A stretch of DNA of 63,427 nucleotides, counting the filler, from Asterionella formosa (taxonomy: Eukaryota): assembly GCA_002256025.1 (NCBI GenBank). It is 19 parts of 19 records of this genome, joined end to end, with 100 filler letters (N's around TTAATTAATTAA, not from the genome) between each part and the next. Parts side by side here need not be neighbours in the genome. Positions count along the whole stretch, not along the records: positions 48,202 to 50,018 come from NKIB01001119.1; positions 50,119 to 51,935 come from NKIB01001121.1; 17 more parts are not named here. The stretch is one strand, 5' to 3'. Position numbers and translations under genes: made by a program. The notes under the pieces were generated by a model, which searched no databases, was not told the DNA's origin, and was given only the letters and a program-made list of their open reading frames with translations. This document shows, piece after piece, positions 1 through 63,427 of the stretch (positions are counted from its first letter, which is position 1; the number at the start of each line of letters is the position of its first letter).

Positions 1-290
1 GTAAACTAGCAACAGAACACCATATGTTCAGGACTGTTGCTACTGCAGTGGGACAGTAAATCATCATAGTTTTAGGATTGTATAATCGTAAAACTAAAAA
101 CCAATAGAACACCATATAATCAGGACTGTTGCTACTGCAGTGTAGGGATAGGAAATCATCATAGTTTTAGGATTGTATGATCGTGAAACTGAAAAGCTGT
201 AGTCGGAGTAATAAGCAAGCAATAGAACACCATAGTATGTGTCTATGACTAGTACTGCTACTGTAGCGGGACAGTAAATGAATTTAAGAT
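1..290. repeat. Imperfect tandem repeat, about 3 copies of a 90-120 bp unit
   Basis: AAYAGAACACCATA recurs at 11, 103 and 221, each followed by similar TGCTACTGYAG..GGA segments. Confidence 0.75.
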
Positions 291-1820
291 CATCGAACTT
301 TAAGGAAGACAACGACAACAGTTATCAAGTAGTACATTGTCTTCAAGAAACCATAAAGAGGTTCATGGAAACAAGCGACATGTGGCAAATACTGCCGGTA
401 TGGAACAAAGAAGCAAGTTCCAAAATGAGTTTACAAAGAAAAAGCGAATAGGCGATTATCCAACAAAAAAAGCAACCCAATTGGCGATTGGGAGACGTTG
501 GGGGTAATACGCCATCGTCGATGGGGACACCATCAGCTACTAGTACAAAGGATCCCGTAATTGATACTGACAGGAATGATGACGTTTCTACTTCAGTTGT
601 TGATACAAGAAAAATGGCTCCGATCGATGATGACATTAATAACTCCCGGATGCAGATGGATGGCAGATGGATGACATGGTTCCATATCATAAATTTTCTA
701 ATCGCACGGACCAACAAGTACATGACAACCTGAGGGAAAACATTTTGTACTTGCCAAAGGATATTATCAATTGGTCAATGAACTCAATCACTACGAAGCT
801 GTGTCGTAATTTGGTTCAAAACTCGTCCATACGAGGTTATCAAGACTCTTCAATTTCAGCAGCCTTATCAGAACGTCGTTCTCGCTTGGCTAAAATTGAA
901 CCGATTCATCAATTGTAACAAAGGTTGTGAGTTTTTTTGCTTTCAAGACCAAGAAGTTTTGCTGTGAACATGTAAGTTTGAGGTTATATTTCGCGAATTG
1001 CAGGTACTGTTAAAATGAATATCAACATAATATGCTTTTTTCTGGTCCCAAAAGAGAATCAAACATCCCGCCCTATCTGGTCCAAGTAGTATGAAAAGCA
1101 TTTCCAATCACAAAACGGATTGGTTTGCCAAATGTTGCCTAACTCGGCTATACACAGTGAAACCGGAGTTAGGCAAAGAAAAGAAGAGTGACCCAGAGCT
1201 TGCCGATTTCATATGGAATGGTTCTGATGCACTACTTCCAATGAATCAGACCATTGAACGTACTTACAAGGCACGTTTAGATTACATCAAATCAACATTT
1301 GGTGGCATGTGCATTAAATAGTTGAGAGAATGTCAGAATGTATTGAATAGTCAATTTAAAGGAATCTTAGGTAAGTTCTTGCAGGGCGGGAGATGCACCG
1401 AAAGCATGATGTTTTGAGTCGGGGATTATATTCTTATCAAATATGTTTGCTAACATAATTCATGACACACCAGCTGGTCTAACAGAATATAGATAACTTC
1501 CAGACTATGGATATTGGATTTTGAAGACTTTATTTGGTAGGCGTTGACGCTTTATCGTTTCGCGCAGTCAAAGGACATTGACAGCGGAAGCCATGGATAC
1601 CAAGTCTGGCGTGATGTTCTTGCTCCAGTGTATTTCATATTTTATAGGCAGGACAAGCCGTGAAGAACCATTTTTAACAGGAGACAAATCTGCTGTGACC
1701 AAATTTCAACTCAGTCTTCAGGCACAGTGTGAATTGCAAACACGTTTTGTTGGTTCGCTGATCAATGCCAGTACAGAAGCATTTTGCTTCTTGGTGCTGA
1801 AAGGAAAATTCTGATTACAA

Positions 1821-1920
1821 NNNNNNNNNNNNNNNNNNNNNNNNNNNNNNNNNNNNNNNNNNNNTTAATTAATTAANNNNNNNNNNNNNNNNNNNNNNNN
1901 NNNNNNNNNNNNNNNNNNNN
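1821..1920. other. Artificial contig linker (N44-TTAATTAATTAA-N44), first of 18
   Basis: Identical 100-bp spacers start at 1821, 3741, 5660, 7579, 9498, 38512, 40430, 42348, 44266, 46184, 48102, 50019, 51936, 53853, 55769, 57684, 59599 and 61514. The core has stops in all six frames. Confidence 0.99.
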
Positions 1921-2093
1921 ACTGCACATAAATGCCCTGGAAGTGGGTATAGCATTCATGCTCTTTGTGATCATTTGCAGGAAGACGCAGATATTCAGTT
2001 CAAAACAACATGCTTCCATTGCTATGAAAAGTTCGGTCATGCCCTAATGGATCCAGATGATGCAGCTGCATTGCAATAACTACAACAAGATGA

Positions 2094-2135
2094 AGAGAGG
2101 AGAGAGGAGAGAGGAGAGAGGAGAGAGGAGAGAGG
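2094..2135. repeat. (AGAGAGG)6 heptamer microsatellite
   Basis: Six perfect copies read directly. Confidence 0.95.
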
Positions 2136-2431
2136 AGACATGATTCCAATCAAGGACAAGGGGACAGAGTATACTTGCGCATGCACAGATCATAGATAGC
2201 ATTTTACCACCAGAGATTGAAGAACAAGGCAGCAGTATCAGGGAATGTGATGCACAAAAAGCGAAGAAGAAAGCAAGTAAACTGAAGTCATTACAGCTCA
2301 TGAATTCAGCAAATATCAAAGGTCAAAGGTTGACTCACTCCCAAAAAATTAGGGACCAGGTCTTCCACGGATGATTTTATTAGGCAATTGTATATTTCAC
2401 CATCATTCAAAACTGAATAATTATCATTTAT

Positions 2432-3709
2432 TTATTTTTTTATGTTCTCATATGTTGTTTCAAATAGATGATATGGAAACGAGCCTTTCATGCTCTTTAC
2501 TCGTGCCTGCGATACTAACTCATTCAGTGGTTTTGCATAGGCACTAATGTTGAGGACCTGGGAAATATCCGAGACGGGGGAAAGTCCATTCTTATTGACA
2601 GTGGAAAAGTAGTCGAGATACTTGAACTGACCTTCTGTCTGACTGACTGTACTATTGTACCATTGAAACCACAATGTTGGAATTCCGAGGGCATCAGACT
2701 CAATTATTCCATGCAGCGAAGTGGAGGCCACATAGTCACATTCTGTTGCAAGCGTCTCAACAACGGGCCGCCAATGCTGAAACACTGGAATGATACGGAT
2801 CCTCTTGTCGAGTTGACTGTTGGCACTAGATGTATCATGTGCATGGGGAACAAAGCAAAACCGAGTCGAATTGGCCTTCGCTTTAGCAGCTTTATGCATG
2901 GTTTGAAATTCCGGAAAGAGGGTAGGAATAGCCAAGCCCGGATCCCCCAAAGATATAGCATTTTGGTGATTCAATCGCTTTCGGACTAATTCTTCTGTTA
3001 GTTTTCCTCTGACGGCATAAAACGTGATATTTGCGGGATATGCACCTTGCCAATTAGGATTGATGCCCGTTCCCCAAATGTGATCGCCGCTTCTCACTTT
3101 GTGAAAGACTGAACCCAATGTGAACAAACAGACTCGCTTCTCTTTGAGTCTCAGGACTTCGTCAAACTTTAGGTTCAGCCTTGTAATGTTCTGAGCAGAG
3201 CATCCAAATAGATTTTCAACGAGTTTCTCAGCAACGACGGGACCAAGCTCATCTCCAAAGTTTCCACCATTGGCAAGGTTCACAAAGTTGCAAAATGCCA
3301 TCCTCTCGTCTCGAAACTTAACAAGACATTTTCTTTCAGGCAAAGGAGTCTTATCAACAGTGACAGGTGGTAGCTTAACAGTAACAGGAGGCTGGGAAAC
3401 AGTGACAGGAGGTTGCGTAACACTGAAAACTGGACGTGTTACAGTGATGATTTCATTCCCCGACCCTGTTTTCGCCACGTTATCACATTTGGGGACTGTG
3501 ACCGCTACGGCCATGTCATAATTCGGAAGAAATGCTGAATTGTTGCCCAGATGTATTGATACGACCAACAAGACCACCAAGACAATGTTGGTCGCAATCA
3601 GCATTGATTTACTCACAGTCATTTCCTGCCTCGTCCCTGCCATCTTGCAATTTTTGGAATATCTTTTTCTAGTTGCATCGGTGTCTGATGGCTTGACGTG
3701 AGGAATCAT
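2432..3709 (-). CDS. Polysaccharide pyruvyltransferase family protein (ExoV-like), type II membrane topology
   Basis: N-terminal TM helix and Pro/Val/Thr stem, then motifs NFGDELGP, LGSV, IWGTG, AVRGKLT, LGDPGL, FVPH and STSLHGIIESDALGIP. The true start may be a downstream Met. Confidence 0.85.
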   Translation of the reverse strand: MIPHVKPSDTDATRKRYSKNCKMAGTRQEMTVSKSMLIATNIVLVVLLVVSIHLGNNSAFLPNYDMAVAVTVPKCDNVAKTGSGNEIITVTRPVFSVTQPPVTVSQPPVTVKLPPVTVDKTPLPERKCLVKFRDERMAFCNFVNLANGGNFGDELGPVVAEKLVENLFGCSAQNITRLNLKFDEVLRLKEKRVCLFTLGSVFHKVRSGDHIWGTGINPNWQGAYPANITFYAVRGKLTEELVRKRLNHQNAISLGDPGLAIPTLFPEFQTMHKAAKAKANSTRFCFVPHAHDTSSANSQLDKRIRIIPVFQHWRPVVETLATECDYVASTSLHGIIESDALGIPTLWFQWYNSTVSQTEGQFKYLDYFSTVNKNGLSPVSDISQVLNISAYAKPLNELVSQARVKSMKGSFPYHLFETTYENIKK

Positions 3710-3840
3710 GAGAATATATGATAACGACTCTTTTTGTGAGNNNNNNNNNNNNNNNNNNNNNNNNNNNNNNNNNNNNNNNNNNNNTTAATTAATTAANNNN
3801 NNNNNNNNNNNNNNNNNNNNNNNNNNNNNNNNNNNNNNNN

Positions 3841-4330
3841 TTGCATCATCCCTTTGACACGCAGATTAATGAGGCAATGAACAATGCAGTGTCACAAAGA
3901 TGTCCAAAAAACAAGGTGTTTGCGGGATCTGGAGGCCTTCAATATCGAGTGGCTTCGGTTGCTGGGCAACACACACAAGGAGCATCACAATACACAAGGA
4001 ATGTATACAAGCAATGTGGATTTCAGATGTCAGCACTGCAAGAATCCTTCTGGAGACAAAAAGAAAAGCGACGAAGTGACCATGGAGCCTATAAAGCACA
4101 ATTCAAATGAAAGAGGAAACAAAGCGAAAAAATACATGCAGCATGATTCGAAACAGTCAAACAGGAAAGGCAAGATAACAAATCAGATAAGATTTATGGT
4201 TCTGGTGTTGCACTCAGAAGGGAACATCAGGAAACAAGAAGGAATGGAACAAATGTCTGCAATCATTGTGGCCGCAATGATCATCAAAGGAAAAGCAGCA
4301 CACTCTGTCAATTCAATGTACCGACAGGCA
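3841..4330 (+). mobile_element. Degenerate Mutator-like (MULE/Phantom-type) transposase C-terminus
   Basis: TQINEAMNNAVSQRCPK..F....LQYRVASVAGQHTQG resembles the catalytic-Glu region. The frame continues through TGA stops at 4108 and 4144 to YGSG and a CxxC-G-x3-H..C knuckle. Confidence 0.6.
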
Positions 4331-4351
4331 AAGTGCCTGATCACACTGGTT

Positions 4352-4514
4352 TGCATATGATCAATGATGATCAGCTACCTACTACTGTGGATATTGTACC
4401 GGCCAACACCAAAGAAAATGTTACATGTGCATCCAGTGTGGCCAGCTTGGGTTTGCAAGACCGCGCAAACCAGGCCAATCAATTTGTTGGTAAGTAATTG
4501 AACTTGACCAATCA
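4352..4514 (+). repeat. Dispersed ~165-bp repeat, copy 1 (copy 2 at 39586-39759)
   Basis: Both copies share TGCATATGATCAATGATGATCAGCTAC, TGTACCGGC, CAGGCCAATCAA and ACTTGACCAATCA in the same order. Confidence 0.8.
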
Positions 4515-4771
4515 AAATATTTATAGTGAAGCGTGCTCTTACAATGGAGTTTTTTGTACAGGCGATTGTAGGACGAAAACTCGAATCACAAGACTCCTAT
4601 TCCGATGATGACGTTTCGGCGATTAGTGATTCTGATTCTGACATTTTGGTGACCGTTGAAAAGGCCGATATTGTCGAATTTTTGGACAACGATAGCTCAA
4701 CGTTGGCAGGGTTTGAAGAAGAGTTAAGTACATAGGTAATCTTCTTCATAAAGCCCCAAAAGTTAACTTTC

Positions 4772-4894
4772 GGCGAGAAACTGCAGAAAGGAAGTTCGGT
4801 TTTTTTACTAGGCCAAATAAACGAGTTGGCCTGGTAAAATCCACTATTTTCAGCATAGTTAAAAAACCGAAGTTCCTTTCTGCAGTTTCTCGCC
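4772..4894. mobile_element. 123-bp MITE-like hairpin element
   Basis: Arms of about 34 bp, GGCGAGAAACTGCAGAAAGGAAGTTCGGTTTTTT and AAAAAACCGAAGTTCCTTTCTGCAGTTTCTCGCC, with 1 mismatch. No clear TSD. Confidence 0.75.
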
Positions 4895-5181
4895 AGATCC
4901 TATATCCTGACGATATACAGCGTTGACCTATACCCCTAATTTATCAGAAGACTGTATCTAAGCATATGGAAAGGGTGTATATTGGTGAAAGCTCCGTTTA
5001 GCGATATATAGTTAGGTTTTTCTCGTAAGAAGTGTGGGTTTGACTACTCTGACTCGATATTATATTTTTTTAACCCTACCTCGAGCTAGGGGTTCAAATG
5101 CAGGAACCTTAAGATGAAGTATATGTAGCCTTCCAATTACCGTTTTATCATAATTAGGTATACATGTGGCGTGTGGCTAAT

Positions 5182-5659
5182 GGGCGTGCTCTGATAATAA
5201 AAAATTATTATATCATGTGTGTATTATAACACAAATTATTCTGGTGATCTGCTACATAATATCGTCCTTGCGCTCTGATAATAGAGATATTTTAGATTAC
5301 TTCTCTGACATTATATATATTTTTAACTTTAATTTTCAACAGTTAAATTTTCATATCGATGCATCCTCTTGTATGCTATGCCGCCTCTTGTTCATTATAT
5401 GCATGAGTTCTATATATTCATCATTGTCGGTCACTCACCATGTCGACTTTCATCTCATCTCCTGATGATGACATTATGATCACATTGCTACTGTTAGCAA
5501 TGTGCTATCCACCAGTAAATAGGACGCCATCATTCAGGGAAAGTTTGACTGTTGATGAGGTCAGAAGAAGAAGTGGCAAAATCCGTCGCCACGCACTACA
5601 GCATCCATTATCGAGTCCATTCTGGACTTTGTTCAACAGCAAGCATGATGATGCTCTGA
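5182..5659 (+). mobile_element. PIF/Harbinger-type DNA transposon: left TIR plus transposase N-terminus (ORF from 5440, cut by contig end)
   Basis: TIR GGGCGTGCTCTGATAATAAAAAATTA. ORF IRRHALQHP..SPFWTLF..K.DDAL resembles stramenopile Harbinger transposase N-termini. A second copy lies at 56616-57683. Confidence 0.7.
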
Positions 5660-6373
5660 NNNNNNNNNNNNNNNNNNNNNNNNNNNNNNNNNNNNNNNNN
5701 NNNTTAATTAATTAANNNNNNNNNNNNNNNNNNNNNNNNNNNNNNNNNNNNNNNNNNNNGCCCATAAATGTTGCTGGTTTTGTGCCTTTTGAATACATGA
5801 TAGTTGCTATCATTTGACGTAGCCTTGCTACTAGCAAGTATGCAGCGACCTTCCATCATAAATAGGTGAATGTATTACATATCCCGATAACCCCTAAAGG
5901 GCATAACCACGCATGCCCAGAACTGCCGGTCTTCATCAATAAACAATCTCCTTGAAGCCTCCAATCCTCGTTTTGTTATTGACGTTGACGATGCCAGGTG
6001 AGACAATAACTTCGTCAGGAACAATGCCGTCACCACTCTTGATTCCAAGATAGTGACCAGGTCACTGCAGACTTCGTGCTTGCTTGATCTCGCTACGTCC
6101 ACATATTGATGACCGTCTCTTCTTTCCGTGTCTGAGCCAACCTGGTCATTTTCATTCACTTGATTTATCTTGATGGGTCTCGTCTTCACACAAGCATTCT
6201 TTTCATGTCTTCTGACATGATCAGTATGATTCTATGGTCTATAATAGTACAGGTCAGGGCAAAGTGCATCGTATCAATGAATCGGCATTCAGATTAAATC
6301 TTAAATGTAAAGCTCACAAAACTCGAAACACTCCAGTTTCTTCCCACATTAGGCCGCTAAACCTTCTTCGACC

Positions 6374-6904
6374 ATGAAGTATTTCAATCCTGTCGTTATT
6401 CTTCTTGCTACGTTGCAGCATGGCGCCTATGGATCCACTGCGCTGAGAGGCGAGAGCTTCAGTGGCAGTAGCAACGGTGCTGGTGGCAAACATAAGGTGA
6501 GTACTTTGACTTGTTCGGTCTTGAAGTGGGTCTAAAGAATGTGGCATCAAATGCTGATAAGTCTCTCATCTTCTTTGTCGCTTCCTTTGGGGCAGGGCGA
6601 TAAGATGACTAAACGTCCGACTCCAGTCCCAAAACCCCGTCCCACTCCACGTCCGACTCTTCCCCGTCCCACTCGCCGTCCCAAGCCAGGCCCACCCACG
6701 CCACATCCCACCACTCAGGCCCCCACTCTGGCCCCCACCACTCTAGCGCCCTCTCAAGCACCCACTACTCTTGAGCCCTCTATAGCACCCACCACTCTTG
6801 AGCCCTCTCTAGCACCCACCACTCTAGCGCCCTCTCTAGCACCCACCACTCTTGAGCCCTCTCTAGCTCCCAGCATTGCATTCCCCACTAGCTTCCCTTC
6901 TTAG
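6374..6904 (+). CDS. Secreted Pro/Thr-rich repeat protein; exons 6374-6496 and 6596-6904
   Basis: Signal-like MKYFNPVVILLATLQHGAYG followed by ALRG. Phase-0 99-bp intron (GTGAGT...CAG). PTPRPT tract and 27-bp TTL(A/E)PSLAP repeats. The frame continues past TAG 6902 to 6949, so this stop may be premature. Confidence 0.7.
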
Positions 6905-7680
6905 TCTCCCAGTCTAGTGTTTACTACCACACCTAGCAGTGGTAGATGAGTTCAGAAAAGTGTGTTCATTCCCTTTCTACTGGAGCGAGGAGATGAAATG
7001 TGGTGACGAAGTTCCAATTGGCTAAATCAGCGGTAATAGCAAAACAGAATTAACTAATAGTCTCCAAAGAACATACTTCTTATACTTGAGCTTTGACTTG
7101 ACGTGCCGAACCTGGTTTGCTGAGGAAGGCTTCAATTGATTCAAGCTATGAATGGCGTACTGCTTGATGGAACTCCTTGTTGTTGCTGATCAGTTGTGAT
7201 GAAATCACATATTTCAAATGAAATTATTCATGATGGTGTGTCTAGCTATTACCGGTAGTCATTCTTGTTCGCAATACTCATGTGATGTTTTGCGTTCCGC
7301 CCTCACTGAAGTAATCCGGAGTAGCTTTGTACTATGATTTTTGTATTTTTATGCTCCGTTCCTAGCTTTTTTTTTCATTTATTTATCATATACTATGATA
7401 CTATGGAAATCTTATTATATACCGGTACATCAATGACTACGCGGACCGGCGCGACGTTTTCTAATAAAGACGAGGTATGCCTGGTACCAGGTACCGGTAC
7501 CTGGTAGCTCTTACTAGGGTACGTGGTACCGTGGTACCTACCGCAATCATACTATCGTACCTGGTATCGTACCTCAGTNNNNNNNNNNNNNNNNNNNNNN
7601 NNNNNNNNNNNNNNNNNNNNNNTTAATTAATTAANNNNNNNNNNNNNNNNNNNNNNNNNNNNNNNNNNNNNNNNNNNNTA

Positions 7681-9497
7681 ACCAAGATTCCCGACAGTGG
7701 GGAAACTGCTGTCTTGTCGTTTCGCTCGTGTGAGTTTGGAAACTTTCTCTCTGGTCGTCATTCTGATGGACAAATCAAGCTTTCCTCTGATCATGGTGCT
7801 AACTGCAAAGATTGGACAGTTACTGCCCATGACAATGGCAAGTACTCATTCCAACAGGGTGATAGGTACCTCAAGAGTGAACCAGGTCATAAAGTTTCGT
7901 ATGCCTATGAAATTGGAGAGTGGGAGGAATGGACATTGATTGTTGACTCTGCAGACAAGAACAAGGTTGCCTTTCGCTCCCATCATGGTACTTACTTGTC
8001 TGCTCGAAATGATGGAACTGTTTGCTGCATGGATAACCTACTCGGATGGGAGTGGTGGCATGTCGTTTGGCAACCTAAATTGATTCCACACAGTGGCGAA
8101 ACTACAATCACTTCACACCCCATTGTGGAAAATGAAGTGTTGTTGGGACAACCAACATTGATTGGAAAAATAACCAAGATTCCCGACAGTGGGGAAACTG
8201 CTGTCTTGTCGTTTCGCTCGTGTGAGTTTGGAAACTTTCTCTCTGGTCGTCATTCTGATGGACAAATCAAGCTTTCCTCTGATCATGGTGCTAACTGCAA
8301 AGATTGGACAGTTACTGCCCATGACAATGGCAAGTACTCATTCCAACAGGGTGATAGGTACCTCAAGAGTGAACCAGGTCATAAAGTTTCGTATGCCTAT
8401 GAAATTGGAGAGTGGGAGGAATGGACATTGATTGTTGACTCTGCAGACAAGAACAAGGTTGCCTTTCGCTCCCATCATGGTACTTACTTGTCTGCTCGAA
8501 ATGATGGAACTGTATGCTGCATGGATAACCTACTCGGATGGGAGTGGTGGCATGTCGTTTGGCAACCTAAATTGATTCCACACAGTGGCGAAACTACAAT
8601 CACTTCACAACCCAATGTGGAAAATGAAGTGTTGTTGGGACAACCAACATTGATTGGAAAAATAACCAAGATTCCCGACAGTGGGGAAACTGCTGTCTTG
8701 TCGTTTCGCTCGTGTGAGTTTGGAAACTTTCTCTCTGGTCGTCATTCTGATGGACAAATCAAGCTTTCCTCTGATCATGGTGCTAACTGCAAAGATTGGA
8801 CAGTTACTGCCCATGACAATGGCAAGTACTCATTCCAACAGGGTGATAGGTACCTCAAGAGTGAACCAGGTCATAAAGTTTCGTATGCCTATGAAATTGG
8901 AGAGTGGGAGGAATGGACATTGATTGTTGACTCTGCAGACAAGAACAAGGTTGCCTTTCGCTCCCATCATGGTACTTACTTGTCTGCTCGAAATGATGGA
9001 ACTGTTTGCTGCATGGATAACCTACTCGGATGGGAGTGGTGGCATGTCGTTTGGCAACCTAAATTGATTCCACACAGTGGCGAAACTACAATCACTTCAC
9101 ACCCCATTGTGGAAAATGAAGTGTTGTTGGGACAACCAACATTGATTGGAAAAATAACCAAGATTCTCGACAGTGGGGAAACTGCTGTCTTGTCGTTTCG
9201 CTCGTGTGAGTTTGGAAACTTTCTCTCTGGTCGTCATTCTGATGGACAAATCAAGCTTTCCTCTGATCATGGTGCTAACTGCAAAGATTGGACAGTTACT
9301 GCCCATGACAATGGCAAGTACTCATTCCAACAGGGTGATAGGTACCTCAAGAGTGAACCAGGTCATAAAGTTTCGTATGCCTATGAAATTGGAGAGTGGG
9401 AGGAATGGACATTGATTGTTGACTCTGCAGACAAGAACAAGGTTGCCTTTCGCTCCCATCATGGTACTTACTTGTCTGCTCGAAATGATGGAACTGT
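7681..9497 (+). CDS. Tandem fascin-like (beta-trefoil) domain protein, about 3.7 copies of 164 aa, open at both contig ends
   Basis: Exact 492-bp period (7697/8189/8681/9173) with no stop codons. Motifs IGEWEEWTL, VAFRSHHGTYLSA.DG.V and LGWEWW. Confidence 0.8.
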
Positions 9498-9597
9498 NNN
9501 NNNNNNNNNNNNNNNNNNNNNNNNNNNNNNNNNNNNNNNNNTTAATTAATTAANNNNNNNNNNNNNNNNNNNNNNNNNNNNNNNNNNNNNNNNNNNN

Positions 9598-10047
9598 GAG
9601 CTGTGGGAGTGGGAGGAAGGGCCGGAAAGGGCAGACCAGGCAGAGGCATGGTCAGAAAGGTGTAGATAGGATGCCGGGGAAGCCGAAGGCAGAGCCCGGG
9701 GTGAAATATGGGGTGGTGGGTAGGGACTCATAGAATACGGGGCTGAATAGCGAAGAGGAGGCGCAGACGTGCGGGGGTCCATAGCGAACTCGGATGATGA
9801 GGGCGGGACAAAATGCGGAAGTTGAGCATTAGTGGAGAACTGGTGATGGCAGGTAGGGTTAGGGTTCTGGTTAGGGTTCTGGTTAGGGTTGGTTAGGGTT
9901 AGGGTTAGGGTTAAGCGGTGCCACCAAAAGTTCACCATGGGGATGGGGAAATAATGCACCAGCATTGTGTTGTTGCCATGCAGCCAATTCGCCACTGAAT
10001 GCAGCTGCATCAGTGTCATTGGCATCATGAGGCGATGGAGATCGCAT
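9598..10047 (-). pseudogene. Frameshifted Pro/Ser/His-rich ORF start, probably a retroelement gag-like N-terminus
   Basis: MRSPSPHDANDT...APLNPNPNPNQ, then a frameshift, then NPNQNPNP..SAPPLRY. The ORF runs to the contig end. Confidence 0.35.
9853..9914 (+). repeat. Interstitial TTAGGG-like repeat tract
   Basis: GTAGGGTTAGGGTTCTGGTTAGGGTTCTGGTTAGGGTTGGTTAGGGTTAGGGTTAGGGTTAA. Confidence 0.85.
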
Positions 10048-10754
10048 GATGGAGGGAAGTCTGGTAAGGGATCAGTAACCTGTGTGTGTTGAGAGGGAGA
10101 AACGCTTGCAACGGATGCCAGCGGCAGCTACATTAACAAGGAACTGAGATTCTAAAGTAGTATTTAACTAGCTGTAGAGGGACCAGTACTCACGGGAATT
10201 AAGCACTTACAGGAATCTTGGTAGGATATACGGAGTAACCGGTATATGGTACCAACAACTACCCGTTCATTTCTAGTTGTAGACTACTCGGATCATATCA
10301 TTTTACTAGATTCAGGTATTAATTTATACATCCGGGGAGCGTCGGCCTTGCGCGAACAATGCGTGCAGAGCTAATAACATTGAAACCCCAATTTGCGAGT
10401 GTAACTTCAGCAGAAATATAGTATCCCCTGCAGGCACACCCATCTATGACCAAATACAGAGCTCGGGCAAAGCACCAATTTTCACCACCATTTGATGCTT
10501 CAGCACAAGGCTCATCCACCAGCACCCATTGTCTCCTCCTCTCCACAACAGAAATGGCTGAATTCAATCCAAGAGACAATAGTATTCAGCGGAAGCTGAC
10601 CAAGCTCCCATTTTATTGCAAAGACTTGAGGAAGTAATTTCTTGACTCCTGGATGCGCTTTCCAATCCAGTGGTCAGCATAGTTAGAAAGTGTGGATGCG
10701 CTCCAGGTCCTGAAAACCATGCTATCAACCACGAGATAAGTCACGATTTGAAAA

Positions 10755-10886
10755 TTTAAGAAGAGGCGATCTAAATGGAGTACCGGTAATTGCGGCGTGA
10801 ATGGGCACAAATCACGTACTTTAAGAAGCGGCGATCTAAATGGAGTACCGGTAATTGCGGCGTGAATGGGCACAAATCACGTACTT
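10755..10886. repeat. 65-bp direct tandem duplication
   Basis: Two copies of TTTAAGAAG(A/C)GGCGATCTAAATGG...CACGTAC with 1 mismatch. Confidence 0.95.
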
Positions 10887-11217
10887 ATCCCAAATGATTA
10901 AATGCACTTGTTATTTTTATATTAAAAATATAAGCGTTACAAAAGCAGATTTATGTGAATAAGGGGTACCGGTATGTCATAATAAAGGGGTTTATCAAAA
11001 ACAGGTGGACGAAATGTCGAAAAAGGGGACGAAATGCTTTCGTTTTCCTATTTTACAACGTAAAATGAATAAAATTTATATATCATTCCAATGTTCACCT
11101 TTTTTGACCAACCCTTTTCTCATCGCGATTATTAACCTCTCCTTTGCCATGGCAAACAAAACGGGGCTGTCTTCAACCCTCGCTCGTTGTCACTAAATCT
11201 TAAAGCTACCTTCAATC

Positions 11218-13365
11218 ATGTCTTCGTTTGAAGAAGGACTCACGCAGCTCATGATGCAAATGGAAGAGTTGAAACGCTCCTTGTCGTCCGATGAACACGT
11301 CGAACAGTGGCAACTGGAATTGGAAGCCATCGTGGAACAGCTCGACTTCCTCATGCGAAAGATGCTAGACGACCCAGCCAGTGATGTAAAGAAGGACATG
11401 TATGCACATTGTCAACAGCGAGTCATGGAGACTTGTCGGGTCGTCCTTTGTCACGTCACGGCTCCTCAAGCGAACAGACTAGTCTTTGATTTTGACGACA
11501 TGAAAGGGCAGGCTGCTATTGCAAGAATGATGGAGCTGTCATTGCTGATAGAAGTCATGAAGGATAGCACTTCAGAAAAAAATGGACATCCCTTTACTCA
11601 AGAGATGATAAACATGTATGCCAACTACCAAAAGGCAGTTCTCCGACAACGATGCAAGCCCGCCATTGCTCACCTGGCTCATTGGAGAAAGAATCCAGTG
11701 CAGAAAAATGCAATCGCAGAAGAAGATGACGAGAATCACATTGTACACCCACATTCAAACGCGATTACTGTCATTCTGGGTCAAGCTTCAGCCTTGATTC
11801 ATCCTCTTTTGCTTTGGAAATCAAATTTAACTGCAGAAATTCCAGTCCATCAAATGTGTCATGCCACTATTACAATATTAAATGAACAAGCACAATCATT
11901 GGTTAAGACCGTTTCAGATTGGTTTTTCGAAGATAAACGATTGGATGAGTGGATGGAACAAACTGTGGATCCTCAAAGAGCCAACGTCGATCTTGCGGAA
12001 CTCGATGGATTGGTAGAAGAAATGGCGTTTTCTTCTCAGGTTTTGGCTAGATACAATGCTCTCATGCAACAAGAAAATACTTCTCAAAACACTATTGAAC
12101 AGGAGCTGCTTCCAGAGTGGACTTGGAAATATGCCTCATTAGAAAGATTTCTAGGGATGCAACAATGGAAATCTGCTCTGGCGTTAGCAACTCCTGTCAA
12201 CATTGTTGTTGGATCTGATATCAAGGTCCCCAGTGTCGTCGAAGATGCACAATATCTAAGTAGTAGAGCTTTGGACCGAGCTACGTCGACGCTTTCGAGT
12301 CTAGCCATGGGGACCGTAGCGCATTCGCTTTCAAATGATATTTGGAGCACTGACATTCCTGGGGGGGTGTATCAAGCTCTCATGGATCAAAGAGGTTGTT
12401 GGATTGCTCCGGATGTAGAGACAACAAAACAAGAGAGAAAAACAAAAGATTCGTTTGCATCTGCTCTCTTGGATGCATTGGATGACGACATCAAATCTCC
12501 TAAATCTCCTCCAAGAACCGCTAGTGCGCCAGCATCAGGAGGTTTCCTGGGTTCACTTAGTCTAGGCGGAGGACAACAAGCACTGCTACTTCGACTGGAT
12601 ACTAACCTTTGTAAACTCAATGGTATATTCTCGGCTTCTGCCGCGTGCAAATCACTTGCGCAATCATTGGATGCTTGGCTATCTCACGAAGACAATGAAA
12701 AGACAATGTCAATGATTCAGTTGGCTCGCGAAGAACTGGAACGTTATTCCCAGACCTACGCTCAAATACTAGAGTTGCACGTAAAGTCGTCCTTACTAGA
12801 ATGGTGTGGATCGCTCGATGAGCCATCGCAGCGAAAAAAAATGTGTATTCATGATCTTCGAGAGTTCTTTTGGGAGGAGGACTTTGAGCTAGACAATGAT
12901 AGTTTCATCAAGGCCGAGTCGGATGCAAGATTGGAGAAAGTCCTTTTGGATCCCCTACGGGAATCTCCACTAATATCTCAGCTTTCTAAATGTGACTACG
13001 AAGTGTCATTAATAATTTGCCAAGAACTGTCAATATTGGTGGCTGATTTGGTGATTCGATCCCTTTGGGGATACAACAAGGTTTTCACTGACTGGGGGTC
13101 ATTATTACTTAGCAAACAAGTTCGCATGCTGCAAAGATTTATCGAAAAACTTGTCGAGGCAGCTCAAGATGCTCCACCTGTTTCATTTGTAGTTCAATTC
13201 GAGAAACTTAGTCAGGTTGTAACCATTTTGCAGCTGGAAAGGCCTTCTGATTGGTGCATCTATCAGTCCACGTCGGTGTTGACAGTGCAAGAACTGAGAC
13301 AAACAATGTCACTCCACAAAAGCTTTTCCGCTGAGGCTATCACAGCTATTTGTCAATCTGGTTAG
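11218..13365 (+). CDS. COG4: Conserved oligomeric Golgi complex subunit 4-like protein
   Basis: 715-aa single-exon helical ORF. The C-terminus (FTDWGSLLLSKQVRML...FEKLSQVVTILQLERPSD...LTVQELRQTMSL..F) matches the COG4 C-terminal pattern. Confidence 0.75.
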   Translation: MSSFEEGLTQLMMQMEELKRSLSSDEHVEQWQLELEAIVEQLDFLMRKMLDDPASDVKKDMYAHCQQRVMETCRVVLCHVTAPQANRLVFDFDDMKGQAAIARMMELSLLIEVMKDSTSEKNGHPFTQEMINMYANYQKAVLRQRCKPAIAHLAHWRKNPVQKNAIAEEDDENHIVHPHSNAITVILGQASALIHPLLLWKSNLTAEIPVHQMCHATITILNEQAQSLVKTVSDWFFEDKRLDEWMEQTVDPQRANVDLAELDGLVEEMAFSSQVLARYNALMQQENTSQNTIEQELLPEWTWKYASLERFLGMQQWKSALALATPVNIVVGSDIKVPSVVEDAQYLSSRALDRATSTLSSLAMGTVAHSLSNDIWSTDIPGGVYQALMDQRGCWIAPDVETTKQERKTKDSFASALLDALDDDIKSPKSPPRTASAPASGGFLGSLSLGGGQQALLLRLDTNLCKLNGIFSASAACKSLAQSLDAWLSHEDNEKTMSMIQLAREELERYSQTYAQILELHVKSSLLEWCGSLDEPSQRKKMCIHDLREFFWEEDFELDNDSFIKAESDARLEKVLLDPLRESPLISQLSKCDYEVSLIICQELSILVADLVIRSLWGYNKVFTDWGSLLLSKQVRMLQRFIEKLVEAAQDAPPVSFVVQFEKLSQVVTILQLERPSDWCIYQSTSVLTVQELRQTMSLHKSFSAEAITAICQSG

Positions 13366-14979
13366 TTGTGAGCAGGACCAAAAAGTGACATCCTAGGCCA
13401 TAGGATCTCAATCCATTTGTTTACAAGGCAGGTAGCCTCTACAAATTTGTTTTCTATTTTCAATGCATAGGTGATGTGTCCCTCCCTAGAAATTCCCTGA
13501 TAACCGCACTATTATCATGCATATATATACTCAGGCTGTCAATAGTTCAATAATTCAATGTACAGCGAAGAATCTGGTTGGCATTCTGAGAATACTAATT
13601 CTCCTACTTAGGCCGATGATCACAGTTCCCAAAATACGAAGATCGAAGATTGAAAAGCTGTCATGGCAAAATCTTCTTTCTATGTATTTGGGAAATTTAA
13701 TTGCCTCATCACAGTTCCCAAGATTAAAATAGTACATTAATCCATACAGCAAATGATCTGACGTTATGATTTTATTTTAATTATTTATTGCTACAGGAAA
13801 AACGGTAGTCTTGTTTAAATGTGTATATTGATTGTTACTATAATAATCATCGACATTCAAGATCCTTGCTGCTGTTATTGTTGTAATCATTGGCCATCAC
13901 ATCTGCCTGCCTCCTTTTCTCCTTTCCTTCCAGCATCTCAAGTGTGTTCCTACTATGGCGACTGAACTGAGTACACAACTGAAGAGGACTATTCCTTTTG
14001 CAACCGTCTTCGACATTGAAGTGGTGGTTCCATCCAAGCACACATGCTTCGTAGTGTGCAGATCACCATTATATTTGCTACTGGGTGCAAAATTCAACAC
14101 ATGTTACCGGTATGTCTAGTTATGAGAAAAAAATTCGAGATATGGGTGAGTGCTATTTTATAATTCAGGATGATATGTGTGGTACCACCTTAAAATCGCA
14201 ATTTTGTGATATACATGGGATTTCAAAGATACATCAATCATGACAGGTGATACACATGGAGAAAAAGTGGCAGAAGATAAGGAACAAACTTTGCAACACT
14301 ACCATTTCTAATTCAAACATCACCCAGGTATTGCACAAATTCCAAGTGGACAAGGTTTTGAAGGATGGATAATACAAACTTGTTTACAATATTTAAGTTT
14401 CCAGAAAAGAATCCAACCTGTCAAATCATGATTGATGAAGTAGAATTACCTACTCAATCAACCAGTCATCTCAATATCATGGTTGCTAAGCCCTTCCATT
14501 CAATGAGGATACAAGGACCCAATTGTGTGCTATTTTCTGACTTTGAAGATTTTTCGGAAGAATCTACAATTGGTTCCTCCAGATGTGAAACACAATAATG
14601 TTGTTCATATAAGTCAACAAGAGATGCAGCTAGCAGACTGAGAAGAGAACAGGCAGAAAGAGCATGCATGAATGAAATCACCATCATGATAGTGACTATT
14701 TATCTCCAAGCAAAAAGAAAACCCCTACCATGATGGACATGTTGATGCTCAATTTTCATGTTGCTCAAACTTGAAAGGGGGAAACTGATGAGATTGTTTC
14801 TCACGTTGATCTTTGTGAGAGTTTAAACACAAACACCCCAAAGACAGATATCATGCAGCTTTATTGAATTGCTTTGATAATTTACCTTCCTTTTAAAATA
14901 ATGATGTTGATAATACAGGTGTTATGACTTCCTCTGTAGTTGCTGACAAAAGTATCATGAGTGTCATTTGCCCTATCGT

Positions 14980-15525
14980 TGTTGTCAGGATTTAACAAGT
15001 AGGTTCTGGTTAATTATGAGCTTAATGATTAGAGTATCTATATAAGCTCCTAGTCCAAGGGGACTCACAAGGGTCTTGATGAGAAGGGTATGTACTAGGT
15101 GTCAAGAGTCCATGCTAGGTGTCATGTTTTAGCCTAGCATTGGTACATCTATTCTAGAGGTACATCTGTACCAATAGTTATCACATAATATATAGCTGCG
15201 GGTACATAATGCAATATGTACTACAAGCTGCATACTAGTAACCATGTGTATAGCATCACATACTAATCATGATCACTCTCGTGTACATGTATATGTACTA
15301 CGTGTGGGTTCCATTGTAGTTATGTGCGTAATGTAAAAGGGTACACCTTTCACTTATGGTATACATACACAGTGTGTCTTGCTGTGTAAATCTCTATAGT
15401 GAGAGTAAACAAGTATATGGTCTGTATAGAAGAGCCTATAAGGTTAACGTTATATAGGGCTTATACCATCTAATGATATAGTATATCTAGTGTGGGGCAT
15501 ACTGAACCATACTAGGTCATCATCA
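14980..15525. mobile_element. Putative LTR relic
   Basis: TG...CA bounded AT-rich block. Shares TACTAGGTGTCAA and CTAGAGGTACA..TGTACC with 61730-62000. No TSD found. Confidence 0.4.
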
Positions 15526-15942
15526 GTGTGTTGGAAAATGAAGCTTTGCCTACTGAGGATTCCTTACTCAGTCCAAACCCAAATGCAATAACAATGCCTT
15601 TAACTCCTACTCCTACTGATGAGTTGGATGATTCTCAAGAAAGTGGTGGGATTTTCATTGGCTGCAAAGCCATCAACAGTGAACACGTTTGCATTGATTG
15701 CAATTAATTTGTTTGTTCCATTTGCTGTGATGGTATTCGAAATCAACAGAACATTTGGTGTTGTGGCGAATTTTTTTCAATGCACAGTGCAGCTGAGAAA
15801 GAACTATTAGGGAACATAAATATCCATGAATGTTGTTCACTTATATACCGGTAGTAACTTAGAAGTAAGCAACCTTGCTTGTTTACTTCTTTTGCGAAAT
15901 TTGTAATAATACTGGTAGTGGTGACTCAAAGTTTTTTCCCAG

Positions 15943-16840
15943 GAAGGTCCGGTAATCAGTGCACATAGTGTGCAGGTTGCTCGTTTTCTGTTCATCGATT
16001 CACGTATGAGAAAAAGGAAGGGGTATACCCCAAAAATTGTCGAACCCCTAAATATTGCGCCACTCTGATATTCTTTAAATTGGCGTTTACATAAACGTTA
16101 AGCCATTACTCGTTTTATTGTCAAAATGAGCTTGAAGTCAGCAGTCAGCAAAAGAAGTCAGCAGTCAGCGATTTTTTCAAATTTTCAGCGAACCAAGTCA
16201 GCAACAGTCAGTAGTTAGCAAGTTAAAGTCAGCATTTTTACGATAGTACTGGTACGTGGTGGTAGCAATATCACGAAGTAGATATCAATTAATTTTTTAG
16301 GCATCAATGTTGATTTCACAGTTTATTATCATGTATGGAGTACCAGGTACCAGGTACAACTACTATGTTCCTCCCGATAGTATAGTATGAACGTAGAAGG
16401 CATCGCTTTTAGTATCCCAACAACAAAAAGATGATGCGTTTCCATCGTTATTCTAATATGAAAAGTAGACACAATTCGTACAATGGTAACGGTAGTCGGT
16501 CAATTCCTATGTACAAAGTAGCTTGTTTGACATCAGCATGTTGAAGTTAGCAGTCAGCGAATATTTCAAATTTTCACCAAATCAAGTCAGCAGTTAGCAA
16601 CAAGAAGTCAGCAGTCAGCAAGTTGAAGTTGTTAGTCAGCGATTCTGCGGTGAAAGGTGGCAGCGCTCTTCTGTTTGAAAGTTTATAATGGTTACAGGTA
16701 ATCTAAATAAATTGAAATAATTTGAGATTTTCATCATTTCGGAATTGGTGAGCCGGACAGACTTCCAATGAAGTACGTTGAAACCGCTACGTGGAATTTT
16801 TAGCATATAGTGGGCGCAACTCGCTGATTACCGGACCTTC
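15943..16840. mobile_element. Complete 898-bp non-autonomous DNA transposon with 17-bp TIR and CAG TSD
   Basis: GAAGGTCCGGTAATCAG ... CTGATTACCGGACCTTC, flanked by CAG at 15940-15942 and 16841-16843. Internal AGTCAGC repeats. A second copy starts at 47479. Confidence 0.9.
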
Positions 16841-17192
16841 CAGTCGACTACGTTTTGGCTCCTGTGTACACCGGTAGTCGTCTCTGTATCCCGGTACCTG
16901 GTACCCAGTACCAGGTACCAGGTACAGTATTGTACATACCGGTAGATATATTGATCGTCTGAAAAATGTTGTTGCTACGACTTACATAACAAGACAAGCA
17001 AATATCATAAATATTTTAGTGTTATTAAATGTGACACATTCAGAAATCGTTGTGTTGTAGTACCAGATCCAAGAATATCAATCATATATAGAAGGAAGCA
17101 CAAAGAAAGCAAATCATGGAAGCAAGAAGTAACTGGCACCCGTACCAGGTACCTGGTACTATAAGACGAGACCTTAATTACCGGTATATATA

Positions 17193-17544
17193 CTCAACCG
17201 GAAATTTACATAACCGTTTATAGTACAAGCCCAACCGTTACACGCTCAAATATCATATTCATTTATGAATACAAATATTTCAGAACTATCGGATTGGAAT
17301 TTAAATCTCCTTAAGTGAGTCGTGGCCGAAACGGAACGCAAAATTCCAAGCATAATGGCCGTCGGTTTTCAGTCCTTTTTCTCGGACAAATTCGATCTTG
17401 CATTTAGGCTTGAAGATCAAGTCTTGCAGGACTTGTTACCAAAATTGTTGTGATGTTAGTATATCATTCATTTAACTATCTGTCATAGTGGCCAAATTTC
17501 ATCAAAACTTTGATACCAAATGTTCGACTCTTATTCCGGTTGAG
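17193..17544. mobile_element. 352-bp MITE candidate
   Basis: 11-bp TIR CTCAACCGGAA / TTCCGGTTGAG. TA on the left flank only. Confidence 0.55.
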
Positions 17545-18024
17545 GATTACTCTTGTTTATGCAAATTCATTTATATGCAAATACGGTATGATACTGTACA
17601 TTTTACGTAATGGGCTGTCGAGCCATGTTGTTGTCATATGTGGAAACCGAATACGGCCGATGATTCAAATACACAAGACATAGTATCTTCCTGTGTCCCA
17701 CATAAAAAAAATTGCACAACCAAATTACTCATAAGTTTCGACAACGACAAACAAGTGAGTTAATAGAATTGTCAACAGGAGCATCTCCTGAGCGGCGGGT
17801 AACCATTTACCGTGTGTAGCGTGGCGAATGTTCCACCAGAATAGGTCGTCGACATGGAGTTTTCAATACCTCGCAACTGAGATTTCAGAATGCTACATTG
17901 CATTCAAGAATGAATAAATGCCGGCAATGGATGATTGGTTTCTGTTGATTAATCTGTCGCTAACCTATACTGTTTTCTTTCCATTCTTCGGGGTCTATCT
18001 GTGTACACAGCTATTAGCAAAACA

Positions 18025-18678
18025 ATGTTTAAAATCATTATTGCATGTATCGTGGTTGCCGCTTGCTTGGCAGACACTTCCCCGCCTGTCGCTGCCCCAT
18101 ATGCACTTGACAGAACTCTTACGCAGCCACCTTACGCTAGTAGTGAAGATAAAATCGCTTCAAACGCTCCTGTATCTACAACCCCCCCTGTTTCGATACC
18201 AGCTGCCCCTGTTTTATCTACCGTTACTGAGCCCCCTGTTGTGATTACCACCACTGCACCCCCTGTTGCGACTACCGTCACTGAACCCCCTGTTGCGACT
18301 ACCGTCACTGAACCCCCTGTTGCGACTACTGCCACCGAGCCCCCTGTCGCAACTACCGCCACTGAGCCCCCTGTTGCAACTACCGCCACCGAGCCCCCTG
18401 TTGCGACTACCGCCACTGAGCCCCCTGTTGCCTCATCGATTGATGTGACCTCTGCTCCGGTTGTAGCTACTCAAGCACCTGTGAGTTCAGGAAATACCGG
18501 AAAGGGCAAGGGTGGTTCGAAAATGATGGGTAAGGCCGGCACAATGTCAAAAGGAAGTAAGAAGAAAAAGAAGGAAAAGAAGGAGAAAGAATCCAAAGGC
18601 AAGGACGGAAAGTCATCCAAGTTGGAGAAGGCGAGCAAAGCAAGCAAGCAACGCGCACGTGGCCTACGAAGAATATAA
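18025..18678 (+). CDS. Secreted Thr/Pro-repeat protein with Lys-rich tail (cell-wall/silaffin-like composition)
   Basis: ATG at 18025, signal MFKIIIACIVVAACLA, about 8 copies of 27-bp TEPPVATT(A/V), tail KGKGGSKMMGK...KSSK..KASKASK, ending RARGLRRI. Confidence 0.85.
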   Translation: MFKIIIACIVVAACLADTSPPVAAPYALDRTLTQPPYASSEDKIASNAPVSTTPPVSIPAAPVLSTVTEPPVVITTTAPPVATTVTEPPVATTVTEPPVATTATEPPVATTATEPPVATTATEPPVATTATEPPVASSIDVTSAPVVATQAPVSSGNTGKGKGGSKMMGKAGTMSKGSKKKKKEKKEKESKGKDGKSSKLEKASKASKQRARGLRRI

Positions 18679-19582
18679 ATCGCCTGAGTCATTAAGTGAA
18701 TTCTTTTGGAGGAATATATTTGTCAACAAAAAAGGAATCGAGATAGAGGCAAGACAATGTAGGTGTAAAATCCAAATAACAACCTTTGGATGTCATTGAA
18801 TGTACGGAAATAATATATTGGATGATTTCCCTGTAAACTTCCCGACCATAGTACATAATTAAGGGAAATACGTCAAAATTAACACTTACTTTCTGTCTCT
18901 TTTCTGTCCATTGATATGCTTCATGACTAGGGACTTCGTAGTTGGAAAAGAGTGGCATTAGACTGAACAAAGAGAACCGACATCAGAAGCGCAGAAAGCA
19001 TTAGCTGTCTCGACCGTGACTGTTAGTCTCGCAAGAATCCTCAAACCGTCCGATATAGTCTTACTTCGCGGGCATGTTATTTTACTCTCGGATTAGCGGG
19101 TCGTTAGCTCATGACATCATGGCCTTCCAAAACCTACATAAGATGATTTGATATTTGTTTCCAAGAATACCATATTATTAGCGATGGTGCTACTCCCAGC
19201 CTAGTCGACGTACGCGTTCAAATTCGTTCAACTCACGAAACGTTACTGAAAAGCAACATGTTTCTGGATAATGCAAAAAGGTTAAAGCACCTGATGATAA
19301 TTCTGTGATTTTAATCTTGCTACGGGGATAGGCAGTCATAATTATGTTGGATTGTGACGAGCCGAGAGGGTCCCTTTATGTGTGGCAATTTCTTTTTGTG
19401 ATGAGAGTTCCTTACAGCCAGATTCTCTACAGATGCTATTGAAACAGTGCACTTGTAGAATTCTGAAATACAAGCAACAGGTTGAAATATTTACGAATTT
19501 GATTCCAATTATATTTTTATTTCTTGACGGCTAGGTTCTTGGTGTTGATATTAGTGTGCATGCATCATCAGAATATTGCTCG

Positions 19583-20082
19583 CTATTCGTCGTCATCAGA
19601 GTCATCCGAGTCATCCAGCCCTAATGCAGTATATGATGGCTGTGCTGCTGCTACTGCCTGCTTGGGAGGCGCCTTGGGCTTGGAAGCCTGTCGACTGTTG
19701 AGCCCGGATGAATCCGGGATATCCTCGTCATCTTCACTTTCCTCTGCTGGAACTTCTTGTTCCGCCTGTCTCCCAGTTTGAGCAGCTTCACAATCATCCA
19801 ACCACTCGCTAAAAACATCAATCGGTTCGTGCAAGTGATGCACCGACATTTGATAACTAGCTCCGCACAATCTACACTCTAAGGATCCAATGCCCGCCCT
19901 GAAATCCATTTTGCATTCAACAACGTCGTCGTTGGCGCAAAAAGGGCATTTGAAGCGCTTGGCCAACGAAACACGCTTCTTGGTTTGAACCTGATCAACT
20001 TGGTAAGTGAGCGGAACAACAAATACAAAGGACAGTGAATGTCACATGGACGTACCGGAGCTTTCTTCGCACGACGACCCAT
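19583..20082 (-). CDS. ELF1: Transcription elongation factor 1 (ELF1/ELOF1); exons 20082-20056 and 19990-19583, 144 aa
   Basis: MGRRAKKAP|VQTKKRVSLAKRFKCPFC...CRLC...EPIDVFSEWLDDC zinc ribbon with an acidic tail. 65-bp GT-AG intron at 20055-19991. Confidence 0.93.
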
Positions 20083-20763
20083 TGTGGCTCCTTTCCTTCG
20101 ATACTTCTTGCTAGTACCCCTGGTAGGTGTGCTATCATATATGTACTCCAGAAAATAAATTCATGCTTGAACTGGCTTATACATAGCTCATTCGTAATAT
20201 ACAACGCATGTATGGATATACATACCGTATACTTCATTGTCCTGTACCCCCTTGTACATTTTTCTCGAGGTGGAACCAAACACCCAATAATTTTCTTGTC
20301 ATAGACAAAGTAACGTGCTATAATTCTTTTTGTCCTCGTAGGCACTAGTATATAATTATTTAGCTATCATTGTTGCGATTCATTTGTACATACAAAACAC
20401 AAGAGACGACAGGTAGTGGCTGTGAGCCTCAGGAGAATCCTTCATGATGTTGTTGCAACCTTGACCATGACGAAAATACGAATCATCTCCACGAAAATTG
20501 AGAATGACGCTTTGCTACTTGCTACCTGTATTAAGAACGACATGTAAAATACAATTGTAAAAGAATTTAAGTAATAACACTAATAATGACAACGAAAATT
20601 GAGATCGCCGATAACAACATGAGGTCGTGTTGTTCTTGCGAGGTGAAGAACTCTCTCATTTTTCATAAGACGGAAATAATTGTCATATTAATATCTCTTA
20701 GAAAAATGTGGGGTATCCTGTATAACTAAAGAAATTTACTTAGGTCCATTATAAGGGAAATCT

Positions 20764-20845
20764 CTTCATTGTCCTGGGCCCCCTTAAGTAAAATCAGTCA
20801 AATTCAGTCACGGCAGTGTACATTGGGGGGTCCAGGACAATGAAG
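20764..20845. mobile_element. 82-bp hairpin or mini-MITE
   Basis: 20-bp arms CTTCATTGTCCTGGGCCCCC / GGGGGTCCAGGACAATGAAG with 1 mismatch. TA on the right flank. Confidence 0.65.
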
Positions 20846-22318
20846 TACCGGGTATACGGGTACACTTTATGCTGTTTTTACAAGTTGTTTGCAAGTACCA
20901 GGTGAGCGATTCCGCGCATCAATACAGATATTCCGGTATATAGAGTTAGGAAATATTGAGAGGACTCGACTAACACCTACTATTGTATACTTTGCTTGGT
21001 GTCATTTAAGAGAACAAGTTGTACATCAAGATTAACTAATAAGCTCATACATTCAATAAATACTACTACTTCTAGTTAGATACTACTTCACTTTGAATTC
21101 AAAAAGAGTCCAATTAGAACAGAACAAACATCATGGCAATGTATTCAAGGGTTCCTGTCATTCCTTTGATCAAAGGTTACAATGTATTTTCACCATCAAG
21201 ACTAAGACATTCCGAGTTGCTCTAACCGGTGGAAGGTTTGAATCATTTGATCAAGATATGATTGATGGAAGCTCTGTGGAAGCATTGTTGATTGGAGTGA
21301 GTCAATTTCATGACATGGGTAACACATGTGCTTTTAGCCCCCCTGCAGATACCTTTTCCTACTTTAAACGGTGTTTGACTGACATTGCCTTATCAGATAA
21401 GTTAAATGTGGAAGTACACCCAGACGATCAATCCTACAGCAGTTTTGATGAAGTGATGGTTTTGTGGCTAGATGATTGTTTACCAAAGGAGAGTTTTCAA
21501 CATCAACATCAATGGATGCCTCCCTACCTATCTAAAGCCTTTTCTATGTTTGTAATGGATTTCGGAGCTTGTATCAAAGCTTTAAACAGGCTACTTTAAC
21601 TAATGCCTCATCCAGAAGATCAAAATGGACTGTCGAAAGAATATCTGCTGATTATTATTATCCATTCAGTGCCCAATGAGTGGCAACAAGAGTTTGAATT
21701 AAATCATGCCAAGACTTCGGATCAATCAATTCACTCGGTTCTTGTTTACTCCTCTGAGAGTCAACAGTTGTTTAAGGATCAAAACAAGCACCTTACCAAG
21801 AACTCTTTTCAAACCATCACTCAAAATCGTCTTTGTATTGCCGAAGGCAATCGTGTGATGTTTCAAGAAAACAAGTGTGTCAGTCGTCAATTTTACAATG
21901 AAAAGTTTACTCCAAGTGGTCGTGGAAGAGCGCATGCCATTGTCAATGCGGCTGGTCATGCATGGGATCATCAAGCAACTGTCCGTCATCAAGATTTTCA
22001 AGCCAGTTGTATGTACCATGATTATCGTGGCCCTTGTCTGGTACATCCTGAAGCAGGTACACATACTTGGGGCAATTGCTTCCAGAACCCTCATACTCGA
22101 GGTGGTCGAGCAGATTGCACGGCTGGTCGTCATAATGGACATGGTGGCCATTCCGGTTTTGGTGGACGAGGACATTTTGGTGGTTGTTGAGGAGGTGGCT
22201 CACACAGTAATGCTACGCAAAGCTACCATGCATACTGACACTTCTAACCCTATGTCTGTTACACTTACTTGTATGTTAAATGCATGGGGTTATAATACTC
22301 ATCTGTCCATTTGGGGTA

Positions 22319-22561
22319 GGGGAATGGCTTAGTGGTTAGCACACCCACTGTGGTGGAGGGTTCGATTCCTGCATTCTCCACCTGCCTTTTTCATGTAGTC
22401 CCTAGGGTTCTTCCGGGGGGTGCAACTGACTAAAAGACAGGTCCCGTTGTACCGAATGGAAGAATAAAACCGGTACTAATTGTGTCCACTTATTTGGTGG
22501 GCCCGAGTGCAAATATTGGATAGCTTTAATGTACTATAAAATTTAATTGACTTTTTTTTCA
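22319..22561 (+). mobile_element. tRNA-derived SINE, about 243 bp, with 13-bp TSD, nested in the Gypsy element
   Basis: A box TGGCTTAGTGG (22325), B box GGTTCGATTCC (22359), acceptor-like pairing GGGGAATG/CATTCTCC. TSD TCCATTTGGGGTA (22306-22318) / TCCAGTTGGGGTA (22562-22574). Confidence 0.82.
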
Positions 22562-23182
22562 TCCAGTTGGGGTACCTGGTCGTACCGTTCCATGTGCCGA
22601 TCCTACCAAGAATATATTGGCCCAGGAAATTTCAGTGGTCACAAACTCTCCTGCTGGTCAATTTGTGGCTTTTGTCCCCCCTACTACAGCACAACAGGCA
22701 GCATATCATTGATGATCGCCATCACAGAGATATGTGCAATAAAAGCGATGCTATTCATAATGACTTATTGAGTATATCTCACATTAATCATCACCATGAT
22801 AATATTTTTAAGTTTATAGTTTGAATAAAAATACTCCTGTTGCTGTAATGCGGGACATGTATAAATGCATCAACGGACATGACATTCTACTTACATATCA
22901 GGGTCCGATTCCGGTTTCATGTTTTACTCTAAGGATACATTAATGTCAAATGATTTAATTCCGATGTCTCTCTTAGCGCCACAATTGGTGGATGCTATGC
23001 CTATTCATAAAATCCTTCGAGTGTTATTTGATAGTGGAGGATCCTTATCCTTAATACATGGACGGGTTATGCCTCAAGGTATTTCTTTGTCTTAGCAACG
23101 AGACTTCCCAATTAATACATACCATAGCTGGTACTAATTCATCTCATGCCAGTGTTACTTTACATGATCTAATTCTACCTGA

Positions 23183-23319
23183 ATTCAATCGATTTGTTTG
23201 TATTTTACAACAAAAATGTCATGAGAAACTATGGAACAGGTTTATGGTGATTCAATCGATTTGTTTGTATTTTACAACAAAAATGTCATGAGAAACTATG
23301 GAACAGGTTTATGGTGATT
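23183..23319. repeat. 67-bp perfect tandem duplication inside Gypsy pol
   Basis: ATTCAATCGATTTG...GGTTTATGGTG repeated at 23183 and 23250. Confidence 0.95.
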
Positions 23320-25461
23320 TAGATGATATTGATGATGTGGGTTGTTGTTTTTCAATAAATTTTACGGATCACCTTCAATTATTGGACACTATTTTACAGC
23401 GTTTACAGGCAAATTGTTTCACAATTAATCCATTCAAATGTGAATGGGCAGTCTCAGGGACAGATTGGTAAGGCTACTATTGGTTACCTAATGGACTGAA
23501 GCCTTGGTCTAAAAAGGTCTGATAATATGCCCTCACCTACTACTTGATCTATAAAGGTCCAATAACAACATGTCTTCACCTCCTACCAATCTTAATCAAG
23601 TCAGATCGTTTCTTGGTGCTGTTACCTACTATCGAGACATGTTTTCTCGACGCTCTCATGTTCTCGGACCACTCATGGATTTAATTGGAACTGGTCCATT
23701 TGTCTGTTTACCTATACATCAACAAGCTTTTCAAGAAATGGAAGCATTATTAGTTGCAGATACACTCATGCACTATCCTGATCATAATTTTCCTTTCCAT
23801 ATTTTTACTGATGCTTAGAAGTATCAATTAGGGTCAGTCATCATGTAAAACAATATTCCGGTTGCTTATTATTCTCGCAAATTATCTGCAGCTCAGAAAA
23901 ATCATACAACTATTGAATAAGAATAACTTTCTGTGGTAGAAACTTTCAAAGAATTTTGCTCCATGTTATTGGGTGCATTTCTACAGGTTCGCACTGATCA
24001 TCATAATTTTAATAATAATAGTTTACACACTCAACGTGTTCTGCAGTGGAGAATTTATATTGAAGAATATCATCCTACTTTTCACTATGAAAAAAGGGGA
24101 CTGGCAATGCTTTTGCAGATTCCATCTCTCGCCACTCGAGGCTTGAGCCTTTGGTGGGGGATGATATTGGACCGAAGTCTCCAGCATGAGCATCCACTTC
24201 TACCTTTTAAATTGAAATAGATGATGAACCTTTGCTTATCTGCTTCCTCAGTCATCCAATTTTGGCAGACAATATTCAATATCCGCTGGATTATAATTTA
24301 TTACATGATCATAGACAATTGCTGGATATAAAATTGATTCTCAATCAACAATACATCCATTTAAATTTCCCTCTATCAATTTTCAATATATACATTCTTT
24401 AATTTTTAATGTGTTTTGGGAAGAATCCAGGAGATACTTGGCATATTGCTATTCCTATATCACTATTCTTGGATCCTATTATTAATTGGTATCATCAGAT
24501 GTTAGTTCATAGGGGTATGATACAATTGCTAAACATTTTTATCACCCTACATTAAAAGCAAGAGTGGAACATATTGTAAGCATATGTGAAGCATGTCAAT
24601 GTAAAAGATTACCTGGTACTGGTTTTGGTGAACTTCCACCCACCAGGAATGCATTGTTATTACCATGGTCAGAAGTTGCAGTGGATCTAATTGGTCTGTT
24701 GAAAATAACAGTGGCTGCTCAAGTGATTGAATTTCGTGCTCTAACTTGTATTGACACAGTCACCAATTTAGCAGAAATTTCACGTATCAATAATAAAACA
24801 TCAGAAAATATTTCAATGAAATTTGAAAATGATTGGTTAGCCTGATATCCCCATCTAGAACATTGTATACATGACAATGGAGGTGAATTTACTGGTATTC
24901 CTTTCTTATACAAGTTAGTTTTGAGTGGAATTAAAGATGTAACAACTACAGTCAAGAATCCACTAGCAAATGCTATCTGTGAATGTTTAAATCAATAATC
25001 AGTGACAGTCTATACCTGGTACTCTTTTCTTGTAGGGGCTGTCCTGGCCCTGGTGGGGTTTCAATGAAAGTACCAATTCACCAAGGGAGTTGAGGTGAAA
25101 TACAATTCTATGGAAGGAAAATAAAGCTCAACATCTCATAAATCACAATACAGTGAGGTCTTGTAGGGGGGGGAGACTAACTTGCATCCCAAAAACCAAG
25201 ATAAAGGTTGAGACCCAGGGCAAACCTCTGTTTCCTGCTCTTTTCAAAACAGAAAAGTGGGGCTGCAAGTAAATCATGAGGAAATTGATTACATGCCCTC
25301 GATTGGATGATATGATTCATCACAATTTAACCTTTGTCTACACAAACACCTGGAATTCTCATGTGGTAAAATAGTTGTAGAGAACAAATTCTCAAACTGG
25401 TAGACTGGAACTCAAACCTTGATAGGTAGGTTGGTCCCCTTTACGCTCATTGGATAGTCTT

Positions 25462-27516
25462 TCATATCAACCCTAGAGGAAAGCCACCATTAGGATTCTC
25501 TATCAAGTCTTCTTCGCGTTCCAATCGAACATAGTCAGAGCTAGTCTCTTGGTGTTCAAGATCAATCTCGACAGTAGAATATGATCTGGCTAATCTGGCA
25601 CGGTACTGCTTCTCTTCTTTAAACCCATGAGACACAACAAGACCAGATATTAGTAAGAGCATGGCTCCACCAAAAACCAACAAAAGGAAGGAGTTTAAGA
25701 TATTAAACTCTACCTTGAGGCATGATCCATTCTCTGATACTTGGGCGCACGCGGGATTGTTGTAAATTGTATCAGTGATCGATGGCATGAGCATGTCAAC
25801 CATGAACATGGCAATAATAAAGACTTCCCAAGCACAAAAAGCACCAGCAAAGTCAACAGTCATGTACAAAGCCCTTCGGATCATCCTTGGCAGAGGGACT
25901 GTCAGGCCAAAGACGCACACGAGCGATCGAAATATAGGACCAAAGACAACAAAAAGATTAAATGTTCTCATAAGAAGGAGATCCCATGCTCCAGCAGCGC
26001 CAGTTGTAATGACAAGTCCTCGAAGTGAATATGTGTGGTCCCACGCAACGCCAAGAACCTTTTGCAGGAGAATAGGAATAGCGCCATCAACACTTCGCTC
26101 CATACAGGGAGTGGTAATGGCAAAGTAGACGAGTGCTGTTGTGAGCAAGGCTCCCACTACGAGAACGACATATTTCCATGAAAAGTTGAAAATCCGGTAC
26201 GAGCGGGTGGGCCCTTGAGCGACGGATACAACACCACTTCTGCTGTCCACCTCCATGCTTTGCATGGTGCGTACTTCCTCGAGTTCTTCACTTCTTGTCT
26301 GCATGGTTTCTCGAAATAGGGTGTGGTGTTCCCGTTTTTCCCTTTCTCTTCTCGCTTTGTGATCAAAAACATCCACCAACAGACTCAATATGATACTCAA
26401 TACGACGGCTTGACAAAAGGCATAGATGCCTTTCATTCCAACCACTCGTAGTTTCATTGCACCTCCACCACTCGTGGATATACCCTTGACAATCTCTTGT
26501 CCAGTCCCTTGAGCCCATGACGGGTGCGAATAGGCTTCCGACACTAGAGACTGACATGCGCCGCACTTAATCTTCTTATCCATGCGAGTGTGTCTGTCGC
26601 ATTTGTATTTGAGCAAGAGCGAACACAACTCGGCAGTATTGTAATTTCCCTTGGTAATCTCAATAATAGTAGGCAGCTCCGTCATGACTCCATGTTTGAT
26701 CGCATCAGGATCCACTTCCCAATCTAAATTCAACACGCCCACCATGACGCACACGGCCAAAACATCCGCCAGGGACCACTTGCCCAGAGCAGACAACCAT
26801 CTCAGTGATCGAGTCCTCAAGGTAGGATCGGACCAAGATCCTAGCCATGTGACATTTACTAGGATTAATTTCAAATGCGGCCACACCCCCGAGAAGAGCG
26901 TCAACAGCACTGCTGCGACTCGTGGCAATACCTTTCCCTGCATTCCTTTGGCCCTCCACAACTGACGAACGGCATACCCATACGTGAATGTTTCTATATC
27001 TGTGTCCTCTTGTATGTAAAATGGGTTGTGAAGAGGAATCCCCAACGTGTCAAAGGCCACTTTGGTTTCTGTAGTAGTTGCGTTGGCCCATGCATCAACG
27101 TGCTGCGAAAGACGCAGTCGCCACATGGGAGCTGTTTGACCATAGTAGAAGAGGGCATGGGCGAGACAGGCAAGAATGGGAATGAAAATAGATAATATGA
27201 TTGGTGTGGTGGTAGCACTTGCCAGGGAGTCTTTGGTTGAGTTGGCTGAAAGCCTTTGTCTGTTGGAGTCGTCGCTTGGAACAAGGAATTGTTGGTTATC
27301 TTCGTCGGCGGCGGCGTCGTTACGTGATGTAGTACTTGCACTGTCGGCTCTCCGTAATACAAGTGGTTCAATCAGAGCATCGTCGTCATCGTCCGCGGAC
27401 GATACTGGCTCGGGTATTACAGGCTCACCGCATCGCAGATTTGTAATGGAAGCTGATAGGTCGCCACTAGGCGTGAGAACGACGGAATCGGAGTCGTGAT
27501 CCTCGCTGACTGCCAT
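25462..27516 (-). CDS. Polytopic membrane protein with two PqiA-like (paraquat-inducible protein A) regions
   Basis: LFSGVWPHLKLIL...LSALGKWSLADV resembles the PqiA signature. A second degenerate copy reads LFVVFGPIFRSL...AFCAWEVF. Probable ATG at 27516; intronless. Confidence 0.75.
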   Translation of the reverse strand: MAVSEDHDSDSVVLTPSGDLSASITNLRCGEPVIPEPVSSADDDDDALIEPLVLRRADSASTTSRNDAAADEDNQQFLVPSDDSNRQRLSANSTKDSLASATTTPIILSIFIPILACLAHALFYYGQTAPMWRLRLSQHVDAWANATTTETKVAFDTLGIPLHNPFYIQEDTDIETFTYGYAVRQLWRAKGMQGKVLPRVAAVLLTLFSGVWPHLKLILVNVTWLGSWSDPTLRTRSLRWLSALGKWSLADVLAVCVMVGVLNLDWEVDPDAIKHGVMTELPTIIEITKGNYNTAELCSLLLKYKCDRHTRMDKKIKCGACQSLVSEAYSHPSWAQGTGQEIVKGISTSGGGAMKLRVVGMKGIYAFCQAVVLSIILSLLVDVFDHKARREREKREHHTLFRETMQTRSEELEEVRTMQSMEVDSRSGVVSVAQGPTRSYRIFNFSWKYVVLVVGALLTTALVYFAITTPCMERSVDGAIPILLQKVLGVAWDHTYSLRGLVITTGAAGAWDLLLMRTFNLFVVFGPIFRSLVCVFGLTVPLPRMIRRALYMTVDFAGAFCAWEVFIIAMFMVDMLMPSITDTIYNNPACAQVSENGSCLKVEFNILNSFLLLVFGGAMLLLISGLVVSHGFKEEKQYRARLARSYSTVEIDLEHQETSSDYVRLEREEDLIENPNGGFPLGLI

Positions 27517-27940
27517 TTTCAAGTTCAAGGAGTCTGTTGTGTCGTCTCTGCTCAAGTTCTTGTGTTTGCAATGTGGTTGATGGTGCTACGTAAGACAGAA
27601 GGAGCGAAAGGACAGTTCAGCCGTTGAGAGTGTTCCGGTTCCCCAAACGTAGTAAATGGTTGTACTAAGTTGTGAGTAATATTTCATGGAGTACAGGTAT
27701 ACCCGGTACCAGGTAGTCAAGATAAATTCTCCGGTATTATGTGATGGTCTACCGGTATATATATATTTTATAAACCTTGACTAATTTGAACATAGTTTTG
27801 TCAAAGCATTCAAATGTAACGGATGAGTGGTATGTACCCTCTCTCACAAAGGAGGGTGATATATACTTACAGCTAAACCAGCAAAAGAATCCATTTCAGA
27901 GCAAATGTATTAGCTACACAGTAAACAACATGGTACAAGC

Positions 27941-28211
27941 AGATGAAAGAACCACAAGAATTGGCAAGAAACTTATGGAGATAGACAAAATGACCAAAAT
28001 CCACCCAACAGCATCATTAAATTGGCAGAGTAAGGCTTTTGACAATATCCACGCATCCAAATCAGATCAAAACAGACCGTTTCCATCCCACCGTACCTAC
28101 ACAGTACATACTGAACAACAAACAGATGAACGAAGAACCACAAGAATTGACAAGAAACTCATGGAGATGGACCACCAGAATGAAGAACAAAATCCACCCA
28201 ACAGCATCATT
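27941..28211. repeat. Imperfect direct repeat, about 80 bp twice
   Basis: AGAACCACAAGAATTG.CAAGAAACT.ATGGAGAT...AAAATCCACCCAACAGCATCATT at ~27949 and ~28133. Confidence 0.8.
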
Positions 28212-31200
28212 TAGTAGCAGCCAGTTAAGGGATGCTCAGACAAACTTTAGGAAAAACACAATGAAACAAAAAGGAAGAAGAAATAATCCAGGTTCTCAAC
28301 CCACCTGTGAGACAAGTGTTAGTCATGGACCTGGCTGCAAACACTGATGGCAAAACTTTTTTCACCAGACTTCTGCACTATCATGCTGAGGGAGTGACTG
28401 CCCCAAAACCTTCCACAGCCCCACCGTGTTTTCTGGGACATGTAGCATAATGAATAAAATAATGTAGCTAGCCTAGCACTAATGTGCTATAAAAAATATT
28501 GATATATATATATAATCCTTGACTAATAATAAGAATATTATGGACAGTAGTAGTACATGCATTTGAACAAATGTAATTTTTAATGTGGTATCATGGATAT
28601 CCTTATTTACAAATACTACATTGCTGTAGTCTAGTAACAAGTACAAGGAAATGATGTGACTTCAAACAGGGTAAAGGGAAATGCAACAGAAACGACGATG
28701 ATGAGTTGTATGCATTGTCTGTTTCAATTTTACCTAATGACACTTTGGTATTTATGAAGGTCAGGTATGAGCAGGTCTCCTAGTATTTAACATTCAATAC
28801 ACTCAAGTGTACTACCACAGCAGGACGGAATCGAGAATCCATTTGTGTGTCACCCTCGTACAAAATTTCATTTAAGCGATGCAGCATGGATGAAATTGTC
28901 CTGTATTTCGTTGACCCTTTGTTAGTCAATAAACATAAGAAGAATGATTTAACACCAGAAAAGCAACAATACAATACATCGCCGATTGAATGCTTCAAAA
29001 CCTCAACAGGAGGGAGGCTGATGAAAAGATTAGCTATTTTATTCAACATCTGCCTGAAGAATGAATTATTTTTTGTCCAGAAATGCATGCTCATTAGTTT
29101 GTTTAGCTAAATCTCTTTGGCAGTAATTAAAGCTGATATTTACACACACACATACAGGTCAATAGGCTGGCCAACAAAAATCAATAGCCCAAAATGAAAC
29201 TCTTCATGTATTGCTATTTTAGCATTATACTTCTAATTTAGCTGATACAACCATTGCTAACATTGTCTCACACAGAAAATACATATTGCTTCTACAGAGG
29301 GCCTCTTAAAGGATGTGTATCGAGCTGGATAAGACGCTGAGAGGGAGTTCACAGTACTTCTTCTCAATGCACAATGTCTGCAAATAAATAACATCATACT
29401 ATATATAAGAACATGGTTATCATACATTGTTTCATAATTAAGATTTAAAGTACATTTAAACTAACTAAAAATTGCAATTGTACCTTGTAGTAGTACTAAC
29501 AATAGAGATAGTTGTTCCTTGCTGGTGTAAGTAGTGCCGGTATATGTGTAGAGATGGCAAATATTATACAGTAGGTAAGGTATTAACCTGTTGCTATGCC
29601 TGGCTGATGGTGGCGTGCTATCAGGAGCTAATTACATCTGATCCGCTTTATAAGTCCATGACTTGCTTATTGTCATATGTGTTTCGACAACCCATTTTTT
29701 TATCCCAAATTTCAAGTTCTTCCAGTACATCCGATAGAACCTGCCTATTCATTTGACATTGATTCTGCAGAAGATATTGATTCAAATTCCGAGGAAGAAG
29801 AGATTGAGGGCAGCAATATCGATATCCTTACCTTGTCACCAGCTGGTGCTACACCAACACAAACAGACTTTCCCCTCTTCCAATGGGTGACACTCCTTGG
29901 TGCTGGCAACCGGAGCCACCTTTGAATACTATACAAACAATGACAGATTATACTTGAGCCTGTCGCAAACCTGTCAAAAGGTTTGGCCAACTGCTGAATT
30001 TACATTTGGAATCTATTCCTATCATATCTGGAACGCATGGGTTAAGAAGCATAGAGTAAAGTTCAAGAAATATGACAAGAAGAGAATGGTTGAAGACTTC
30101 CAAGCTTATAAGAGAAGTACCTGGATACATTTATTTCCTTGCCTTCGTGAGTTAAAGATTTTTAAATGGATCAATGGTTGAAACAATGGGGTCCAACTAT
30201 AAATACAAGAATTGAACTGAATGATTCTAATTTACTTTGAGGTGAATTACCTGCACACAACAATAATTCAGAAGGATCAAATAGTGGGCACAAATCTTTC
30301 TTTGATCAGCCACTGGAAGCATTTGACAGCATATTTTATCCACAACATGTCATAGCTACTTGTTAGAGGACTGATCCAAAGGTGACTTAGAGTTTTACTC
30401 CACTTTGCACTTGCTGGTGCACTTGATCAATTTCTACAAGTCAATTTATAAGCAAAACTACTTTAAGCAAAATGGTCCTACTTTAAGCAAAACAAACAAG
30501 AAACAATTGGCAGAAAAAGCAAAACAGATTGGTCTCAATATTTAGGCTAAATCAGATTAAAGCTTAATATATAAAGTAACAAAAAGCCAGTCAGGTTGGT
30601 TTATTATTAAATGGATATCAAGAAGAGATACATGTATTAATTTGGAACTGGAATCAGTATTGCCAGTAGGAAGTCGTACATGGAACTAGATATAGCAAAA
30701 TTACTGCAACTTGCTGGTACCTGGTAGGTACCAGACAGTTATCTGCTGGTGGGCTATCATACCATGTACCTGGTACTCCCTAGTATCACGTACAAGGTAC
30801 CAGGTACCTACGGTAGTACCGAGTAGATAGATCATGATCACCATCAGCCATGTTCCTTGATTCCGTACCGGTAAGCGCTATGCTTTTTTTATTTGATATA
30901 TTCGACACAGTCCGTACGAGCAGTTCGCCGAAGTTGGTACCCTGGTACCAGGTCCCTGGTTGCATCAACGACTGATGCGTCTAACTTTTTAGACTTGTCA
31001 AAAATGGATTTATCTTCTTTTTCCGGTGCCAGAAGTTTCTCGAAGCGCTGTAAAATATATCGCTCGTAACAATGATAATGCCAGAAACCGAGGACGACAG
31101 AAGGCTCACGACCCCTTCAAAACTTCCTTCCGGCAATACTTTGAGATACTGCCGATGACGTGGCAGACTTTGATTTAATTTTGGCTGGAGTCCAATAAAT

Positions 31201-31518
31201 CAAAAGTCAAACAACACGTTCTTTGTAACGCAATTTTTGGATGTTGGCTGCCATCTAACAGCTGAAGCAGAAATTCAATTAGACAAAACAGGCATTTGGG
31301 GAAATTTTTGTATATGCTGCCTTACCAAAAAAATAGTGAAGACAAAGTACCGATTAGCACAGCGAAACGGCGCCACATCAAAGAAAGAGTAAGTGGGCAA
31401 GCAAGCTGGTCTTTATGATGAAGTAGCAGTTCCATTCCTGTGTACAATTGTTTACCTTCCCTCATTGTTTGTCGCCTTTGTCCGTTCAGAGAAGGTAAAA
31501 CCTTGCACGGCTGGAATC

Positions 31519-33051
31519 ATGTTCAAGTTCGCATTTGTTGCTGTCATGGCCATGGTGACCCTTCAACCGGTTTCATCATTGACTATTACTTCTGCACCTA
31601 CTACTCCATTAGCCACGGTTGCAGCAATGACGGACCCGCCCTCCACTTCTCCAACAGATGCAGTGGCAACGTCTCAGCCGCCTGCCATTCCTAGTGTTTC
31701 CCCATCTGTAACCCCTTCTGCAGTGTTGACAGACCAGCCCTCCACTTCTCCAGCAGATGCAGTGGCAACGCCTCAGCCGCCTGCCGTTTCTAGTGATTCC
31801 ACATCTGTAACCCCTTCTGCAGTGTTGACAGACCAGCCCTCCACTTCTCCAACGGATGCAGTGGTGAAGTCCAACCCGTCTACTGTTCCTAGTGTTTCCC
31901 CATCGGTAACCCTTTCTGTATTGTTGATAGAACAGCCCTCCACTTCTCCAACGTATGACATGGAAATGTCTCAGTCTGCCATTCCCAGTGTTTCCCCTTC
32001 GGTAACCCCTTCTGCAGTGCAGACAGACCCGCCATCCACTTCTCCCACGGATGTCACAGTTTCATCGCAAAAATCATCAGTTCCTAGTATTTCTCCTTCG
32101 GTGAAAGATTTCACGCTCACTTCTCAAACGTCGTCCATTCCTAGTCATTCTTTTGCAGCAAAGCCATACAAGCTTTCAACAGTTAGCCCTTCTGTGCCAG
32201 CCAAAACCTCTGCTGTTAATACTCTCACAGGAGCACCTCTGGCCTCTACGTCTGAATATCCATTTATTTCACCTATTGATCGGCCAACAGTAGCCACGCT
32301 TCCCCCAGATGCGCCACCCATTTCCTCCGACTTTCCAGTAGCTTTTCCTAGTCCAATCACAGGAAGCCCTATTACGTCTGAAACTCCTTTTATTTCACCT
32401 ATTGATCGGCCAACAGCGGCCACGCTTCCCCCAGATGCGCCCCCCATTACCTCCGACTTTCCAGTGGCTTTTCCTAGTCCAATCACAGGAAGCCCTATTA
32501 CGTCTGAAACTCCTTTTATTTCACCTATCGATCGGCCCATAGCAGCCACGCTTCCTCCAGATTCGTCTTTATCTCCTCTAGCAATTCCACCTGCCCCATC
32601 TTCTGACACTAACCGTCCAGTGACGTCGGGTGCTCCAACCATCTTCCTTAGCCCTTTACTGGGTCCCCCTTCCGTAACCAACGCCCCGAACGGATCACCA
32701 TTCGGATTAGCTCCGATTGACTCTCGCTCCCCAATCGCTTCTGGAGCTCCTGTGTTCACTGTTGCCTCTCCCACAGCAGAGCCTTCGATGAGAATGATGG
32801 GAAGTAAGAAAATGAAAATGGGAAGTAAGAAAATGAAGATGGGAGGTATGAACATGGAAATGGCAAAGATGCGAATGGAAAAAATGGAAATGGCTAGTAT
32901 GAAGATGGACACGCCCGATATGGCAATGGGCGTGAATATATCCGAAATCGAAAGCATTGGACAGATCAGTATGATGGGCATGGGAAAGCTGGTTCAAACG
33001 GGGGAAAGGGCCGGTGGCATCAACAGGGGTGTTCGCGGTCGTCACAATTGA
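31519..33051 (+). CDS. Secreted Ser/Thr/Pro-repeat protein with Met/Lys-rich tail
   Basis: ATG at 31519, signal MFKFAFVAVMAMVTLQPVSS, about four 36-aa TDQPSTSPTD repeats, about 2.5 41-aa repeats, tail MMGSKKMKMGSKKMKMGG..., ending RGVRGRHN. Confidence 0.85.
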   Translation: MFKFAFVAVMAMVTLQPVSSLTITSAPTTPLATVAAMTDPPSTSPTDAVATSQPPAIPSVSPSVTPSAVLTDQPSTSPADAVATPQPPAVSSDSTSVTPSAVLTDQPSTSPTDAVVKSNPSTVPSVSPSVTLSVLLIEQPSTSPTYDMEMSQSAIPSVSPSVTPSAVQTDPPSTSPTDVTVSSQKSSVPSISPSVKDFTLTSQTSSIPSHSFAAKPYKLSTVSPSVPAKTSAVNTLTGAPLASTSEYPFISPIDRPTVATLPPDAPPISSDFPVAFPSPITGSPITSETPFISPIDRPTAATLPPDAPPITSDFPVAFPSPITGSPITSETPFISPIDRPIAATLPPDSSLSPLAIPPAPSSDTNRPVTSGAPTIFLSPLLGPPSVTNAPNGSPFGLAPIDSRSPIASGAPVFTVASPTAEPSMRMMGSKKMKMGSKKMKMGGMNMEMAKMRMEKMEMASMKMDTPDMAMGVNISEIESIGQISMMGMGKLVQTGERAGGINRGVRGRHN

Positions 33052-33830
33052 TGATTTTCAAAATGCTTCTGGGACTATTCTTCATTTCGCTTATGAAGAA
33101 GCCGCAAATAAGTTTAATTGTACTGTTAATATAGTTGCGGTATTGATGTTGTTGCAGCGCTGTTTAGAGAAAATTTCAACCATTTAAACTTCAGTAGATC
33201 TTGTCGTTCCACAAACAGCAAATCTATCCAGTTTCTATTGCATGTCGTTGGTCGCTTTGTGAACCAAACCAAGTCTCTTTATATTATAGCATTTAAGTAT
33301 TGGGCCAGTGTCTGCATTTCCACATCGCAAGGATGGTTAACATCGACAAAATAGTTAGGCACACTGAAGGTACATTGTTGTTACCCTTCTCTTTCATGCA
33401 GGGAGTCCACATGCTGGTTGAGAAGTGAGTCCTCGTAAAGAATGCAATATTACGCATTTTATCATCGAATAGATAAAAGCAATATAAGTACTATGTACGA
33501 CCAGAAAAACAAACTTATCCTTCTGCTATTTCAACAACTGTGCGTCGTTTAGATTCGTATCCCCTGTACATGCTAAATATAAATGTACGTCTGCCAGTAG
33601 CTATGTATACGTTGTACCAGTACCGGCAGTCCAGTTAAATCCAATCAATACACATTTATTCAACATCGCCAGGATTGCTGGGTTCAGGTGTTGCTTGAGA
33701 GAAGGAAGAAAAAGAGGCGTTCTCTCGGTCCTGGGTTTGGTCGATGAAGGCGAAGTGGTGTGCCATTTGCAGAAACTTGCTTGGGCTTTGAAAGCCCATC
33801 ATCCACAGAAAGGGCTCCAGCAGTGACTTG

Positions 33831-36830
33831 TGTTGGAGAAATTATTTTAGGAAAAAAATCCTGGTATGAATTACCTACTACATATTGAATCGAATGAATC
33901 AAAAATAATATGGTACCAGAGAAAACTCAGAATTCGAAAACAATCTACATCACCAGTAAAACCCATAATTCTACTAAAACTCTTAGGAACAATTGCAATC
34001 AATTACTGCAACATCGTTGTTCATATCTACAGCCTACTATTTGGTCCCTGATGTGTCCTTACAGGATACAAGAAAGCAATAGAGGGCTTCGGGACGCAAT
34101 TTCAACAGTTTTAGTAGAATTAGCCGGCCAGGAATAGCCGTAATATTACAATCAACAACAGGTGGACAGTTGAGAGTCCGGAGACAAGATTTGAGGGTAC
34201 CAGACCATCCGGAGTCTGACGAAGTCGCACAAGGCGCATCATGAGTGGCAGAGGAAAGTTTTCCAAGAAGGCTCAGACCAAGGGCAAGTTTCAAGCCAAG
34301 GAAGGGAGCAAGCAATAATGCTTCTCACACCATCAAGAAGTCAGTTAATGACTATAACTATACCTCGGATCGGCAAAGCAGGCATCTGATTATGAGACTG
34401 CTACTGAGTATCTCATCAACTACATCAAGAAAGTGATCGACTATGGCAACGACATAGGAACTGTGCTCAGGTTGTTAGAACCAATTAACACATCGGCATG
34501 GAAGCCAAGAATGCAAGTGAGCATTGCAACAACAGAAGTAGATCGCACTGCAGAGAATCGGCAATATGAGATTGAATTCAAGGCTGATTATGATACCTAC
34601 AGTAAAAGGGTACAGGCCGACGAAAATGATAATACCAAGGCGTTGCTCTGGGAAAGATGCAACAAAGCCATGAAGAACAAGATCGAAGCGAGATCCGATT
34701 ACAATAGGATCGAAAATGACTCAATAACATTGCTTATGGCAATTAAAGAACACGCACTAAATTTTCAAGAAAATCGATATTCTATGTCGATCATTTTAGA
34801 TGCAATGAGAACGCTTTTATTTAAAAAGCAAAAGGAAGGAGAAAGTCTACAAGACTACACCAAGAGATTTCGTGTGGCACGAGATATGCTCAAGTCACAC
34901 ATGGGAAGACCCATTATCCTCACCAAGTTTGTTGAAGCCATGGATGGATACAAAGAGACCGACATCAAGCTATGAGATAAATTTCGCAAACAAGCTTTCA
35001 GTCAATTTATTGCCTATTTATACCTCGATAATGCGGATAAAGCCAAATATGGATCAATTATGACTGCGCTGAACACTCAACAGTCACTCGGCAACGATCA
35101 ATACCCGAAGGGTATCACCAAATCAAATAATGTTCTCAGTAACCATCGGTTTGACATAACAAATAAACCCAACAGTCACAAGAAACCAGGAGATCATAAT
35201 AAAGACAGAGAACAAAATGATGCAGGGAAGGAAGATCAAGATGTGAACTTATCGTTTGCACAGTTAGAGGGAAAATGATACTGCTGTGGAAGAGCAGGAC
35301 ATAAATCCCCTTCATGTCGAGATAAGAATAAACCCAAAGAGGAATGGGCAATCAACAAGGCGCAACAAAGCCATGCACAGGCACAGGCTACTACATTGGA
35401 TACGAGTACAGTTACCTCTGTTAATTCCAACAACCCACTGTCATCACAAGCTTCACAACAAGCAAATGTCAATCTATTTGGATGGGCGGGAGCTCATATC
35501 AAACTACAATTTTACGAAGCATCTGAGATGCGTGAATGGATACTTTGGATAATCAATCAAGTTTCACAGTCTTTTGCAATCCAAAAATGGTTGAAAACAT
35601 TCAAATGTCAACCAATGGAAGCATGCAACTGGCCATAAATGGTGGATCCATGGTCACTAATATGAAGGCTGATCTGCCAAAATGGGGAGAAGTATGGTTT
35701 AATGAGAAGGCAATCAGCCACCAACATCTTTAGTTCTGCCGAAATGGCAGATAGGTACAGGATTACCTACAACTCTGAGTAAGAAGATGCATTTATTGTT
35801 CATTTGCCTGACAAACCAGTTCGATTCGAAAGAATTGGGATGAATTGTATGTTTTCAAGCCTCCTACAACAATAAAGGCGGAGAAAGCTCAAATGTTAAT
35901 TACAGTTGAAGAAAACAAAAAAATTTACATAGAACGTCATTTTGAGAGAGCCAAGCAAGCTCGTGATCTATTTCATGCCTTGGGCACACCATCGATTAAC
36001 GATTTCAAGGCAATAATTCGTATGAATACGATCAAAAACAATCCAGTGACTACCATGATATCAAAATTGCAGAGAAAATGTTTGGACCTGACATCGGAAC
36101 ACTAAAAGGCAAGACAACTCATCGCAAGCTGCTGCCAGTCGTGAACGACTACATCAAGATCCCTGAGGAGCTTATTCAAGCTCAACGCGAAGTGACTCTT
36201 TGCATGGATGGAATGAAAGTAAATGGACAATCATTTCTCACAACAATTTCTTGAAACATTATGTATAGGACAGCGCAATGGGTCAAGAGTCAGACAGCTG
36301 ATGTCTATCGAGATGCTTTGACTCAGGTATTCCGTGTTTATAATACCAGAGGATTTAAAATTACAACAATCACTGTGACAACGAGTTTCGACCTCTGATG
36401 GAAAAAATTTCCAATGAATTTCAAGTCACTATGAACTACACAAACCCACAAGAACATGTTCCTGAAGCGGAGCGAAATAATCGAGTGATTAAAGAACACG
36501 TGCGCGCAGCTTATCATCGATTACCTTTCAAACATTTGCCTTATATAAAACCCGAACTACCGAACCGAATGAAGGCGATTGGGCAAAATTAGTCAAGATC
36601 ATGAATTTCTTGAAAGCAACTCAGAATGAGGTTGCATCCATGAGTGCTGATGACACTCAGAGCATGAAATGGTATGTTGATGCGGCGTTTGCAGTACACA
36701 AATATTTTAAAAATCACACAGGAGCTACATTGTCACTTGGAAAAGGAATTATTTGTTCTATGTCTACGAAACAGAAAGTGAACACTAGAAGTTCGACTGA
36801 AGCAGAATTGGTTGGTGTCAATGACATTAT
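33831..36830 (+). mobile_element. Degenerate, internally deleted Ty1/Copia (CoDi-like) element; putative 5' LTR 33831-34013
   Basis: TGTTG...CAACA LTR candidate; gag from 34241 with YCCGRAGHKSPSC; protease LDNQSS; integrase CDNEF and EAERNNRVIKE; then directly RNase H YVDAAFAVH and RSSTEAELVG. The RT is missing. Confidence 0.9.
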
Positions 36831-38611
36831 AAAGCAATAATTTTTATAGCGCATTAGTACTAGCCTATTTATAGGATTGTATTTGTTGCGCTCCATTTGC
36901 GCTGTGTGCAGAACCATTCTGAGTTCGAATGATTTCTTCTCTGTAAACTCTTAGCTAATTGAATGATTATGAACATAGAATCACTGCACATGACGATTTC
37001 TCAAAGATATAATGATCACTTGACCAACAATTGAAGACTTTGTTGCAAACAATCATTCCAGTTGTCATCGCTAGTATTTCGTTGTTGTTGCAAAAATCGG
37101 AGTGATGACGGATGGAAATGACGAGCCAAATTACATTGCTTTAGCTGGTATATTATCCTACCAAGAAATTCGAATACAGGAATCTAATAGAAACAATACA
37201 TATAATAATGAAATCCATGTAGTCAAAAGGGTTTCTATTTAAATTACAAGGGCATTTATCAAAATTTTTAGATGATATAACGAAAAATTATGATCAGCAG
37301 ATGATCACAATCCAATGATGCATCATGGAAATATGATAGTTTTTATTTGCAGACGTAATGAACTAACTAATATCGTGCCAAAGGGCAAAAGAGGGGATCG
37401 ATTTTAGCATACTTCTGGAATTAGTCGGAAAACGATATAATAACGTGGCTCAAAGCCATTCTTAACTGGTACCATACCCTTATATAAGTATGCAGTACTG
37501 GTATTTATAGTTACCCATCATTTAAACAATGATATACCGGTACACGTAATTATTGAACGACTATGCGAATCTTTATGTGCCAGTTGTTCAATATAAATAC
37601 AGCAGCAGCTGGCAGCATGACAAACAGCACGCCAAGGCACACAAACAACTCATGATTTACGGAGCCCTGTTATCATATGACATTAACACAGAATCAGAAA
37701 GCAACAATACTCAATCCTGGATTTCATCCGAATGCTCCTGAATTGAAAGGGTTTGCTGCAGCAATGTCAATTGAATCCTCGACTCAAATAAAAGAACTCT
37801 GCAATACAGTTGAATGGTGAGTGTGTTCTTGTTGTTTACCTAAATGCTAGTATGGCTTGTCAGCTCACGCATTGTTGTTGACAACAGGCAGGGACAATGA
37901 GGTCCGGAATGAACTGTGTGTTGCTTTCTGCTGAAGCTAGTTCTATCATATACATTACTGAAACACTGTCGTTATGAAAATCTCTGCAGGTCAATGAAGA
38001 AGTCATTTCAAGTACAAGAAGGAAATCAGTGTGTGAGGATGCATTCATGTTGCAACTTCGTAGAATGATGCCTGTTCAAGAGTGAATAATTTCCCCCTTC
38101 TGAATGAATGGCTTCTCCTCGTCTTGTAATGTCCTTACAGATGTCTCATAATGCCTGCCTTCTCAAGACTGAAGATTCCATTCTGATAGAACAGCTTTGT
38201 TTGATTGCATATCGAGATTTGTTTCCCATGTAATGTGAAATACCGGTAGTTGAATTAGTAATCAACATTATTTGATAGTACTTTTAAATTACGTAAAAAT
38301 TTAATACATTACGTGAACTATATTATAGAATTACGTGAACAAAAATTTAAGGCAATGTGAACTGAATTACAGAATTAATTGAAGTATTTCAAATAATTAT
38401 GTGAAGTATTTCAAATAATTATGTGAAGGTGATCACGTAATATAGTGATGATCAGGAATGCATGCATGATACTCTGATCAAATAATGAACGTGATGTATT
38501 CAGATAATATANNNNNNNNNNNNNNNNNNNNNNNNNNNNNNNNNNNNNNNNNNNNTTAATTAATTAANNNNNNNNNNNNNNNNNNNNNNNNNNNNNNNNN
38601 NNNNNNNNNNN

Positions 38612-38755
38612 TCTCGTGTAGACCTTGCATTTCCACCAGATGTCCCCACTGATGCTCAAGACTTGATCAGAAAAATGCTGCAGAAGGACCCTCGCATGCG
38701 ATTGTCGTTAAAAAAAATTCCTAGTCACCCTTGGGTCATTCGGCATACCAAGTAA
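38612..38755 (+). CDS. Ser/Thr kinase C-terminal fragment, Aurora-like (5' partial)
   Basis: SRVDLAFPPDVPTDAQDLIRKMLQKDPRMRLSLKKIPSHPWVIRHTK*, kinase subdomain XI. Not in the ORF track. Confidence 0.8.
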   Translation, partial: SRVDLAFPPDVPTDAQDLIRKMLQKDPRMRLSLKKIPSHPWVIRHTK

Positions 38756-39585
38756 ATGAATTACAGATTGGATATGAGGCCTTCGTCACTTGTGCATTAG
38801 ATAGATTAGATTCAATTCTCGCAACTTTGGCGGACACTGCGACAGACTCATAGACTCATGATCACTACAGAGTGCAATTACTATGTGATAGAATCAGATT
38901 GCATATAGGGTACCAGAAATATCATATACTACTACATACCATAGAGATGGCAAAGACTTACTATGCAATATGCTGGACCCTTCAGACATCGATCGTTAAA
39001 AAGAAGTGGTACACAAATTCAATATTTTATTTGTTCCGAACTCTTTCTCTATATATAGCTCTGAACATGTGTTCTGGTAGGGAGTAAAATTATATCTACA
39101 TTGAGCAATGTTGATATAACATAAACATCTTCATTCTTTTTGAAATGGAACTCTATCAATGTGGTGCCAATTTCTACTTAGTTTAAATATTCAGACACAT
39201 TCTAGCGTTATGAGAAAAGTACAAAGAAACAAAATCCCTGTTCCATGCCAATTTTACAACCCTAGCCATGTTATACTTTAAATTAGGGTTAAGCCAGGGC
39301 CTAAGGTTGCTCCATTTGAAACCCTAGTAGGCAAAATTTAAAATATTCTTTAGGGTTGCCTAAATTCCCTGGAATTAAGAATTTTATTAGCTATTTTTGA
39401 ATGACGGGATTCCATTTGAAATATTTTAATAATCAGTGGAAATTTGCGGATACATTCATTGATTAATAATGTAAACATTCTTCATCACCCTTTATATATA
39501 TACCCTATACTACATCAGCATAGCTATATGTGTCATATGACCCGGCGGGTTGGCAAATATTTGAATGTGCTTTCTGGTGCTAGTA

Positions 39586-39759
39586 TGCATATGATCAATG
39601 ATGATCAGCTACTTGCAGTGGATGCAGTACTGTACCGGCAAGCATCCCAAAAAATGATTCATGCATGTGCATTCCTCAGTGTGGCTGGCGGAAGTTTGCA
39701 ACACCTTGCAGATCAGGCCAATCAAATGGAGATAAGCAAGCAATTCACTTGACCAATCA
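39586..39759 (+). repeat. Dispersed ~165-bp repeat, copy 2
   Basis: Collinear with 4352-4514. Confidence 0.8.
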
Positions 39760-39779
39760 TATTATACATGTGGATGTGG

Positions 39780-40310
39780 GCACTTACAATGGAATTTGTG
39801 GGACAGGAGATTTTGGGACTAAAATTTCCGGAGCACGACTACTATTTGCGCATACTGGTCCAACTTTCTTCACAAAAAACAACAATTTTCCAACCATAGA
39901 ACGATATTCCTTACGGAGAGTCACTTTGTCTGGATTCTTCTGAGAACGATTCCTGGCAATGCTGGGTTCAATGCATCTCTTGGATACTTTCCAAAAAAAT
40001 CATGATAATCTTGGAGCATAACCTGCACAAATCCTCCTTGCTCGACTCCAAGTAGCGTCCCATTTTATCTTGGCCCCAATTGTACCACACTCCCAAATGT
40101 TTCTTCAAAAGGCCAAGCTCCTTTATTGTGAAGTATATCTTGATTTCATTAATTAATCATTTAATACCGTTTGGCTTTCCAGCAATTGCACAATCATCAA
40201 CATGTGTACCAATTATCAGGATAATTGCATTGTTTTCCTTGATGAAGAATACACACGGATCGACCTTGTTTTGCTGCAATCCAACTTTGGTTAAGTTTTG
40301 ATCCATTTTC
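39780..40310 (-). mobile_element. Copia reverse transcriptase fragment
   Basis: KVDPCVFF...IIGTHVDDCAIAG...FTIKELGLLKKHLGV, with stops. Confidence 0.85.
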
Positions 40311-40529
40311 TTGAATGTCCACTTCAGCATAATCTATCTCTTCAATTGATTCTTTTTCCTTCTCATCAAGTTGTAAGTTGCGCCGAGCACTACGTTTGCC
40401 AGTGACTTCTTTCCAACCTTCTGGTAGTTNNNNNNNNNNNNNNNNNNNNNNNNNNNNNNNNNNNNNNNNNNNNTTAATTAATTAANNNNNNNNNNNNNNN
40501 NNNNNNNNNNNNNNNNNNNNNNNNNNNNN

Positions 40530-42347
40530 GGATGATTTAGAACTTAATCGCATGTGCTTGGCTGATCCTTGGACACCAGAGGCGCCAATTGAACATTTAT
40601 GGATCCGCATCAAACATCTTTGTGCCATTGCCAATGCTGGTGGGGAACCTTTCTCTGACAGTACTGTCATGCAATTGACTCTTTCTGCTTTAGAACAGGC
40701 TGGCGTATATTCTCATAGCATTCAAACTTGGCGTGATTGCGCTGAAATGGACCGTACATGGGTTAATTTTTGCCCGCATTTCATGAATGCTGATAAGGAA
40801 CGATTACGCCTTGCCACCGCCACCACCGCCAGTTATCATGGTGCCCATGCTGCTATTCAAACCAGTGGCCCTCCCCCATTGCCAGGTATTGCTGCAGCTG
40901 CTTGTGCTGTCCCTTCTGGATACACTTACAACAATGTCCAATTAGGCTATTGTTGGACTCATGGTCTCACCAAGAACCCTGACCATACCAGTGCAACTTG
41001 CAATCATCCAGCTTCTGGCCATCAACTCACTGCCACCCTTGATCGACGTATGGGTGGCAGCGTCCGTATTTTCAGTGATGGTACCCGTCCCACCTGGCCA
41101 CCCCGTGTTTCACAGCCACCTTCACCACTTGCTTGATGTGGAGGGGAGCAAGTTGCTGTCGATAATACTATTAATACAAACTTATCTCCCATCACTTGTC
41201 CCCCCGTCACACTCATTGCTGATTCTGGTAGTTCTGGCAATTATGCCACTGTTGATTTACCTGTCATCAACAAACGACCTACCACCAACCCAATCACCTT
41301 TCAACTTCCTAACGGCAACCATGTTAAATCTACACATGAGGCCGAATTATCTTTATCTATGCTATTACCCGCTGCTCGTCATGTACACATTGTCCCTGGT
41401 CTGCACAATTGCTCTTTATTGAGCATTGGACAACTATGTGACTCCGGCTACGAGGTACTCTTCACCAAACTGCACATGTCTGTCTTATCCGATGGTCATT
41501 GCATCCTTCAAGGCCATCAATCCACCACCACTCGATTATGGCATGTCACCACCGCCACTATTGATCCACCATTGCCTACCCCTAACCACTACGCTGCTAC
41601 CGCCATTGGCAGTCCCAATGCACCAGCCCTTGTTGCCTTTGCCCATGCAGCCCTCTTTTCTCCTGTTATCTCTACTTTAGAAAGCGCATTACTCCATGGG
41701 TATCTTGTCAATTTTCCAGGTCTAACCTTAACTACACTACGCAAACATCCCCCTCATTCCATCGCAACCATCAAAGGCCACCTTGATCAAACACGTCAAA
41801 ACGTACGATCCACACATTTGCCCCCAACTATCATTGAGCCTGAACTTCTTGCATCCATTCCTACCAATGTGCTGGGTGATGCTGATTGCCACCCTGAGGG
41901 TCTTGCAACCCCTACCCATATGTGTTTTGCGTCCATTATTTGCACCCACAGGCCAAATTTACACTGATCAAACCGGAAAATTCATCCTCCCTTCTAGCAC
42001 TGGAAACAACTACATCATGATTTTATATGATTATGACAGCAACTACATTTTTGTTCAGCCCTTTCATAACCGAACCGCTTCCTGCCTCCTTGCAGCATAT
42101 GAAGCATTACACCAACGTTTGTGCAAAGCTGACCTACGTCCCAAACTTCAACGCCTTGACAACAAGTGTTCTACACTCCTCAAAGAGTTCTTGGAAACCG
42201 AAGCTATTGACTTTCAGTTGGTCCTGCCGGCTGTCCATCATTGCAATGCCACTGAACGCGCAATTCACACCTTTCAAAACCATTTCATTGCCGGTCTATG
42301 CAGTGTTGACAAAACCTTTCCTCTCCACTTGTGGGACCAACTATTAG
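40530..42347 (+). mobile_element. CoDi-like Copia element: gag, protease, integrase
   Basis: gag YCWTHG..H.S..C...GH...RMGG; protease IADSGSSGNY and LLSIGQLCDSG; integrase YTDQTGKF, YDYDSNYI, ERAIHTFQNHF. Frameshift near 41940. Confidence 0.92.
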
Positions 42348-42447
42348 NNNNNNNNNNNNNNNNNNNNNNNNNNNNNNNNNNNNNNNNNNNNTTAATTAAT
42401 TAANNNNNNNNNNNNNNNNNNNNNNNNNNNNNNNNNNNNNNNNNNNN

Positions 42448-43653
42448 AGCAATGCCCAACGTGGGCGGAAGAAGAAGAGAACACGAAAGAAACGAACAGT
42501 CATTGAGGTGGACGAGTTGAAAACGCATCTTGAAACCCTCGATCGTCAAGCCGAGCGCCATTTTGTAGCTGATTTTTTGGATGACCTCGAAGCAAGCATT
42601 GAAGGACTCCTTAGTTTGGGATCTATGAATAGCAAATCTTTCGAACAGGAGGACGACGATGAGGAAACAAGAAACCCAGATGAACGGGGAAGGAGAGCAC
42701 ACAAGCAAGCACCTGACAAAGTCTATTCCAAGATTCCCAATAGAAATCAATCGGGTCAGCGATCTTTGGCAACTGACGACCTGGAAAAGCCTTCCCCTGT
42801 GTCAATTTCCAGACGTCAACGAAACGAGAGATTACGAAAGTCGCAAATCGAGAACAATGCTGGCAATGGAAAGGGTGACCTCACCGCGAGGCAACTGTCC
42901 TACGAGTTCCCTAATATTGAGTTCCCTAATATTGTCCTTGAACAAAAAAGTGCTTGCAAAGTCAACGAAGATAGCAACAGCACTGTTATCACCTCGGACT
43001 CGCTCAGCACTCTCAGTGCCAGTATTGTTGACAAAAAATTTGCAATGAACACGTCAACCGGTATGCGCTCCCCCAGCTTGGACAGGCTGCCAGAAGAAGG
43101 GAACGTTCTGAACACATCTGAAGACGCCATTAATGGTGATGTAAGCACCGGTAGCCAAAGCAGCATTGTCTTGAAATCGTCAATGGACACTCATTCTGTT
43201 GCTACGCTTGAAGAACCCTTCGATATCGAGCACGACGCCTGCGAAGTTATTGAAGCTGTTGGAAGTTGGTGTGCAATAGAAGACATCGAGGATTCTAGCG
43301 GCATCCGTGCAACAGTCCAGGCCGCGAATCGAGCGTCGTTAGATCGCAATGAGGAGGTTCAGAGTCCGATTTTAAGCATAGACACCGGTGATGACCAAGA
43401 CGGCTCCCAACAAGGCGAAAATCTCAAGTCAGACCATACACAAGAGGACTTCCGCATCCACCTCATGGCATACCTCAATTCCTTTACAGTTCTTTTGAGT
43501 GAAGTGGGGGCGACACTGATTCCGACGTCTTTACAGGAGACCATTATGCTGTCGGAAGAAGATCTGGATGGAATGCTTGGCATCCTTCGCAGTGAAATGG
43601 AAAACATCCCAGATGATTTTGATGGCCTGGAAGAGTTCGAAGAACTATTGTGA
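42448..43653 (+). CDS. Hypothetical acidic, largely disordered protein (5' partial)
   Basis: About 400-codon open frame running from the contig edge; no recognised domain. Confidence 0.65.
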   Translation, partial: SNAQRGRKKKRTRKKRTVIEVDELKTHLETLDRQAERHFVADFLDDLEASIEGLLSLGSMNSKSFEQEDDDEETRNPDERGRRAHKQAPDKVYSKIPNRNQSGQRSLATDDLEKPSPVSISRRQRNERLRKSQIENNAGNGKGDLTARQLSYEFPNIEFPNIVLEQKSACKVNEDSNSTVITSDSLSTLSASIVDKKFAMNTSTGMRSPSLDRLPEEGNVLNTSEDAINGDVSTGSQSSIVLKSSMDTHSVATLEEPFDIEHDACEVIEAVGSWCAIEDIEDSSGIRATVQAANRASLDRNEEVQSPILSIDTGDDQDGSQQGENLKSDHTQEDFRIHLMAYLNSFTVLLSEVGATLIPTSLQETIMLSEEDLDGMLGILRSEMENIPDDFDGLEEFEELL

Positions 43654-44366
43654 TTTTTAAAATTAATTGATCTGTTCTGACATAATTTTATGATAAATAT
43701 TGATCAATCTAACTATTGTGAAACAGTTACATCATCAAGATATGTATTTTATGCTCCTCTCGCAAATCTAGTGTCGTGGGTATAAACGTACTTTATGCTT
43801 GTCCATTTCTCATAAGGACAATTCATGATGAAGAAAATAGGGTCAGACAGTATCTCAGATCCACCAAATGAGGGCAACATTTTAATTAGAATGCAGAAAG
43901 AAGTGACAAAAGCATTGTATTTGAAATTGGAGCTAACTAATATTGTTGAGAACATCTAGGCACATTCAATTCGAAATAGCCTATGTCAAGATCAGACATT
44001 GTGGTCAGTGGTCTGAAGAGGTATTGCCTCTCACTAAGCTAAGTGTTTTCCCTAGATGTCTATGACTGAACCATTTATGTGGTTACTAAACATAGTCTCA
44101 CTATCCCTATATGTCAGATCCATCAAGGTAGTAGGTTAGTTTCTACAACAGCAGAGCTTGGGAAATACTTCAATAGTGTAAATGAGTAGCTACTTCTTTA
44201 TATTTAGAAGTCTGATCTACAGATTCTAGCCAATTTACAAATGGTCGAGACTGGCTAATTGGTGCNNNNNNNNNNNNNNNNNNNNNNNNNNNNNNNNNNN
44301 NNNNNNNNNTTAATTAATTAANNNNNNNNNNNNNNNNNNNNNNNNNNNNNNNNNNNNNNNNNNNNA

Positions 44367-44792
44367 GCCTCGTTGGAGAGATTTGTCGCCATGACAGTAA
44401 TGTTCCACGAGCTTGGTACCAATGTTCAGAAATTCTTCCCCGCGATTTCCCTTGGATATCTAGGTTACAGTACAGATCGAACTCATAGCATGATGCGGAT
44501 AGCAACCACAGCTTCTCCAGTATCTGGAGCTGATGTTCGCGAGCGCATCGCAACAATGAAGGCTACCCAAGTCATTCTTCAATCTGTACGTACTATCTCG
44601 AATGCATGGTTCAACTACTGGAGACGCGAAGCCAAGCGTCTGCTGAAGCAAAATTCTATGGGGCTACTGGTAGATATTTCCGATGAAAGGTTCCACGTTT
44701 TTAACGGATGCGCGTCAGGCAGCAGCGACGAATTTGTCAAGCTCAGATTTGATTCAGACTGTGAGAGTACCGAGAGTGAAATCTACTTCTGA
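44367..44792 (+). CDS. Hypothetical protein C-terminus (5' partial)
   Basis: Open from the contig edge; LERFVAMTVMFHELG...DRTHSMMRIATTASPVSG looks like a folded conserved region; function unknown. Confidence 0.6.
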   Translation, partial: ASLERFVAMTVMFHELGTNVQKFFPAISLGYLGYSTDRTHSMMRIATTASPVSGADVRERIATMKATQVILQSVRTISNAWFNYWRREAKRLLKQNSMGLLVDISDERFHVFNGCASGSSDEFVKLRFDSDCESTESEIYF

Positions 44793-46399
44793 ATGGTGAT
44801 TCGCTACATGGGCATAATCTGTCACAGTTGCGGGTTTTTGGAACCCAAAAAGGCTTTGATAAGGAGGAATCCCTCCATGCATATATTTATCGATTGTGCT
44901 TCTGTAAAATGTGAAGATCTCATCTAGAATGCGAACGAATGAGGAGGCTATTGACGTATACAAAGAGAATGAAGCGATGATGAAAGAAGGAAAGAATCAA
45001 AATAAAATAAAGAAAGTGTTATCAACGTTTCAATATCTAGTTCCGAGGGAAATCGGGAAGAAGAATTCCAGGGTGGTCTGTCAGAATATCAACCGGTCTG
45101 ACCTGTGTACATGTATATTTATTTAATATAGTAGAATGAAAGAATATTACATCTGATGTCTTGTTGTTCTCCATCTTGTAATTCAATGGTGAAGTTTCTG
45201 GAGTCTAGTTTGGGTTAGCAATTATTTCGGCATCATCAATCTATATACAAGCCTGTGCCACCTGACGTCAATATAGCTACCTCGACTTCATCAATGAAGA
45301 AAGTATGATGGGCGGAGCATGTGAGAAAAAAACCGGGGTTGAGGTGAGCTGTTGTCTTGATGCCAACGTGCTTGGCTGAACTTGCAGGTGAAGGCATTGA
45401 GTAGCCTGTGTCTGTGTGGCCAAAGGTTAAAGAAAAAACTATGACAAGATTGGCTAGACAGTGCTGTTTAGGAGCAAAAGTTATCATAGCTGAATGCATT
45501 CGGAAATTTGTATGGACAATATATGATGGTGTGCCATGGCTGCTTTGGGCTGACAGTTGCCAAGTCAATGTACAAACACAACAAGGTTGCACAAAAGATG
45601 GTCCCATTTTACTTGACTGGCTGATACATAGTTTTGAGACTCACCATTCTGCAATGGGTTGGACTTTGATCATTGCTTTGTTCGAAGCACAATCAATTTG
45701 AATGTTGTCCAGTGAAGCAATGAAAACAATTTTGGCGAAAAAGCGCAGAACAGATCAAGAGATTTCATAGGAATTGAAATAATGGGGCATATATGATGCA
45801 CTGCTCCTTGTGTATATTTGATCATTTCCATATTTCACATACAGTTGCATGGATGACTCCTCCCTTTCATAATATGATTATTTTGGCAGATATAGCAAAA
45901 TGTTTTGATTTGGCAGGTAAAGTAACCTTTACTCAAATCCTTTGGGTCATGGGGTCATTTCCTGATTTGACTACCAGGTAAGGTTTAATTCATCTGCCGA
46001 ATCAAAGACATTGTGATATATCTGCCAAAGTGATCAAAACAACCAATATTATTTAATACTTTTACTGTGATCTCAGCATATTTTTGTTACAGATGAATGA
46101 TCATGATGAACCAGCCAGTTTAAAGTCGTTTCAATTTAGAAAGTTGCTGCCATGATCATCACATCGTCATTTATTCTTCCAGTNNNNNNNNNNNNNNNNN
46201 NNNNNNNNNNNNNNNNNNNNNNNNNNNTTAATTAATTAANNNNNNNNNNNNNNNNNNNNNNNNNNNNNNNNNNNNNNNNNNNNATGGGACCATGGATTGT
46301 TGGTTTCGAGATCAGGGAGGGTGATAAAATATATGGAATCCAACGAATCGAGAATCAATATTCTTAGTAGTGATTAGAAACCAAGACCCAAAACATCTC

Positions 46400-46585
46400 G
46401 TCATTTATTGACAAATGACTGGAGATGTTTACTTATTGACAAATGACCGGACTGGAGATGTTTACTTATTGACAAATGACTGGAGATGTTACTTATTGAC
46501 AAGTGAATCAGATGCTCACTTATTGTCAAAAGAATAAGTGCTGCTCACTTATTGTCAAATGAATATGCTTACTTATTGTCAAAGT
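46400..46585. repeat. Minisatellite, about 7 degenerate 23-32 bp units
   Basis: Core ACTTATTG(A/T)CAAA. Confidence 0.9.
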
Positions 46586-47154
46586 AAGCAAGATCATTTT
46601 GACGGGATCAAGGAAAGTGTGAGAAGTCTTGTTCGGGATTACATGAGTAATCAGGCAAGAACAAGACTAGATAGACTATTAACAGAAAGCTCACAATATT
46701 ACAAAGTGTAAAGTGAAAATACGTTTTCAGCTTTAGAGATCTTAAAAGTAAGATCTGTGATATTTCAACTAGACAATTTAACACAATCATACAGGTTGGT
46801 AGAGAAAGATCCTCAAATGGAGTCCACTATAATATATAAGCCAAATAAAGGTGCATATACCGTATATAGGAAAAAGATATTTCATCCCTACCCTAACCCT
46901 AGACTCCTCCATGGTGCATCTGAAGAAAAAATTTATACTGGACAGCCAACAGCTACCTGGTACCAGCCAGCAGTAAAACCAACAGGGTATGATATTAATT
47001 ATATAGCACACATTAGTAGAATTAAACATTTGGTAAATGTTTTTCTCTGTGTCCAGTGATGAATGGATTTGTTGTGATTTGCACTGCAGCTGTATATATC
47101 GTGTTTCCACTTTCCTTTACTAATAAGGGTCATTGAGAAAATCTATTTGTATTC

Positions 47155-47270
47155 GCAAATTCTAGTTGCTGTGAGTAAGCAAGTTCTAGTCATAGTCAGC
47201 AAATTTTAGTAATTGTCAGCAAATTCTAGTCATTGACAGCAAATCCTAGTCATTGTCAGCAAGTTCTAAA
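47155..47270. repeat. Minisatellite, about 5 copies of 20-21 bp
   Basis: TTCTAGTCATTGTCAGCAAA-like units. Confidence 0.85.
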
Positions 47271-47478
47271 CATAGAAAGGCAGGATTGGCTTCCTACCGG
47301 AATGTGGATTCTGAAGCTAGAAGACGGTTTGCTCAACCCATTCATCAGTCAGCAAATCCGAGTTGTGTTCAGAAACGGATTCTGCAAAGTGTCATTGGTC
47401 AATAAGAGTAGCTAACATTTTCCTAAATTACTTAAGGAATATTATTTTCATCAAAAGCTGGCCTATCTCGTCCGGCAG

Positions 47479-48101
47479 GAAGGTCCGGTAATCAGCGAAT
47501 TGCGCGCACTATAAACTAAAATTCCACGTAGCGGTTTCAACCTACTTCATTGGAAGTCTGACCGGCTCACCAATTCCGAAATGATGAAAAATCTCAAATT
47601 ATTTCAATTTATTTAGATGACCTATAACCGTTATAAAGTTTCAAACGGAAAAGCGCTGCCACCTTTCACATCAGAATCGTTGACTACCAACTCCAACTTG
47701 CTGACTGCGGACTTCTTGTTGCTAACTGCTGACTTGATTTGCTGAAAATTTGAAAAATTCGCTGACTGCCGCTGACTTCATTTGCTGACTACTGACATGA
47801 AACCGCCGACTGCTAACTTCAACTTGCTGATGCCAAGCAACCTACTTTGTTCTTAGGAAGAGACCATCTACCGGTACCGGTGTACGAGTCGTGTTTACTT
47901 TTCATATTTATTAACAATGGAAGCATCTTTTAGTTGTTGGGATACTAAAAGGGATGCCTTCTACGCTCATGCTACTATCGGGAGTAACAAAGAGGTACCT
48001 GGTACTCCATAGCTACATAATTAAAAACTGTGAAATAGACATTGATGCCTGAAAAAAACATTGCTATCAACTTCTTCATATTGCTAACACCATGTACTAG
48101 T
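47479..48101 (-). mobile_element. Second copy of the 15943-16840 element (right end, inverted, truncated by contig end)
   Basis: Reverse complement of about 16250-16840, again preceded by CAG (47476-47478). Confidence 0.92.
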
Positions 48102-48379
48102 NNNNNNNNNNNNNNNNNNNNNNNNNNNNNNNNNNNNNNNNNNNNTTAATTAATTAANNNNNNNNNNNNNNNNNNNNNNNNNNNNNNNNNNNNNNNNNNN
48201 NAATATAGTTTTATCTTGTAATTAGAAACAATGAACATGATTGGCAAGCCTTGAACCGTGGAGCTCGTTGCTTCTTACTTTTTGTAGGTTAAACTTATTA
48301 CGCTTGGGTCATTGTTGTATGTTGCTTCTTCATTATCCGTTGTTATCTTTCCATGGCAAGGGTGGGGCGGGAAGTCAAA

Positions 48380-48910
48380 GTTGTCTGTACTATGATAGAT
48401 TGGGAACAAGCACGAAAACGAGCAGGCTCAAAAATCAAAGGAGAACAACGTACTACTATCTTTAAACTCGAGGTGTGACGATGAAGAAGAGAAGAAAATA
48501 TGAAAAATTCAATGACCGCCGATGTCCCACAAGAAGCAGTCAATATGGAGACTGAAGTGAACACCCTGGTCAAGTATCTGTATGCGATGAAAGAGATGAT
48601 CAACCTACGCGATTTGGCTTTGTTTATCGTACCCGAAAAGATTCGCCGACAACATCACACACCAGTAGGACAAAAACTTTGATGGATTAAAACAGTCAAG
48701 CAACATCTCTTTTCAGGCATGGCATCGGGAAGATGGAATAACCCTGGGAGATGGAGCTCGGCTCCGCATTGCACATCAGATTGAAAGACTTGAGGGACTT
48801 TGTCCTCAGGTATGGTTAAGAACTGGGCGGGATTAAATTCTCATCTTGTGTCTCACAGGGCCAAATACGATTAGATGTTAAGATTTAATGTACTATAAAA
48901 TTTCATTTCA
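48380..48910 (+). mobile_element. Degenerate non-LTR (LINE-like) 3' end
   Basis: VKYLYAMKEMINLRDLALFIVP..IR....L*WIKTV resembles diatom LINE ORF C-termini. Ends in TTTAATGTACTATAAAATTT (48884-48903). Confidence 0.55.
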
Positions 48911-50118
48911 ATATATGTATCTGTTGTTATCTTTCCTCTGCCACTGTAGTCCTTTCACATGCAGTCAATATTGTTGGTCTCCAACAAGGTAAGTATGACA
49001 TTTGTGAATTGAAAATCCGCTGGTTACTGATGAGACCTTGCTTGACAGAGGGAAGGCGAACTATCGTCAATGGTTCGAAGAACTCCTTGGTGTAGGTTAA
49101 TTTTTTGATTCTCTGTTTGTGTTGCTTGCCATTCAAAACTTCAACTAGCTCACCCTCTTTCTTATAATCTCCATTAGTCAGAGGTGTTTGTGATCATTCC
49201 ATGGAGAGCTAGTACGTGAGAGAGGCAGGGCTTCGCCTGACGAATGGAACAGGAAGAGGATGAAGCGGCCGTGATTTTATGGCAGCCTAGAAACCAAGGA
49301 ACCAGCATGGGTTGAGCAATTTCCAGGTGGCCAGATTTGGGCGATGCTATTGGAGGCTAGTGTTACATCCGAAGAAAGTTCTTGTTGATACCTTATGTGG
49401 ATCAAAAACGAATTTACATAACAATCCATCAATATGGCTGCCTATCCATCAGCCTTGCGAACTGACTAGAATTGGAGATGATAAATAGGTGCTCTATAAA
49501 TATAGTGGCATTCCCGTTGATCTTTCCAGTAGCCTCTAATTGGCTAGCAATTGCTGTTCGAATCTACTAGGCCTCAGCCATCCATGTTACTTTGTTAGGA
49601 GTTATAGTCAGTACTCATCTCGGGAAACCATAATTGATGAGGATGTTGATTGGCGTTGCATGATGCCTGCGAGTGTGCGAGGGGCGTCCAAATACCGAGC
49701 AACACTTGGCAACAGATTAAACTATGAATCAATTAACAATAGGAAAAGATGGACAATAACCTCCTTTAAGTATTCATTGCTACAACACGTTTCCGTACCC
49801 GACATACTGGAGGAAAAATTCTTTTTTACATGTCAAGTGCTCCATGTGAGCCCAAATAGTTAATCCTTGCGGAATTGTCAATTTCGCATGTATATCTAGC
49901 CTAACACAGACGAACTAATCATTCAATTGATGTTGACAGTAAAAACTGAGATCAACTATAAAATTTGTTTTGGTCTTCGTTTGCTTATTTTTGAAGATGT
50001 AACCAAAAACAGACATCANNNNNNNNNNNNNNNNNNNNNNNNNNNNNNNNNNNNNNNNNNNNTTAATTAATTAANNNNNNNNNNNNNNNNNNNNNNNNNN
50101 NNNNNNNNNNNNNNNNNN

Positions 50119-50880
50119 GCAGCTACCCTAAATCACACAATAAAGTTTGAGTGTTGTAATTCCGCCATGTCTGTCATTTTTAGCCCTTCAAATTTCCGAG
50201 TTGACCCAAGAATTTTGGCTGTGTTGGTTCCTCTTTACTTTGGTCCATAATTTTCCCTCTGAATTTAATTCTTCCTGAATTTTCGAGATCGCATGGCATG
50301 CATTCTTCTTTTGGAGTTATGCCTGGAGACGGCCATTCCTCCTCATCATCAATATCAAATTTAAATATTGTGGGACGGCTGGATATACTTTGAAATGTAT
50401 GTATTCCAAAGCCCTCTGTGCTTGTTATGCTCAGGTTGGTTGGCCCGTTTCATTTGTGATCTTCTATTTAAATTCCTTTGACATTCAAGTATACAGGGAT
50501 AAATTTTCGACCCATCTGCTGTAGCGATGTCTGCCACTGAGGAAACCTATAAATACATGCGACATGCGTTGATGTGTAGCAATCGATAATGACAAACTCC
50601 CTTGGATGCCAGGTAACTCATGATCATTAAGTCGTTCTCGCATTCTTGTAGGTGTCCAAGCAATACTTGTCTCCACTTGGAGGTTGTGAGCGCCTAAAAT
50701 ATCTTTTATTCTTGTCATCCATGTAATTGTAAGATATGGAATATTAATTGCTGGATACATGAGAAGACTTTCCTCTCTCTCTGATTCTAGTTGTAGGGGC
50801 CGTAGGGAAGTATCCATCATTTTTACAACTGCGTCATCTGCATATTTATGACAGAGGGATAGCCGTAACATAATATAAGA
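50119..50880 (-). mobile_element. Degenerate LINE (Ambal-like) post-RT fragment
   Basis: LQLES...L.YP....YL..TW...IK..L; after a frameshift, ND..IM...INACRMYL.V..VADI.TADG. Confidence 0.65.
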
Positions 50881-50929
50881 TTTAATTTCAATTTTTCCGC
50901 CATCACATTGTCCTCTGCTCAGTTAAAAA

Positions 50930-51935
50930 ATGTTTAAATTTATAGTACGTTAAAGCTAACTACTGATCGCGCTTGTGACCATACTAGTATATGCTTGGGA
51001 AGAATTTGTACCGGTTATTAATTGCCATTTCCCTAGTTATTGCATTAAGTGAATTTGTTTTTCATTTGTATTTGTGGCACCATTTTACTCTGCTATCACT
51101 CCGTCCTTTTCTGGAGTTATTTGCATTGCCCTCGTTGTTGTTCCCTTTACCTTTCCGTTACCATTTGTAATTGTGGCATTATTTAACTCCTTCGAGCACC
51201 ATCACTTGTGCTTCTTTTGTGCGTCATTGCCCTCGTTGTTACCTTCATCTTTCTGTTGTCCTTTAAAATTTGTAATCATTCAACTCTGCCAACCCCACCT
51301 CCTCTACTCCAGCTGTTGTCATTGTCCTCATTCCCCCCCTTGCCTTTCTGTTGAAAATTGCAATTAAGGCATCATTTAACTCTGTCTTCACCTACTCCCA
51401 TCCTGCAGTTTTTGGTAGTAGCATCACTGTGTCTTGGCCATCCAACTTGGATTTTGAATCTTTGAAGCATCAAACTATATTCAAAGGTTTGGTAATGAAA
51501 AAATCAGTTTGCATTTACTTACACCCCTGATACTGACATAGAATCCTTTGCCTTTCTTTTTCCTCTTTTAAACTTTTGGATGGATAAATCTCTTTTGTGT
51601 CCCTACTAGTAGCTGCTTTAATATATCTGTCTTCACAGAAGAAAATAATTATGCTAGGTACCCTGTTAATACCGTACATAGCTAATACCTGGCTGATGTT
51701 CCTTGCTTTTCAATGTATTCCCACCCCTGCATCTCATGAATTCATCCTCTAGTGTCACACCCCGTTTAGTGTTTCCTTTTCTAGCTAGTAGCCAAAATGT
51801 ATATTGAACATATTCTTCTTGTGCTCAGTAAAAGGGCCCGCAACTTCTCCAAAGCTACTACTGTCACTATCACCGCTGATTTGTGACATAATGATGATGC
51901 AAGCGCACTGAATCAATGCAGGAACAATTCTGGGG
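50930..51935 (-). mobile_element. Probable retroposon 3' region ending in the shared tail
   Basis: Minus strand reads AATAACCGGTACAAATT...TTAGCTTTAACGTACTATAAATTT, near-identical to the SINE tail. Upstream coding signal is very decayed. Confidence 0.45.
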
Positions 51936-53357
51936 NNNNNNNNNNNNNNNNNNNNNNNNNNNNNNNNNNNNNNNNNNNNTTAATTAATTAANNNNNNNNN
52001 NNNNNNNNNNNNNNNNNNNNNNNNNNNNNNNNNNNCTATTACGTTAACAACAATGATTCTAGTCGAGCTACGCAGGGGGGTCTCGATGATTCCACCTTTA
52101 ATAATATCAAATTTTTCACTAAAGAAAAAGATGGACGAGCTAAGCAAATCAATTTGAATCCTAGAAGAACAGGCTTCTACTACAAGTTCCAACTAGGCAT
52201 ATACCAGTGCAATTTTCCTACATCGAAGCATGCCGCAAAATTCATCACTTTTCCGAAATTTCATCTATGTAGACTCAGCCAGCGGTCTAAATTATTAGGT
52301 ACTTCACATGAATTAATGCCACTCTTCACGAAAATAGCGTTATTTTAAATGATTTCATTTGAATTTTTCACACTTTCATGTGAGGCTTTAACAATAAACA
52401 TTGAACTCGAAACTGAATTAGTTGAAGCTTCAAATAATTCCTTTCAAGAAGTAGCAAGAAAATGACAGGAATCTTTTTGTTGGGGATAAGATTGGCTTCG
52501 ATCCAACTTCGATACCTACTTTGGAACACCAAGAACTATCTTATTCCCAAACAACATTGTCTGGGTCCTGACCAAACTATGAACCAGTATATTGGCTATA
52601 GATTCTATCAAAAATATTTACCTAGATTTCCTTCATGCTTTCAGTACTTGTTACCTATCGAAATTGTAGTCTGGAGGGAGAAAAACATGTTTGTAGCCAG
52701 CCTGTTATGGCGAATATCCATGATTTTGGGTGATACTACTGGTAGTTTATTTTAACGTTGAGAATGTACTGTATTTTTTCAGTTTAAATCCGAAATCCAA
52801 TTGGGATTTTTTCCAAATTGATATTTTTGATATAAATTCGGAAAAAATTCAAGATTGTTAACCTTGCTGAGATATTTATTTAGCTTCACAGAAATACTAA
52901 ATTGGTATCATTTGCTACCAATTTGAATTCAAATTGGTATCAATTTTATTTTCACTGCCAATCTGGTTTCCAAATCGGTATCTATTGTTGGCGTTAGGGT
53001 TAGGGTTTGAAATGTTGCCACCAATTTGGATTCTTGATTATAAGTTACAAGATATCTTAAAATAAAACACGCTATACTAGGTCTCTACTGGTGCTGAGAA
53101 CGTTGAGTTGCACCAGAGCGCAACGCGCCCTTTGAGGGAACCTTTGGGTAGTAAATTGTTTACGTGGGGGCAGAAGGACGGCAGGGGAGAGTACAGTGGA
53201 TAATGAACTGTGTGATTGTGCCTTCTTGGCAACAGCTGTTGCGTTGGATTTCTTGTGTTAAGCGGAGTTTGGCGGTGCGGTGAATGGCTAGCCAAGCTGT
53301 CAGGTGGATTGTTGTGATAAAATATGTTGAGATAAGGGTAGACTAAATAGGTAACCC

Positions 53358-53470
53358 TGTTCGTCTCTGGATACTGCATCTTGTGTCGAGTATGCAGCTG
53401 TTATACTAAAAAGGTGGCCTTGTTCGTCTCTGGATACTGCATCTTGTGTGGAGTACTAGGCAGCTGTTAT
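53358..53470. repeat. About 47-bp direct repeat twice (period 63) in a probable TE remnant
   Basis: TGTTCGTCTCTGGATACTGCATCTTGTGT.GAGTA..GCAGCTGTTAT occurs twice. Confidence 0.85.
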
Positions 53471-54127
53471 GTCGGAGATGAGCAACAGTTTTTTGGGAGA
53501 GACAGTAAAAGTTGCACCATGAATGAAGTGATTTCGGTGGTTCCAGAGATCTAGTAGGAAGGGAGTGTGTCTGCAGACTGTGGATGAGTATATGGGTCCA
53601 TTGTGTCGTGTGATCCAAGATCTGTGGTGGTTGAAGGCGTTAGAGGGAGTATTCTTTCATGGCTAGACCCCAGTGTAATGCAAGGTGTCCGTGGAGAGCA
53701 TGGTTCCAACCGATCAGGGACTGTTGGTGAAAGGCAGAGTAGAAGGCTTGGGCTAGGGATTCGGTGGGGGGAGGAGGCGCAGGGAGCGGCCAGACAGGAG
53801 AGTGACTTAATTGCCAGGAGATTATTCCTGCTTCTAGGGGAGTGGTGATAACNNNNNNNNNNNNNNNNNNNNNNNNNNNNNNNNNNNNNNNNNNNNTTAA
53901 TTAATTAANNNNNNNNNNNNNNNNNNNNNNNNNNNNNNNNNNNNNNNNNNNNTGCAACATTTTACTTAGCTAAAATTATGTGGTACTGATGGTAGTTACG
54001 GCGGCTTACAGGTAACCCCTTTGTTTATGTGCTGGAGGTGAAAGGAGGACAGAGAAGCACACGGAACAACTGCAATCAAATTCCTCTTGCACAACAAGAA
54101 CAACAACATACTCCGAACTTTTCGACA

Positions 54128-55768
54128 ATGATGTCTCTTTGCGACTCCGCCGTTGACGCAGTCGGCAAGCATGCAAATAGTCACATTGAAATGGCCATGG
54201 CCTTCGTGAAGAGGGAAGTTCCCGCTTTTCTCCAGGAAGATAACGATCGGCTGGTGAAGGTGGGACGGTCGTTGGAGAATCTAGTGGCATTGAAAGATAC
54301 CGTCAGTGATTTTGAGGCATCCTTGCAGTTGCTAGTGAACGAGTGTGCATTGCTGGTTTCTGGAGATGTAAAGGTGCGATCTGAACATTTCACAATAATG
54401 GCTTGCATTGTTAGGCGCACCGCATTCACTTTTTTATTTAATCCTATCGTCGCACACAGGTCCCTACTGTCCGGTTTGGAAAGACCAACCTACAAATTCC
54501 CATTCTCACTCTCGGTTGCATGAGATTCCAGCAAGAATGGGGCCCTCGTGTGCAGAATATGAACCAGGTCTCGTCAGATTGCCAAGATAATTTGGTTCGC
54601 TTGTTGAAACGAGCCGTTGTCGATTTTGGGATGAAACACATTGAGACAGCACGAGGGTATGGGTGCAGTGAGTTACAATTGGGCGTTGCCTTGAAACAGC
54701 TTTTTGACGCGGGTGATGTCAAGCGCGAAGATCTGATTCTGCAAACAAAAGTGGGTGCTACGGCATTCGCCGGGGACTTTCGAAAGACGTTAGAGACGTC
54801 GTTTGCCACATTGCAAGTGGACTATCTCGATCTCTTCGCCTTTCATGGGCTAAACATGGACTATCAATATGATTGGGTTTTCGGAGAAAGTCGTGAAGGA
54901 GGCAACTGTATGGATGTTGTTAAGGAGTACGTAGCGGCTGGCAAGATTAGGCATGTTGGATTCAGTACGCATGCACCAGAAGATTTGATTCGACGTTTCA
55001 TTCAAACAGATGCTTTTGAGTACATCAATCTTCATTACCATTATTTTGGATCCTATACAACTACGGGAGTGGGTAAGACACAAGGAAATCTCGAAAATAT
55101 TCAATTGTTGAAAGAAAAGGACATGGGAGTTTTTGTGATAAGTGCATATGACAAGGGAGGCAAATTGTATGAACCCTCAAACAAGTTGCGAACACTTTGT
55201 TTGCCTGAAATGGAGCCGATGGCATTTGGAAGCGCATGGCTCTGGAATCACTCCAATACAGAGGGATCACCTGTCCACACTATTGTTGTCGGTGCTGCTA
55301 GACCTGCGGATGTTGACCAAGGTGCCGTGGCTGCATATTTGCAAGGTTCAAACCCCGACGATACACTGCAAAAGGTCATGACAGTGACTAATCGCCTCGA
55401 AAAAGCGAAAGAAGATGCATTGGGTAAAGAATGGTTGAAAACCTGTTATGAAGGTGTTCCCAAAAGCAATAACTCCAAGTATCAAGTGGAACATAACCAA
55501 ATCATCTGGTGCTACAACAATATCAAAGCGTTTGGCATGCTCCAGTTTGCAAAAGACCGGTACGGAAGTCTGGAAAGCAATAGAGCCAAGTGGGATAACG
55601 AGAAGACTGCTGAAGAAAATATTGAAATTTTGAAGGGTTCCGGTTGGGGCTACGTGCCTGGTTTATCTCTTGAAGAAGGAAAGGATTACATAGACGATTT
55701 TGGGCATGTCCCTGCTGTCAACAAGAGCAATGTCCTGGAAGCAGAGGCTTTTGTGCATAGCTGGTGTA
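54128..55768 (+). CDS. Aldo/keto reductase (COG1453/cyanobacterial-like); exons 54128-54373 and 54460 to beyond 55768 (3' partial)
   Basis: 86-bp phase-0 GT-AG intron. Motifs VRFGKTNLQIPILTLGCMRF, HIETARGYG.SE, LQTKV, LQVDYLDLFAFHG, IRHVGFSTH. Confidence 0.88.
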
Positions 55769-56615
55769 NNNNNNNNNNNNNNNNNNNNNNNNNNNNNNNN
55801 NNNNNNNNNNNNTTAATTAATTAANNNNNNNNNNNNNNNNNNNNNNNNNNNNNNNNNNNNNNNNNNNNCACAAGTACAGGTAGATCTCGGAATTGAGCGA
55901 TACGGACCACATCGTAATGGCACACAGCAATGGCTTGGCGATCCAAGGAAAATGGAACGCTTGACAGTGCGCACCTACCAGTATAGGAATGATTTGTACT
56001 CCTACCGGTAAAAGACGACTGGATATTCTTAATTATTATAATCGATCACCAGAGTATACCGGTAGTACCGTACCTGGTACCAGGTACCTGGTACCGAATG
56101 CCAGTGCTCCATGGTATCATAAATCATAAAAGGACAGTCCTACATGCATACGTAGTATGTATGTACCTGTAATAAGATCCGATACGCGGCAATTGAGAAA
56201 GGTATTAACAATAGCTGGGTACGTGGTACCTGGTACTGTAGATACCGGTATGACATATGTATCAGGTACCCCCCAGATACCTGTACCAAGTCCCAGAAAA
56301 ACCGAGTAACATATGCATGGAGAAGATACGCGGCAGAAATGTTGCCTGCAGTCTGGCATACATACAGTACATGTGTACAGCCGCCAAATAGGAACATCAT
56401 GATGTGTACCGGTATGGAGTCCAAATCGCTGTAAATTACCACATGATTACATCCCGGCAATTAAAATGGATGTATTCCATGCTTTCAAGTGTACCGGTAT
56501 GTACTGTTGTACCAGGTACCGGTACCACCTGATAGACAGTCCACCACACCCTATTCTTTTCAGTATCGCAAATATAGGAAGCGATGTAACTTCGAGACAA
56601 TTAGCTACCGGTACT

Positions 56616-57683
56616 GGGCGCGCTCTGATAATAAAAAATTATCATATCATGTGTATTATAACATAAATCGTTGTACCCATAACCCCAAAATTTGGTCAAC
56701 ACAAACACAAATTTTTTACAGTTATAAATAACAGTGCATTATATAAAAAGATGTTTAGACATGAATGACTATATAGAATTTCCCGGAATATTTCAAGACT
56801 TGCTTGCTGATACTCAAAATGGCTTGCTCTTGCCAAAATAGGTATGCATATACATATGCATAGCTATCGTTACATATCAATCAGCCTCCTCAATAAATCG
56901 ATCGTCATCGCTTTTAGATTTCGGCCATTTCTTCATCTTCTTCTGGTCAAAGGAGAGCAGCCAGGGAGGGCTTCCCTTCCTCTCCAAGGCTGCTTGGCTG
57001 AACGTCGCCGTCACCAGCAACAAGAACAACAATAGACTCAACCAGAAGAAGAGGAGGACGACGACGACAAGAATGAAGATGACACTGGTGCTGATGAGTT
57101 TGCCAGTGACGATGAGGACAGTAGGATGGGTGTCCCAGGTGTTTCTCAGATTGATCTTTGCCGACCTTTCTTTGTTGTTGAATTTCTAACAATGAAATCC
57201 GTATTTTTCCTACAGGGAGTGAAGGAATAAAAACAATGTTTGAACAGCTGGTGTAAGAGCTCGAAAGAAGCATGGTCAAACCCACACAAGGTAATCAGAG
57301 CATCATCATGCTTGCTGTGGTTGAACAAAGTCCAGAATGGACTCAATAATGGATGCTGTAGTGCGTGGCGACGGATTTTGCCACTTCTTCTTCTGACCTC
57401 ATCAACAGTCAAACTTTCCCTGAACGATGGCGTCCTACTATTTACTGGTGGATAGCACATTGCTAACAGTAGCAATGTGATCATAATGTCATCATCATCA
57501 TCATCATCATCATCATCAGGAGATGAGATGAAAGTCGACATGGTCAGTGACCGACAATGATGAATATATAGAACTCATGCATATAATGAACAAGAGGCGG
57601 CATAGCATATAAGAGGATGCATCAATATGAAAATTTAACTGTTGAAAATTAAAGTTAAAAATATTTATAATGTCAGAGAAGTA
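56616..57683 (-). mobile_element. Internally deleted PIF/Harbinger-type element: right TIR plus truncated transposase 57541-57146
   Basis: TIR GGGCGCGCTCTGATAATAAAAAATTATC at 56616. The ORF matches the one starting at 5440 and includes DDALITLCGFDHASF. Confidence 0.75.
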
Positions 57684-57899
57684 NNNNNNNNNNNNNNNNN
57701 NNNNNNNNNNNNNNNNNNNNNNNNNNNTTAATTAATTAANNNNNNNNNNNNNNNNNNNNNNNNNNNNNNNNNNNNNNNNNNNNTAGCTTTTTCGAGAGCA
57801 AAGGGGGATGTGGGCATCAGTGCATTTTGGAAATGGATAAAATATTATCTTACATACATTATATTGAAATGACATGATGTGCGTTCACCTCGCTGTACT

Positions 57900-59508
57900 T
57901 CATTGCTTCGCTGCGTCCGAATATTTGATTCCCAAGGTATTAAATGAATCCCAAGGGTTCTCGTCGTCGACCCCAAGGCGAATCCATTGGACTACAATTT
58001 TCTTTTGCCCTTCATAAACAGGACAACCACTGTGCTCAGTAAAACCGGAATCCTTGACCAAAGTCTTAGGATTGATGTATCCAAAGAAAATGGCGTTCCC
58101 TTTCTCAGCTTTAACATGAACGCCCGCATTTCTGAAATTGGTGTTACCTCCTCGTTCGGGAACAGTGCAATACATAACCATGGTAGCCATACGAGTTCCC
58201 TGTCTGTGTTCCAGACCGGTACACTCACCGTCACAATGAGGAGTATAGCGATCGGGTTCGGTATCATTTATCCCGCGTCCAAAATACTGAAATTGGAATG
58301 ATATGAGGATACATTGTCTTTTCAAAACCTTACAAGAAAAATAGCATGAATTGACTCACCTGAATGCTCATCAAGTCTTCCTGGCCGTTTTCCTGAATAT
58401 TTAAACCCAACACATGATTCGTGTAATTGTACACCCGTCGACTTAGACGCGCAATAGCATCACCATCGCCCTCACACTCCCATTTTACCTTGATTCCAGC
58501 TTGCATGGCTTTGCGACTTTCGGAGTATCGGGACCCTCCTTTTCCGTCAGCCACAGACGCTTTATGCAGCGTTTTCGCTGCTTCGTTTTCCATAGCCTTG
58601 CATTCTTCCTCTGAGATAAAGTTCTCCAGCACATGAATACGACTAGCAGGGCGGTCGTGCTTTATATGAACATTTCGAACAATGCCATCGCCATGGTCCC
58701 AGGTACCTGTCGAAACATCCGGAGAAGTGACACTTGCTTCATCAGTGCATGTATAGTTCTCTAATGCAGCAGCAATGTCAGTCCGAACTTGAGCCTGAAA
58801 GGCGATCTCTTCGTTTACAGTTTCCAACATTCTGGCGATTTTGGCTTCAACACAATTGGTGAGCTCATTCATAGCAGAAAGGATGGCCTTTTCACTTTCC
58901 CCTGACTGTTGGACCATGTCGCGCGCCTTCCTTTCACAATCACCGATAACTTTGGCGGCCTCTTCGTCAGCGACGGCTTTGCTGTCAGAAAATTCAATCT
59001 TAATACCAGGTTTTATAAGAATTACTGTGTTTCAATAAAAAATCGACAAAATTTAAAAAACATGTTAGCGCATGATGGTTGAGATACGAAAACTGTAGAG
59101 TACGACATGTTACATCTCCAAATACATTGTCTCTCATAAGATTGAAAGTACACCTGCATTATTCCACGAGCTTGGTAAATGGTTTTGACTGCACTTACGT
59201 TGGTCGTCATGTGCCGAAACATTAAATTGCCCAACCTTGCACGTATGATCTTCACTGTGACATTCTCCCGTCTTCTCGTCCACAATCTCACGGACTTCAA
59301 ATTCATGACCAATATATGTCTTTAAAGGAAATGAAGCTCCGTCGTATATGAAAGGCGTAGATAATCGCGTTGTCGCTCTTGTCGTTGGATGGATCCAGAA
59401 CAACTCGACTCGTTCTCTGCTGTCATTTAGGATGCGCAAGGTGCGATCAACTTGACGAGAGAATACGACAAAGGGTAAGAGGAGGAGGAGAGGATTCCAC
59501 ATAGTCAT
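57900..59508 (-). CDS. Prolyl 4-hydroxylase-like 2OG-Fe(II) oxygenase; exons 59508-59199, 59024-58360 and 58286-57900 (~453 aa)
   Basis: Signal peptide; VHL-beta-like N-domain (NDS...VELFW...TYIGHEF); LENFISEEEC; YTPHCDG (HxD); GGNTNF; EHSGCPVYEGQK. Two GT-AG introns restore the frame. Confidence 0.88.
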
Positions 59509-59759
59509 GAAAGGATTTCGTGCTTGAATTTCGAAAAATGTGAACTTTGTGGTGATAACGTTGGAGCGAACTGCAAAATGTGTAACCAATGCGAACTANN
59601 NNNNNNNNNNNNNNNNNNNNNNNNNNNNNNNNNNNNNNNNNNTTAATTAATTAANNNNNNNNNNNNNNNNNNNNNNNNNNNNNNNNNNNNNNNNNNNNTC
59701 CATTTGTGTGCCCGTTTGTTGAGTGCTCTGATCGCTTGCACCTCGTTCAATGTTGCTTT

Positions 59760-60500
59760 ATAATCCATAACTTTCTTATTCGCTTTCTCACTCTCCTTCT
59801 ACTCTGCTCTTCTTTTCTCCTAGTCTTATCGTCCAGTGCTTCCGTTCCCAGTTTAAAGCGTCCAGCCACCACATGAACCATTTATTTTGCGCGATCGCCA
59901 ATAGCGCCAACTGGCAAGTCATCTTATCAAGATTGATGCCCACCACATGCTTGTGGTGCTGGAGCAAGTTTCATGGTCTCAATGGAACACTTTTTTCGTT
60001 TGTATTTGTTCCCCCCCTTCTCACCGGAAGGTTGTGTTTGTTGAGTCTCATGCTGTTCCGGTCTATCGGCTAGATTATTGTTTCTCTCACTGCTGTGTTT
60101 ATCTGCATTACATGTATCTGGTGTCAAAGTGGACGATGCAGTAGTGGTGGCTCTGGTTCCAAAGGTAAGTGTACTGCTAGTTTCGATTCGTTCTGCTGGG
60201 GAACAATCCAATAGCACTATAGAATTCAAACCCCCTACTACTAGATCTTTGCTGTCATTATTCAATTTCTTCAAAGGGTACTTCACCATGTCTTTTGTTA
60301 GCCACGTTATTGTGTCAACTTTGTCTGCTACTAATAATCTAGATAGCAATAGCGCCACTTGGTAAAACAACTCCTCCACCGCTAGCCTTTCTAACGTCTA
60401 CTTCTCTGACATTGTTGTTTAGAACAAGCTTTACTAAATCCTTATCTAGAGACTTACAAATAACTCTGTACTTGCTCGAGGTTTGGTACTTCTTCGGTTC
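59760..60500 (-). pseudogene. Decayed ORF (possible retroelement gag) containing a kinesin-like motif
   Basis: GG.NSIVLLDCSPAERIETSSTLTFGTRA embedded in otherwise unrelated sequence. Confidence 0.35.
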
Positions 60501-61009
60501 ATTATACTAAGTTGTAAGATCCGGAGAAATGAAAATGTGGTATATTGTGATGTTCTCGAGAGCATTTCAGGATGCATCTATGTTGACAGTAAAAAATCAC
60601 TAAATTGCTATGGTGTGAACTAGTGTGCATGTTTACATTGGGATGTCGCACACAATCGCGCCGTAATAATAATCCACCTCAAGAAAAGCGTTAAAGGAAG
60701 CTATATTAATTTGGAGTATAAAACATTATTTGATATCGTATATGAATATAAAATGTCGGCCCAGCTAAACGAGGTAATTTTATTTTCTTCCGATGTGCCT
60801 CACTCAACATTTTCGAAGTCGTTTATCTCACCAACTGGAACACAACATCGATCGGGCGTTAAGACATACTATATGTAGATGCGTGAAACAAATGACTTGT
60901 TCATAGTAAATATTGTCGTATTGCTAAAATTGAAAAAGTTTGTAGTACAAAATGTAAGATTACCCCGTTATAGTGGTCTAAGCAGTTCATAGTGGTCTTA
61001 AGCAGTTTT

Positions 61010-61420
61010 TGACTGGTACCAGGTATCAGGTACCAGGTACCAGGTACCTTGTACTTGGTAATACGTTTGCATGTTGTATGTATGATGTACGACAGTGCAC
61101 AGTACCAGGTACCTGGTCCTCTGGTACTTGGTACCTGGTACCAGGGTACCAGGTACAAGGTACCTGGTACTGGTACATTGTACTGGTATTGATATACACC
61201 GTAAACGGAGTAGAAGGTACGTGGTTTATACGTACAGCAGGTACGCACCTGGAGCCAGGTTCCTGGTACCAGTACTGGTACCTGGTACACGAGACCATAT
61301 ACGGTTTACGGAAGACAGGTTCAAAGTACCGGTACCTGGTACCTGGTACCTGGTACCTGGTACCTGGTACCTGGTACCTGGTACCTGGTACCTGGTACCT
61401 GGTACTGGTACCGGTAGTCC
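61010..61420. repeat. (GGTACCW)n heptamer satellite; pure array about 61331-61405
   Basis: About 10 perfect GGTACCT units, plus mixed-orientation degenerate copies upstream. Confidence 0.95.
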
Positions 61421-63114
61421 TCTGTCTACCTGTTCATTTTACTCCAGCATTCTGCCTTATATACAGTATACCGGCATTACATTTACCGGTACACATGTAA
61501 AACACAGCCCACCNNNNNNNNNNNNNNNNNNNNNNNNNNNNNNNNNNNNNNNNNNNNTTAATTAATTAANNNNNNNNNNNNNNNNNNNNNNNNNNNNNNN
61601 NNNNNNNNNNNNNCGGGGTTAAATTACCGAACTAAAACCCCCGCCCGGGGGGGGGGGGGGGCCCCCCCCCCCCCCTCCTGCACATTTTCTCGAGGTGGCA
61701 CAAAAGAACACCCAACAATTTTCTAGACGTAGACAAAGTAACGTGCTACCGGTATTTATGTACCGGTACACTATTGTTCCATCAGTCATCGTAGGAGACT
61801 CACAGAGGCCAGAATCCGAAGGTTCCCATTACATACTAGGTGTCAACAGTACAAAGGAGGCAGGGTTTCGTGGACTCCTTATGTCAGTCCATGAGCTATA
61901 GGTGCACTCTCTATTTAAAAGTGGAGTTTAGCAGAGCATTGCTACATTTACTCTAGAGGTACACATGTACCCGGTACCAAAAGTTTATGCCAAATCAACA
62001 TCCATGCAATCACTGGTTTTCACTGCTCCTGCAATAATCCTTGTTTACTTTTTCATCTCCTCCTCTTTCTGCATTCTCTTTCTGTCGGAATTCTTTACTA
62101 TCATATGGTTCTGTCCCCACCTGTATGAGTTGTTCTTTCTTGGCCACTTGGATAGCGCCTTTCATCATGATGAATCGGTCGTTTTTAGGATTTATTAACT
62201 ATAGGGACCCGGAGGTCCCTGCAGCTTATGTACCACTAAATTCTGTGATCAGCGCTGTAGTACTGTGGTAGTCTTTCTTAAACTCGCCTTTATAATTGGC
62301 TAAAAAATTTTATGGCCCCATAATATATTATAATATCAATAATTCCTGTACTTTGTTATCCTTATTTAAACATGTTTATAAGGTCACTGATGCTACCAAG
62401 CTTCACTAAAATTTCAGTGAAAACTCATCGAAGAAGAAGTACCAATAGTAAAAATAGGTTATAACAACCCTGCTTTTACAAATGTTTGACTAGGGTGAAG
62501 GTTTCATGTGGTACACAAATAAAAATGAACATTATAGTAGGAATGTTCTACTGGTGTACATTTACAAAATGAATTGCACATAATTCCCCATTGCCATTAT
62601 GACCACCATGGTAAAATGATTCTTAATACTGAATTTTGTACAACTACCCAACTTTTTTTATAATTTTTGTGATTAGATAGAATATAAGTATTGTAAGCAA
62701 GAATTTTAAAAATTGCTCACATAACTGTGAAAGTCATTGCAAAATAGCTCAAATAGAAATTCGGAGAAAAAATGGCTGGTGCTCCTCGACTGAAGTGACA
62801 ACCGCTGTAAATCAATAAGTCATAAACTAAATCATCTTTTACTGAAAACAACAATTGATTAATAAATCATGATATATCTGTTTACCATTCTAGGCGGCAT
62901 ATCATCATTGTGATGATGTTGTTCCTACTACTACCTGTAGCTTGTACCACAGCTGGTGGTAAACCTGTTCCAGGTTCATGTACATATATATTCAATATCT
63001 TATCAATTCATATCATATATACTACCGTAGTACTTCGCACATTGTTGCATATGTAAAGTCATTATTGTTATACAGCTGTTGGTTAATGTATTCTATCTAT
63101 GCCTGTACTAAGGA

Positions 63115-63226
63115 GTGTGGCTGGGAGTCGAACCCAACAATTGCTTCTCAAAAAAGTGGCGGGGGTTGGACCTCAGAACCTCAGATCAAAGGCAACGTGC
63201 TAAACCACCACTAAGCAGTCCCACAC
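63115..63226 (-). pseudogene. tRNA-like pseudogene or SINE head
   Basis: GTGTGG/CCACAC acceptor, GCTTAGTGG D-arm, TTGGGTTCGACTCCCAG T-arm, and a ~45-nt anticodon-loop insert containing T6. Confidence 0.6.
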
Positions 63227-63332
63227 GGCGGTCTTGCCTGGTGTGCATATAAAATAGTGGGTTTCCCCCCTATATGCATCTTGTGCCGCCTTCCTAGGCG
63301 GTCGGAGTTTCCCCTAATGCTGCAGCTACGAA

Positions 63333-63427
63333 GACGATCACCTTTCTCGAAATGTGGTTGGGGACTCACCTATGCTAACCAAAGACAATCACCTTTTGCG
63401 AAAGGTGGTTGGGGAGCGACTCACCTA
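63333..63427. repeat. About 51-bp imperfect tandem repeat at the contig end
   Basis: GAC(G/A)ATCACCTTT..CGAAA.GTGGTTGGGGA...CTCACCTA occurs twice. Confidence 0.8.

Follow-up and report, generated by a model that had tools for sequence, protein, structure and literature searches.

SINE/LINE tail sharing is textbook knowledge in animals and plants. In stringent pairs, such as eel UnaSINE1/UnaL2, salmonid SmaI/RSg-1, and ruminant Bov-tA/Bov-B, the SINE and the LINE share a 3′ tail that is not poly(A). In L1-type non-LTR retrotransposons, zf-RVT (PF13966) is a zinc-binding region located C-terminal to the reverse transcriptase (RT). The principle of stringent tail sharing is stated in PMC7245038 and PMC5786205. 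For diatom genomes, passages of PMC12803021 and PMC2806351 report LINE/Ambal and RTE-like non-LTR elements, including a repeat annotation, that of the Pleurosigma paper, which contains both SINEs and LINE/Ambal. Within the portions of the literature covered by our search, we found no described SINE/LINE tail-sharing pair in diatoms or other stramenopile algae.

Here we describe a probable SINE/LINE partnership in Asterionella formosa. The window, i.e., the whole stretch of DNA that was analyzed (63,427 nt), consists of 19 contigs joined with N spacers, and three copies of a tail motif lie on three separate contigs: at the end of a full-length SINE, at the end of an ORF-bearing element (copy 2), and on the minus strand of a third contig (copy 3). 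Like the stringent pairs, the A. formosa elements combine a tRNA-like SINE head with the same 3′ end as in a protein-coding retroposon, without poly(A), their target-site duplications (TSDs) measure 13–19 bp, and the long element is 5′-truncated. Unlike in those pairs, the shared block spans just 27 nt and is followed by 10–18 variable A/T-rich bases, a conserved stem-loop was not detected, and the RT of the partner was not seen.

A common 3′ end on three contigs

Direct inspection confirmed that the motif strings reported from a first, sequence-only reading are present at all three positions. Allowing up to two mismatches, CTTTAAYGTACTATAAA has three matches in the window (22524 and 48883 on the plus strand, 50939 on the minus strand), compared to an average of 0.06 over 100 dinucleotide shuffles, none of which attained three. 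In blastn comparisons, SINE positions 22525–22544 matched 48884–48903 at 20/20 positions and 50958–50939 at 19/20. A partial tail-like 17-mer at 49955–49971 (15/17 positions) was judged to be a chance match (BLAST E-value 0.81).

The common end extends over ∼27 nt and reads ..TTTAATGTACTATAAAATTT.ATT; after it comes a short A/T-rich and variable stretch. It corresponds to the terminal block of the SINE at 22521–22548 (plus strand; blastn and alignment) and to the tail of copy 2 at 48881–48907 (plus strand), located 47 nt after the ORF stop. The conserved ends of the SINE and the ORF-bearing element are identical at 26–27 of 27 nt, whatever the class of the ORF element; the copy-2 tail itself matches a further SINE copy from metagenomes, L003, at 26 of 27 positions. 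In each of the three copies, 10–18 variable A/T-rich bases separate the motif from the flank, so that the insertion does not end with the motif itself.

As had also been noted earlier, an upstream ACCGGTAC.AATT motif recurs at similar spacing in the SINE (22469–22481) and on the minus strand of copy 3 (51017–51005), 52 and 59 nt upstream of TAGC, respectively. The stem-loop that had been looked for in the last 80 nt did not emerge: folding z-scores of −0.18, −0.59, +1.24, and +0.60 are no better than those of shuffles, and the four folded sequences, which are too few for covariation, have no common hairpin over the motif.

An abundant SINE with a tRNA-like head

The anchor copy at 22319–22561 (plus strand) is a genuine SINE with a tRNA-like head. 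This short, dispersed, multi-copy element with defined ends is 243 nt long and is composed of a tRNA-like head (22319–22380), a body, a 3′ module starting at ∼22455, and a conserved end at 22548–22558, which is followed by GAC, eight T residues, and CA. It is flanked by the left TSD TCCATTTGGGGTA at 22306–22318 and the right TSD TCCAGTTGGGGTA at 22562–22574 (both plus strand), which match each other at 12 of 13 positions; no LTR pair was found around it. The Rfam tRNA model aligns to the head end to end (positions 1–71) with 20 bits and an E-value of 0.13, which is below the gathering score of 29. The anticodon arm is shortened, and ARAGORN called no tRNA. Candidate internal Pol III boxes, GGTTCGATTCC and TGGCTTAGTGG, were spotted by eye, and the runs of eight and six T residues that follow the tails of the SINE and of copy 3 are suggestive, but only suggestive, of Pol III transcription.

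The SINE is very abundant, as seen from the 898, 788, 8046, and 699 metagenome contigs that fall on the 1.1-kb stretch containing it in four runs. These contigs also define its insertion boundaries. In all four runs, loose 5′ ends accumulate at 22317–22319, where flank agreement is only 0.41–0.44, and the contigs that extend across the 5′ edge into unrelated flanking sequence number 23, 57, 45, and 31, respectively. Loose 3′ ends at 22548 and 22551 place the 3′ edge at 22548–22558. Moreover, empty-site contigs join 22315, 22318, or 22299 to 22582 and carry a single target site without the SINE. The L003 copy is 91% identical over 100 nt. Among the best-supported matches listed, which leave aside 723 loose ends and 10528 pieces, tail bins were no deeper than head bins, and no abundant tail-only class was found at 80% likeness.

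Copy 2 is a decayed, ORF-bearing insertion

Copy 2 is an ORF-bearing, LINE-like element of 565 nt at 48353–48917 (plus strand), which is 5′-truncated, internally deleted, and pseudogenized. It lies between direct repeats at 48334–48352 and 48918–48936 (both plus strand), which match at 18 of 19 positions with an exact core of 14 nt. None of 5000 shuffles attained a repeat of this length; among real control windows, 93 of 2305 (4%), mostly tandem-repeat regions, contain a repeat of at least 14 nt, and the empirical TSD control is accordingly not negligible. In tblastn, homology to the relative P0032 starts at the TSD edge, from residue 13, and residues 13–70, 210–235, and 265–317 cover 48361–48855, with ∼140 residues absent in between. 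The contig contains no LTRs, no terminal inverted repeats (TIRs), and no long direct terminal repeats. As a TSD-flanked, 5′-truncated copy without LTRs or TIRs, the element fits these features of non-LTR retrotransposons.

The decayed C-terminal ORF spans 48485–48836 (plus strand) in two frames, 48485–48682 and 48669–48836, and ends at a natural stop at 48834–48836. The frames are split by an in-frame TGA and a frameshift. The corresponding pieces are contiguous in the relatives P0003, P0006, and P0013, indicating that the window copy is a pseudogene that carries a stop and a frameshift. The contiguous ORF in the relatives also rules out the alternative that copy 2 is part of a host gene spliced at two GT-AG introns, with its stop codon inside the motif. 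We read copy 2 as the end of a dead, 5′-truncated, and internally deleted non-LTR retrotransposon.

The earlier proposal that copy 2 is a LINE-like 3′ end is supported in part, by the TSD-flanked 5′-truncated insertion, by the decayed C-terminal ORF of a family with a zf-RVT-like CCHC motif, and by an ORF-to-tail arrangement that seems to recur in relatives (see below); an RT or endonuclease domain was not found. Likewise, the placement of the tail just after a LINE-like ORF C-terminus applies to copy 2 and does not extend to copy 3, which has no upstream ORF.

The ORF family and the source of the reverse transcriptase

The copy-2 ORF belongs, by sequence similarity, to a dispersed, decayed repeat family: five matches were found among 1.84 billion representatives and 21 by profile search, and in our reading of the alignment at least 7 of these 21 relatives are frameshifted, deleted, or divergent at their ends. 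The longest member, P0032, has 318 aa. It carries a CX2CX8HX3C motif followed by W, which aligns to positions 47–81 of the 85 positions of the zf-RVT profile. For part of P0032, zf-RVT is the second-best Pfam match (E-value 0.11); at 13.6 bits, well short of the cut-off of 27.5, this is a lead, not membership. Full-length P0032 gave no zf-RVT match. For P0016, the nearest Pfam-bearing Atlas cluster is zf-RVT as well, at a score of 0.85, in a range termed “often chance”; the Atlas result for P0016 also gave a weak hint of diatom affiliation. An Atlas search with P0017, restricted to named clusters, yielded no informative match. Neither the family profile nor P0032 retrieved anything relevant in PDB sequence searches, and the predicted structure of the family was unusable (pLDDT 41.5, pTM 0.20).

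By Pfam, no RT or endonuclease domain was detected in sets of 8, 13, 140, and 146 window ORFs or in 12 proteins of the ORF family. All 21 relatives and the cluster members are at most 318 aa long, and searching for extended versions of P0003 gave no match. These observations would be expected if the ORF-bearing element were itself a passenger, i.e., a non-autonomous or long-dead retroposon or another element of the target-primed reverse transcription (TPRT) type, that carries the same tail as the SINE while a separate RT source serves both. The decay of many copies and the internal deletion of the window copy point in the same direction. However, most of the relatives' contigs measure 0.5–7 kb and their ORFs are cut by decay, so that absence of the RT is weak evidence; the RT would have escaped detection because every contig is too short, and with copy 2 being 5′-truncated and the relatives limited to 318 aa, the expected RT region falls outside the sequence in view. 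Moreover, the CCHC/zf-RVT-like motif is placed as in LINE ORF2 proteins, and copy 2 starts inside the ORF, which resembles 5′ truncation. We consider a passenger unlikely, if still to be reckoned with, and favor a LINE that supplied its own RT.

Copy 3 resembles the 3′ module of the SINE

Copy 3 had been taken for a second LINE-like 3′ end. Instead, the sequence at 50925–51029 (minus strand), with its tail at 50958–50936 followed by ACA and six T residues, has ∼105 nt in common with the 3′ module of the SINE and lacks the family ORF. In blastn it is 70.9% identical to SINE positions 22455–22558 over 110 columns, and the stretch upstream of the motif resembles the SINE with a score of 16.5 compared to 8.5 ± 1.35 (p∼0.0005). 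No similarity to the copy-2 element was found (p = 0.94), the contig contains no tRNA head, and upstream of copy 3 there is no ORF and no similarity to the ORF family or to RT. Homology to the SINE 3′ module, together with the lack of copy-2 similarity, ORF, and tRNA head, thus identifies copy 3 as a SINE-type fragment. Downstream of it, a 145-aa ORF (50488–50922, minus strand) with a YADD string was considered as an RT candidate and rejected, as it had no Pfam and no PDB match and matched only itself among 5.8 billion proteins.

The apparent host of copy 3 is an array with a period of ∼100 nt at 51026–51382, which comprises the repeat families D1–D5 at spacings of 95–105 and 193 nt. These repeats lie directly upstream of the module, as in some LINE 3′ UTRs, the shared ∼105 nt at ∼71% identity have the typical length of SINE/LINE shared regions, and no tRNA head occurs within ∼900 nt upstream, all of which could fit a LINE 3′ UTR that was the true donor of the SINE 3′ module. 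Against such a donor, in addition to the failure to find ORF-family or RT similarity upstream, the GAGG(A/G)CAATG..TGATGG motif of the array recurs in the flank downstream of the copy-3 tail, as if the module had inserted into the array. Furthermore, a possible TSD at 51094–51081 and 50919–50906 (12/14 positions, p∼0.045) would limit the inserted length to ∼160 nt. A LINE 3′ UTR at copy 3 is therefore improbable, and a headless SINE fragment remains our preferred reading.

Descent of the shared tail

Could the 27 nt of copy 2 stem from an independent, extremely 5′-truncated SINE insertion that adjoins an unrelated repeat? Such extreme truncation does occur in TPRT, and the 27 nt are all that the two elements have in common, the sequence upstream of the copy-2 tail being without SINE similarity (p = 0.6). 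The direct repeat, however, encloses the whole 565 nt rather than the 27 nt. In addition, the tail is apparent in relatives: in the three diverged copies P0005, P0012, and P0041, translation runs through the 3′ UTR into a tail-like ..Y(Y/S)K.. string, deduced here from protein letters rather than from DNA. In P0005, the one copy in which the distance was counted, this string lies 240 nt downstream of GQK, compared to 231 nt in the window, and the P0005–P0012 alignment ends ∼5 codons past it. Three diverged database copies thus appear, as judged from the translated sequences, to show the same ORF-to-tail arrangement, and we regard a chance junction with a truncated SINE as very unlikely compared with linkage of ORF and tail in one element.

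A metagenome scan with the 20-mer returned 36 loci, 35 of which were chance matches in A/T-rich DNA and one of which (L003) was the SINE copy; the scan yielded no LINE copy. As a further alternative, the motif could be a functional host signal, for instance for termination or polyadenylation, whose recurrence owes nothing to descent; one could cite for it the A/T-richness of the motif, its position 47 nt past the ORF stop in copy 2, and the T-runs after two copies. This reading can practically be dismissed, since identities of 26/27 and 20/20 reflect descent and not convergence, flanks are shared at just 1 of the 36 loci, which is a SINE, and all three copies have an insertion-like context.

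Discussion

Taken together, the best explanation, which we hold with moderate confidence, is that two kinds of retroposon with the same ∼27-nt end, an abundant SINE and a putative LINE, coexist in this genome and that the SINE is copied by the LINE machinery, copy 2 being a dead LINE and copy 3 a headless SINE module. We infer from sequence that the ORF may be part of a LINE encoding an RT, for which the 27 nt may serve as recognition signal. In this model, the RT would recognize the LINE RNA by its non-poly(A) 3′ end in target-primed reverse transcription, and Pol III-made SINE RNA with the same 3′ end would be copied in trans. Copy 2 would have been truncated at its 5′ end upon insertion, and would later have lost ∼140 codons internally and gained the stop and the frameshift while still being bracketed by its presumed 14–19-bp target-site duplication. 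Copy 3 would be a diverged, headless copy of the SINE 3′ module that inserted into the periodic array.

The pair is an ordinary kind of partnership in a little-studied lineage. Like the putative LINE, the diatom LINE/Ambal and RTE-like elements are non-LTR retrotransposons of stramenopile algae; an Ambal-like affiliation of the copy-2 element, as suggested earlier, is at this point conjectural. Tentatively, and with somewhat less than even confidence, the LINE may represent an undescribed non-LTR lineage, with a C-terminal domain unmodelled by Pfam and an apparently unstructured 27-nt signal, that amplified a tRNA-SINE to a very high copy number; this could be the first such pair in a diatom-like freshwater alga, with both elements present in many freshwater metagenomes.

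General principles of SINE/LINE partnership are left unchanged by this pair. If confirmed, it would offer a case of a short, seemingly unstructured shared signal, the SINE would serve as a very abundant marker for population and metagenome work, and the pair would provide a practical entry point to non-LTR retrotransposition in diatoms and other stramenopile algae.

The tail recurs on three contigs

In the window, 19 contigs are joined by spacers of the form N44-TTAATTAATTAA-N44: a 28.9-kb one at 9598-38511 and 18 others of about 1.8 kb. A sequence-only reading had reported that the 3′ tail of a SINE recurs on two other contigs; all three tail strings are present where it placed them, and the tail-sharing observation is confirmed. 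A tail 17-mer, allowing up to 2 mismatches, occurs three times versus 0.06 expected, and none of 100 shuffles reached three. The SINE 20-mer at 22525-22544 matches 48884-48903 (copy 2) at all 20 positions and 50958-50939 (copy 3) at 19. The SINE and copy 3 both carry the ACCGGTAC.AATT motif as well, 52 and 59 nt away from the tail, respectively. Near its end, the copy-2 contig has a further string, ACTATAAAATTTGTTTT at 49955-49971, that partly resembles the tail (15/17 to 48892-48908); it was judged a chance occurrence.

Other interspersed repeats are each found on two contigs: 16248-16841 and 48101-47478 (80% identity), 5298-5659 and 57683-57295 (92%), and 4346-4601 and 39580-39846 (72%). The contig at 7679-9497 is made up of 492-nt tandem repeats that are near-perfect (99.9% identity) and code for a repeated FRG1/fascin-like beta-trefoil domain.

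An abundant, modular SINE

The SINE at 22319-22561 (+) is real and abundant. Logan contigs of four metagenome runs were aligned to 21900-23000 at ≥80% likeness, which placed 898, 788, 8046 and 699 contigs per run. In all four runs many contigs turn unrelated exactly before 22317-22319 (23; 13+20+24; 17+28; and 13+18 contigs), with a flank consensus agreement of only 0.41-0.44 at this 5′ edge. At the 3′ edge, contigs diverge after 22548 (14 contigs, X7) or 22551 (26 contigs, X3), and the pieces listed stop at 22548-22558; past its conserved end the SINE reads GAC, then T8, then CA. Metagenome contigs that join 22315, 22318 or 22299 straight to 22582 carry one TCC(A/G)GTTGGGGTA and no SINE, which shows that 22319-22561 was inserted there and is flanked by a 13-bp target-site duplication (TSD; 12/13). 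Its head (22319-22380) matches the Rfam tRNA model end to end at a sub-threshold score (20 bits, E 0.13); ARAGORN predicts no tRNA.

Among the best-supported rows at ≥80% likeness, depth is similar in the bins of the head and of the tail, so that no abundant tail-only class is visible at that threshold. A 20-mer scan of JGI metagenome contigs gave 36 loci, 35 of which are chance matches in A/T-rich DNA; the other, L003, is a further copy of the SINE, 91% identical over 100 nt and truncated where its contig ends. Subfamilies show up as joints skipping 22364-22514 and as loose ends at two places, 22352 and 22410/11. Many contigs switch before 22352 to another tRNA-like head (consensus agreement 0.67-0.76) and after 22410 to another G-rich/A-rich central part, indicating that the SINE family is modular.

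The SINE flanks (21900-22195, 22600-22790) are also multi-copy in metagenomes, with 5-83 contigs per variant site, and 23555-24842 (+) shows weak RNase H and integrase-H2C2 matches, which together suggest that the SINE is located within a degraded Ty3/gypsy-like element or gene family. A search for an LTR pair around the SINE found none.

Copy 2 is a truncated insertion of an ORF-bearing element

Copy 2 matches the SINE over only 27 nt (48881-48907; 26/27 to L003, 20/20 to the window SINE), precisely the last conserved 27 nt of the SINE; the 120 nt upstream resemble neither the SINE nor copy 3 better than shuffles do (p 0.6 and 0.94). Two independent repeat searches recovered a 19-nt direct repeat (48334-48352 / 48918-48936; 18/19, 14-nt exact core). 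Direct repeats of at least 14 nt occurred in 0 of 5000 shuffles and in 4% of the real control windows (93 of 2305), mostly tandem-repeat regions. The repeat brackets 565 nt (48353-48917, +), the 3′ end of which is formed by the tail and the 10 variable bases after it. P0032, the longest database relative (318 aa, from among the cluster members), shows homology from its residue 13 on, at the repeat's edge; about 140 residues are lacking after the first block, and homology then resumes up to 48855. Given this bracketing and homology pattern, copy 2 is a 5′-truncated, internally deleted and pseudogenised insertion with a TSD. Neither LTRs nor terminal inverted repeats were found in its contig, whose best public matches are freshwater and algal metagenomes; the source is accordingly a binned eukaryote. 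A sub-threshold Rfam match to HIV-1_SL3 (49158-49180, −; 23-nt hairpin, E 0.007, 24.3 bits where the gathering score is 33) is almost certainly chance.

Searching 1.84 billion representatives with the ORF at 48485-48682 gave 5 relatives, and a profile search gave 21. In P0003, P0006 and P0013 the counterparts of 48485-48682 and 48669-48836 form one uninterrupted ORF, which implies an in-frame TGA and a frameshift in the window copy and rules out a small spliced gene. The family is dispersed and visibly decaying: identity to P0003 ranges from 42% to 91%, each relative occurs on 1-4 contigs, and the alignment, read by eye, shows frameshifts (P0005, P0012, P0019, P0041), deletions (P0011, P0018) and divergent ends (P0004, P0014, P0016).

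In the frameshifted P0005, P0012 and P0041 the reading frame runs on through the 3′ UTR, collinear with the window sequence (LCLTGPNTIRC*DLMYYKISF there, VCLHGPSAIISLGITNYKILF in P0005); back-translated, the ..YYK/NYK.. stretch gives the core of the tail motif. The GQK-to-YKI distance is 240 nt in P0005 versus 231 nt in the window; P0012 is 77% identical to P0005 up to ..YKILFISL, where the alignment ends with only 5 P0005 residues beyond. This collinearity and spacing, read from the protein letters of relatives, indicate that the tail belongs to the ORF-bearing element as its conserved 3′ end.

Is the copy-2 element a LINE?

The copy-2 element may be a LINE, a reading we regard as inconclusive. 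It has a TSD, is 5′-truncated, lacks terminal repeats and poly(A), and its terminal ORF stops 47 nt before the tail, all of which speak for a LINE. P0032 carries CX2CX8HX3C followed by W, upstream of a conserved ..IGW.Q..G..S.QWG....LW...CW..RN..LYG. On a 90-residue excerpt of P0032, zf-RVT, the Pfam zinc-binding region C-terminal to RT, is the second-best family (E 0.11; 13.6 bits versus a cut-off of 27.5), and the match falls on the zinc-binding part of the profile; full-length P0032 has no Pfam match. For P0016 the nearest Pfam-bearing Atlas cluster is zf-RVT (0.85, a score range often due to chance). No RT or endonuclease was detected in 307 window ORFs (8+13+140+146) or in 12 family proteins. 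The truncation of copy 2 and the shortness of all contigs keep the RT region out of view; a search for a longer form of P0003 found none, PDB searches with the family were empty, and its structure model (pLDDT 41.5) was unusable. That the ORF family is itself a passenger seems to us unlikely. The suggested diatom origin is hinted at: the family's nearest Atlas clusters are hypothetical proteins, and their few placed members are mostly Bacillariophyta.

On another 1.8-kb contig, 53468-53852 (−) encodes a distant second member of the same C-terminal domain, with ..LIGWNHALHGHLALHWG.. and ..LLDLWNHRNHFIHG.. (53849-53468 versus P0032 residues 101-195: 26%, E about 1e-5). It has tandem repeats downstream and no tail motif, and probably belongs to a different family of this retroelement type.

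Copy 3 is read as a headless SINE-type copy

Copy 3 (51029-50925, −) had been taken for a second LINE-like 3′ end, which our data do not support. It aligns to SINE 22455-22558 with 70.9% identity over 110 columns, and upstream of the motif it is significantly SINE-like on its own (score 16.5 versus 8.5 ± 1.35; 1/2000 shuffles). Its end (tail, ACA, T6) resembles the GAC plus T8 of the SINE. No ORF-family member lies upstream, there are no Pfam matches, and no tRNA-like head occurs anywhere in the contig. That copy 3 is instead a LINE UTR is quite improbable. A downstream 145-aa ORF was rejected as an RT; its YADD occurs by chance and it has no relatives but itself. Copy 3 adjoins a ~100-nt periodic array whose motif GAGG(A/G)CAATG..TGATGG reappears just downstream of the tail, and a possible 12/14 TSD (51094-51081 / 50919-50906, p about 0.045) would delimit an insert of about 160 nt. 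On our reading, copy 3 is a SINE-type copy that has diverged and has no head, being 5′-truncated or of a subfamily, and that was inserted in the array.

A model for tail sharing

A diatom repeat annotation includes SINEs and LINE/Ambal (PMC12803021), and RTE-like non-LTR elements are described in Thalassiosira pseudonana (PMC2806351). No SINE/LINE pair described from a diatom or stramenopile alga turned up in our literature search; SINE/LINE tail sharing as seen here is an already known kind of system. PMC7245038 and PMC5786205 describe stringent LINEs whose RT requires its own 3′ end, and SINEs that borrow that end. The proposed stem-loop was not found: compared with shuffles, none of the four tails folds better (z −0.18, −0.59, +1.24, +0.60), and they have no hairpin in common at the motif (n=4, too few for covariation). 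Only the terminal 27 nt are common to the SINE and the ORF-bearing element; both show TSDs of 13-19 bp and close with a short, variable run rich in A/T. These features agree with target-primed reverse transcription carried out by a stringent LINE. The RT would need the LINE's own 3′ end, the SINE would have borrowed it, and we infer that the 27 nt would be the RT recognition signal.
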